A DNA stretch of 63,809 bases, counting the filler, from Choristocarpus tenellus KU-1152 (Eukaryota; Protista; Phaeophyceae), in the NCBI GenBank assembly GCA_964200185.2. It is 11 parts of 11 records of this genome, joined end to end, with 100 filler letters (N's around TTAATTAATTAA, not from the genome) between each part and the next. Parts side by side here need not be neighbours in the genome. Positions count along the whole stretch, not along the records: positions 55,766 to 60,961 come from CAXNAD020011543.1; 10 more parts are not named here. One strand, 5' to 3'. Both the position numbers and the translations under genes were made by a program. Positions 1-63,809 of the stretch are shown here, piece by piece (positions within the stretch are counted from its first letter, which is position 1; each line of letters begins with the position of its first letter). The notes under the pieces are model-generated. The model saw only the letters and a program-made list of their open reading frames with translations, was not told where the DNA came from and did not search any database.

Positions 1-74
1 CGATGTTCGGGGGGGGGGGGTTGGCCGAGATCGTCCCTTCCCTCCCAAAAAAAAAAAAAATTTGTCTCAAAAAC

Positions 75-112
<38 letters not shown>

Positions 113-126
113 AGATACTTTGACCC
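1..126. mobile_element. MITE family B' end (TIR GGGTCAAAGTATCTGGGG), truncated by window start
   Basis: Ends in ...CCCCAGATACTTTGACCC, the reverse complement of the terminus seen at 7444 and 55643 (variant at 49205). Confidence 0.6.
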
Positions 127-2450
127 ATAAATTGTGTATATCATTGACACTCAAAAACACCCAGTAGATACACCCTGAAATGAACACTTTAGGTAACATA
201 ACAACCGGGTCCATTGGCTGGTGTTTGTTGATGCAATTTGGTGGGAAGTCCATCACAGTCATTTCCTAATTACTATCAATCGCCTCATTGTACCCACCAG
301 AGATATCGATGAGGAGCAGAACAGGATAGCATGTCTCTCTCCTTGTGTATGGCAGGAAGAAGTAGAAAAACACTTCTTGAAGGTGGGCTGACCAGACTGT
401 GTTTTTTTCTGGCTGAAACAGGTAAGTGCATACACCGGGGGGTAGGTCCGTGCCAAAAGCTTCATGTGTTTACTTCCTTACCTATCAGGAACATGAGTAC
501 TATCTGTGATCTTCTGGCATCCATGCCTATGTAGGTTGAACCATGATCCTCTGCCTTCACGCCTTTTGTTTCTCTTGCTGTTTTTGTCGTCCTTTCTTCT
601 GAAACGAGATATGATTTGCACAGTCAGCATCCGTCCACCCTGCCAGCATCTCCATGGAGGGACAAGACCACCATACTGTGATATCGGAGAAATATTTCCG
701 GCCCACCTCCCCTAGAAACAAAAAAAAAGTCTTCCATTATTGTGTGCACCAAATGATATTTTGTAAAGAAGTTGCTTTGACCTTACAACCCTAGTCACAA
801 AACTCAGATTACCTCATGTGCATTCCCTTTGCTTTGCTCACGAGTTCTGTACTGATTAGTTAACCTCGTCTTAGCCTTACATCTACTCACTCCCCTCAAC
901 TGACGTCACACTACGCACTCGGTGAGGTATCAAAGTGATGGTTTGATGGTGTGGTATGTATGCGGCCACTTTCCACTTATGATATATGTATCTCAATTCA
1001 GCAACAGAGAATATTTCCTAGTCTGCTACTCAAATATTTTCTTTCCCAATCCTAACCTGTGAGACTGTTCTCGCTTCAACTCTGAATAAATCCGCTATTT
1101 TGACGTGGTCCATATTTTTTCGACTATCAGGCTTAGTACTTCGACTCTTAGGACCAAAAAAGATAGCTGCGCCCATCGCCAGTGCCATCTGTTATGACCT
1201 CGTCCATTGCTTTTAGTTTTTCTGTGCTGAACAAGATATCATGGCCAACTGTCGTGGCAGCAGTAGCCCCCAAGGCTACTTCCGACAGGCGAGCTTACCA
1301 TCGCTGATGTCATTTCCACTCTTTATCTCTTTTGCTCCTCGGGGGATTGGCTGTCAAAAATGGCTTTTCATCTCGTTAGGCTCATCTTCATTTCATGTAT
1401 AAGGTAGTGCCACCACGATATTAATTTGTGCCCACTGCAGTGTGGTGATCCTTTGGTGTCACAGAAAGAATGAGGTGACTGTTCACTGCGAACAAGATGG
1501 TGGCAAGTATGCGGACAGAGCTGGGACTCTACTCTGTACTTCTTTGTAATCTTCGCGCAATAATTCTTCAACAATAATAAATTATTTACGACTCACAAAT
1601 AAATCAGGATTCTTCTTTGTCGATTGTCGTCTCTCAAACCTCATACCCTACATTATGAATACAAGAGGTTGCCCTTCATACCTACTATACGAATATACTC
1701 CGTATAATATACTAGGAGTATAAATGGTACAGGGTTTCATCATACTTCCCAAACATAATTAAATGATGGCGAGGAACTGGCTTTAATCGTGCGCAAGGTA
1801 CGTAAAACAAAGTACCCACAAACTTAGCGTCTGTAGACTAAATAAGACCGACCGATTAAGAACAAAATCAGCTTCAATTAACCGAAAAAGAACTAATAAT
1901 ACAACATAGAGCAGGAAAGGAGCATTCAAATCCCAGCTACGCCAAATTGTCTCGGTAACTACGCAAGTGGCACTGTCTAGACGTGTAATGCGTTTTAAAC
2001 TAGAATCATCAGAGAGATGGGCACGGAGGTGATAATTGGATTCTTGGGATGCCTCCCTTGCTCCTCCTGGGGCATAGGTATAGATAGGTAGGTTGGAGAC
2101 ACAGAAGGCAGTAGTACAACATACATAGTGGTGAAGTAACAAATGAATTAGTGTTTTTCACATCTGTGACATTTTATTTCTGTAGGACTTACACTGACAA
2201 TATGTATAGTTTTCGTTGGTTTCCCCCCTGACACATCTCTAAAATGTCAGAGGGCATAATAATAAAAAATAATACAAGAAAAATACGAAAGGGCTTTTAC
2301 ACCTTGCGAAGCGTTTGAATGCTTCAAACTGTTATACCTGCATTATTTTAATTTATTATTTTTCTTACTTTTGTTTTACTGTATCTTACCCCCCTTGTAC
2401 TACCGAACACGTCGTTACATTTCTTCTATAGTGTTGAGAGTTACCTCCAG

Positions 2451-2758
2451 AATCTTGATTTTTTTTAAAGGGTTGCCCAATGAGTTAAACGACGATGAGC
2501 ATACCAAATGAAAACTCCAAATCTAAGCTATCGACTGATGCAAAGGAACATTTTCGGAACCTTTTTTGGTAAGTTTAAATTTTAACCGAATGTTTTCGGC
2601 ACAACCTTGGAAATGTTCCGAAATGAATTATCACGATCAAATATATATTTTCCGAAAGAATTCCTTTGCATCAGTCGATAGCCTAGATCCAGAGCTTTCA
2701 TTTGATATGCTTATCGTTGATTAACTTGTTGGCCAACCATTTAAAAAAAATCAAGATT
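2451..2758. mobile_element. Fold-back/MITE-like element with ~110-bp imperfect terminal inverted repeats
   Basis: 2451-2560 (AATCTTGATTTTTTTTAAA...GCTATCGACTGATGCAAAGGAA...TTCGGAA) is an inverted copy of 2650-2758 (TTCCGAAA...TTCCTTTGCATCAGTCGATAGC...AAAAAAATCAAGATT). Confidence 0.7.
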
Positions 2759-2759
2759 G

Positions 2760-3323
2760 ATCACCGCCCAAACGGTATGTGGGTTAACCTCGGCTCAATA
2801 CTGTTTAAGTCACTTACAGGACACGGTTCTGGTTGAGCATCTTGTAGGACACTGGTTGATGCTTCCAAAGTACCACTGTGAATTGAACCCAATAGCAATG
2901 GTCTGGGGGCGGCCGAAGCACTATGTACAAGGCAACTGTGACTACATGTAGCCTGGAATGAGAGCCAACATTTCTGTCAGTCCTAAGGAGGAAAGGGAGA
3001 TGTTCAGAGTAATTGTGGAGAGGTTCTTCAGGTTGAGCATTGCTTATCACCTGACATATTCCAACGAGAAAGGCATGGAGTGCACCAAATTGGACAAGGT
3101 GTACAAGACATTTAAGTCTCAAATGAGGTTTGCACCTTCAGAATACCTCATTTAACTTGGCATGGATTGTCTGGTTCAGAGGCCTAGTTCCCCATGAGTG
3201 AGCCTTAGCCAGCAGGTGACAACATCGTATAAATGGGAAATAATGGAAAGAGAATGGAGAGACAACAACGCCCATGTTCTCCAGGTGAAGATTACCTCTT
3301 CAGGCGTCAAAATCGTCCTTAAA
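2760..3323 (+). mobile_element. Degenerate IS630/Tc1-mariner (DDE_3-type) transposase C-terminus plus 3' region
   Basis: Peptide LMLPKYHCELNPIAMVWGRPKHYVQGNCDY matches the LPK(F/Y)HCELNPIExxW motif, with the catalytic E changed to A. An in-frame stop follows, then ...VYKTFKSQMR. The 3' part recurs at 43098. Confidence 0.8.
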
Positions 3324-3423
3324 NNNNNNNNNNNNNNNNNNNNNNNNNNNNNNNNNNNNNNNNNNNNTTAATTAATTAANNNNNNNNNNNNNNNNNNNNN
3401 NNNNNNNNNNNNNNNNNNNNNNN
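3324..3423. other. Artificial contig linker N44-TTAATTAATTAA-N44; also at 7524, 10987, 16293, 20192, 31081, 36687, 42998, 55666, 60962
   Basis: Identical 100-bp spacer with stop codons in all six frames, repeated ten times. Confidence 0.97.
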
Positions 3424-3627
3424 ACCTCCTAATGTTGACATCTTTCTCTTTTTTTTGTTGATGTGTGGTACGGTCATGGGGGGGGGGGGCAGAGATTGAA
3501 GTGGAAGGTAGTAGTCATGAAACCCTGTGCATGGGGAAGAGATCATTTCAACATGTGAAGGAAGACTTAGAGGGTGTTGGAGGTGGATTGTCCATGTGCT
3601 GCAGTGTTGACATTGTTTGTGTCTACT

Positions 3628-3901
3628 GATTGAAAGTATCTTAGAGGGTACGGATTTTGTCCTGTTTGTCCATTCGGGGCTTGGCTTCCAATGTTTTTTT
3701 TTATGACATTTTCCAACTCCGAAATGCTTCAGAGTAAAAAAAAATGTGTATGTTGTTAAGAGTGTGTTCGGAACAAGGATATTGAAACTTCCTAACAAAA
3801 ACAACAGTCAAAATTACATCAAAATTACATCAAAATCGCAATGTTGGATTTTGGCCCCCAAACGGACGGACATGACTGTACTCTCTAAGATACTTTGACT
3901 C
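3628..3901 (-). mobile_element. MITE family A, complete copy, TSD TACT
   Basis: TIRs GA(T)TGAAAGTATCTTAGAGGGTA / TACTCTCTAAGATACTTTGACTC; TACT on both flanks. Confidence 0.9.
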
Positions 3902-4354
3902 TACTGCATGTCTCGTGGCAGTCCTGTGTCGGAGGACTCATCTTATCGGCATAACTGGCAACTTCTTTTTTTTTATGTGGTTTTGTGTTGGTTTTTCGTA
4001 TTGAGCACTGAACTTTGTCGTGAAGTGTGCTGCTTGGTGCATAATGAGGACCGTAGGTTTGGTTGTTGCGCAGTTAGTTGGATCACTTGGGTGCTGCTTT
4101 GACTGTTCAAGGCAAATCTTATGGAGAGGGGTGGTGGTAGTATCACAGACGCAGCAGGCAGGGACCAGCTTTCGTAGTCGTGCATGTCTTCTCACCCTGG
4201 GGGTCAACGTAACACGTATTATGATATTAGTTTTCCATCGAAAGAGGCCTACTACTTGATTAAGATGTTGTTGGTCACCTGATCACTCTGCCTTCTCCTT
4301 CCTACCTTGCACTATCTAGTGAATGTACAGGATGTTTCTTCATGAAAGGCAATT

Positions 4355-4600
4355 GAGTTGAAAGAGTAATTTGAGAGGTAGGCAAGGTTGCATTTTGTGC
4401 ATCCCAAGAAAGGGCAAAAATATGATATTTTGTACAAGTGCAGAAAAAGCCAGTGCTTTGTGTGTGGGAAGGGAGAGTATCAATTCTGTGTCAACGATTA
4501 TGGGCATGAAAGCAATGAAATAGAGTGTATCGCACAGGTTAAGATGGATTAGAATGCGCAAGGGTCCAAACCTGCCTAACCTCTCTACTACTTTTGGCTT
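4355..4600 (-). mobile_element. MITE family C, degenerate copy
   Basis: Contains TTGAGAGGTAGGCAAGGTTGCATTTTG and GGGTCCAAACCTGCCTAACCTCTC, homologous to the copies at 49471 and 59411. Confidence 0.6.
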
Positions 4601-4812
4601 TTACACAGGGAGGGATACATGAACTTGAGGTGGTTAGCCCCACTGCTGGAAATGGATGAGGGTTAGGATATGCATCTCACATGCATGGTATTTATTGTTG
4701 TATAGTATCAAATAGATACTCGTACTTGATATTCAATTTGGAGGGACTGCAGCTTACACCACAAATAATAGCTTATCGATATCGATTGCAGCAAATGTTG
4801 TGCTTTATTTCT

Positions 4813-5309
4813 AGAAGGACTGTGCACTGGACCAGTTGCTAGCCGGTCTGGCTAGTGGTCCAGTCCCTTGTCATTTTTCGAAGGCCCTGGCCCTACCCCT
4901 ATTTGAGATATGCCTTGGCTGGGCTCACCCACGAAACCTTATTTGCCCCGTGACCCAGCACAAGTGTATCGCATTTTTCCAGGATCGGGCCTTTCTAAAA
5001 AATACACTATCCTCTCAGTCAACCAAACATTTCGATTTCTTCAAAAAAAGCACAGTTCAAAATTTGATATATCGAAATCTCATCATGGTGATACGTAAGT
5101 CGAGCCTGTACGTAGAAATCCTGTCTATTAGAAAATAACCTTACAAAATCCAAAATTCGGAAATTGCGCCTTCTGGGCTGGTCTGCAAACGTTTGTTTAT
5201 TGAGTGTGGGGATGACATTATCATCGCTATTCACACGTGAACTATCAAGTCTGGATTAACAAGTCTGAAACCTGGCCTGGTTTTAACTGGGAACCGGTAC
5301 AGTCCTTTC
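4813..5309. mobile_element. Possible ~500-bp TIR element
   Basis: GAAGGACTGTGCACTGGACCAGTT at the left is an imperfect inverted match to AACTGGGAACCGGTACAGTCCTTTC at the right; no clear TSD. Confidence 0.3.
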
Positions 5310-6547
5310 AAAATGTATTGGTTCAACCCCTTTACAGCTGTGAAAGGTCCCCACCCTGACCTTTCAAAATTTTCTTGCACAACAACCTGAGCCTGGGACG
5401 CGGTCTCATCATAATTCCTACATCCCTACTCCGACAAGTCAGTTTATGGCCTGACACCATCACAGTCATCTAGTCTGGTAAACATCCCTGCTTCCTTCCT
5501 GGTAGTGTGATTACGTATCCACATAAATAGGCCCCCTAGGAGGGGCTGGACCCAGTTAGGTGTGTACAACGGAGAGAGTGGGGAAAGGAGGGAGAGTGTG
5601 GAGCGACTCGTGGCATTTTTGCGTTGGAATCTGACCTATACAAGAACTTTTCCCATAATGGACAAGAGCAAGAAGTGGTACTTGAAACGTAAATGAGATG
5701 GAGGAATGGACAGAACGTACTTGGTCTTAGAGCATTAAAGGAACCCAAAGATCCGGTAACGTGATTAGTAGGAGTCAACCTTTTGACAATTCGCAAAAAA
5801 ACAGGTCTATTATAGAGTTGGTGCAGGCTCGCGCAACAGATAGACCGATCGATGGACAGGAATTACTGAAGTCTTACACACTACACACATGAGAGACCAA
5901 AAAACAGGTCCATAAGAGACAGTGTCACAATTTTTTATTTTTCAGGAATCGATTGATTTTTTAAGATGTACATGTGAGAGGGACCGACAGAGGTAATACC
6001 CCTAAGATTTTTTGTTCCTTTTTTGGAACAAGTGTATGTACAGGCGAGCTTATGTGCGAGGACAAGAGTTGGTATTGATAGCGTACACACACACACAAAT
6101 GGATGAAGGGGTGGATAGACAGGATTTAGTTGGTTTATATGGTACATGGGCGAGTGAGTTGGTACAGGTAATATGCAAACAGATAGAAGATAGAGAAGTG
6201 GACAAAACGGAATTGCTCGGTTATACAGGGTACTTACATGAGAGGGACTCAAAAAAGTTGTAAGGGTTCTATCAGGGAAATAGACACCTCTATTTCACAC
6301 TTCAGCTCACGTAAGGGGGGGATAAATGAGTCCAGAGTCCAGAGTACTTCTCTCTAGTCTGAACAATGCTATCTAAATATCAAGAATGAACAGTGCCATA
6401 GACCATAGATGCACAAGGAATCCACTTCCCCAAACCTATGAATCAAGCTGTTGAAAGGACTCAAGGCACAAGAAACAAGCAGGCGAGCTCATCATGATGT
6501 CGACTACACTTGCTAAGTCGACTCCACCTTTAATCGTCCGCCAACTC

Positions 6548-7276
6548 TCAAGCCCTGCATTCGCCTCTGCACGCATGTGCCGCAGGTTCAAGGGTGAGGG
6601 TGAGGGGTAAACGACTCTGTGATGATTTCCACAAGGAATATACAGGCTTTCCCAAAATCAGTACACAGATGTTGGCATTTGCAAGGATTTTATCCATGAT
6701 CCCTTCGAATTCTGCTTCAATTTCTTCACGCAAGAAGCATGTATCATTGGCACCGATCCATTGACTGTCCTGTTGATGATGAGGTACCCAAATCCGTGCC
6801 TATGAATCACTGGTGAAGGTGGCCGAGATGACTCTGTTGTGATTCTTGTCGCGCCACCTCAATCATCCAGTTCGATATAATTGCCTAGGGGACAAGCCAT
6901 TCAAAGCTACAGGAATTGCTCAGTTACGCCACATAGGTGATCCCTCCGCGTAGTCCTTAGGCTCACTCCCCCTCTCTACAGGTTCCCAATCGATATACAC
7001 CTGTGGTATTCTCAGCTTCACAGACAGGATCACTGCCGCCGACCCCAGATGTGTTACTCTGGTCCATGTGTCCAACAGCGACAACAATTTGATCTCCATT
7101 ACCATCTCGGAGTGGAAGCTTGCGAAACACTCAAATAAGGTAGTATCCACACCGACATTCATGCCCAGGGACGTGTGGTGACGACAGGAATGAGACATCG
7201 GTTTTTCACTGGGTACGGCATGACCGAAGTGTACAGGAGGTACACAGGAAGGGTTTGCATTCATGTCTGAGACCAC
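6548..7276 (-). pseudogene. Decayed reading frame of unknown family
   Basis: ORFs 6920-7276 and 6548-6733 are in the same frame and are separated only by single TGA/TGA/TAG codons; protein-like composition (EEIEAEFEGIMDKILANANICVLILGKP). Confidence 0.4.
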
Positions 7277-7443
7277 ATAGCGCGTTCTGACTGGTATACT
7301 GTTGGCATGGCATCACTGTCCAGTTCAAGGCATGTCGCTCCAACACTATCCAAAACATGCCATATATATGGCACAAAATCAAGAACAACATTTGTGCATT
7401 GACTACCTACCGTACCTTTCTTAATTAAGCATGTCTTAGAAAA

Positions 7444-7523
7444 GGGTCAAAGTATCTGGGGGGGGTTTCGGCGTCCGTTTTTCACCCTTTTTTCGATTTT
7501 CGCTTTTTTGGTGTGATTTGGTC
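7444..7523. mobile_element. MITE family B' terminus, truncated at linker
   Basis: GGGTCAAAGTATCTGGGGGGGGTTTCGGCGTCCGTTTTT; similar start at 49205. Confidence 0.65.
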
Positions 7524-7623
7524 NNNNNNNNNNNNNNNNNNNNNNNNNNNNNNNNNNNNNNNNNNNNTTAATTAATTAANNNNNNNNNNNNNNNNNNNNN
7601 NNNNNNNNNNNNNNNNNNNNNNN

Positions 7624-7827
7624 CCGCGTCCATTTGGGGAACAAAATCCAATCTTGCAATTTTGATGTAATTTTGGCTATCATGTTTGTTAGGAAGTGCA
7701 ATATCCATGTTCTGGACACACCTTTTCATAACGTACACATTTTACCCACTCCTAAACATTTGGGAGTAGGAAAATGTCATTAAAAAAAACATGGGAAAAA
7801 CTCATACCCTCTAAGATACTTTCACTC
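7624..7827 (+). mobile_element. MITE family A, left end truncated by linker
   Basis: Family A body ending in TACCCTCTAAGATACTTTCACTC. Confidence 0.85.
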
Positions 7828-8071
7828 ACTCAGCAGCCTGGCCTACCTAGTGCTGAAAGAAAAACTGTTCACTTCATCTGTGATTTTGCACACACACATA
7901 CTACATGGTCACACGAAAATCAAGCATTTGGTTGACAGGGTTGCCAAACGCGGAATAACAATCTCAACTTAGGTTGAATAGGAGGACACAGAGAGATCTT
8001 CACAACAGCTGTAACCCAACAAGAGGAGGAGTAGAGCGCCACCATCCCACCAACGTTGACAACTCCCTCAC

Positions 8072-8909
8072 CTTTTTGTACATTTTGCGAATCTCTGCTA
8101 GTGACACTTCTTTTTTCTTCGTCTGTCGCTCGATAGCTTCTTCGAGCTCGTGTTGAAAATATACCTTATCGTACAGCGTGCGCTCAACCACACTCTCGGT
8201 CTCGTCGTTGAATGCTGTAAGCATGGCGGTGCAGTGGACGAACGGGGCAAGGGGTAGGTGGGAAGTGGTCGCGGGACACACGTGGCAGGCAGTAGTGAGC
8301 AACATGTTGCTGCTGACAGAAACACCACGGGGGATAAAAAAGATCAACAAGGAAAAGATCAACAACAGGCTGACTGACGATGAACCAAACAAAGGAAACA
8401 CGGCAACAACTTGGTAGATCAGAAGAGTGATCAGGCGATCATGGAACAACGACAACACTCCATCACCCACCGTTGGCAATTAGCCTCTCCTCTGCTTGGT
8501 TGAACTCCATGTAGACCCGCGTCATGAAAGCGCGTTCAGGATCAAACTCTCTCTTCAACATCGTTATTCTATGGTTTCCGTCCAGTGTTCATCCTTGAAC
8601 GGCAAGCGCAGTTTCGGCGGTGAGCTGGTCCCGGTTGCCTAAGCAGTCTCATTGGATGACGACGGACGGAGCAAACTGCTCGAGCCAGCCTTTTTCACAG
8701 ATGGACTTGTTCACGCGCGCAAGGCCACGCTCGCTCAGGGGACGCACCATCTCCGTGCATGTGATGTTGCCGAGTTTCATCTTGTACATGCCGAGGTAGT
8801 GATTTTCGAGGAGCGAGGAGATGCCCTTGGCATTGCTGTACAACGCTCTCGATCCGTGGGCAGCGCCATCAGCAGGCAGGGGGGTCGTTGTTGAGCGAAT
8901 GTTGGACAT
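8072..8909 (-). pseudogene. Spliced ParB/Sulfiredoxin-like domain gene with two in-frame TGA (exons 8909-8471, 8214-8072)
   Basis: Frame continues through TGA at 8649-8651 and 8589-8591 into TLDGNHRITML (DGxHR motif). Phase-compatible intron GTGGGT...TTACAG joins ...RLIAN-A-FNDETESVVERTLYDKVYF; next donor GTGAGG. Confidence 0.6.
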
Positions 8910-9191
8910 GGCGAAGATTGGGAGGGTGTGACGGGGATAGATAAGTAAGCGCTGCTGGTGGTATGTGCGGAAGGGAAGGAATGGAAATGAGGAGTGAGGG
9001 CTGGGAGGTGCTGCTTTATTTCATCTGGTCGGTCGATCCCCAAAGAACTCAGATTTCTCTTTCCGTTGATAATTGTGTTATAAAAAATACGAATACCGAA
9101 CAGTATACGATTTCATATTGAAAAGAGATAGAGAGTATCAGTTTTTTGTGACCTTATCGTTTCGGTACGTTTCAAACGTATTAAATCAATG

Positions 9192-9826
9192 AAGCATGTG
9201 GTTTGTATTTTTATTTGTTGATATGAAGAATAGAATATTTTTGTTATTTCATAAAAACCCTAATGGACGTGTTTTGGCGGTTCAAGGGTTTCGGGTGGTC
9301 CGACGGATCGCCCGAAACTCAAAAACCGCTCTTTGTCAACTTTTGTATTTTTAAAAAACAAATGTCGAACAATATAAGATTTTGTACTTAGAACAATTAG
9401 AGGGTGTCAGGTTTTTTTTAACTTTTTGGTTTGGGAACATTGGAAACGTACAAGATCACTTAAGTATGTGCTTTGTATTTTTATTTATTGAAATTACGAT
9501 ATAAGCCAATTTGTAATTTCTAAAAACCATAATGCACGTATTTTCCGGATCATGGATCTCAGGGTGGTCCGACGGATCGCCCGAACCTCAAACATCATTC
9601 ATACGCCCGGCTTCGAATTCAATTCTATCGTGCCCAAGACTGACTGTTGCCTGAGACCAGATTAGAATCTAGCTTTTGTTTCATCACAGCGAGAAAAAAC
9701 GCGTTTTCCAGAACACGGATTTCATTTTGGTCCGATGGGTCTCTTCAAACTCAAACCTTGTACGCCCGGCTTCGAATTCAATTCACTCCTAGACCTTCTC
9801 ACTGCCCAAGACCGCCTGTTGCCTGA
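9192..9826. repeat. Modular imperfect direct repeats
   Basis: 9192-9323 resembles 9462-9592 (shared GGGTGGTCCGACGGATCGCCCGAA). TACGCCCGGCTTCGAATTCAATTC occurs at 9602 and 9761; TGCCCAAGAC..CTGTTGCCTGA at 9631 and 9803. Confidence 0.8.
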
Positions 9827-10327
9827 AACACCATGACAGTTGCTCCACAGCAAGGGGGTGGCTTTTGTCGCCTGCGCCGCCCCCTGTGTTGCCCCCTCAT
9901 CAACCCGCCAGCAATGATGCGCTGGAGCTTTCTACCAATGACGCTTCAGTGACCGGCGGCTTCGACGAGAATGGGCTCAACCCATCCCGGTCAACGAACA
10001 GGGTGACTGCTGCAAGCGCTTAGCCTGTGTGAAGAAGCTCGCGGCAGATATAGCTAATCCTTCCTTGCCCTCACGTTGGCCAAAGAGCAAGACATCATCC
10101 GGGCGTGTGAGAACCGCCCCGATCGCTAGCACTTCGTTGGTGACCGTGTACCTGTCATTAAGTTGGGGCCTGGAGGCGGATCTATGCTTACGGCCGGCAT
10201 TCCCGTTTGTACGCAGTTTTTCAAGGCATCGTTCGGAATATTCAATCATGTCATCGACTCTTGCAAAGGTACACCAAACGCAAGAGCATCCTCCGGCGTA
10301 GAGAGGTGGGTTTGATGTAAATACACA

Positions 10328-10738
10328 GTGTTATTTGTACCCAGTATTGTTTCAACGTGCGACAAACTTGTTGGGAACGGCAAAAAGATTCCTACCAAGG
10401 TCTTGACAGTTCTACGATCTGCTATCGAAGCGAGGGAAAGGGGTTTTGTGGGAGAAGGACAGAAGACTAAATTCAAGGGACAAGGAGAGGAGAGGGGGGG
10501 GGAGAATAGGGACGAAAAGGAGGACAACGTCAACGACAACAAGGAGGAGGACGAGGAGGAGGATGAAAAGGAGGAGGAGGACAAGGAGCAACAGAAGGAG
10601 GACAGGGACGACGAGGACAATGAAGATAAGGAGAACCTCCGTACGGGGGAGGGGAGGGGGGCGTCTGCCGGTGCAGGTGCACGTACGGGGTGCCCTTGCA
10701 GACGGCCGTGGAAGGACCAGTCCTTGAAGCAGATGTAG
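10328..10738 (+). CDS. Possible exon/ORF with acidic low-complexity (D/E/K) tract, unknown function
   Basis: Open frame with codon-periodic GAG/GAC/AAG tract (EEDEEEDEKEEEDKEQQKED); no family motif recognised. Confidence 0.35.
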   Translation: MLFVPSIVSTCDKLVGNGKKIPTKVLTVLRSAIEARERGFVGEGQKTKFKGQGEERGGENRDEKEDNVNDNKEEDEEEDEKEEEDKEQQKEDRDDEDNEDKENLRTGEGRGASAGAGARTGCPCRRPWKDQSLKQM

Positions 10739-10934
10739 GACGGAGCAGTACGGCGGCACAGAAGAGACCTTTGGCTCCAATGGAAACGCTGGAGTCAAAC
10801 ACGCGGGTTAGGTTTACCGCTGCACACTTTCGGCCCCATCGCGGTGCTAGAGAAATGTAGAGACGCCGGATTAGCAAGCATGTGGCAGATATTCGTGTAA
10901 GTAAAGTATACCTCGTAGGCCTCTTGGAGAATGA

Positions 10935-10986
10935 GAGCCAAAGTATCTTAGAGGGTAGAGCCGCGTCCATTTGGCGAACAAAATCC
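10935..10986 (+). mobile_element. MITE family A left end, truncated at linker
   Basis: GAGCCAAAGTATCTTAGAGGGTAGAGCCGCGTCCATTTGG. Confidence 0.85.
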
Positions 10987-13611
10987 NNNNNNNNNNNNNN
11001 NNNNNNNNNNNNNNNNNNNNNNNNNNNNNNTTAATTAATTAANNNNNNNNNNNNNNNNNNNNNNNNNNNNNNNNNNNNNNNNNNNNCCCCCTCCCTTCAG
11101 CTCAATCAGGTTTAGGGTTGAAACTTTTGTAATAATACTTTGTACAGTAAAGCAGGCTGTAGAAGGAAGAAAAAAAAGATGGGTATGGAAGTGATGCTGT
11201 TGTATCTGTCACTCAAGCACTAACCATCTCTCATACAGAAATATATTAAGGCATACGTCTCCTTCACATCTTTTGTAGCAATCCATTTTGTGTGGTACCC
11301 GGACAACGCCTACGAGCTGATCATCTGCGTGAATAATTTCTAATCATAGCCTGGCAATACCCTCCCAACCAGTTGATCATTTTCCAGGCTCCATCTGTCA
11401 TCCCCTGCTGAATATTATTATTATTATTCGATGCTTGTGCAGGATAGCAGTGGGCAACTACAACAAACTACTATTAATAATACTCTTACCCTCACTACTA
11501 AGGCAAGATTGAACCATATATGTAATGAAATCTTGGCTACTGCTTCGCATGTAACGGCAGTAGTGATAGAAAAGAACAAAGGGAAGGATCAGCGCTCCTA
11601 GTTGGAATCGTTGTTGTCTTTAACTTGTATCCAGAGGATGGATACTCATTAGGAGTAGGTCCCATGGGACATTTCAATGCCAACAATCCGCCAAGGGCTT
11701 CAAAATGGACAGTCCTTCCACACATCAACATGCCTTCCATACCATGATAGTTGATACAGTCTGATCGAAGAACACAGCTTGCTATTCTAAACAATTGATA
11801 CGACCTGTTGATATCACCTTTTCCTACAGTCAACGGTTTCATCCCTCCATCACTTAGGCAACTCCTCCTAGCGAATGTACACATCGTCGTGGTCATTCTA
11901 ATAACATGCATTTTGATTTTTGTTAGCAAACGCGACAATCTGCTGCACTCGCTAAAATGATGTTTTCGAGTACCTAGTCAGATAGCGTCCGAGGCAGATA
12001 GGTCCAACCCACTAAAAAGTAACAACTTGTTCTAAAACTAGTACCTTTTTGTATCTCTCCGTCGAGCAGAGTGTATGATATTGCCTTCTCTTTCGAACAC
12101 ACCCTCATGTGGTTGTTGTAAAGAATGAATGTGCTTCGGAAAGTGGTGAGAAAAAATACTACTGCATTACATACACAGCAAACGCAGTAACACTATAAAC
12201 AATAGAATATGGTATTTTCTGGATGTTTTCTCCCTTCGTATTCAATTTCTACTACTTCAGTTGGCCTAGGGTTAGGGTTTGAATCGCCAGGGGGTGTGAC
12301 TTCTCTTGCCACCTATCGGATACTTTTTGTAACAGACACGTACACACACATATTTGTAGTATGTCTTGGGAGGTGTTAGGTTGGGGGTTTGTGAATAGCA
12401 AGAGGAAGTAGTGGAGGTATAGAACCCAATATGAACAACTTGGATTAATGAAATGGATCTAGCATAGTTGGGAGAGCATCAAAAAGATCACACCCACACT
12501 GAACCAAATACCTACACATTGATTGTATATGTAATATATACATGATGTTTGTAGAGTGTCGTATATAATTCTTTTTTACGCCCTTAAGTTCCAGAGTTAC
12601 ATCTTATGGACAGTGAAGGGGTAACACAACTTGAAGTCAATAATCTGCACCATTCTCATATTGATATACTAACTACCTAGTAGATAATATCAATATCAAT
12701 AGCAATAGCAATAGGAACATCAACAACACTGTAATACAATGCTAGTAGGATAAAAAATTACCGTTTTGAAGGTTTAAGATATGAAATCAGATTGTATATT
12801 AATGGTGACAAAGAGCAATATCAGTTAGATGAACTACAACATGGACAGTTTCGACAAAACGCCTTCCCCATCAATCCGTTCAACTGGCACGTCTACCACA
12901 TCCCACCTTCACCATAATCTTTAATCCTCGGATATTAGTCACTACATCAAAGGGCCGGGCAGGAGTCTGTCTTCCTTACCAACATAAACTCTGCATACTG
13001 CCAGATGAACGTCGATTGCGACCTCAATTCTCGCCATCATTAACCTACTTGTGTCCCAAGTATTTTCCACGTAGCGATATAGTCGAAACATTATCATGGT
13101 GCACGATTCACACGAACAAGCCTTGACTTCGTCTCAATCTAGAACGCTTGTAGAGATTCGTCATGCCGAAGAAGTGGTCTCTAGACTCCAAATACCTGCC
13201 ACTCTGTCACGAAAGATGCTTGAATCTAGAGAAGGTACTGGATTGTGGAGTAATGCCCTCACTACCAAGCTTTTGACTTTTCTTGCACCGTTCCCTCGGG
13301 ATGCTGTTCGATTAGAATCTTCCAACTCTATCGGGCAGCTACGGTAAAATATGTATGGAGTATAGGAACAATCAATTAGTGGTTGAGTTATCGGAACCTT
13401 TCAACAGTGATTAGTTGTATGAGAAAAATTTTAATGTTAAAGGAAATATTTCTGATTTTATGGGGTGATGCATGCCCCACTTAACTTTAATCTATCACTC
13501 TACAGACACCAAGGGATCTCACAGGGTTTATCACCTTTATCCTCTTTGATGATTTGGGAGACAATTTAACACAATATATTGAATCTTAGGTTTCTAACCC
13601 ATCATTTCATC

Positions 13612-15960
13612 ATGTCTACGCGAGGAGATGCGATTAATGAATTGCGGGAACCTGTTCCTTCCAAGGGCCCATCTGTCCAAGAATTCAGACAGCTTATGGC
13701 GACGGTAGGGGAGTTGTCAAGAAACGTTGGCAATCTCATGGTTCAGTCTGAAAGAGTCGGCGACGGCAATCATACCGCCGTCCAGGCCGCTGTGCTCAGC
13801 ACATGGCCTCCGGTTGGGCACGTACCAGTCGAAGTGGGTCCTATGGAATCCATGTTGAGGGAAAATTTCCCAGAGAGGGGAAACGGCTTGGATGCTGTGA
13901 GCGTCAGAAGTGGGAGAGCTTGAGGTGAGGCGCATATATTGTTCGCCCTACGACAAAGAGATCAAGAGCTCAACCACCGAAACTATTGGACGACTTGGAC
14001 TACCGGGACTGGAGGAGACGTTTCATTGTGCGTTGCAGATGTACCCACTGCTTGGGTGCGTTGACAGGTGAAAAACCAGTCAATCAAGAATGCTCCTACG
14101 AGGAACTTCTCTCGGACTGCTTCAGTGCGAATAATATCTGGATGACCGAAGAAGTCTATCATGCACTTACTGTGGCTCTGGTCGCACCCATCACCAGGGC
14201 ACTGTGCTATACTTACGAAAGCCCGAGCGAGCTTTTCCGAGCAATAGGTGATTGGTTCATGCCTAATACAGTGGGTAATAGCCAACATTTGTTCCGTTAA
14301 TTTTTCACTTCAAAGGTGGAGAAGGGGGCGAATCCGTTCCGGACCTTAAACCGCTTGGAAGAGGTACGGGGGAGGACGCTATCAAATGGACCTGATCATC
14401 TCTGACAAGCTGCTGCTTCTACAGTTCCTGAGTGCTCTCGGATCAGATTACGATAACAAGATACGCATGATGGCCTCGCAGAGGACACTATGTCGAGCGG
14501 ACGTAGAGAAACCTGCTAGAGAGCGATATGCTTCCCTTCTCATCAGGGGAAGGACTCAAGACACCAGAACAGTCATGCTTTGGTCGTTAACAGCTCATCA
14601 AAAGGTAGGAGTCAGTCTCATCGCAACGGCCATGGTCGCGGCGTCGAACGTAAATTTAATGGTGGAACAATGAAATATGGTTATAATTCCAACCCAAAAC
14701 GTTCCGAGAAGATTCCTTGTAAGAGGTGTGGTATACATGGACATGAGAAGCCAGCTTGCCCAAAACCGCATTTGCACCAAGTGTAGTGGACCTGCCCATG
14801 ATGCTACAACATGTACTTCCGTGTTCATGCCTACGGTGCAGTCTGGGAAAGAAGAGATCGAGACTGAGACGAATCCTTCCCACATTACTGTGGAAAGTAT
14901 CACCAGCTGCGGCGACAACGAGCGATAAGCACACACTGGCCGCCACTAAGGACTCTCCGAGCAACAATGCTCCAGGCAAGTGTGGAGCAAACGAATGTTT
15001 GGTGTCAAGTGTTGGGGTTGGCCGCGAGAGAGAAGAATGGATTTTGGACAGTGCGGCTTCATGTCACGTAACTAATAAGAAAACTCACATGACAAATTAC
15101 AAGCCTTGCGTTGGAAACGAAAGGGTAGTCACTGCCAGCGATGCAATAGGAATCGATTCAATAGGAATTTCATCTGGCAGTGACTACCCTTTCGTTTCCA
15201 ACGCAAGGCTTGTAATTTATCATGTGAGTTTTCTTATTAGTTACGTGACATGAAGCCGCACTGTCCAAAATCCATTCTTCTCTCTCGCGGCCAACCCCAA
15301 CACTTGACACCAAACATTCATTTGCTCCACACTTGCCTGGAGCATTGCTGCTCGGAGAGTCCTCAGCGGCGACCAGTAGTACGTATCGCTCGTAGTCCCC
15401 GCAGCTGGTGATACTTTCCACAGTAATGTGGGAAGGATTCGCCTCAGTCTTGATCTCTTCTTTCCCAAACCGCACCGTAGTCATGGACACCGAAGTACAT
15501 GTTGTAGCATCATGGGAAAGAAGAGATCGAGACCGAGGCGAATCCTTCCCACATTACTGTGGAAAGTATCACCAGCTGCGGCGACAACGAGCAATACGCA
15601 CTACTGGCCGCCACTAAGGACTCTCCGAGCAGCAATGCTCCAGGCAAGTGTGGGGAAAATGAATATTTGGTGTCAAGTGTTGGGGTTGGCCGCGAGAAAG
15701 AAGAATGGTTTTGGACAGTGCGGCTTCATGTCACATGACAAATATGGTAAAATCCGTAGCAATTTACAAGCCTTGTGTTTTAGACAAAAGGGTAGTCACT
15801 TCGAGCGATGCAAAAGGAATTTTGGCTGGCAGTGACTACCCTTTTGTTTCCGTCACGTGACAACAAGGAGGTAGAAATACTCCTTCAAAATGTCGCCCAT
15901 GTCCCAGATCTTGGAATTTTTTTTTTCTTGCTAAGCATCAGCTGATAAGGGTGCGAAAGG
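13612..15960 (+). mobile_element. Ty1/Copia LTR-retrotransposon remnant (gag, zinc knuckle, aspartic protease), frameshifted and rearranged
   Basis: Gag-like DYRDWRRRF and LQFLSALGSDYD; CCHC knuckle CKRCGIHGHEKPAC; protease WILDSAASCHVTN; LLQNVAHVPDLG. Multiple stops and frameshifts; no integrase or RT seen. Confidence 0.9.
14795..15851. repeat. Inverted triplication within the Copia remnant (forward 14795-15138, inverted 15174-15516, forward 15513-15820)
   Basis: The protease segment appears on + (EWILDSAASCHVTN), on - (ORF 15170-15490), and again on +. Confidence 0.92.
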
Positions 15961-16089
15961 CATTTTCGCAGCCAGTACATTCTTGTTGTTACATAGAATA
16001 CTTATCTTCACAAGAGATCCTGGTTGCCATTACACCCTCCATGGTCAATGCATATTGCTGCGACCAGGTCGAAATGCGGAAGTTGCTTT

Positions 16090-16292
16090 GAGCCAAAGTA
16101 TCTTAGAGGGTAGAGCCGCGTCCATTTAGGGGCCAAAGTTGGATGTTGCGATTATAATATAATCTTGGCTATCGCTTTTGTTAGTAAGTGTCAATATCCA
16201 TGCTCCTGACACACTTTTTCCTAACATACACACTTTACCTACTCCTAAACATTTTGGAGTAGGAAAATATCACTAAGGAACTCATGAGAAGC
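16090..16292 (+). mobile_element. MITE family A, right end truncated at linker
   Basis: Family A left TIR and body. Confidence 0.85.
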
Positions 16293-16392
16293 NNNNNNNN
16301 NNNNNNNNNNNNNNNNNNNNNNNNNNNNNNNNNNNNTTAATTAATTAANNNNNNNNNNNNNNNNNNNNNNNNNNNNNNNNNNNNNNNNNNNN

Positions 16393-16555
16393 GGGTAGGG
16401 GGGGGTCTACACTAGGGTGTCCATTTGGACCCTGACAAGGAAAAGTACACTTGCAATATCCGTCCGACCCTTGCAACCAAATCACCCAAAAATTGCGAAA
16501 TGGAAATCTGGGTCCCAAATGGACAACCGCCACCCCCCCTCAGATACTTTGAGCC
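16393..16555 (+). mobile_element. MITE family B, left end truncated by linker
   Basis: Family B body ending CCCCCTCAGATACTTTGAGCC. Confidence 0.8.
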
Positions 16556-18117
16556 ATGGATCCAAGCTTGGTTTCTTCTTCCTTCCTGTATTACTTCTTC
16601 TTTTTGATACAAGGTATCAGTTGCATGTTAGAACATAGGCTACCCATTCGATTTGTTTTGATACGATACAGCATTGTCAACTTACACTGAATGCTGATTC
16701 GTCAATTGTACTGGTCGATATTCCCGTTTCCATCATTAGCTCATCAACACACTCTACTCAAGCACTGTAAGTACGTCACAGTGGATAGGAAGCATAGGAA
16801 CAGTCACTGCACATCATGAACACATACTATAAGGGATATTAGTCATGATAGATATGGTTTCAAGTTTGACCTCTTGTTTCTTCTTTGTTTTTTACTTTTT
16901 CATCTCCATGAAGTAAGAAGTTTCAGTTGCATAGGATGTGTTGATTATTATATATATATATATTGACTGGCATTGTCACATCTACAGCGATCCCCATCAC
17001 TCTGCAACATGTATAAGACACACGCCAGGATGCAATATAAACAGAGTTCTAACCATCCTTCGAAGACCTTCTCTGCCAAGGTGACAAACCTCCTTACAGA
17101 GGATGAATTCTTCATCTGAAAGTCTCAATGAATTACCATTTTCTATCAATCACTGTCTGCTTGAGTAATATATGCCACAGACATACCAGTACCCATCTTA
17201 CTTCAATCAAAGTCTGATTGAGTAAGACATTACTTCAGACAAATCAAACCGAACCCGCAGGTGTCTTGTTGCACTATGGCACACACTTGCTTCTAACCGT
17301 GTTAATCACACAGCACATCCAAACATACCTTCATATCGAACACTTGTCTGACTGAATACAAAATGTTATCAGACCTACCGGAACAAATTCATCAGAGCTT
17401 TGTTGCACTATCATCTCCTTCGTCACAAACCAGACACATCACAACAACACACAACTCATACGAAATCAGGCTTCAACAGGTTATGAGCCTCAACACTTGA
17501 TCGACACATACCACAACACATTCATCCGACCTTGTCTTGTACTACCAAGATCACTACACTAAATAGCCCCGGTGTACTGCCATGGAATGTCAGCTAATAC
17601 AATTTCCCCTGGCGATGCCTTCCCTTGAAAGACGTCCGCACTCTGTGCTGTGAGCACCTGGAGCTGTGTGACTCCTCGGGCCCATCAAGTTTTATTCAGC
17701 GCACTTCCCATCCTTCCACCACTACCACTCCACCTCCCACTGCATACGAAGAAGATAGAGACCAGCAGTCTGGCATCCTCCTTGCTACCTACCGTTGATG
17801 TTCGAAAGACCTTGACGGACTCCAGCAGCGGGACGAAACTCACATCACCGATGGCTTGTCAGCATGGCAGTCCCTGAAGTCCAAGGACGTACTGGTACTG
17901 GTACTGGTACTGATACTGCAGGGATACTGCACAGAAGAATCAATAGTATCTTACGTGTGTGTAGCTGCGATGGAACAATGGATTCGTGCTATTCATCACC
18001 GGTTCCAGCTTTGTACTATGGACACTGTCGAGGATTCCAACCAGTGACTCACAAACCTCTACAAGGCTAAGAGCTGAGTTGTGGACCCCGCAGCCTTCCC
18101 TCCACTGCTTGAGCTCA

Positions 18118-18378
18118 GAGTCGAAGCATCTTAGAGGGTAGAGCCATGTCCGTTTGGGGCCCAAAATCCAATGTTGCGATTTTGATGTAATTTTGGCTAT
18201 CATGTTTGTTAGGAAGTGTCAATGCCTTTGTTCCGGACACACCTTTTCATGATGTATACATTTTACCTACTCCGAAATGTTTTTCGGAGTAGGAAAATGT
18301 CATAAAAAACCCCGTGGGAAGCCAACCCCCAAACGGACAAACAGGGCAAAACTCCTACCCTCTAAGATATTTTCACTC
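18118..18378 (+). mobile_element. MITE family A, complete copy, TSD TCA
   Basis: TIRs GAGTCGAAGCATCTTAGAGGGTA / TACCCTCTAAGATATTTTCACTC; TCA on both flanks. Confidence 0.9.
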
Positions 18379-20110
18379 TCACCACTGCCGCTACTGTCAG
18401 CACCCTGGTCACCACCTGCCCCAATGCCCCAACCGTACCTCTGTCCCCACCTAACCACCATCCTAAGCTACTACATTGACACCATCCCAAGCCCCTGCCA
18501 CACTCCCTTACGCTTGGTGCTCCTACCATATGGCACCTCCGTACCCTGATCGAGAATACGGAGGACAACATCGACACCCTTGCTCACTGCCCACCCATCA
18601 CTCACCCCTACCTACTTCCAATCACGCCCAACCACACACCTCCAGTACAAGACACACCCACAACCGACCCACCTCAGTCACATCTGATCCTGACTGCACA
18701 GCCCCCATTGCCAATCCCTTCCTTTATCCATATCACCCACCATCCCTTATCACTATTGAAACCTGAATCGAATGCATCGTACATGTAAGCAAATTGTGTA
18801 GACTACGAGTGATGAGGAATCATGGTGTTGCAAGCACCGATGAGGGATATGCGTAGTCTATGTTATGGATAGATGTGATTGTGCTGCAAAGCAGCACCGA
18901 TGTATTTATTCTGTTGTAACTGAAGTCATTGATCTCTCAGTCAAGAATGATTTGATGTGAATTCAGTATTCTTGGTTGCTCAATCCAGAATGATTTGAAT
19001 CGAATTCAGTGTTCTTTCATGAGATACTCAACGAAAGAAGTCCATGGTCTGTGACTTGTTACCTTGACTGGCAAGGGTTTCCGCGGATGGTTTTAACTCT
19101 GATTATATTACATACATGTGTGTGTTTACTACACTGTTTGCGGAGTGGGCTTGATGCATTTCGAGAGATCAATGGTAGCCATGAAAATATTATCAACAAT
19201 CAATGTGCAACTGTCATCTTGTACTGATAAGAGGAGGAAAGAGTGAAGAAAAAACAAACAAGGGAATAACAGAACAAACTTGAACCAATGTGTGATGCAA
19301 CCAAAGTAACGTATACTATTCTTGCGTGTGGGACGCAGAGCAACTGTTCTGTACTACGGTGTTCTGATGGGGATTGATGTGGTGATGATGAACTTGTGAC
19401 AGTAACGTCCAGAGCGTAACAGACCAATCAACAGTCAGTGTTGACTGGTGGAACTGTATCCTATCAAGGAACGAAAAGATGAGTAACCTATGTTTTAACG
19501 ATCACACCCCCTTTTCATGCCCATCCCATCACTGCCTCCAGCATAGGGAACCTCCATCTCACTACAGATTGGTCAGCCACCTTCACTAGACTACTGGAGC
19601 AAAACACATTTTACCCTGCCTCCGTTGCCCTCCACTGCCCTGCTCGCATCTGTTTATAGTAGTCATCTGTACTCCACATGTGTTATGGCGATTACTGGCT
19701 GGACTACAGTGATTAATCACACACACACTTACTGTCTGATAATGGTATGACACGCATTGCGGAGCTTGGATGCCTTGTACTACTTCGACTTCTCCCCATG
19801 TCTCTCAATCCCGCCACCTACTGACCCAAACATTCCCATACGTGCCCTCCTGACTTCCCTCACCCTACCCACTCCACCATCCCACACACCTACCTACCTG
19901 CCCACCCCCCCCACCCCCCCTCTCCCCCCAGTAACAACTACCCTGGCCTATTAATCCCTCCTCACCTGACACCACCTCAATGACTGGGGCCTCCACTGTT
20001 GTCACACCAACCATCCCGCTGTCATTATCATCCATGCCCCTGATCACATCCATCACTGCCCTTCTGCAACCCCAACAATTTCCAACACAATCCGACCCCC
20101 GTCCACATAA

Positions 20111-20191
20111 GACCCAAAGTATCTGGGGGGGGGAGGGTGGTCTACACCAGGGTGTCCATTTGGACCAATAGCAGGAAAAGTGCATTTACAT
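20111..20191 (+). mobile_element. MITE family B left end, truncated at linker
   Basis: GACCCAAAGTATCTGGGGGGG...CAGGGTGTCCATTTGG. Confidence 0.8.
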
Positions 20192-20836
20192 NNNNNNNNN
20201 NNNNNNNNNNNNNNNNNNNNNNNNNNNNNNNNNNNTTAATTAATTAANNNNNNNNNNNNNNNNNNNNNNNNNNNNNNNNNNNNNNNNNNNNCTCTTCACC
20301 ACTACTTAATACCCCCTCCCTACCGCACCCTCTTTAGGACCTTGTATTGATATTCCATTGTTTTTTTGTCACAACTCAATATTCCCATTAGTTGAGAATG
20401 CAATGATTTGTGAGATAGATGGGCTCATGTGGGTTCATGTTTGCTTCCCTTCGAATCCCTTCGGATCTGAAGCGAAGATAGGGGATTCCAGAAAACTGAA
20501 ACAGGGCACCACTCTGGTGTGGGGACGTGTTTTACAAAGGATGTGTTCTGCCGAATTTCATCTTTGTCTGCAAGGAAGAACCAAATAGAACCAGGATGTT
20601 GCTAATGTATCATAAGGAAACCTTAGCTGAGCACAGAGTGTAGCAGGAAAGTTTGCCACAAACGTCAAAATTTCCTACGATGTGAAGGCGAGATTAGGTG
20701 TTAAAGAATTTTTTCTGTAGTTGTACTCTCCTGAGTTTAGAAGCATCGATATAACGTGTTGAAGTGATTTTTACATATACGCCCTTTTTATGTTTGGTAT
20801 GTTCTGGTATGAAGTGGTGCTGAGGTGCTGATACAG

Positions 20837-20899
20837 GATAACTCTGACTACGAGAATACTCTCAACGTGAATCTCATGGGCTCCATCAGATTCACAAAG
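20837..20899 (+). CDS. Short-chain dehydrogenase/reductase (RDH/BDH1-like SDR), exon a
   Basis: CAG|DNSDYENTLNVNLMGSIRFTK|GTAAGG; contains the SDR VNxxG motif; phase 0. Confidence 0.85.
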
Positions 20900-21392
20900 G
20901 TAAGGAGGTGGAGACAGATTTCTGTGAGGGATGATGGTAGATGGGGTATGCTGACATGTTTGGAAAATTGGCAGTGAACCATTGTGGGGCACTACCCTGG
21001 TGTTCCAGTAGCCACTTGGGACCAATTGAATAATTTCTATTTGTGTTGCCTCTTGAAGACAATCAAAACTTGAATTTCATCCACAAGAGTGGGGCATCTC
21101 AACATGAATTGAAGTTTTGACTCACACTAGGGAATGGCAGTAATGGGAGAGAAACCTCAAGGAGTAGTGAAAAAAATATAGTATTGGCGAAGACTGCTGT
21201 TAATAATGGTCCTGATACTTTCCCCATGTGTCTCATACGCTGCGCCTCCCCTAATCAGACATACCAATCCTATCTCTACCTTGGGACCTCTGAAACCATC
21301 CCCAAGCCGAACAACAGTCAATCTACCTTGCATCATTGAATCTTCAACTCTGCTAATACTTGGTTTGATGTTGACAACCCTTATTGCCACAG

Positions 21393-21560
21393 GCTACACT
21401 CCATATGCTGATTGACACTCCAGGATCACGAGTGGTGTTCATGTCGTCCGTGGCCGGTCTTGTACCCTTTCCTGGCATGTCCGAATACACAACATCCAAG
21501 TTCGGAATTGAGGGTTTTGCGGGGGTCCTGCGTGGAGAAATGGAATGTTTTGATGTGCAG
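21393..21560 (+). CDS. SDR exon b (catalytic S and YxxxK)
   Basis: CAG|ATLHMLIDTPGSRVVFMSSVAGLVPFPGMSEYTTSKFGIEGFAGVLRGEMECFDVQ|GTAAGT. Confidence 0.93.
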
Positions 21561-24493
21561 GTAAGTCCAGAAGTGTGTTTATGTACTACTCTGAAGCCTA
21601 GCTTTAATGTGGTATATGTGCTACGATGCCTTCTATTACGATCCCTATCTCAAGCGATATAATGTGAGATTGAGTGACAACGCTATGGAAAGCTGGATTC
21701 CTTCCTCTGAAGACCAGTGGAAATGCGTCCTGTGTATAATGGCTACGTAACATGTGCTCCGGAGTATGTATGACCTAGGCACGAAGGCAAAGCAGTTAGT
21801 AAAGCAGATAGTTGACAAGACCCTGCTCATAGCTGCAGAACTCATCAATTTTATTGAAGTGTTTCTTTGAGATAGGGTTTTGTATCATTCAGCCAAACTA
21901 TTTGAATTCAACCGCTCACGAATCAAAGTACCAAATTCTGTCCTTCAAAATCCGGGTTGTTACTAATTTCGTATTTCATAGTATGTAGTATATACCTGAT
22001 ACCCACTTGCTGCACCAATACAGAACAAGAGAGAAGGGGTGCCACCTTCCTCTGTCTCGATTATGTCCTCATATGCCAGTCCGAATGTCGTTTTGTATGC
22101 AACGTGAGGGTGTACCATCAGCGGCAACAAACCACGTTTTGTATTAGTATCAGCCCGCCTCCTTGGTCAATTTGTTCCAAATTATAAGACACACACTTGG
22201 AAGAGACCCTGTTTGGCTCACCAGACAAGCCCCAATGTCTCATCTACCTTTTAGAACAGAACCAGCAAGTGGGATTGCAGAAATCTTCCTGGTGGCAGAA
22301 GCAGTGGCGAACAAGTACACAGGTGTAGCAGCAGATGTCAATGTAAGGCATTTTCATATGCAGCTCAGTCATTTCTAGAAGGCGGTTCGAAGATACCGCT
22401 AACTCTTACACGGAATCGCAAGTGACCAACCCCAAGCAATTTTCTTGAGGTATGAAGGGTGCTGGAAAAACCATGGCAAAATCAGTGTGCTGCCCTCAAA
22501 ACTCCTTTGTCGCGAGACGGTGTTGACAGGGGCTGGTAAAAGACTCAAACGGGTGAGGGTATCTGCCTTGTGGGGGGGTTTCTTGACACATAGATACACC
22601 AGGAAGATGGAAGAATGCATTTGCAGTAAGGATTGAACCGGATTTTGTCAACATCTAAAATTGTTCTGTGTAGATAGTGTGCAATATAGGCTGGTAGTCT
22701 GTATGGTTTATAGGTAATTAGTGACCACTGCTAGACAACAGATATGTTGACTGAGCGGAACAAGTGTCCATGGATTGTTTTTGCGTGCTTAGAGTAGTGG
22801 GTTCGAATCTCAGACGATTGATTTCTTTTTACTTGATATAAATGGATTGATGGAGGATTACTTTCGTAGTACTAGTTACACAGGATAAGGGACATAGTAC
22901 GACCAACGGCAGGATACATTAAGAGAGATGTGTCAGCTGACGTGTGCAATAAGATAGTAAGAGAGAGTCCCCCCCCCCACCATCAAGGGATGGTGCTCAC
23001 TCCGCATAAAGCAAAGATTATATTGAATAGCTTTCTTTTTCAAATATAGGACACGCAAAGTGTCTCCGAATTCATCCATGGCAAGTCCGGCAGGTTACTG
23101 AGGGAGGCAGGAACCATTCAAGGATATTGGGAGTGACATTTAATACACATTTGTTCTTGTTCTTCGAATTATTCCGAGTGACTCCAAACTCGTGATCAAA
23201 TGGTAGTCACACAATACTTTATATATTCTTGATATATTGAAGATGCCACAAATATAAAAGATAAAGGAAGAAATGAAAAAGAAAAAAAAAATCTAAGAAG
23301 GGCATCCAGGAAAAACACAGGGACTAAGCAATAGTACTTGCTGACTGAGACAGAGCATTATTTTTGTCAACATAACCAAGGTGTATGAAAAAGGGGGGGA
23401 AGAGAAATGGTCAGAATTTTATCTGGTCCATCTACTCCAGACACTAAATCTTACACATTGTATATGACATAGAGGAGAGGGGGACGCCAAATGATCAAAC
23501 CAAAGAAAAGACCCCTAGTAGGAAAGAAAAATCCAGACAGTGGTGAGTGTGCATGTGCCCTAATCTGCTCGAGTTTCCTTAGCTGCTGCCTTGATATGTA
23601 TAGTCATCATGACTTCTCTGACTAGTCACTCGTCCATCAAGCTCTTTGCTCCATCAACCACACATGCGTGGCATGTGTGATGGTTTCTTGCTCCCTTGGC
23701 AGTGATCCTAAATTTCTCAACATTGTTTTGCAATTGCACCCACCAATGCATCTCCTGCCTACCTTACTTTCGTTTTCTATCTGCAATTTACTCAAACAAC
23801 GTTCTCGGTAATGATGCATTTCCCTATGCATGCAGCCGACCCTCCAAAGAAGAGTCTCTTTATTTGGGGTGTTCTTGAATGCAAAGTCTCAACCCTACTG
23901 GTGCTGAGTTCTTTGATCAATGATCCGCGTGCTTAGCGCTTGCTGATGCACCAATATTAGTGGAAGTGGCACAAGCAACCTGTGCCATACGAAAATGGAA
24001 AGCACTGTGATCAGATGATTTCCCAGTAGAATTCCTGAAGCTTGACCTCAATGAAAACAAGATATCCTGGAAGTTTCTCCACAAGATTGTATTGGTTGTG
24101 TGGCACTAGGAGGATGTGCCACACAGGATTGGAAGGAGGGTCTTATCAAGGTGCAGTTCAAAAAGGACCAGGTGATCTGTGGCAAATACAGAGGCATCTC
24201 ATCAGTGGCGCATGTTGGCAGCGATTGTAAATGTTACTAGGACATCCAAGCCAGCTGTGTCCAAGCTGAAGATAGAAACCAAGTGACATTGATTTCCCAA
24301 GAAGGCCACAAACACAATGCAGATTTGGACTTTGGCCCAGAGTTACGAGCAAACTGACAAATTCAGTTACCTTGGAGGCATCTTCTGCGGTGATGCTAAT
24401 ACCACTGTTGAGATCAGCTAAAGGTTCCAATGAACCTGGAGCTGCTTCCTCAAATATGGTCAGGTGCTCAATTGACAGAGCCAGAGGTACTTA

Positions 24494-24755
24494 GAGCCAA
24501 AGTACCTTAGAGGGTAGAGCTACGTCCATTTGGGGGACAAAATCCTATTTTGTGATTTAGAGGTAATTTTGACTATCATGTTTGTTTAGGAAGTGTCAAT
24601 ATCCTTGTTCCGGACACACCTTTTCAAAACATGTACATTTTACCTACTCCGAAATAATTTCGGAGTAGGAAAATATCATAAAAAAACTCCAAGGGAAGCC
24701 AAGCCCCAAATGGACAAACAGGGCAAAACTCATACCCTCTGAGGTACTTTCACTC
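24494..24755 (+). mobile_element. MITE family A, complete copy in SDR intron, TSD CTTA
   Basis: Both TIRs present; CTTA on both flanks; internal palindrome CCTACTCCGAAA-TAA-TTTCGGAGTAGG. Confidence 0.92.
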
Positions 24756-25527
24756 CTTAACTTGAGCTTGAGATATATATGATAAAGATGAAATTACCAG
24801 AGACCCTGTTGCATGGTTGTATGACAAGGACAATCTACCATGTCCACAATGTCAAGCTTTGTTTTTACTGCCACAATTCCTCCTACGCTACATTCGATTT
24901 TGCAAACAAGATTGCATCATGTTATACTGAAATGCTCTTGTGAAAACTAGGTATGACAGTGCTAAGGTGAATGTGTGGAAACGGAGAGTCTTGTTCATAG
25001 GGTCAGTTGCACCCATTGGGGTTGAGCTGAATGCTGAAGGGACTACTGATAATTGGGGAACTTGTGGATGGAAAGTGGAAGCAAGGTAGACAGGAGAAGC
25101 ACTGTTGGATTTGCCTGTAAGACGACCTTGATAAGTTTTTGGTATCATGGTCGAGGGATGGCGTTACTATCCAATACTCCTCAGTATTATTGTTTGCTTC
25201 ACTTCAGCCTGGTTACTGACCTGGCCCGTGATCAGAGTGTGTGGGGGGGGATGGAGCCAAACACTTCAGGGATACCTAGCAAATAGTGATGCTGAAACAC
25301 TCATAGCTGTTAAACATTGAGATATGTGTGGCTATCTGTTCCGGTGGAATAATGTATTCAAATATTTAACAGAATCAGAGACTGGGAATCTTCCCAGCAT
25401 AATCTGCTGGCCACCACCTCACTATGTGCTCACTTTTCCTGAGTGGTAAACTCAATCTTCATGTTTTCCGTTCCTGGACACCTCTCTCACTCTATCTTTA
25501 TCGTCCTGTTGTAGGGAGTTGGGAAAG

Positions 25528-25603
25528 TGGTCCAGTCAGGATTTGAGCCCACAACCTCTGATTATGTTAAAGATTGAGATACCACTGTTGCACCAGTTGA
25601 ACG
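25528..25603 (-). pseudogene. Degenerate tRNA-like sequence (tRNA pseudogene or SINE head)
   Basis: Minus strand reads ...TGGTGCAACAGTGGTA...CATAATCAGAGGTTGTGGGCTCAAATCCTGACTGGACCA, with A-box-like and B-box-like motifs at tRNA spacing; stems imperfect. Confidence 0.35.
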
Positions 25604-28302
25604 GTGGTATCTCAATGTTCAACAGCAGCTCACCACGAAAAAGTCTCTGTGGTCACCGAATACATGTTATACTACCTGTGGAGCCTGTGGTTGGATAAGG
25701 GGCCTGGCCTAGGATATCACCCTTCTGAGTACTAGTAGTGGTTGGTATCACCTAGTTTTTGATAGGTGTGAGTTGTTTACTTCATCCGACTCTTTCTGTT
25801 GTGTAAATATGAGTGGATAGATGCCCTTTCACGGGCTTACTGTGGTCATCGATGCCGGAGCTGCTACCTATTAGGTTTTTGTGGGGGGCAGGAGAATGGA
25901 TTCCTGGGCATGTTTACATGTTTACATTTCTTCATTTTACATATTTGTACACTGATATATTAATTTGTTTGTTGAATTTGTTTTGCTGGGTTTTTTCAGG
26001 TACATCTTCTTTCTTTTCAGCTCTAATTTTGTATTACCTTTCTGAACAGGGGTTTGGGCACGTTTTATATTGTTTTTCTCTATGACAATGAGTGCCAAAT
26101 GCTTCAGCATTGTTGTGTCGTGCATCCATCTCATTTGAGAAATCAATCAATCAATCAAAATGGAAGTCTTACTTTCCTCCCCATAACGGCATCTGTGAGA
26201 TGTCAACTAGGAAGTAAAAACAAGAGCCTTCCTTATTGATACTAGAGTCTTAACTTGTTTAGCCAGGAGCATTGTTGCCGACAAAATGTGGAATATTCCC
26301 ATTCTCCACAACTTAAATTCCTACATCTTGCCAGTGGAGTGGCAGGGTGCTAGAGTATTTACCATTTCAACAGTGTAACAAATTGGATTTGTACACATAT
26401 CAGTTTTATACGTATCATTGTGCATCACCCACTAATTTACATTCTTTGCTTGGAATTCCTATGTATGGGTACATACTCCTGGGAGAGGTGGATTGAAGCT
26501 CATCATTTGTGGAATCAGGGACGACTACAATTCAAATTAGGGAAATCCAGGAGGAAAAAATACGCATGTCCCAAAATGTTTGGGCTTTAGCATTGTGGAG
26601 GATACAAAATTATCACTGCTGTATCACCAATGTTATACTCTGTATTGAATTACATAAGTCTGAGGGCCATGGTCAAGAGGTACCCAGAGCCATAGAAGTA
26701 ACAAAGACGACAGAACTATTTATGTATACAGAAAAATATATATAGAAAAAGGCGTTGTGTAGAAAACTTGGAGTCACACCTGGTCCATCTAAGGTACCAC
26801 ACTTACAGCATATTACCAAGAACTGAGATACAGAAATTGTAAATCCGAGAAAAGAGAAACAAGGAAAAGCAATGTTGATTGGGATGTAGTGAGTGGGGTT
26901 GTGCCCTACATGCATTTCTTAGGTTCAAACCCCATTGATGACAGGCTTCTTTTAAATAAATTCTGGTTTATATTCTCCGAAGTAAATGTGGCAAGCAATG
27001 AAGATGGTACACCTCTACATGTACTATCCTATCGGTAGGTTTGGTACAAAAATGCCAGACCAAGAACAGTATGGTAAGGTCCAGCTCAACGTAAAAGAGA
27101 GGATATGAAACGATGAATGATGGGATGGCTGAATCCAATGCACGAAAAGCAAGGTATAAGCAGAGGGAGGCTATACAGTTAGTTTTGCTGGCGGATTTCC
27201 TTGGGATTTGGTCTAGGCATGGGGATGGAAAGGAAGGTATGTGCAGATGAGGAAATTTGTCGTTACATCTGACACGTTCACTAGTATGACATGAAAATAC
27301 TAAATGGTCACACAGACCCCAACTGAACGCCTGTCACCCCCTCTGGGATACTATGGACGTGTTCGTTCTACTTTCCTAGCCTTAAATGAGCAGCATGCTG
27401 ATCAGCTACACAAACTTGAGGCAACGTGATCCCTTTGCTCGCCAATGAAGGTGCCTCTGTCTCCGTTTAGACTATTCTTAGTTTGACTTTACGGACACAG
27501 CAAATGGTGGCTTAAATTTTTGCTTGCTGCCCATTTTGAACCCTCTATTGCTCCTTGGCTAGGACAAGCATCAGGATTCATGCTTTTGTGCCCTGCGTGA
27601 ACAGATGGAGTGCTGCGCCAGTTAAAGCATTTTCTTGTCCATTACAGCTCAGCAAAAAATTGACAAAAAGCATGTAAAAAAGTTGAAAAAAAAGTTCAAT
27701 TCCATTTGCTGGAAGTCAATCACCCACTCTCCTACTGGCTAACATTATGTTTTCCCACAAGTATGTCCTTGATTATTCTACACTGGTTCATAACAGACCA
27801 AGAATCGGTAGGTAGAATAATTAGCTCGGGCAATGGATTGAAAAACTGGTGATATGCTCGACTCGAGATTGTAGGTTTGGGCTACGTCACAACTACGTTT
27901 TTCAGCTCTCATTCCTGACCCTGTCAGCTCTTGTGTGAAACTGTATCGTTTAAAAAGTTTCTTTAACACCCTGTTACACATATTTGACAGTTGAGAAATT
28001 TGAACAACTGCTGGAGGCCAGATGGAGTCATTTCGTTCTGCTCACTATGATCACCTCTTTTACCCAAGTAGACAGTTCATTCCACAATTGTCAAATACAA
28101 GATAATGAAAGATCCCATCTGATTATGTATTGTATTGAGAATTTGAACATCCCATCATCTTCTTCTTGTCCTTTTCTGTATACTATTTAGAGAGTAACCA
28201 CCAGATATTGACCCCAGTCGAGATGCCCTTTTTGTAGTATCCAGCAATCCCCACCCCACCCTTTGTCTTTCACCCCCACCCAAACACCAATATGTTGGGA
28301 AG

Positions 28303-28380
28303 GTGACCTTGTTGAACCCAAGCGCCATGATAACACCAATTTTGGATTCTTGCAACGAGAACTACATCAAGTGCCATGCG
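28303..28380 (+). CDS. SDR exon c
   Basis: AAG|VTLLNPSAMITPILDSCNENYIKCHA|GTGAGA; matches the SDR VxxxxPGxxxT segment; phase 0 on both sides. Not in the ORF track. Confidence 0.8.
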
Positions 28381-28827
28381 GTGAGAAGGGTTGAGCCTGA
28401 TAAGCGCATTGATAAGTATTGTAGTACATAATATCTGCTCTTGTGTGCCACACATGGCATTCAGAAGATATGATAGGAAATTCCTTTAATCACTGTCCAC
28501 AACCTAGGCTGTATTGCGTTCTTTCTGTGTTTCCGTAGCTTTTTCTTCAAAGAGGTAGAGTGCATACTGCGCACTGTACCCATCATGCTGCATTGCAGGA
28601 AGCTTCATGTCCACACTTTCATGCACGGAAGGATGCCTACAAACCCTGCACCTCTGTTGTTGAGCAAGTAGACTGTTTCCCTTTTCTGCTGCCCCCAAAA
28701 GCACTCCTGCCTTGTGTCTCCTACTTAACTCGATGTGCTTGTTCACCATTACCGTATTCCAAAACTGGTCACCATCTTTTCACTTTTCCACCTTACATGC
28801 CTTTTTTGTCACGAACAATCGGCGAAG

Positions 28828-28991
28828 AAAGCATCCCCAGCAGCCAAGAAACTGTATGGCGAAGATTACGTCCAAAAAGTAATTGAGTCAAGGCAACCCG
28901 AAAAGCTTCCTCCATTCTTGTCTTTTGACACACCTGATGTGGCTGTGATGGACATATGTAGGGCTGTTGGATCAAAGAAGCCCCAGACCAG
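28828..28991 (+). CDS. SDR exon d (probable GC donor)
   Basis: AAG|KASPAAKKLYGEDYVQKVIESRQPEKLPPFLSFDTPDVAVMDICRAVGSKKPQTR; YGxxY and PxxR(Y) are typical of RDH/BDH1-like SDRs; donor AG|GCAAGA. Confidence 0.8.
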
Positions 28992-31226
28992 GCAAGACTA
29001 TGAATGCACAATGTTTCTTGGGGGGTGTCTTAAGTTTGGGGAAGATGATGATCCCATTCATTGGTGCTTGATGGTGTAAAATGATGCCCGTTTCAAAGTG
29101 TTCCAGAAGGATAGCATGATTCTCAGTCTTAGGTGCCATTCGAGTGTTTTTTTGTTTTTTTTCAGTGGATGAGGGTGAGATGGTGTGTATGGATACCAAC
29201 CACTATATGTCTTGCCTTCCTTTTGTGTCGTGGTCAGGAGATAATGTTGTGTGAGATTACTAAGTATTATGTGATCTTACTGAATGCTAAGGTGGGTTTC
29301 GCCAGTCTCTCCAGAGAAATAGGCCTGTCATTTAGAAGGTTCAAGAAAATAAAGAGCTTACAGCCTGCTTTTTTGTATACTTGGTGAAAACTCTCTCATC
29401 ACCAGAAATGTTTGTCTTTACTATTTATTAAGATTACTGCTAAGGGAACTGTCTAGAACTGTTGATGGGCTTGCCCTATAGTATATTTGTGGTCCAAGCA
29501 ACACATTATTCACAATAAATCGCCCACCACTCACAGAATTATTACAAAATGTTGGTATTTTACCAATTGAACAAAGCAATACTGGAAAGCTCTACTATCT
29601 CAAGCAGAAAAGATATCACATTTTTTTTTAAAGTTTTTCAACTCTGACCAGTCAACCATTATTAGATCTTGAGCCTGCACTGTGGTTGATCTTTTCAAGA
29701 TGCAGACGCTACATTAAATATACTGTATTGTGAGGAAAATGTCAAAGACTGTACCTTTTCAGGTCTCTAGAGTATTATTTGCTTTTAGTATACCAGAAAG
29801 TACACAGTCTCCTACTATGTTTGTCAATTGCTTTGAAAAGAGAATCTCAGTCTGAGATGCTACTTTTCTCTTGAGAAAATGTGGTCTAAGCCTATCGCTC
29901 TATGTGACAGCTTTGATTCACTCAGTAGCTACCTGTGGCCAGACCATTTGGCGCTCTGGAGCTTGGGGGCGGAGTCTCTGATCCGCATGATATATGCCAA
30001 TCATATATTGATTTGTTCTTGGAGAGGATTGGCAATACTTACTCACACCAACATATCTTTGGGTGTCTCGGAGGACCAATTCTGATTTATATGGTGTCGA
30101 TTAAGGTCATTATGACATAATTTCGGGACAAATCACAGCCCCAAATATATTTATTGTATGATCCATACTCTAATTTCTAGACCACAGGTGGGAAATCTAC
30201 CTTCTTGATCTAGTTCAGAGATACCGATTTATTGTTGTTTGAGTTGCTTACCATAACGATCTAACTAGTTATTGTTGGGCATTAAAATCTGGATGTTTTG
30301 GTGACCTATTAGTTCTGGTTCAAAACCTAAACCCATTTCAATAATAGACGCAATACTACATATTATTGGTAACACATGGCTTCTCGGGCAATTGGGATTG
30401 TGTTGCCAGGGCCATGTGTGGTGCTATAGAGCAGTGATTTTTGTTTTTCCGTAAGTACATGATATTTCCAGTCTGTTGGATGGTGCGATGAGGAGGGAGA
30501 AGTGCTCCCAACGTGAAAACATCTTTGGGGAGGTAGGTCAAAGACACGCCAGACAGTTGTCTTGCTAGATATACCAAAGCAATGCATAGATTTTTCTGGA
30601 GGCCAGTAATGGAGTTGCTTTGTTTTTTGCAAGAGTGTATCATTTTGTTGGTTGTCTCAATAAACTGTATAGGAGTATGCCATCCAATTATTGACAGTGT
30701 TTTGGGTTGATGCACGTCTTACTGATAGAGGATTATTTTCAAACAGAATCCACTTTTTTGGTTGGTCGAAATCAAGTAGTTCCCAGATTGTTAAGCTGGA
30801 CAGAAAATCTAGTGGTACTTATCTTTTTAGTTGATAGAGATGGAAAAGAGATGAAGGCCAGCATGGAGTAAATACACCAAACGCCTCTAGATGCTCCAAA
30901 CACCATGAGTGACAGCTGGCCTGTTTGTGAGTTCAAGCCTCCCATTGGCACTACCCTAATTTTTTTTTGTATTGAATGTGCTCACTTGAAGCATTAATGT
31001 TGTGAGATGAAATCACTGTGGCACACCCCTGCCCCCCCCCCCCCACCCCCCGCCGTAAACCCCATCCCACCCCCGCCCCANNNNNNNNNNNNNNNNNNNN
31101 NNNNNNNNNNNNNNNNNNNNNNNNTTAATTAATTAANNNNNNNNNNNNNNNNNNNNNNNNNNNNNNNNNNNNNNNNNNNNTTAGGGGTGGTGTCTTGGAG
31201 TAGAAGGGTTTGGTGTGTGGGGGGGT

Positions 31227-31278
<52 letters not shown>

Positions 31279-31451
31279 GGGGAGGGAATGAGATGGCCAA
31301 CTGTTTCAAGGCCGTGTCGGTTTTATTTGGAGCACTTTTTCTTTGACACACCTTCTGCGCTAGGGAGAATGTGTGTGTGTTTCTTTGCCTGTCTGTGTCC
31401 ACTTTTTTGCCAGGCTTTTTTTTAGCAATTGTTGTCCAGGCTCTCTCGCAG

Positions 31452-32558
31452 GATCTGTTGCTCTGGCACCATCCTTCGGCCTATACTTCCGATTTTATTG
31501 TGGTTTGTGTATTGAGGCGATGGATAGAATCGAAAAAGGTGTTTGGGGTGATAGCACTCGACCCAGCAGGACTTGCCCCTGAAAGAGGTCCTTGAAAAGC
31601 GAAGATTTTTCCTCCCCAACCCTTTTTATAGAGAGATGTAAAGAAAAAAAGTCTTACCAATTCAGAACCTAATTGTTTTGAAAACTACCCCTCAACATAT
31701 ATATATATATATATATCTGTATGCAAAGATTTTTTTTTTTGGCATGTTTTTGTGTATATTATTGATGATTTGTTCTTCTCCAAGAGATATTTGTCTCTGA
31801 GGGTGTTAAGTGTCCATCCAATCAGTTTTGGGAGGTTTTACATCGAATTATGATCAAAGTCAGGAGGAGGCTAGTTCATGGTGATTGTTGCTATAGATGC
31901 TATAAACAGAAACAGATAACACTACAATGGCAACGGCATTTTTTGCTGGCAACATGTAGCTGAGAACCTCGCTACATATTGCCTTAGGGTTAGGGTTAGC
32001 ATCACTGGGCTCCTCCCGTGTTTTCATATATGTTTGTTGAGTTTGTTTGTACTGTGCTGGATGCATAAGCGCACTTGTCATTAGGTCTAGAGGTAAAACA
32101 ATGTTTTTCTGTTTAATTTCTGGCTCTTTCTGAGCTCGATTTACGTTCATTTCAGTTGGTCATGTTTTGAATGAGATCTTCAACATATACAACAAAGAAA
32201 TGGAACCCCCCCCCCCCCCCTCCTCTTATTTCTTTCTTTTTTTTNNNNNNNNNNAAAAAAGAAAGGCGCCCCCCCCCCCCCCCCCCGTGAGATCATGTCA
32301 GTCTATGTGCATAGTGTCCTCCACCCTCAGAAGGTCCCTTCAACTCATGGCAATAATTGTTGTTCTTGCTGCTACAGGGAAGTGTGTCTCAATTATAAGG
32401 GGGATTGCGTCGACATCACGGAGAACATTGGTGTGCTTTTTGCATCTGTGGTTATGACTGCTGGTGTTGCTGTCCTCTCCACTGCGGTCCTCCTTGTCAA
32501 CACGTGTGTTTGCCTTCTGGTGGCACCGCCCGACCCTGAGGATGAACTGATCGGCTGA
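31452..32558 (+). CDS. Tentative 3' end of a membrane-protein gene (exons 31452-31502, 31910-31955, 32378-32558)
   Basis: Phase-compatible GT-AG joins give ...SVALAPSFGLYFRFYC-ETDNTTMATAFFAGNM-EVCLNYKGDCVDITENIGVLFASVVMTAGVAVLSTAVLLVNTCVCLLVAPPDPEDELIG*; long hydrophobic helix; no family recognised. Confidence 0.45.
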
Positions 32559-33759
32559 ATAGGTGGAAGGCGTGTCTTTTTATTTTGTACACCGTTGTCG
32601 AGTTTTTGTTGTTTTTTGTTTGTTTGAGATGTTGTCTTCACTCATCTGTTCTATTCCGTAGTGATTGATGATGTAGAAGGGTATACCTTAGATGTGCATA
32701 TACCACAGAAAAACGGCCTCTGGTGAAGTTTTGGAAATGCTCATCACTGGATGTGGCCGCCCAAGGGGGGTAGGGAAATTGAACTGTGTGTGATGACTCC
32801 CATCCTTTACTGTCCACTGCTGAATATAGCTGGCAGTGAGGATGTAGGGCGAACTGCACCTGATTGGCTCATTGCTATGCAGTTGTTATTTCATTGGTCT
32901 GTATATTGCTTATCATTCCAGAGTGTCGTCCCCTGTTGCCCTCGAATCCATTTTTTTCTTTTTATCTAGCATGACTCTGAGTGTAGTGTGTTATCAAAAA
33001 GATTCCGTTCCTAGACTGAAATGAAATTATTTCGAGAGAGGAGAGTGGTTCCTTCCGTTGATTGGATCAAAGCCACATTTTCCTGTCAAAGTTGTTGACC
33101 CTTGCGTTTTGTGTAGCCACATGCTGATGTGATGGAGGTGTGAAGACTCTGGGTGTATTATTGTACCTGTTGTGTTTGTGTTTTTGTGTTGAATGTTTGG
33201 TGTACCAGAGTGTCCGGTTCTGATTGTTTTATTTTTTATTTTTTATGGCTTGTTTGTTTGTTTGTTCTATATTGCTCGTCTAGAAATCGTGGTTGGGGGT
33301 ATTTTTTGTGTTCCTGCAATGTGGAGGTGTCTCTGACTGCGGTTTGAGACTGATTAGGTTTTAAGTGTGGCCCTTAGTGTTAGTCCCAGACAAAACCATT
33401 GACAAAACATATACTTGAACTAAATTGTGGGGTTTGTGATTGTCCACAATCACTTATGTATGAATTACTGCATGGTTAGTCGCACTAGATGGATAAGTGA
33501 ATATAGAATGCTAATCATATTCCTATATATTATTATTATTTTCTTTAGCTGGGGAACTTTCCCAGCATATGTGGACAGAGCCACTGCACATTACTAGCAT
33601 GACTGTGGGGCCGGCTTGCGGGCTAGCTTCTAGGAAATAGAGCCCCTAGCTGGTGAGGGGTCCTGCTGGAGGTGAGAATTTAGAGGGCTAGCTCCCGTTC
33701 TGCTTCACTTTCCCTGCTTCACTGAAATGCATTGCTGTATTGAGTCAAAGTAAAAGAGA

Positions 33760-34443
33760 GCTACCAAGAGTTGCATTTTTAAGGATGCCAGCAATTGTGT
33801 ACAAAAAAATTCAGCTTTTTTTGCAAGAATGTGGAGGATATTTTCTGAATTCTGTAAAACAAAAAATTAAACGCTAGCTAAATGAACGTTTTTGCATCAA
33901 AACTTAGTGCTTCATCTATGGAAATATGTTTGAATTGAAAAAAAAATATGAAAAACTGACTTGAAGTGTAAGAAGGTCAAAACCTGGGTACCTTTTGCTT
34001 ATTTTACTTTTGGCTCATTTATTGGTCAGTGGAGCAATGAGTTTTCCAGCAAATAGTGCATTACACTCCAGATTTTATTATGTATCACTTCTGACCTGTC
34101 TGTCCCAGCAGTTGCCTAAGGCGTGCAGTAGTCACTGCAACAAGAACAGCGCGCATCACATAGAATGACCACCTTTTGTTTCTTCTCTCGTGTGAAAAGG
34201 TTTTGTCAAAAGAGTTATCGTGTTTGTGAGGGAGAATTAAGAGGAGGGCACATAAGTAGCATTTAATGAAAAGACAGAACACCCTTTACTACTGACCCGA
34301 AATAAAAGAGAGATACCCAATTTTTGGCTGTTTTGCATTATAGGCCAGTTTTTTTTCATCTCTTTCAATTTACCTATACTACTATTGTTTCTATGGATGA
34401 AGTGCTAAGTTTGACACAAAAGGACTGATTTCTCTATTGTTTG
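33760..34443. repeat. Degenerate fold-back repeat family D; homologous fragment at 58230-58470
   Basis: AAAACTTAGTGCTTCATCTATGGAAA (~33900) is inverted at ~34390. 34300-34443 resembles 58230-58364 (TGATTTCTCTATTGTTTG); 33760-33810 inverted resembles 58420-58470. Confidence 0.45.
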
Positions 34444-34444
34444 A

Positions 34445-34629
34445 AGCCCAAAGTATCTGGGGGGGGAGCAGAGTGGCGGCTGTCCATTTGGGGTCAATTT
34501 TTTCATGTCGCAATTTTTGGGTGATTTGGTTGCATACGTTGAATGGATAATGTAAGTGCACTTTTCCTGGTCTTGGCCCAAATGGACACCCTGGTGTAGA
34601 CCGCCCCACCCCCCCAGATACTTTGGGTC
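34445..34629 (-). mobile_element. MITE family B, complete copy
   Basis: TIRs GCCCAAAGTATCTGGGGGG / CCCCCCAGATACTTTGGGTC; subterminal GTCCATTTGGG / CCCAAATGGAC. Confidence 0.88.
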
Positions 34630-35019
34630 TTTCGCGTAAAACATTGTACCAGGTAGAGGTTGCTGCTACTCTAACCACAGACCAGCAAAGCCCTACTTTC
34701 ATTTTAGTTCCAACTCTGGCCCTAAAGTTGCTCCCTGCAGACGTTCCTTACACATGACATCAAATCTTCTGTAGTTTTTCTTTCCTACATCGACATCATG
34801 ACATCACATGCGAATGACTTACAGTCGAACTTTGTGTACCCTACCCCTCACTGGAATTCATCCACATCTTTTGTCCTATTATTTGATCCAGCCGCTGTGT
34901 ACTCCCAGCCTTTTCCCAACCTTTTCCATACAGGAAGTACATAGCATCTCTTTTTCTGATAAAATTCCGAGATGTTGTTCTATACTCTGGATCATTGCCG
35001 CGGATGAAGAATGCACAAA

Positions 35020-35284
35020 GAGTGAAAGTATCTTAGAGAGTACGAGTTTTTCCCTGTTTGACCGTTTGGGGCTGGACTTCCCAAGTTTTTTTTTTATGAC
35101 ATTTTACCTACTCTCAAAATATTTCGGAGTAGGTAAAGTGTATACGTTATAAAAAAGGTGTGTACGGAACAAGGATACTGACACTTCCTAACAAACACGA
35201 TGGACAAAATTACATCAAAATCGCAACATTGGATTTTGTGCCCCCAAAGCGGATGCGGCTCTACCGTCTAAGGTACTTCGATTC
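35020..35284 (-). mobile_element. MITE family A, complete copy
   Basis: GAGTGAAAGTATCTTAGAGAGTA...CTACCGTCTAAGGTACTTCGATTC; TSD eroded. Confidence 0.88.
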
Positions 35285-35486
35285 TAATCCAATTACTTTG
35301 CAGCTGGACTATTCGCCGCTTTGTCTAAAGAGTCAACTGTATAAAGCATCCGAGCAATGCTTTGCCTTCCCTCTAAGCAGTGCTCAGAACTTCTCTCACA
35401 AGAGGCAAGCAAGAACCCTCGCTGACCCATCGCAGCAAAAAAAGTGCAAAAAACAACTGAAAAAAGATATGCGTGAATGCAATCAT

Positions 35487-36590
35487 ACCTCCTCGTGTGC
35501 ATCAATTGTGTCCTTCCAGTCCTCCTCACCAACTTCTTCCGTCACTTCAGTTGTTGCTGTTGCGATAACTTCTGCTCCCCACCCGCTCTCCCTCAACGCT
35601 CCACAGGTGGCTTGGTCAAAGCATGCGTGTGAAGCCTTTAGAAGAGTAGCATATGATGCCATATGCTGCTCTCCCACTCCCTCCCCCCTAAGCGTTTTAT
35701 CTTCTTGTGGTGGAGGAAACAGTTGTTCGAATCCATTGCTTTGAAAGCACTCAGACTCTGTATCTTCCTGTGGGTGGAGTGTGTTGCTCTGAGGGCACAA
35801 TTACACGACTATGAATGGCTCACCTGATGCTACAAAGGGGATTTTTTACCTATAAGGAAGAACACGCTACTTTGGTCTAGGGATAAGCATAAGAAGTTGG
35901 ACCGTTCATTGAAGTTTAGTATGAGGCCATAGTCCAGATGTAGGATCTGCAAGGATAATGGGAAGCTGTGAGTGCAAGTAAGTGGCTCTGATGTTCATCG
36001 TCAGTAGGTACAAGGTATGGGTGTGAAGAACAACGAGCAGAAATTGAAAGATGGAGTAAACACCCAAACTCTCTGCCTTGTAACACACATTGCTGCACAC
36101 CTAAAGCTGGTCCTCAGAGTACCAGGATCTATCATGTAGCAGGCAAAACTCCAAACTAACCTACACAACACACTTTATTGTGGTGCACAGAGCCTCCACC
36201 TGGCTAGAATGGCACCCTAGATTGGCTCACCTCCCACAAGTCCCCTTTCCTTTCCCTCAGTATTATCCACCCAGCACCCGAACCCTTGCCTCAAACCTAC
36301 CCTCCTCCCTGATCAGCAGTGGTTTGGATGAAAGAGAGATTTGGAATATTTCATACTCCTCAAACTCTTCTCAAGCTTGTGCAACAAAACGTCCTCCTCT
36401 CACTCACCCAAGCCACATTCCTGCCCGTCACTGCACTTTGGAAAGATTTTTGACTCTCCCCTCCATGGAGGCGCCTCTTTGCCTTAGCAGCCTCCTGCCT
36501 AATGTAACGCTGGTAATCCGTCGGATGAACATCAATGAGTTTCATTGTGTCAGTTATGACGGCCTGCTTGACCCTGGTAGGAGGTCAGGA
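35487..36590 (-). CDS. Possible exons of an unidentified gene or pseudogene
   Basis: Open segments MKLIDVHPTDYQRYIRQEAAKAKRRLHG... ending at GG|GTGAGT and ...EEVGEEDWKDTIDAHEE ending at GAG|GTATGA; no family motif. Confidence 0.3.
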
Positions 36591-36617
36591 GTGGAATAAA
36601 AAAGACAGGTTAGGACA

Positions 36618-36686
36618 GAGCCAAAGTATCTTAGAGGGTAGAGCCGCGTCCATTTGGGGGTCAAAATCCAATGTTACGATTTTGAT
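36618..36686 (+). mobile_element. MITE family A left end, truncated at linker
   Basis: GAGCCAAAGTATCTTAGAGGGTAGAGCCGCGTCCATTTGGGGG. Confidence 0.85.
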
Positions 36687-36788
36687 NNNNNNNNNNNNNN
36701 NNNNNNNNNNNNNNNNNNNNNNNNNNNNNNTTAATTAATTAANNNNNNNNNNNNNNNNNNNNNNNNNNNNNNNNNNNNNNNNNNNNAA

Positions 36789-37242
36789 CAGTCAAACCAA
36801 CAAGGAGTCTCAAATTATCTGGGGGGGGGAGGGGGTGGTGGCTGTCCATTTGGGGTCAATTTTTTATGTCGCGATTTTTGTGTAATTTGGTTGCATATGT
36901 CGGGTGGATAATGTATGTGCACTTTTCCTGGTTATGGCCCAAATGGACACCCTGGTGTAGAATCCCCCACCCACCCCCAGATACTTTAGGTCAAAGGTAG
37001 ATAGGCTTAGACACTTTGCATTCTAAGTCATCAATTCTTACCCTGTTCAATATGCCCTATTTCGTTGCTTCATGTCCACAACAGTTCACGCAAAATCGAT
37101 ATTCCTCCTTCTTTCCACATACCAAATAATGACACTACAAGTAAGCGAAGTCTCTTTCTGTAGTTGTATAAAATGGCGTATTTTTGTCCTTTCTCAGGAT
37201 CCTTAAAATGCAACCCTGCCTACCTCTCAATTGGTTTGGCTC
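36789..37242 (+). mobile_element. MITE family C with a family B copy (36807-36992) nested in its left TIR
   Basis: CAGTCAAACCAA...[family B]...AGGTAGATAGGC rebuilds the family C left TIR; the right TIR CCTGCCTACCTCTCAATTGGTTTGGCTC is intact. Confidence 0.75.
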
Positions 37243-39189
37243 AAAACTGCCACACAAGAGATGTACACAATACTAGTTTGAGCCTTTGACTGGGCTTTTC
37301 ACCAGAAAAAAATCCGATTAGAAAAGAAGATGCTGACCTTGTTCTACCTGAAGAATGTGTGTGCCCTACAAAATCCAACATTTCAATTTCACTCTGTTTC
37401 ACATGGTAATACCCCACGTTCCTAAGCTTTTGTGGTATTAGATAAATTCGAACATCATTGTTGTGTTGTTACTCAGGGTAAGTTATTTAGTGAGCAAGTG
37501 CTACTGGCGAGTAGGACAAGTATTTCTTCGCGCGCTCTAAACAGATCGAGCAGTAAACGCGTGCGTGGAACCCCTAAACAAGGAACTCCGATTCGCTAAG
37601 AGTTGTAGAGTAAGATCTGCTACTTAAGAAGAAAATAGTTTTCAGATGTATTATGGTGTAAACTCGAAATGGATAATTGTCTGTGACTTCCACCGGCCAC
37701 TTTCTCTTAATCCATGTGTCGTACACTTACATTGAATGAAGTATACCTTCATCTACTGAACTGATATTCACCATCCTCGTTGGACCTTTTGACTGTCGAA
37801 GTATCTCAGGAGTATCTACAGGCCTGTGGATTGGAGCTATATATCCCGTGGAAGTCAGATTTGGAGCGTGCTGTAACACAAGTGCACTAATTCAAAACAA
37901 CACACCAATCCTCTCGCCCTTCAACAGCCCATATCAAGAGAGTTTCCTGAGCCTTACCACATTTATAAGAATTATACATGGCCAAATGAGGTTGAACTTG
38001 AATCACACCTTGGAGCTAAAACAGCTATGCGCTCGGACCATGTCATGCCCAACTATGTGTACCAAAGGTACAATACTAGTAGTACTTCCACATGGATGGG
38101 TGAACCATACGGTATGGAATTAATAAATACATTCACATACACAAGTCTTTGAGAAACAACAGCTTCTTAAACAGGTTCAATGTGTTAGAATTATAAAGTA
38201 CAGCGTAATGACCTCCTCTAGGTTTCAACTCTACTATATATCATTTGTGAGGTGAGACAGAGGAACAGAGATCATTACGCATACACAATAGATACCTGTA
38301 CCGAGTATTCATCTGAAGTACAGTATAGTTGAGACAGTAAGGAGACTGGACTCGAGTGTTTGGCCTGAATGTACTACTATACAGTGTGTTTGCTAAAGAA
38401 GTTGATGTTCCCAAGACTTACGTAAATAACTTGATTAATTCCTTAATGAGTTGAACAGGTTGTAGATGAAGTAAGGGAGGATGGAGGAGTGGGCTTTTAA
38501 GCCCAAAGTGGGGGGGTCCTTGCCACCAAATCAATCCCATTCTATTAATCAGTGATCCCTAATCACAGATTACTTGTTACAATGTTTCCTATTCCTAAAT
38601 TCTTCCATATTCTAGTTCTTTAACCCAAACATATCTTCTATCTTCATAACACGAACATGGTCTCTTCCATCCTTAGATTCTTTCTTACAGAACCTACAAA
38701 TATAAAAGCATGTTCTTGACAGGGACATCCTATCTATGCTTCAAAACTCCCCCCCTTGATTGGCATGGTGCGATAGTTTCATATCAGTTCTATCAATCAA
38801 TGCTGGCCATGAACCTACGTAAGAGGAAGAACACAAATCCTCTCACAACCAATGTACAATATAAGAAAAGAACTGACTAATGTTTGAGTTTTTTCACCAA
38901 CCTGGGGTAAACATACGTATACCTCCTTGGAAGTAGTAGTGCCAACTGTTGGGGCATAGGTATGTATTAAGTGCACTTCATCAGAATACAGGGTTATAAA
39001 ACTATAAATAACTGGGCTGCACCTGCTGTTGTCACTTCTTTAATTTGAAATGTTTGGAGGCTGTCTCCAAACTGTCCCCCTGCTCCTACACAATAAACTT
39101 GAGGCCGTAAGAATTGACGTATAATCTTTTATATAGTTCCCCCTATGACCCGTATCTATCTGACGTTGTTTCACCATGTGTTTGTATTC

Positions 39190-40170
39190 AGATGTGAAAA
39201 CAATATACCCTCCATCTTTTCTCTTCCTAATGTACTTCGTATGCGCACGGCTCAGGCCATAGGATCATCCATATACACCCTCCTCTCATCAGTACTCTGT
39301 CCGGAAGACTTGGCGGGAAATATAGACCAAAGCTCGGTAGGCTGGGGAGGAAGAACAACCCCTGTTCCTGTCCCAGGGATCCACACTTTTGCAATCCATG
39401 ATGCCAGGATCGCAAGGAAGGAGGGTACAACATGAGATCACCCGCCTCTTGAACAGGATCCATCTTGACTCTTTCCAGACGCAACTGGCCAAACTTCCGG
39501 ACGATGCAGAAGAACAAGGGACGGAAAGTCCCTCGCTAGGCTTGGCCAGCCACCTGAGCCAGTGTAGACAAGGGGCCAATGCATGGCCTCCACACAACCC
39601 GTGAAACTAGCATGCCAGATCCCTCCAGCAGAGTTTAGACTTACTGCCAGCAGATCTCTAGGGAGGGAGGAGATCCTATCCAACAGGTGCCCAGTGGCTG
39701 GGTGCAGGAAGTAAAATGTCAACATCTGACGTGCTTGTAACTGCTCTAACGTGGGAGGACAAGTGCGCCAGAACATGCCAATGGTGAAGAGCCTAGGTCA
39801 ACTCTGCAAGGGAATGGAGCATCCCTTGCACTATGGAGGACGGTAGCATATTCACAGTAGACAGGAACTTCCACATGGACTTGATCTTCCATCCTGTGGC
39901 ACTTGCAGATGTGTGAGGTAAAAACTCTCAAGAGCATCTCTGATAGCCCCCAACCGCCCATCCATCATGTCTGACGGTAAGGAATATTACAAGGACCCCT
40001 GTGCAATGTGCTAACTTCATGGTATTGCACTCCTCCACATGTAGTAGCAGAGTACAAAGACGACTGCTAGCACAACCCAATACACAGTGCACCATCAGGC
40101 ATGGTAACTGCTGTGCAGAGGAGAGCACGGCATTAGGCTGGATCAAAAGAGTCTGATGTTCTGCCATCCC
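39190..40170 (+). mobile_element. Degenerate non-LTR retrotransposon, C-terminal zinc knuckle and restriction-like endonuclease (RLE) region
   Basis: RVQHEITRLLN...QCRQGANAW, CPVAGC, HMDLIFHPVALAD with many stops; same family as 63670. Confidence 0.6.
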
Positions 40171-43097
40171 TCTTCGTCAATTTTACAAAAAACAGACAAT
40201 TAAAGACAGCATTTCAAGTCATAAATGCAAAATCCATTCCAATAAAGCACCACCAGACCACACTAGGGTGTTACAGTGTCAAAGAGAGCACATTCAACAA
40301 AGTCTTACTGTGCGGCGCTATAGATCTAATCTTTTGATCCAGGGCACAGTGCAGCATCTAATCTTTTGTGGGACTTGAAAAAAATAGTAAAGGGTTCAAA
40401 TCAAATACCTTAACTTTGTGAACAGGTGCAATGGTAACAGGTAAGAGTGCAGCAAGTACACTGCGCACTTAATGCTATTGCTTCCTCTAAAGAGCACAAT
40501 CCAATCATTGCAATATCTGTCCCCTATCACAACCCCCAGATACAGGGACGGGGGATGAGCTCTAGAGTACTAAAACCATTATCAGTAAGGTGAAAGACAT
40601 TACACAACCTTGAATCGCTAAGGGCTACTTCAACAAAATAAACTTGAAAAGGTCACTCCAAAATAGATACAACACAGAAATGTTGCCATCACGGACTTGA
40701 CCAACACCTGGACCCCCCCTCAGAACAAAACGGCATGAGATCACGGTCCCTATCTAGACCACACCGCCATCACACTTGTACTCAGCACTAGTCAAACTCT
40801 ACACATCACACGTTACATCACACGTTCTCAAACAATATGCTGTCCGCCTTCCTGGACACTGCTTCCATTTCCGTGACCATGGTGCCCATGACCATGTTGG
40901 TGTCCCGAAGGGTATGATCCATCAACTACCCCCCCATCATGCATCAGCAATGTCTCGTCCTCATTTTTCTTTGCCCTGGCCGCTGGGTCCTGGAAAAGAC
41001 ACACACAAGCATTCAGAGCACAAAAGGATCAGTGACGCGCTGACTCAAAGGAGGGTTCCATGGACTACCCATTTTCAAAAGGGGCAAAACTCTCTCATGT
41101 CATCCACCTCAATATCAACCAATGTCCCTTAGCAACAGTCACCAACAGTTACACATTCATACCATGGGGTCAACTGAGCAAGAAACAAAGCGGGCAAGGA
41201 AGCATGGTTGCTGGGTAGCGTCTTCTGGAGGTAAATGTGCCCACATGGAAGCACAATACCAAGCAGTCCTTTGACACACTGGTGCCCAACAGCCACAATG
41301 CTCACCAGGAACATCCTGGAGATTAAGTCAATCAAAACCTGATATTAAAAAAAAACTCCCCCTTCCATCGATCCTCACAAGGGGGGTTTGGGGAACTCTA
41401 CATTCCAACAGCACTTAACCCGACCTGCCCCTATAAACGTGCTAAAGCCCCTGCCCAGCCATGTCATATCATTCACCAGGCCTGCCACATCAGCAAAACA
41501 GACTAGTAAACGTCACTACTACTGCTCTTTTAGATTTGTACTCCCAGTGATTCAATCAACGAAATTACAACCTACACCAACACACTACACGAACAGTACA
41601 CATTATACTCTTAACTAAGATGTAAGCACAATATATATATATATATATATATTCCACAAAGTAGAACAATGACTGGGTGTGTGACCCCTATGAACTGACT
41701 CTCCATGCATAGAGATCAAAATATAGACTGCGCTTTTCACTCTTCACTTTCCACTCCTAACTGCTAATTGACTTGCTGCAGAACACACAGCATGTCTAAT
41801 GCCCCAGTTTCAAAGCATCACAAATCATACAACAATTCACATTGGTGTGGAAACACCCAGCCCAGTCTGACTAAGCCGAGACACATCCTGGTCCTGTCAC
41901 ACCTACCCAGTCGAGATCAAGGGCCTCAAAATTAACAGTGGAGAATGTCAAAGCAAGCAACATGGAAACAGCACTTCCACCCCCCAAGATTATGCCTTTG
42001 AACTATATGTCAACTTTGTTACTCAAGGTTGTACATAACACCAACATTGGGGACACCATGAGTCATGTTGCAGAGAGACTATTTTACCTGTGATGTAGAA
42101 AGACCCAAAGCAATTTCTACTTACTCCCAAACTCAACCTCCAATCGTACTAACTCCGAACAAACTTTCTAAACAAATTGAAAAATAGAAGCTACATCAAG
42201 CACTGAACATTCCAAACCTCAACACCAAAACCGCCATCCCCAACGTACAGAACCCATCACACCCTCATCTCACCATCTTCTACAAGTACAGCATGCATAC
42301 ACACATCCATGCTATCAATAATACCGACTCCCAACACAATTATGCCAAAACACCAGCAATCTGTACCTCAATATCAACATAGCAAGCACACACGCACAAA
42401 CACAAAACACACCAACACCAAAAAACGCCTCTCCCTATCGCAAAAAAAGCTAGCAAATATAAATTAATTTTAAAACAGCAGTACAAATCCCCAAAACAGC
42501 ATCCCAACCATTCCGTCCTCCACATTCCCAATCCCCTTCCTCGCCCCTTCCCCCACCTGCACTGGCAACCGCCCATAGTGCCCCAGGGAGGGCTCCCTAT
42601 CGCTCACAGATTGTCCAGGTGTGCCACAGAAAAATTTGAAGCAGTTAAGCACGTAGCGGACAAATAACAGTTGGTTCTGTATGGACCTGTCCACCCACCG
42701 ACGACCCTTAATGGATTCATAGGTGGTAGTGTTCACCATAATCATTCGCAGGTGCGTGATGAGTAGTATGCTTATCCAGAGATCATGGTACGCCTGTTAG
42801 GTGATCGGGTTGGAGAGGAAGAGGTCAAGGAAGGGGCCGCAGAGTGCCCAATTTAAGACTAGCTGGTAGGTCCTGGTCCTTACAAAAAAATAAAAAATCT
42901 TCATGTGCTGGGTGGAGGTTAGATCCCCCCCTCCCGTGTCGGTTTAGGTCCCCCAATGAGGAGGAAAAGGGGGGGTCACAGGATACGCAAATATATTNNN
43001 NNNNNNNNNNNNNNNNNNNNNNNNNNNNNNNNNNNNNNNNNTTAATTAATTAANNNNNNNNNNNNNNNNNNNNNNNNNNNNNNNNNNNNNNNNNNNN

Positions 43098-43330
43098 CTT
43101 CAGAATACCTCATTTGACTTGGTATGGATTGTCGAGTTCAGAGGCCTGGGCCCCCATGAGTGAGCCTTAGCCAGCAGGTGACAACATCTCATAAACGGGA
43201 AATAATGGAGAGAGAATGGAGAGACAACAACGCCCGTGTTCTCTGGGTGAAGATGGCCTCTTCTGGCTTCAAAATCGTCCTTGAATGCGCGGTTCGCGCG
43301 CGCGAACTACTTGATCGAAGTACGACCCTG
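43098..43330 (+). mobile_element. 3' end of the IS630/Tc1-mariner element, with probable right TIR and TA
   Basis: 43098-43284 is a diverged copy of 3136-3322; it ends ...GATCGAAGTACGACCCTG|TA (CAG terminus plus TA). Confidence 0.7.
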
Positions 43331-43487
43331 TATTTCTCACGATTAGTGCGAGTTGGCCGACTGAGACCCATCGAATAAGGCTAAGCATGATTATGCGATT
43401 ACAGCAAACGAGTTTTCATGAAAAATGTCGTTGTTGATCAAAAGTTATGGCATGACAAAGTTGCTACAGGAGGCGACTGTCAACACT

Positions 43488-43577
43488 GTAGGAAAATGTC
43501 ATAAAAAATAACGTGGGAAGCCAAGCCCCAAACGGACAGAGAGGGCTAAACTCGTACCCTCTAAGATACCTTCACTC
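43488..43577 (+). mobile_element. MITE family A, right-hand fragment
   Basis: GTAGGAAAATGTCATAAAAAA...GGGAAGCCAAGCCCCAAACGGAC...TACCCTCTAAGATACCTTCACTC. Confidence 0.85.
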
Positions 43578-46106
43578 GGAGTTGTAATGGGAAGGTTGGA
43601 GTGTCTGGAGTGTGTTGCGGCTAAGGTGTAAGGGGACCACAACAAATGGCGACCCAGACGGCTAGTCCAGACATAGGAGCGAGACTTGGATCCACATTCT
43701 TATTGTAGGATCAATGTCATTAAACTCACACGCAACTGTTGCAGGCTCCCAGTGAGCCCCTACTTGTGTCAATGTGGAACTTAACAGGATGAGGCCTCAG
43801 TCAAGAATAATAGGAACCAGGTTCGTAGCAGTAGGTTTTATATTTGAGAACTATCCCAAATTTCAGATAGTTGATGTGATTGACAGGCACATTATTATGA
43901 TTGCAACTGCCACGAACAATAATACAGAGGATAATAATGACATGTGCGGTCTGCCACTGTAGCCTCATGGTGTCTGTAACACAATCTGTAGAAGGAGATG
44001 GGTCTTGAGGGAGTATGTGGGATTGTTGACATCAGTGCGTTTACAAAGGAAAGTAAACTACCGGAGTTGCCTACCTTTATCCTCATCAAAACATTTTGGC
44101 TGAGAAGAACCGCCTATTACTACCCCAAGAAACACCCAAGATCTGTTCCAACTCCTCTCATGGAGGCTTTGGTGTGTGCCCTTTGGATTGAGAAGCCAAT
44201 CGCATACTATGCCAGCTCCCTCCATTCCACTTGTGTTAGGCAATCATCATGTACAAGGCCCACGGCCTGATTGTACCAAATAAGGTCATGCTAAACCTCT
44301 GGCCATTGGTGAGGAAAACAGGGGATCACATTTTTTTTGTCTCAGTCAGGCAAAGTATCACTCATCAGAGACTCAATGGCGTATGCTATGCCACTTGATT
44401 GACTGGTCAAGATTGGAGAAATTCCGATGGTTAAGAAATCATGGGAAGATTAAGGGGGAATGATAGAGTAGGTAAATGCCAAGCGCACCTATTGGTTCAA
44501 CATGACACATGGGCTATTCTGTTGATGGTGATGTAGAACGATAAAATGTTACTTTCCGTGTCATTATCTTCTATCCCTTAGTATTGTTAACACAACCCAA
44601 AGACAAGGATTAGAAGGAGGAAAAACTCCGCCACCTAGTGGCCACCTTCCTGGAATGGCACCAGGAGAAAAAAGGGGTGACTGCGCAAGAGAAGCAGAGT
44701 GCTGTATCTTGCTGTCTGTCTGCGTGGTAAGTAGATTGCTAAGTAGCTAGTAAATGACTTGGAGGTGTCTGTGTACAGGGTGCGTGTGTACCTGGCTGTT
44801 AACTATAGATACAATCAATAAACGATACTTCAAAACATACAAAATCTCACACATCGCCAACAAACAACACAAACACCAATTAGTCAACCCAGGCATGCCA
44901 CTATTCTTCGCATTCTAGTCTCAAGCCTATCTCGTACACTATGAACTACTGGAAGTACTACTATAAATATGAATATAATTCAACTACTGCACACTGCCAG
45001 TACGGATGCTAGAAGGCTGGAACACAGAGTCATAGGTGGTAAGCGATACACCTGCAGCTAGAGTAGAATAATAGATAATATGGAAAAAATAGAATGTAGT
45101 GCCATACCTGGTCCGTTCAATCCAACCATCAATCATCACATTTTACACAATGGAAACGAGGACCACAAGAACAGTTGAACCAGAGAAAAAGGGAAGGATG
45201 GCATTCAGCAGGCAGTTATAAGTATACACATTTCTCCTGATGTCCTTGGTCCGGTGCACCTGCGGCTTTAGCATGATGTACATAAGTTATTTCAGCTTCT
45301 CTGACATACCACATGTCCATGAAGCTCTTTATCCTACAATAAAGAACGTACACACACTCGTACTACCTGCATTGATTTGTCGCTCTTGTACTCTATCCCT
45401 CAACTCCAATCCTAACTTTCTCAAGATCGACTTGCAGGCATATCCACCAGTTTCTCTCCTATCCATCTTACGTCCAATTTCCACTTGCATTTTTTCCCAC
45501 CTCAACGCCTTCTGGTGTTCCTCATCCCCCATATGTTCAGCTAACCCTGCGAAGAAGAGCCTTCCTTGATCACAGCTGACTCAATGTCACAGTCTCTACA
45601 AAACCATATTTTTAATATCAGTGCTGGATCAGTGTATGCAACAATGAGAGCAGAGCTTCACATATTGCCATCCTATCTTTGGAGGGGGTTATTTAGATTT
45701 TTTTTAATATTTAGGGCTTGTTTTCTTCCTTTCTCACAACCGTTCCTATACGTGAATCCAAACAATGCTCATTTGAATGCTGTGGCTGTAGAAGAGAGGA
45801 AAATTTGTCCATATAAGTGCAAAATCGCCCTCCAGAGTGTGCTAGAACCACATGCATCAGAAGACACTCCCAGGGATTATAAATATTCAACACCCCCCCC
45901 TAACATAAGGTGGATCACAGTGGACCTGGCAGAGTGTTCATGTGACACAACTATATGAACAGAACCTCAACTACTTTAGCCTGGAGCATCTTTGACTCAT
46001 GTGATACACCTGTGCATCATCAGACACACCCCATTTACTTATACCTGTAATCCAAGTACATTATCAAACATCATTGATGGGATAACTGGCCCAGGAAACT
46101 ATATAT

Positions 46107-46352
46107 ATTTCCTCTGTTCAACATCAGTTCGAACAGTTCAGGGGCAGGCTTCAAGTACACAAGATGGTATCAGGTTTTCTTTATATTTCTGGGGTCTTGA
46201 AAAAACCCATCATGGGGTCACCCAAAAATCTCTTCAAAATCCAAATCAGCGTACCTATTCTACGCCAAACTCCGCAGCAAGAAATGCTTTCCTGATGCGG
46301 TAATTTTCTTCACCCATGCAAACTCTTCGAACTGATGCTGAATAGAGGAAAT
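46107..46352. mobile_element. MITE-like element with ~32-bp inverted repeats
   Basis: ATTTCCTCTGTTCAACATCAGTTCGAACAGTT versus AACTCTTCGAACTGATGCTGAATAGAGGAAAT. Confidence 0.55.
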
Positions 46353-48587
46353 GCTTGATTTTTTTGTGATCTGAAATCTAGCAAAACCATGACCTGTGAT
46401 ACCTTCATTAGTTTAGAATTTCCAGTTGGTCATTTAGGGGGTCGAAGTTTTATGCATCTCATAGATATATATACATTGAAGTTGAGCTAGGTCAAGTGAA
46501 GACCTAGACCCCCCATTCACAGTCAACCCTAGACTCTTCCCTCCTGGCGCTGGTGGAGCACTGCTGGAGGAGCTTCTCCTCCTCTTTCCTCCCAGGCTCA
46601 GCCCACATAACCCCGCTGTGCATTTCCTCATGGTGCTGCTGGAGCAGAGGACCTACTACCCAGCGGAGATTCCCCTCCCCTTCCCTCCCCCGACACACCC
46701 CGCCCCAGTTACCCATGCACAACTCGTTGCGTGTGACAAGCCTGTAGTACTCGATCCTGGTAAGTCCGCAGTAGCCCCTTACTGTTTTTGCAAGGAAGGT
46801 ACAGGAGGCATAATCATCAGTACCATCACCCAACGGAGTTGTCATAACATCTCTGTCTGAGCCTGTGTAATTCTGTAGACAGGTGAAATGTTGTAGACAA
46901 AACATAAATAAGCATTTGCCAAGTAAGTCATAGGGACCAAGCACACAAGAGGATGTTATTCGAAGGTGATACAAAGGACAGAAGCGAAGAGGAATTCGTT
47001 CCGCATACATTCATCTGAGGCAGAGTCACACCCACAACTTGGTCTTTCTGGTTGCGTTGAATGGGATGTGGACGCTCCAGGTCCCATCATCATTTTTTTC
47101 CACACTTTAGAAGGAGTGAAGAAGGAAATCTCTTACAACCATGTGCCAACATGGACAAGGAATTACACGCTCACGTTGTCCATCTCGAGCGGCAGGAAGT
47201 AGTTTGCAAAAGTATTTCTGGTGGGAATGATTGTTTAGTATTTTTTCATCCACTCAGACCTGGAGACAGGGTCTGATGGGACTGAAAAAAATGAGTGCGA
47301 ACAGTATGGCAAATGCACCAAACTGGTAACCAGGATCTGTCGCTAAAAGTACGATGTACGAATCAAGTCAACTGAGGGGGATAATCATGTGTATAATGTT
47401 ATACAGTCAGGGGTGATAATGATCCTCTCATGGTGATAATGATCCTCACACCCATCAATTTGTGAGCTTCTAGAAATTTCGAGAGATATTGTTTAGAGAT
47501 TTAGATTAAGTTGTGTTAGTCATGCTTGAGGGATATCGACGAGGAAAGACCGACAAACAGATATATATATATATATATATAATAGAGATCAATTGATCAT
47601 CACAATTTTTTTTGTAAGAATAGTCAAACCTCTAGAATGATCAATAATATAAATTCCAAGTGATGAAATTAGAGCCAAATATCTTGTTTAAGGAAGATCT
47701 ATATCTTCCTCCACTTAGATTGTAGAATTTATGTACAACAAGTAGTGACGTACAAGAATATAGTTATAGTACTTCGATTTATTAAATACCACGTTTGTGA
47801 TGTAGATTTTATCCCACCTTCACCTTCCCTAAACTACTACTGTATTCCAACCACTTAAAAAAATTATTTTTTTATGGAATGGTTCACCCAAAACATAGTA
47901 ACCTATTCTATATTGGGAAGGGTCTAAAACTCCAATGCGTCTAAATTACTGGTTCAGAATTCCTGTTGGGCACTTATTTACAACGTCGAAGTTATCCCCA
48001 CATACCCCACAATGAAAGAAGTGGTGATATAACACACGATGCCAATGTAATATGTACAGCCAGTAGGTTGAGCTACGTCCTCTCCTTAAGCAGAGACTTA
48101 GACCTCTTCTCCTCTTAGTACATCCCTCCTTTGACCCTTTCCTCCTGCTGGTGCTCCACTGGACCACTCGTTGTTGTTATGGGTACTATGTGGTGTAGCT
48201 TTTCGCTCCTCTTTACCCCCTCATCAAACCCCTCCTCCCGGTTTGTCAGAGCATTCCTCCCCACTGCTCATTATTTCCTCATGGCAGTGTTGTAGCACAT
48301 TGAGTGGCAGGCTACTAACTGGTGGAACCCCCCCCTTCCTCTTCCCCATTCAGCACGCCCTCCCCACTGTAACCCACAGGCAGCTCTGTGCATGTGAGAT
48401 CCCTACGACATCCTATCCAGGTCATGGAAGGTCGTTTGTAGCTCGTTCTTCCGACGGATGTGGCAAGTGAGACAAAAAATGAGAAGATGCGATATACCCA
48501 TCAAGGCTATCACTCAAGAGGATTGTTGGAACACGTTTGTCCAAATTAATGGATTTCTGGGTGAAATGCTGTAGATTCACGTACACA

Positions 48588-48590
<3 letters not shown>

Positions 48591-48634
<44 letters not shown>
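48591..48634. repeat. (AC)n microsatellite
   Basis: Uninterrupted AC run. Confidence 0.95.
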
Positions 48635-48638
<4 letters not shown>

Positions 48639-49470
48639 TGCAGGGACAGTGCACACACACTCGTCAACGAAAAGGATTGTTGAACAGGGAACACACGTAG
48701 GAGGAGAAAAAGGAAAGTATCTTTGTTTGCCACGTACACATACATACATGTTCATCTGAGGCACACAGGCATATTATGATATGAACACACAGCAGCAAAA
48801 ATGAATCCAACGCGCAGATTGCACTCCTCTTGGTTGGTTGGAGTGTGGATCCTGTAGTCCCCAATAATATTTTCCACTCGTCAAAAGGTACAAAGAAGGG
48901 TAGCCACCCATGCACCAGCAACATAGTAATAGAGAACATGGAACGACACCCTAACATTTTCCGTTTTGAGTGGCAGGAAGTAGGTAGGTTGTTAAAAAGC
49001 ACAGCAGAGTAGTTCTGGTCGGGACAATAATAGTCAATGTATCTATGAATTCCTTTCTCTCACAGCTTGAGAGTGTCATTATCATTGCAATGTGGGAATA
49101 ATTAGTGCGAACAGAGTGTCAAACATTGATAGACTCTTAAGAAATTTTGATTGCATAGGGTTTTGTGCAAAGGAAGCCAACTATTATTGCCACGGGATGC
49201 TCAGGGGCCAAAGTATCTGTGGGGGGGGTGCCGGCGTCCGTTTTTTACCCGAGGTACCCAATGCTTTTTGTTAGGCTTCTGGGAATTTGAAGATTTATGC
49301 AATATTAGTAGCCGTACACAATTCAGGATGCATCAGAGATTACAACCTGCACACACAGTACCCATGAACAGGGATTCTTGGGGACCCCTACTAGTAGAGT
49401 CGTATGAACAATACCTGTCTCTGTAGAAAACGTGCGTAATAAGTGCAAACAGTACTCCCTTCTCACCTTA

Positions 49471-49732
49471 GAGCCAAACTAATCGAGAGGTAGGTAGGTT
49501 TGGACCCTTTTTCATTCTAAGCCAGCTTTCTTACCTTTTGCAATTACACTCTATTTCATTGCTTGATATGCATAATAGTGTATGCAAAATGATGATACCC
49601 CCCCTTTCCGCACAGAAAGTGACACCACAACTAAGCAAAAGTTATTTCTACGAATGTACAAACTGACATACCTTTGCCTTCTTTTCAGATCCTCAAAATG
49701 CAACCCTGCCTACCTCTCAATTGGTATGGCTC
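49471..49732 (+). mobile_element. MITE family C, complete copy, TSD TTA
   Basis: TIRs GAGCCAAACTAATCGAGAGGTAGGTAGG / CCTGCCTACCTCTCAATTGGTATGGCTC; TTA on both flanks. Confidence 0.88.
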
Positions 49733-51553
49733 TTATCTATGTTATGATTGTGATGATTAAGGTGCTACCATCTGCTCATAATTAAGAAATGAAGATGGAA
49801 ATGGGTAACCCACCAAAGAGATGTGGGTACTGCATCTCAATGCATCCATGGGATCACAAAAAAAAAACACAGACCAATATAAACAATGCTCCTCCTCCTC
49901 CTCTGCTTCCGCGTTGTTAGTCATTTTGCTTCTTCAATCCTTGGGGAGTATAATCAGTTCAACCATAGTACATAGGTGATAATTACCTTCCCTCGTTGTT
50001 TTGAAGGCAATAGGTATATGGAGTGAGGGAGTGAATAGCAAAATGACATTGGTACAAATGTGATTTCGAATCAGATTCCGATGGTGAGTTACACAATAAC
50101 TTCTGGCGGAATGTATCTTTTGAGTGGGAATCCGAATTTGAAATGATTGGTCAGGGTTACAGATTTACAACAGTGTGATCAAGTACTTGATTAAGCAAAG
50201 TTGAAATTGTGGTTGAATAATCTGGATGAATACTACCTTGTGGTTAGCCATTCTTGTATGTGCTGCTGAGGTGGACGGGTCGCTGATGAACTTGATTTCC
50301 TTAGGTAGTTGTGTAGAATTTACATCTATATCTTCATTTGAGTAAGCGTTTTCAATGCCAAAACTTTATCTCTCACTTCAACTAACTGTAACGTTGGACA
50401 TCATTACATCGATTTTCTACACATTAATACTACTATTATTATATATTGTGTTTAGTGAGATGTTACATCGATTGTAATGTAGTATTTATTAAGCTACACT
50501 ATTAATACATTTAGTGGTGGTGATTGAAGACAACATCAACGATCAATTCAGACTGGGAAATAACGCAAACGACTCTCCTTTTTCCACGGACCTCCAAAAA
50601 TTATGCCGCTTGTTCTTTCTACTAATCAGTCCCAATACCTGTCAGAAAATATCTCCAACAATAGAATCATCAGATTCACAAAAGATACTCCTATGTTTCT
50701 TTTGAATGGAATGTCCAGATTTTCAATTCTCAATTCTTTGGTATTTAGAACCAACAATTGATCGATGGTGCGCTGTCGACTTAAAGAACCCTATCACGAA
50801 TATATAAATGAAAAACCAATATTATTACCTACTTCCTCAATCCATGACATGTTCCAGATGGTTATGAAGGCGAATTCCAGCCATAGATAAACCGTACGTT
50901 CCAACAAACGAACCATAGAAAAAGAATAAACAACAATATGTGCGGTCGGTGTGCGGACGAGGCTTCAACTTGTGGGCCACCAAAGGCATAATTGGACAGA
51001 TCACATCCTGAGAGCGGGAGAGTATTCTATTGGCTTTGGGCATATTGTGAGGCACAGTTGCATATACCTTTTTGGTTTCTGGAATCTAGTGCACGGTGTA
51101 GCTTCCCTAGATTAGTACTCTGCACCAGTGTGTTGTACTTTCTTTGGGGGGTCGCACCTGAGCCCTCTTGCCGAAACCCGATCACAATAAGGACGACCTA
51201 CCTTATTCCAAGGATGGTGAGCGAATCTGTAAGGAAATGGGGGATGGGACTTTCAAGGAATTGTACGCGTGCGGTAGGAGTGTGCTATTCCTTCCTGAGA
51301 TTATTTGCGTAGTGCTTGTATTGGTCTTGTGTCTAGGACCCCCACCATTTTCACCTTCAACCCCTGAAACTTACTCATCATCATCCACCCTCATGGCCCA
51401 CCCTTTTATACGCAGCCGTGTTTCGGAGGTCTGAGTCGGAGAGGAAATCGCTTCCCCCTATTTGGTGCAAAAAACCACCACCGAAAAAAAGCCTTCCGAG
51501 ATATCTGTCCTGAAGCCAAGAGTGACACAATTGCCTCCTCTCCACCGGACGCC

Positions 51554-52078
51554 ATGCCGTCTCAATACCGTGTTGAGGTGACTACCGAAGACGAGGAAGA
51601 ATGGGCTCTTGACTCCGGAGATGAGCTGAGTGGCTTGACCTGGGCGTCATTGACGTTCAATGGAGGTAACGGGGCTAGCAATGATCGTTGCCGAGAATTG
51701 TCCGCTCTATCGGAACCCATCGCAATTCCTCGTGGACCATTACGTGGTCGGTCTGGGGATGACTTCGTTGGCGCCTCAAGTGATGGCTGGCCCTCCTTCA
51801 TGGTAGGATCCTACCGAAGCCGGGATGGGTCATGTGATCTAAGGGGAGAAATTGCGGCTGATGGCTGCCCAAACTTCCTCGCCCGTTGGGAAACTTCTAT
51901 ACAGGAATTCCATGCTGCCAAAGCAAAGGCCTCCATGACAAGAACTGAGGGAGAGAATGCGCCAAAAAGTGTGGGTAATATCTCGACGGCACCTGCGACG
52001 CCCTTGTCCTCATGGGAGGACAAGGAATCCGGTTGTCATAGTGGAGAGGAGGTGTTCGAGATGGATATGGAAATGTGA
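51554..52078 (+). CDS. Intronless 174-aa acidic, probably disordered protein with SEPIAIP motif and C-terminal TOS-like motif FEMDM
   Basis: ATG in good context (GCCATG); intact frame; CpG-rich relative to its surroundings; ends EEVFEMDMEM*. Confidence 0.75.
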   Translation: MPSQYRVEVTTEDEEEWALDSGDELSGLTWASLTFNGGNGASNDRCRELSALSEPIAIPRGPLRGRSGDDFVGASSDGWPSFMVGSYRSRDGSCDLRGEIAADGCPNFLARWETSIQEFHAAKAKASMTRTEGENAPKSVGNISTAPATPLSSWEDKESGCHSGEEVFEMDMEM

Positions 52079-54035
52079 TTGTTTGATCGTGAAGCGTCCA
52101 TAGATGTGATGGTTTATAGAGATCGGTCCGTGTGTGTGATAAATTGTGTGGATGGTGTTGTTATGTGTTTGTGTTTGATGTGCTACTTCATTCATAGAAC
52201 TGTGGCGTTGTTGCACTTCGCCACAGCATTGCTGTGTGTGTGTTTCAGGTTACGTGGACACCTATGTTAGGTGTGGTCCTTGGGCAGCTGCAATTCTTAG
52301 TGCATCCTAACAGTTAAAGCCTCAAGTCATTCGCATGGTCTGGTGGGAAAGTTGTATGGATTATTCCCAGGATCTGTGGTTGTTTGAGAGTTGTGTGCAT
52401 GATCGAGGTCTGTGTTTCCCGTGATGGTTATGAGGGACCCTCCGACGTTTTTCTCTTTTAGATACTTCAGAGGTACATGTTTCTTTGCAGGTTCTGATCA
52501 CGGATTGTTCCCTCTTTGCCAGACTTCCACTGTGTTTTTCTCTGTTTTATGTCATGCTGACAAAGCTTTCTTGACAGGGGGGGGCAAGCTCATATCCAAA
52601 AAGTCTTTTGAATCCATGATGCATTCAATGCATGTTTGGGAGTTGAGAGAGTAGCAAAGAATATTAGAATACGAGCGAGTCGGTCTAGCCTTGCATGAAG
52701 TCGTTTCAAAGATTTACTTTGTTGCAGCATGAGGTTTTTGTGTTCGATAGCAACCAGAGCTTGCCTTCCTGCATAGGCACCATATGATGCATGCAGTAGA
52801 GAGTTAGTCTTTTTTGTTATGTGATAGGAAGGGAGGGGGGGGGGGAAGAGGGGGGGGGGGAGCGGGGGGGGGAAAATGTGCTACCCAGACAAATACCACA
52901 CCCTCCCCCCCAACTTGACAGCTGCTCATGCATACACGGTTTGCTGTCACCCTTTTTCTTCTTTGTAGAACAAGGGAAGAGGGAGGTGTAGGTGTGAGGT
53001 TGGGAAATGACATGATGTGTCTCCCTTGTGGTATGTTTCACATGACAGCATCGATGAGTTCCTTGATGTTCAGTTAGCCACTTGACCCTTCCAAATAGTC
53101 TAGACTGGCTGATCACCTCAGCTGAAAGAGAGTTCTTGTAGTCGCTGCCTTTCTTTCAATTGTACTGGTGACAGCCCAGGAATAGCCATAGCCACACTAC
53201 AGTATAGCTGGAGGGTATCCTTGCGCTGCCGCGCCAGGTTCACAGTTAAAACAAATCTAGTGAGGTATATAATAAATAGAACGTCATTAGGCTCAAACAG
53301 CTACCATGTGCATTAGAGTGTGAGTTCTTGTGTTTGCTATGTTGTTCTTGCTGAAGAGAACTGCAATGCTGGAATGGATATTACACCCGTCCTACCCTCC
53401 TCTTGAATGCAGAAAGGGAGTGAAATATATTCAGAATCCTTCTAAGTTCCTTATTTCAAACTCATCTTGCCAGCTAGTTCATTGGGGGTGGCATCACTTG
53501 TAAACAAATTTATCACACCACAATCAGTGGCTTCTAAATGTATTAATGCTTTTCTTTCACACTTCCGTTACCCTACAGCTCAAAAGAGGGAATTTTCAAA
53601 GTTTGCCTATTTTCTTTTTGAGGCTCCATCCGCCATTGCCTTGACAGAAGTAGTTTTGGAGTTTTATGACAGTACGATGCGTACATAATGAGTTTTTTTT
53701 TTTACAAGTATACATACCTCCGGTTTCAGTTCTGAAATTCCATGTGCACATACGAGTTGGTCCAAACAGCGCCCCTTTGAGTAGTGAGGATTCCCTTTGC
53801 CTGCAAGGAACTGGAATGCATAGGTGAAACTGCAATTGCCTTGTAGAATATGAGAATCCTCAATAAATGATCTGATTCCAAGGGCGGTGCATCAGTGGTG
53901 ATCGTCCAACCAGCATATCTACTAGACAAAACCTCACTGGCCCTGCTGTGTGGTGTCGAGCATCATGAAGTGCAGTAGTGATCACTACAGATCTCTTATG
54001 AAAGTGTTCCCTCACCCATGTTGTAGGCAACCTGG

Positions 54036-54219
54036 GACTCGAAGTATCTGGGGGGGGAGGGGGGGGGCTGCACCAGGGTGTCCATTCGGGCCCTGACCAG
54101 GAGAAGTGCACTTACATTATCCATCCGATGCATGCAACCAAATCACACAAAAATTGCAACGTGGAAAAATGGACCCCAAATGGACGACAGCCCCCACCCC
54201 CCCCAAGATACTCTGAGTC
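54036..54219 (+). mobile_element. MITE family B, complete copy, TSD TGG
   Basis: GACTCGAAGTATCTGGGGG...CCCCAAGATACTCTGAGTC; TGG on both flanks. Confidence 0.88.
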
Positions 54220-54825
54220 TGGTGTTGGGGATTTGGCAACACCTTTGGTATCAATCGTTCAGCAAGGGTGTCCCACCGAGGGGACTCTCTGATTGTGCAG
54301 AAAGTTCTCCCCGAGTGCAATTTTCTCTTTGTTGGTATCCTTATTGGCCTTAAGGCTTGATTTTTGTTTCCCATCTGACCCTGACATCTCCATTGTGAGT
54401 GAACCTTAGCATTTCCATTACCACCATCATCTGCATACGTCAATATTTAGTGTCTCATTATCGAAACCTTGTTCCTTTGCCAACCTCGAAATTCTTAAAT
54501 GCATTGTTCCAAGACCAGTGTTCCTTCTGGAGCTGCACCCTCAGCAACGAACCTACTCCACCCACTCCCCCATTGCTCTCATCCTCAACATCATGATTCC
54601 ACCCATCCTCCTCCCACTATGCATCTCCAGGACTGCCTGCACAAGATCACTGCACCAGAAGCCTTCTGCTCACAACACTACCAGTGCTGATCGCTTTTTT
54701 GGGTGTAGGGGTGGGTGGGTGTGTGTGTGGGGGGGGTGTTTTTGGGTTGTTGCATGACAAGTCATTCCATTTTGAGCACCTTGTATGTGGTTGCAAAGTA
54801 CACAGCGGTCATTCAAAGGCCAACT

Positions 54826-54993
54826 TCTTGTACTGTGTAGTGGTTTATCTTGTACTGTGCAGTGGTCTATCTTGTACTGTGTAGTGGTTTATCTTGTACT
54901 GTGTAGTGGTTTATCTTGTACTGTGTAGTGGTTTATCTTGTACTGTGTAGTGGTTTATCTTGTACTGTGCAGTGGTTTATCTTGTACTGTGTA
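54826..54993. repeat. Minisatellite, 22-bp unit TCTTGTACTGTGTAGTGGTTTA, about 7.6 copies
   Basis: Head-to-tail near-identical units without spacers. Confidence 0.95.
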
Positions 54994-55642
54994 CTTTGTC
55001 ACCCTTAGAGCTGTCCGTGGTCGAGCCCCCAGGTGTACCTGACGTGCCTCACCAGGGTTTAGATTTAAGCCTCGCCACATGTGAAAGAGTTAGAGCAAAC
55101 CTTGCCCTGAACAAAGAGGTGGGAGGTCTCCTATATATTCACATTACTTTCCCTCCCTCTCCGGCTTTTTGAGATGAGCACGAATGCGTGCAGTATGAAC
55201 ACCACTCCGAACACGTTCATAGTAAGTGTTACAAACTGTCTCGAACGTTGATTTACTCATCTAAAATGCTATAATTTTAGCGAGTGCGACGGATTGTTAC
55301 GTTCGCCGAGAAACCTCACAAAGTGTTGACTTTAGAACAAAGGTGACGACATGCAACACTTGCTAATTTTTGTTGTTGTTGTTGTCAGAGTAATTGAGGG
55401 ATGAAGTCGTGTTGTATACATAAGCGTCAATATGTTGCAGCAGGTCGATTGCCTATCAGATTGTGTCAACAAATGCCGTGTGAGAGGAATCTGTGTTTTG
55501 ACCCACGCTGGGGTTGTGCTTGACAGAATGGTAAGATTGAAATATCCAAGAGGTCTACTCTCTATTACAATGCGCCCGATGGTAGAAGGTGTTGGGATAC
55601 ACATGGACACCGCCGCTGGAGCTGCAAGTACAGTTTGGAGTA

Positions 55643-55665
55643 GGGTCAAAGTATCTGGGGGGGGG
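55643..55665. mobile_element. MITE family B' terminus, truncated at linker
   Basis: GGGTCAAAGTATCTGGGGGGGGG. Confidence 0.6.
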
Positions 55666-55840
55666 NNNNNNNNNNNNNNNNNNNNNNNNNNNNNNNNNNN
55701 NNNNNNNNNTTAATTAATTAANNNNNNNNNNNNNNNNNNNNNNNNNNNNNNNNNNNNNNNNNNNNTAATTTATTGTTCCATTACTCCATAAATAATTTAC
55801 CGTAACTGTCCGATAGAGTTGGAAGAGTCTAATCGAACAG

Positions 55841-56143
55841 CTATCTCATGGCGCCATCGCGATCATTACTGTGGTGCTGCCGTTCTTGCGTTCTCTCGTC
55901 ACCTTCATCCTGTTCGAAAGGAACCCACTCGTTTTAGCCAACGTGTTTTACCCGTTGCTCTACCTCACCACCCTGCTGCCCATCAAGATCTTTGCCTTGT
56001 TCACGATGAACAACACCGGCTGGGGCACCTCCTCGAGGAAGAAACTCGTGACCAACTACTGCCCAGTCTTGTCGGTGGTGTTGTGGCAGCTCAATTTGCT
56101 CGCAGCACTTGTATGGCACTTCTTTGGGCGTCCTATGCTGTAA
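55841..56143 (+). CDS. HAS: Terminal exon of a class I hyaluronan synthase-like GT2 glycosyltransferase
   Basis: Branch-like CTAAT and CAG acceptor, then LSHGAIAIITVVLPFLRSLVTFILFERNPLVLANVFYPLLYLTTLLPIKIFALFTMNNTGWGTSSRKKLVTNYCPVLSVVLWQLNLLAALVWHFFGRPML*. The WGT gating-loop motif and flanking TM helices are as in the HAS family. Upstream exons lie beyond the contig start. Confidence 0.8.
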   Translation, partial: LSHGAIAIITVVLPFLRSLVTFILFERNPLVLANVFYPLLYLTTLLPIKIFALFTMNNTGWGTSSRKKLVTNYCPVLSVVLWQLNLLAALVWHFFGRPML

Positions 56144-58768
56144 TGTCAGCGACCTCTTTCTTGATACGCCAAGCATGGTGACCCATAATAGAATTTGGTG
56201 TGGTGAGGCTGCAGTGTCGTTGCTGGTGTTCTTGTCGCGCATAATATGAGAGCACCGCGCGCTTTGCGGATGGTGGTATGGCTGGCTCCCTGGCTGCCAA
56301 CCGACTTGGTCGTGTTCTCTTCCCACATCAAGAGACTTCGAGAATAGGGAGGGAAGAGTAGTCGGTGTACCTTTTCTTCGGTTTTCCGGTATCTGGAGGT
56401 ACTAGTGGAGAAGGGTGTCTAATAGGAATATTCTTGTTCAGGTATACCACGTGAGAGGAGTGTGAGGTGTTATTCGTAGCCTCTTCAAACGAATTGTTGC
56501 CGTGACCAAACAAGGATAGATAGTAGTATAAACATGAATGATATATGATGAGAGTTGAAATGTTTCAACAATTGGTTAAACATGGTTTAGAGAGAAGTAT
56601 CTTAGCATTTTTGACAACGTTTGCATTTACAGTAATATATATATATATATATTGTAATATACTTAGAAGTATAGTTTGTTCTTTCCCTGACATATATTCA
56701 AGGTGTTGTGGGGCACAATGATAAATGTAAATCATAGGTCATCCCACTACTCTCGAAACATATTTTATTGAAGCCAACCGAGACGTCCCCAAATCGTACC
56801 TGACTGACCTGCAATATGATGTTATCCAGACAAACACTTGAGCCATGATTACACGAGACACAGAGTATCATTTGAGGTAATAGTTGGTCCTTGTAACCCT
56901 GATCGACGTTCATAAATGATTTAACCGACGTTGAGTTCTTTCATACTAAATTGAAGTGGATTTTCTCGTGCATACTGAAATTTATCCTCTGGTGGGATAC
57001 TTTTTGAAATGAGATCTAAAATCTCACGCTGTGTAGTCCGCGTATATGTGTGCACTCTGTGTGGTTTCTAAAGTGTGTCATATCCACCTCGCTTAGTGAC
57101 AATGATGATTCCTGTTGTTCCCTTGACAGAACCGTGCATGTTGTGTGTGAACCTGTATTGCTTACTTTGCCAGTAGTTCTACTATTGGTATTGTAACTGC
57201 TACTGCTACAAGAAAGGGTAATGATAACAGCAACATCGGCAAGGATGACGAATAATCTGTAGGGTGAGTGTTGTTATGGGGTAGGAAGAGGGAAGTTGTC
57301 TGGTACAAGAACAGCACTCATTTTGAAAAAGATTGATACTTGTTGATGCTTTCTGCATGTCGTCATCATACGTCTCACAACACATATGAAGAAATGTGTG
57401 CAGTAGTGAGTGCAGTAGTTGTACTTAGTGGAGGTAGCGCTGAAGGGATTTGTAAAAGTCAAAGAACTCGCTTCACCTCTGCTGATTACAAAACGAGAAT
57501 GTCAACAACAGGCACTCACAACCCAGCAACAAGGACAACAAGAAGAGGGGCAATACTCAACCTTGCTTTAAACAAATATTTCTACCTCATCTGCATGCCA
57601 GAAAAATCACAACTGCATGCCTGCAGCCACAACAAAAATCTTAGGCACTTCACAAGAACGAGAAGGAAAATATTGAAAAATATTGAACACAAAGAACCAC
57701 CAATAATAGTATTAGGAAGAACACCGTTTGTCACACGAGGGATAGTGGGGGGGGGTTGTCTCGATGTCTAAGATACAACAAACGGATTGTGAATACGTCA
57801 AGTCGATAAGGACAATAACGACATAACAACAACGTATTATCAGGAAGTGATTGTCTGTACCACCATGCCCGAGTACGGTGCCCTTTTGAGCAAGTGTGAA
57901 AGCAGATGGCGCCCTTTTGATATTATGGTTCTTCAAACCGACCACACAAAGACGAAACCTAAAGAGTCGAAAACAAAAAATATTATATTTGGATCGACAA
58001 TACAACATAATTACGATAGTAGTACTACTGATGCGAGCGAATGTGCCCCGCACACCAATAAATAAAGAGGACAATGTAGTAGGTAGTTTTTCGTGTCAAA
58101 CAAGGCACGAATGCGTGAAAGGAATACACATAAAAAAAACGTCACTGTGTACATTGTCCGCACACGACTTCGTATGTAAGCGTTGCCTACGGTTAGAGTT
58201 CCGAAATGAAATTAAGCCATTTTCGATCCGAAATAAACGAGTGGTACGCAGTTTTTGGCCGTTACACATTTCAAGACATATTTTTCCGTTTTTTGCAATT
58301 CCCCCTTATTTCTGTAGTTGAGGCAATAGGATTGACTTGAGAGCATTGATTTCTCTATTGTTTGGAAATTGCCAACAGAATACAGAGAGGTCCTCATACA
58401 CATTTGTGGAAAAAGGTGAATTTTGCACGGGATTGTTGGCATCCTCAAAATGCTACAATGGGTACTTCTCGTTCTCTTTGATCCTTTTTCCGGATGCCCA
58501 GATAGATGTCTTATCTTAGAACCAATGTGTATAGCTGCAGGGGAAGGGGAGAAGTCTGGAAAGAACACCAAGGATAAGGTGGGTTGTGGAGGACAAGGAT
58601 GTTCTGGGAATAATGAACCTCACAGGGAAGCAAAGTGAATAATTGTCCATAGTGAGTGCGGAAATGATATATATATCATATACATATATATATCGTGCAG
58701 GGGTTCCTTTCACAGGATCAAACACTTTTGAAAGAAAATTTTTGTGGATTCCCGGGTTAACAAAAAAA

Positions 58769-59026
58769 GAGTGAAAGTATCTTAGAGGGCACGAGTTTTG
58801 CCTTGTTTTCCGTTTGGGGCTTGGCTTCCCACGGGTTTTAAATGAAATTTTCCTACTCCGAAAAAGTTTGGGAGTAGGCAAAATGTGTATGTTATTGAAA
58901 GGTGTGTCCGAAACAAGGATATTGACACTTCCTAACAAACACTATAGCCAAAATTACATCAAAATCGGAAAATTGAATTCTTGCACCCAGATGGACGTGG
59001 TTCGACCCTCTAAGATACTTCGACTC
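58769..59026 (-). mobile_element. MITE family A, complete copy, TSD AAA(A)
   Basis: GAGTGAAAGTATCTTAGAGGG...ACCCTCTAAGATACTTCGACTC; A-runs on both flanks. Confidence 0.9.
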
Positions 59027-59410
59027 AAAATGGTTTGTGTATATTTGTGTTCGTGTTTGTGTGTGTGTATGCAGATGTGTGAGTTCTTGTTCTACATAGG
59101 TATGGGTGTGACGGTAAAGTGGTACCTTATGGTAGGGGGGGGACAGAGGCCTTTGTAGTTTATTGGTACTGGTCTGTAGAAAAGGTACAATTGTTACAGA
59201 AATAGAACATTTTATGTCACGCTTTATATTGGGCGACTTGATGCGGTTAGACACTATTGAGAGGTATGATGATGAATAACACATCCTGAAATAATCTCTT
59301 GAGGATAAAACGTTGAAATTACATGAAAAGTCAAGAGGTTGAAAGCTTTTGCAGGAAGAATAGTGTATGAAGACTACGCATATGTGCAGTTCATAGTGTA
59401 CCACGGTGTT

Positions 59411-59607
59411 GAGTCAAACCAACTGATAGTAGGTAGGCAGGGTTACATTTTAAAGATATCCAAGTAAAGGGCAAGAATGCGCTGTTTTGTATAGTTGCAG
59501 AAATATACTTTGCTGAATATCATGTCCCTTTGTGTGTTGGGAGAGGGAAGACCAGTTTTGCAATGCAAAGGAGCCCAAACCTGCCTACCTCTCAATTGGT
59601 TTGACTC
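59411..59607 (-). mobile_element. MITE family C, internally deleted copy
   Basis: GAGTCAAACCAACTGATAGTAGGTAGGCAGG...CCTGCCTACCTCTCAATTGGTTTGACTC. Confidence 0.82.
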
Positions 59608-62600
59608 GATGTACACATGTGCGTTAGTGGGTATTGGGGTCCTTGTTTGTGCACGTGTGTGTGTTTGTGTTTGTTAGTGCACAAGTTACGGAAGCGAAAT
59701 TATATGCTTGCATCGATGCATATTTGACGCAGGACATTTTGTTCATAAACGAAACACTTCAAGGGGGGTTCTTTAGTTATGTGGCACATTACTTTGTGGG
59801 TGGTGGTGGTGGTGTTTGGGTTGGCAGACACGTACAGGACGTAGGAACGTTTTGGAGGCTTGACAATGTTGTGGTGTGCGTGTGCACCAACACAAATATG
59901 TTGAAATAAAATAATTTGTTGTTATACGGCAGGACTTAGAGAAAGAGATTTTAGTGCAATCCCACTGAAACATGCTGGATATTGTGTGATAAAGCGGAAG
60001 GATATTATTTAGTTCGAATCTAGTGCTGAAGGAGATGTGTGCGGAGGGGACTGTTCCAAAAATTAGACGAAGATGGTCTTGTGTTACACGTCCAAGAGAG
60101 ATGGCAATGTCATATAGGTCCTACTGTGGTCATGCATATAGCTCCTGATGCTGCTTGGTGTTTTAACCTGGAATTGTGTTAATCGTTGGTTCTCGTGAAG
60201 TGCTCTGTGTAGAGTCTCGAAGTTTTGTTTAAAGCGAAGGGATGACCTAGTGTACTAAAGCACTTGTGGAATTTAATTGGATGCATCCTTGTGATACGCT
60301 CTGTGAAGAGGCTGGATGAATACTGTGAAGTACAGCAATTTTCAGTTCCGCAGTTCAGGATAGTCACGCATGCTCTGAATAGAGACTTGTGGATGTATCA
60401 ACTCTAAATATATCCCATTCAGTTGTATGTCGAGGTACACCTACTGCAGAGTGAATTCGAAGTCAGAAGAAGGGTTAACATCTACAATAAAAACTATAAA
60501 ACAAAATACTAGGGTTGTTTGGTCTATGAGAAAAAAAATAGGAGATTACTCAAGTCCAATTCTTAGTCAACTCGCGTGCTTCACGTACTGATTGAGTTTA
60601 TCTTTACCAAATGGATCAAACTTACTATGACCATGCAGTGTGCAACGGTAGGTTGTGATCATATATCGCGAAGGGTAGTATTCGTGTGATGTGGGATACA
60701 TACTAATTAAACATTTCTAGTGGACGAGTCAACAGTCAAACACTAGTTGATGGTACAGAACTGCATCTACAAATCGTGGAGGAAGTAAGCTAAGTTTTTT
60801 AAGTATAACCATGTAGAGTGCAACGGTGTAAGTTGTGATCATATATCATGCAGATCGGTATACATCCAATGTGGGTTACTTGTACGCTAAGAACAGGGGA
60901 ATCTCAAAATTGAGGAAGGCGCGGGACTATGAGGATGGTTTTTTTGCGAAAACGGTCTTAANNNNNNNNNNNNNNNNNNNNNNNNNNNNNNNNNNNNNNN
61001 NNNNNTTAATTAATTAANNNNNNNNNNNNNNNNNNNNNNNNNNNNNNNNNNNNNNNNNNNNCTTTGTTGCAAACACCATCAAGATATGATTAAGGGAGGA
61101 GGTAGAGGGGGAGATGTAGGGGATGGTAGTAGTTGTCCCCGTTGATGCTCAGTTTCAATATTGAACATTGTTCCCTGTCAAGAAGAAACTGATATGCAGT
61201 AAAATTTATCAGGAACACCTTTGTAGCCTCACAAACATATGAAATGTGCGTGAAATTAACATAGCAATCACCACACTTTCACGTAAGTACTTCCTACTTC
61301 ATGCTAATAACTTGCAAATACTTTCCGTCATAGCAAAGGACATTAATGAGCAATAATGGTATATTGGGGCATGGAAAAACAGGAATTGTAATGTACCATG
61401 GTTAATACTCTCAAGTTTTTATCCCTCGCTTCATTAGAAAGTCAGGCAGCAATCAACCACTGCGTAACACAATATAGGACTTCTCCCACATCCACCCCAT
61501 CTAGCCACTCTCCATACACAGATCCTTCTTATCGAAGAAATGCACAGATGCAGATTGAGAGATGCGAAATGCATCTTGGCGCAATAGGTCAAGAATATCT
61601 GTATATGCTTGATTCACTGCATCCTTTTCACATTACATGTTGTAGACTCTACTGTCCTTTCTTTGGGAAAATGAACACTACGAACTTGGTACAAAACTGG
61701 TCGGGGTCATTCCAGCCAACCTGGCAATTGCCAAGAGAGTTAGGCAATCAGACTGAATGAGTGCACTTGGTGAAACCCTCGGAAATTCACTAACGACTGA
61801 TAAGGAACAATATTGATCGACGGTGTTAGCTCTCCAAAGTTAGCACGATCAATCACCACCTTCCTCGGATAAGGGAGATTAAAAAAGATCATATACCGTG
61901 TTGTGTTTTCAAGGAATGGATATAATCATTGATCACGGGGGTTCACACCTGCGCGTAAACATCCTGGGTGATTGTAGAGCAGTCTCCACTTGCATTACAG
62001 TCCACCATCCCATCCCCAATTGTCACAACAAGTGAGCACCTCCCCGACCAACTCCAAGCGTCACGTCCTGCATGCTGCTCAGATGTAAGGTGGAAGGGTT
62101 GAAAGTTAGATCACGTGTTAACGAGGACACGCCATCACTACCAACACAGAGAAATACTGGGAGATTCCATTTTCCCGAGGTTGAGTCTCATGGCTATCCT
62201 CATGACTCCATGCTCCATGTAAAAAAGAGGGGGAAATCTCTAGCAGATGACCAGAGAGGATACAAATACGGACCTCCTTATTGACGAGAACGCCCCGAGG
62301 ACAAAATCGTCTAACATCCTCTCTATTTCTTAATTAGAATATAAGGATTGAACAACCCTCCTTAAGCCGAATCTCACACCTGCCCTCGTTGGAACAATGC
62401 TGTCGCAGTCACCAACCATGGCGTCAGTATTATGATCGGCCGCATAACCACCCCTACAAAGGGACGGACGCCCCTCGGCGATCTGCGTGGTGAGGACACT
62501 CTGGACCCTCAGTGCGATTTGTCCAGAAGCAAGTTGGAATTCTCCAAGCACTTCCACCTCCTTCTCTTCCCTCGCCCTTTAGAATACCTCCAGCCCACCC

Positions 62601-63669
62601 AACCGAAAGCGAGAAGGGGCTGAAATTAGCCTTACAGTCACACCACCACCCCAACCCTTCCCAAGTGGTTCGGAACCCACCGAACTGTAATAAGGGAGTT
62701 CAACGAACAACCTGAGTTAAGGCGCAATTCTCGACCTGAATCCAGAGAGAGGGCGAAAGCTATGTATCCTAAAACTTTCTTCACAACGTCTGGGGACCTT
62801 TTGTTCCTATTCGTGTGGGGTTACCTCCCTCTTGGCTGTACTTTCTCACCCTCCAACCTTCCTCTCCAACCTTAACAATTTCAGTACAATGAATTATGAC
62901 AGATGTTTCTTGTGTCGATTTTTTTGTGTGGATATTGGAACAATCAAGTACCACAACATAAGTCGCGGTATAATGAATTGAATCAAAGGAGGATTCCAAA
63001 TATATTCAAACTATTTTATTATTATGTCCTCTGACATTTTGCAGATGTATCTTCAAACTATTATATGTGAAAGGGCATCCTATGACATTTTACTACTACT
63101 AGTAGTAATTTTGTCCAAAAACGAGGAATATATAGTATCCTTGTACCGATTAATAACTCAACGAAATCCAATTTCAAAATACTGGATATATATTCTAGTA
63201 ACTAGTAATATATCTATATATGTTATATTTCATTATATATTATTGTGGGCAAAATAATAATATATATTATATACTGTTCCAACTGTAGGAACAGCAGGAT
63301 CCACAAACAAAAATGACTGTTGTGTTTGGTATTTAAACGTTGACAAGTGTCCTTCCTTCGCGGTACAATGGTGATGAAAAACAAAAAATGTTATACATTG
63401 TACCGCATTATTTGGAGACCATTAACGTCAGTCAATTTACTCCACTATTATTTATTTATATTTATATTTATACTTATCCACTAATACTAGATTATAACGA
63501 AATTTCCAGATCACTTCGTGGTACAAGGAGAAGTATCTATAATATTTTTTCATGTATTTATATATTTTTCTTGGACTCTTACTCGTTTTAATAAGGTATA
63601 TGAATTAACCCCAATATATTGTACCTAACCTAAATCTCTCATTAATAGAATATACATAATAGAATAGTG

Positions 63670-63809
63670 GACCGAAATCTTCGCATGGATCTGGTGTTTC
63701 ACGCAGGGGCACTAGCAGATGCTGGAACAGCTCCCTACAGGGACAAAGGTCTCCTCCTGGACATCACCTTCGCGAAGGTACAGGCCACCTCCCACCTCAC
63801 CCATTCACC
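63670..63809 (+). mobile_element. RLE-type non-LTR retrotransposon endonuclease fragment (5'-truncated, runs off window)
   Basis: Open frame DRNLRMDLVFHAGALADAGTAPYRDKGLLLDITFAKVQATSHL (R-x-D...D-(V/I)-T restriction-like motif); abrupt start after AT-rich DNA. Confidence 0.75.

Follow-up and report, generated by a model that had tools for sequence, protein, structure and literature searches.

Accounts of hyaluronan synthesis generally restrict it to chordates, a few bacteria, chloroviruses and Cryptococcus. In a 2025 paper, chloroviruses are the only viruses, and Owenia the only protostome, with a hyaluronan synthase (HAS). The chlorovirus PBCV-1 enzyme (A98R; CvHAS, PDB 7SP6) is a giant-virus class I HAS and a precedent for hyaluronan production on the host surface by an algal virus. 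In Xenopus laevis HAS1 (XlHAS1; PDB 8SMM/8SMN/8SMP), the gating loop (residues 485-503) joins interface helix 3 (IFH3) to transmembrane helix 5 (TMH5); W491 is stacked against the Arg of QxxRW and, like T493, touches the UDP alpha-phosphate; R496 extends into an acidic pocket; and the W491A substitution abolishes synthesis (PMC11750622). The long WGTSxRK form of this loop is the animal type, whereas the chlorovirus, bacterial and fungal enzymes have WGTR.

For brown algae and their viruses, reviews credit phaeovirus EsV-1 with a 'chitin synthase'. This processive GT2 gene of a brown-alga-integrating virus (ESV class) grouped with division 2 chitin synthases of fungi in an analysis that took HAS as outgroup (Goncalves et al. 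2016), and is reported to be silent in Ectocarpus; an Undaria endogenous virus likewise carries a Pfam-labelled chitin synthase. The Phaeoexplorer project found phaeovirus insertions in 67 of 69 brown algal genomes, mostly as fragments and silent. According to its matrix paper, the other GT2 genes have no homologue with an established activity, and the terms 'hyaluron' and 'chitin' are absent from the text of the Phaeoexplorer genome and extracellular-matrix papers and from those genome-paper supplements that were searched.

Reading frame and boundaries of the Choristocarpus sequence

The window analyzed here is a stretch of 63,809 nucleotides from Choristocarpus tenellus KU-1152, in which 11 parts of 11 genome records are joined end to end. 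Window positions 55766-60961 are the entire contig CAXNAD020011543.1 (5196 bases) of GCA_964200185.2; assembly GCA_964200185, listed in the Phaeoexplorer preprint under C. tenellus strain KU-2346, is a draft of 27,310 contigs, in which a contig of about 5 kb is normal. An earlier note had read positions 55841-56143 as the intact terminal exon of a spliced HAS-like gene in a 'probably brown algal' genome. The host is indeed a brown alga, and Choristocarpus belongs to Discosporangiales, the earliest-diverging brown algal order. We hold with moderate confidence, judging from sequence features, that the segment would be the final coding exon of a spliced class I HAS-like GT2 gene in the nuclear genome of C. 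tenellus; the remainder of this gene would lie beyond the contig edge, which is 75 bases upstream (Table 1).

Table 1 Features of contig CAXNAD020011543.1 in window coordinates
Feature	Position	Strand	Remarks
5' flank, intron-like	55766..55840	+	GC 0.33, AT-rich; 3 of 3 forward frames closed; reaches contig edge
Candidate branch point CTAAT and acceptor AG	55829-55833 and 55839-55840	+	Consensus match; homology begins at the next base
Putative terminal coding exon, class I HAS-like GT2	55841..56143	+	100 codons plus TAA; GC 0.53, GC3 0.77
TMH4 equivalent	55841..55912	+	P0003 412-435; AF2 helix 411-435
IFH3 equivalent	55925..56002	+	P0003 440-465; conserved YP..Y..TLLP.K.VA block
Putative gating loop	56003..56065	+	Motif WGTSSRKK at 56021-56044, animal-type long form of WGTSGRK/R
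TMH5 equivalent	56066..56113	+	Protein then ends, without TMH6
4.8 kb without recognizable gene	56144..60961	.	No Pfam match in longest ORFs, no Rfam family
MITE-like element	58769..59026	.	21-nt terminal inverted repeats, 90% complementary, 216 nt apart

The reading frame is open from 55817 and closes with TAA at 56141-43. Upstream of it, in-frame stops lie at 55766, 55793 and 55814 (TAG 55814-16), and stops interrupt both other frames as well in these 75 bases. The GC content is 0.33 in the flank, 0.53 in the exon and 0.41 in the 4.8 kb downstream, and the sequence directly 5' of the exon reads ...ctaatcgaacAG (55829-55840). A profile of 23 members of the clade described below matched the segment with 122 bits, aligning from the Leu at 55841 over model positions 403-497 of 499 with no indel, and found no family similarity in the flank (55766-55840). 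The relative P0082 carries the identical LSHGAI at the exon start, and relatives terminate within a few residues of the point where the Choristocarpus frame ends. Homology that extends from the first codon after the AG to the family C-terminus supports the exon start as well as the label 'terminal', which the earlier note had applied. The 'branch point and CAG acceptor' of the same note stood in part: an AG lies at the homology boundary, but CTAAT is a consensus match, with its branch-point A at 55832 only 8 nt from the AG, and carries no evidential weight by itself.

Other boundaries were considered. A second donor, CTT/GTATGG (56113/56114), leading to a further exon was rejected because the family stops where this frame stops, so that no donor role need be assumed for GTATGG at 56114. 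An alternative acceptor at 55815-16 would add the eight residues SWKSLIEQ, which loosely echo the TWWSLL of relatives. It was rejected as the main reading and kept as a possible one, as the profile starts at 55841 with no indel and does not use these residues. A database protein, P0001 (95 aa), starts at the ATC codon at window position 55856 (L001:91), 15 nt inside the exon; it is probably a deposited eukaryotic annotation, a 5'-partial model, with a start that is not prokaryote-style. A search of proteins of 70-222 aa for an upstream exon of this gene yielded fragments of other organisms and none from this assembly; the DxD, GDDR and QxxRW motifs, for which the note had proposed to look in upstream exons, were not seen at this locus.

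Family membership and predicted fold

The peptide quoted in the earlier note lies in this frame, with GWGTSSRKK at 56018-44 and WGTSSRKK at 56021-44. When it was compared by phmmer with the proteins of the PDB, only HAS chains were matched: XlHAS1 with an E-value of 3.8e-14 and about 60% identity between peptide residues 34-96 and XlHAS1 residues 469-531, and the chlorovirus HAS weakly (E 0.025). No chitin or cellulose synthase chain in the PDB was matched by the peptide. The XlHAS1 alignment covers IFH3, the gating loop and TMH5 and places WGTSSRKK (56021-56044) on XlHAS1 491-498, in agreement with the vertebrate HAS context that the earlier note had given around the WGT motif. Among 1.84 billion representative proteins, phmmer found 64 matches, and all the named ones are HAS (amphioxus, paddlefish and mole HAS, and a JGI 'hyaluronan synthase'). 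The 108-aa peptide alone, which is too short for the purpose, had no match in Pfam-A. The exon retains 12 of the 12 columns that are invariant in the clade and 27 of the 31 that are at least 90% conserved. Its similarity to HAS is real and far beyond chance, and the sequence is that of a HAS-family member in an unexpected lineage.

The full-length relatives allowed the family to be examined from end to end. In their alignment, DGN..D, TDSDT, GDDR, QQxRW and WGTSxR form invariant or near-invariant columns. P0003 over its full length matched XlHAS1 with an E-value of 5e-91 and CvHAS with 1e-74, and the corresponding values for P0090 of Sphacelaria rigidula were 3e-72 and 1e-68; for neither protein was a chitin or cellulose synthase PDB chain found at E < 1e-3. 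The AF2 model of P0003 (pLDDT 91.4, pTM 0.91) contains helices 411-435, 440-465 and 487-502 around the WGTSSRKK loop (466-486), with the chain end at residue 509. Compared by Foldseek, it gave a TM score of 0.83 with XlHAS1 and 0.77 with CvHAS, versus about 0.45 with chitin and cellulose synthases. The element coordinates in Table 1 were transferred by the alignment offset, residue 1 of the Choristocarpus peptide being P0003 residue 412. The HAS fold, consisting of TMH1-2, the GT-A domain, IFH1-3 and the C-terminal transmembrane helices, is thus seen in the model of the relative P0003 only, and the exon covers TMH4 to TMH5 of it. The exon and all clade members end within about 10 residues after TMH5 and lack TMH6; this separates the clade from vertebrate and chlorovirus HAS. 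Class I HAS of bacteria are shorter still and have none of the last helices either, and the missing TMH6 therefore does not exclude HAS membership.

That the exon belongs to an ordinary chitin synthase, cellulose synthase or NodC-type gene whose C-terminus happens to resemble HAS is highly improbable. Pfam labels the full-length relatives Chitin_synth_2 as well as Glyco_tranf_2_3, and phaeoviruses have been reported to carry a 'chitin synthase', but genuine vertebrate HAS receives the same Pfam labels. The PDB searches and the fold comparison both set HAS apart from chitin and cellulose synthases, as the earlier note had proposed, and the trees described below place the clade with chordate and Owenia HAS. 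Membership in a non-HAS family is largely refuted.

Beside these likenesses to XlHAS1, which extend to the long form of the gating-loop motif (WGTSSRKK here, WGTSGRK/R in vertebrates), the Choristocarpus clade differs from it in lacking TMH6, in the replacement of the motif Gly by Ser, in the brown algal host and in an intron position that is not vertebrate-like. CvHAS, similar in fold and in sequence to the full-length relatives, differs in its short WGTR loop, its six transmembrane helices, its viral lineage and the weakness of its match to the exon. No EsV-1 or Ectocarpus protein is among the best 120 matches of P0003, and the Choristocarpus gene is therefore, as judged from this list of matches, probably different from the EsV-1 'chitin synthase'.

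Viral-type and spliced relatives and the proposed origin of the gene

The proteins nearest to the exon are 53-57% identical to it. One set of relatives, the P0003 group, is intronless and consists of proteins of about 490-520 aa that are 59-79% identical to P0003. In the Sphacelaria rigidula assembly, a 15.7-kb contig carries P0085 of this group within a tight array of intronless ORFs, PCNA among them, and P0079 lies on a 121-kb marine metagenome contig that also encodes a protelomerase, a SET domain, an Ulp1-type protease, a lipase and an RNase T. These surroundings are a giant-virus context. We infer that the giant-virus lineage is probably phaeovirus-like because insertions of that kind are found in nearly all of the Phaeoexplorer brown algal genomes. 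Directly upstream of the HAS-like gene on the Sphacelaria viral contig (L004:1536-2156) and on the 121-kb contig (L005:9302-9934) is a minus-strand ORF of about 206-210 aa with no Pfam match, which may represent conserved viral synteny.

Other relatives are spliced, and their exons were analyzed one at a time. P0090 of Sphacelaria, used here as the database gives it, is a 621-aa protein from an annotated multi-exon gene, and it shows that intronized cellular copies exist. Its last intron (AAG/GTGTGG...ACGCAG/A) splits the Arg codon of QQTRW (QQTR/W) about 59 codons upstream of the boundary in Choristocarpus; the metagenome fragment P0005 has the same boundary. The P0002 group comprises P0002, P0091, P0092 and P0093, the other three being 68-79% identical to P0002, and has a 320-aa last exon that is preceded at the same place, in the two loci read, by a canonical intron (GTAAGT...AACAG in L003; GTTAGT...GACAG in L056). 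Loci L056-58 come from kelp-surface metagenomes. The description of the gene as an 'intronized' HAS is thereby borne out for the Sphacelaria gene and the kelp-metagenome group, with their canonical GT..AG introns, but not for the Choristocarpus locus, where no upstream exon was found among proteins of 70-222 aa.

Apart from Choristocarpus, the sole named organism in the clade is Sphacelaria, a brown alga with both a viral and a spliced copy; its proteins are public but unnamed. P0090 and P0085 share with the exon the same 29-member clade and the same sequencing project, but they are only 46-54% identical to it. Orthology between the exon and P0090 was considered and rejected on the basis of 46% identity and a different intron position. 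In two Logan contigs, P0006 and P0007, the invariant Trp of WGT is replaced (LGTSSR and GGTSTR) and other conserved residues are lost; they look like decaying copies, unlike the intact Choristocarpus exon. P0004, a copy in the virus clade, shows an abrupt upstream loss of homology comparable to that in Choristocarpus. HAS-like proteins of fungi and animals show only 33-45% identity and are not part of the clade.

Viral sequences were also searched directly. A tblastn search of a phage collection, which contains no giant viruses, and a single-protein scan of viral contigs gave no match. An alignment-based scan of viral contigs (IMG/VR) identified 44 giant-virus loci with HAS-like genes at 26-42% identity; among viruses, HAS-like genes are therefore not confined to chloroviruses. 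The closest IMG/VR homologue, at L008:5989-7461 (UViG_3300045973_000375, 548 kb, GC 0.22 in the fetched stretch), is 42% identical to P0003 and nearly identical to the JGI protein P0094. In a very fragmented eukaryotic assembly (GCA_013572995.1; L065:1-10312, and L066), P0095 is located in a dense intronless island with a bifunctional DHFR-thymidylate synthase, an ankyrin protein and an EsV_1_7_cys-domain protein, an arrangement that suggests a further insertion of giant-virus DNA with a HAS-like gene in it. P0274, a HAS-like catalytic exon of a eukaryote, was found in L052-L055 (L052:1378-1941, 3231-4016; GCA_054404135.1 and three Logan runs). It is 60% identical to the clade profile region and lies about 1.3 kb from split UDP-glucose/GDP-mannose dehydrogenase ORFs on the opposite strand, with which it may form a pair of HAS and UDP-GlcA-supply genes.

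Two trees were built, a quick tree of 71 rows (midpoint-rooted) and a careful tree of 39 rows (IQ-TREE, LG+C20, rooted on chordate HAS), and in both the Choristocarpus row consists of 100 residues. A single clade holds the exon together with the viral-type and spliced relatives in both trees (29 members and support 100/99 in the 39-row tree). Within it, the 20 intronless viral-type rows group at 99/99, with the exon outside, and the Sphacelaria-type rows group at 83/94. The exon has a long terminal branch (1.05) and joins the P0002 group weakly (81/57), and a tree uniting it with the virus clade was not rejected by the AU test (lnL difference 3.2, p 0.198). The next outgroups are the giant-virus MAG gene of L008 and P0095; beyond them, with moderate support, are Owenia fusiformis and chordate HAS. 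The annelid Owenia, which in both trees is the sister of the algal and viral lineage with moderate support, and the 'HAS3' proteins of early-diverging fungi show that the HAS family occurs outside chordates. These proteins are 33-38% identical to the relatives; unlike those, they form separate clades, are longer and have no known viral context.

The link to viruses that the earlier note had raised agrees with a sister lineage that is intronless in giant-virus-type contexts and with next outgroups that are also virus-like. Given such outgroups, a host that took the gene from a virus is the more parsimonious reading for the sequences compared, in trees that have no true outgroup. The three spliced lineages share no intron position, and that of the Choristocarpus exon is common to no relative; unshared positions fit a gain of introns after capture, once or several times. 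The gene lineage would thus most likely have been captured from a giant, phaeovirus-like virus and have acquired its introns later.

The AG at the homology boundary and the closed, AT-rich upstream frames favor a spliced host gene; a host gene is also favored by the intact frame with all invariant residues kept despite the long branch, and by the 4.8 kb without a Pfam-matched ORF together with the existence of spliced relatives. Against the spliced-gene reading are the unique intron position, the permissive AU test, the failure of the search among 70-222-aa proteins to find an upstream exon, and a GC3 of 0.77 that is nearer to the viral copies (0.68-0.72) than to the 41% GC flank. The same features would suit a truncated relic of an integrated, intronless giant-virus HAS-like gene, of which the 3' fifth survives, unspliced and non-functional, next to a coincidental AG, the rest having gone through a deletion, rearrangement or insertion. 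We consider such a relic less likely than a spliced gene, but a serious alternative. The phaeovirus insertions of brown algae are mostly silent fragments, the exon resembles the intronless viral clade (up to 57%) as closely as it does any spliced copy, P0004 has a similarly abrupt upstream boundary, and P0006 and P0007 are decayed. A relic would, however, have kept its frame intact to the natural stop of the family and preserved every invariant residue along a long branch, its homology would start exactly after an AG, and no other viral gene or ORF would have remained in the adjoining 4.8 kb. By Pfam, no dense intronless ORFs or viral marker genes were found in 56144-60961, in contrast to L004, L005 and L065.

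A foreign source of the contig, whether a free virus or a second eukaryote growing with the alga (for example an epiphyte, fungus or protist), is improbable. The contig is only 5.2 kb long in a draft of many contigs, none of its sequence could be connected with a known algal gene, and the spliced P0002-type relatives come from metagenomes. No part of the contig resembled human sequence. On the other hand, the only other named organism of the clade is itself a brown alga, with viral and spliced copies, the HAS-like proteins of fungi and animals lie outside the clade, and the gene-poor, intron-like context speaks against a free virus.

Predicted mechanism, possible product and other features of the contig

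The exon keeps the W, G, T, S, R and K of the XlHAS1 gating motif. By analogy with the Xenopus enzyme, the loop would reach into the catalytic pocket with its Trp, Thr and Arg, touch the UDP phosphates and the QxxRW Arg, and gate each round of sugar transfer, and TMH4 and TMH5 would line the polymer channel. The most probable product would be a GlcNAc-containing polymer, hyaluronan-like or chitin-like. Product specificity is not readable from the sequence, and the polymer could be hyaluronan or a chitin-like GlcNAc polymer.

The well-supported HAS-family clade ties giant-virus genes to intron-bearing brown algal genes. If the enzyme is active, a so far unsuspected GlcNAc-containing polymer would be present on the surfaces of brown algal or virus-infected cells, the gene would be a case of a host intronizing a viral glycan synthase, and the clade would supply new outgroups for the origin of animal HAS. 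A bolder proposal, which we regard as unlikely, is that early-branching brown algae (Choristocarpus, Sphacelaria) express a virus-derived HAS with an animal-type loop and make a hyaluronan-like polymer, and that giant viruses moved HAS between distant eukaryotes. If this were true, a giant-virus HAS lineage beside the HAS of Owenia and chordates would point to viruses as a vehicle of HAS, possibly including the line to animals. Full-length genes, the Sphacelaria P0090 and the viral P0003, are available for expression, which makes the case directly testable.

The MITE-like inverted repeat in the downstream part of the contig (Table 1) is the only one visible there, and the core of its terminal inverted repeats is absent from all other fetched loci. 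Window positions 60620-60880 contain two diverged direct-repeat copies about 180 nt apart, with a 52-nt core that is 73% identical, each copy being preceded by a similar 'accatg.ag.gtgcaacg' stretch; they are probably a local duplication or a small repeat family.
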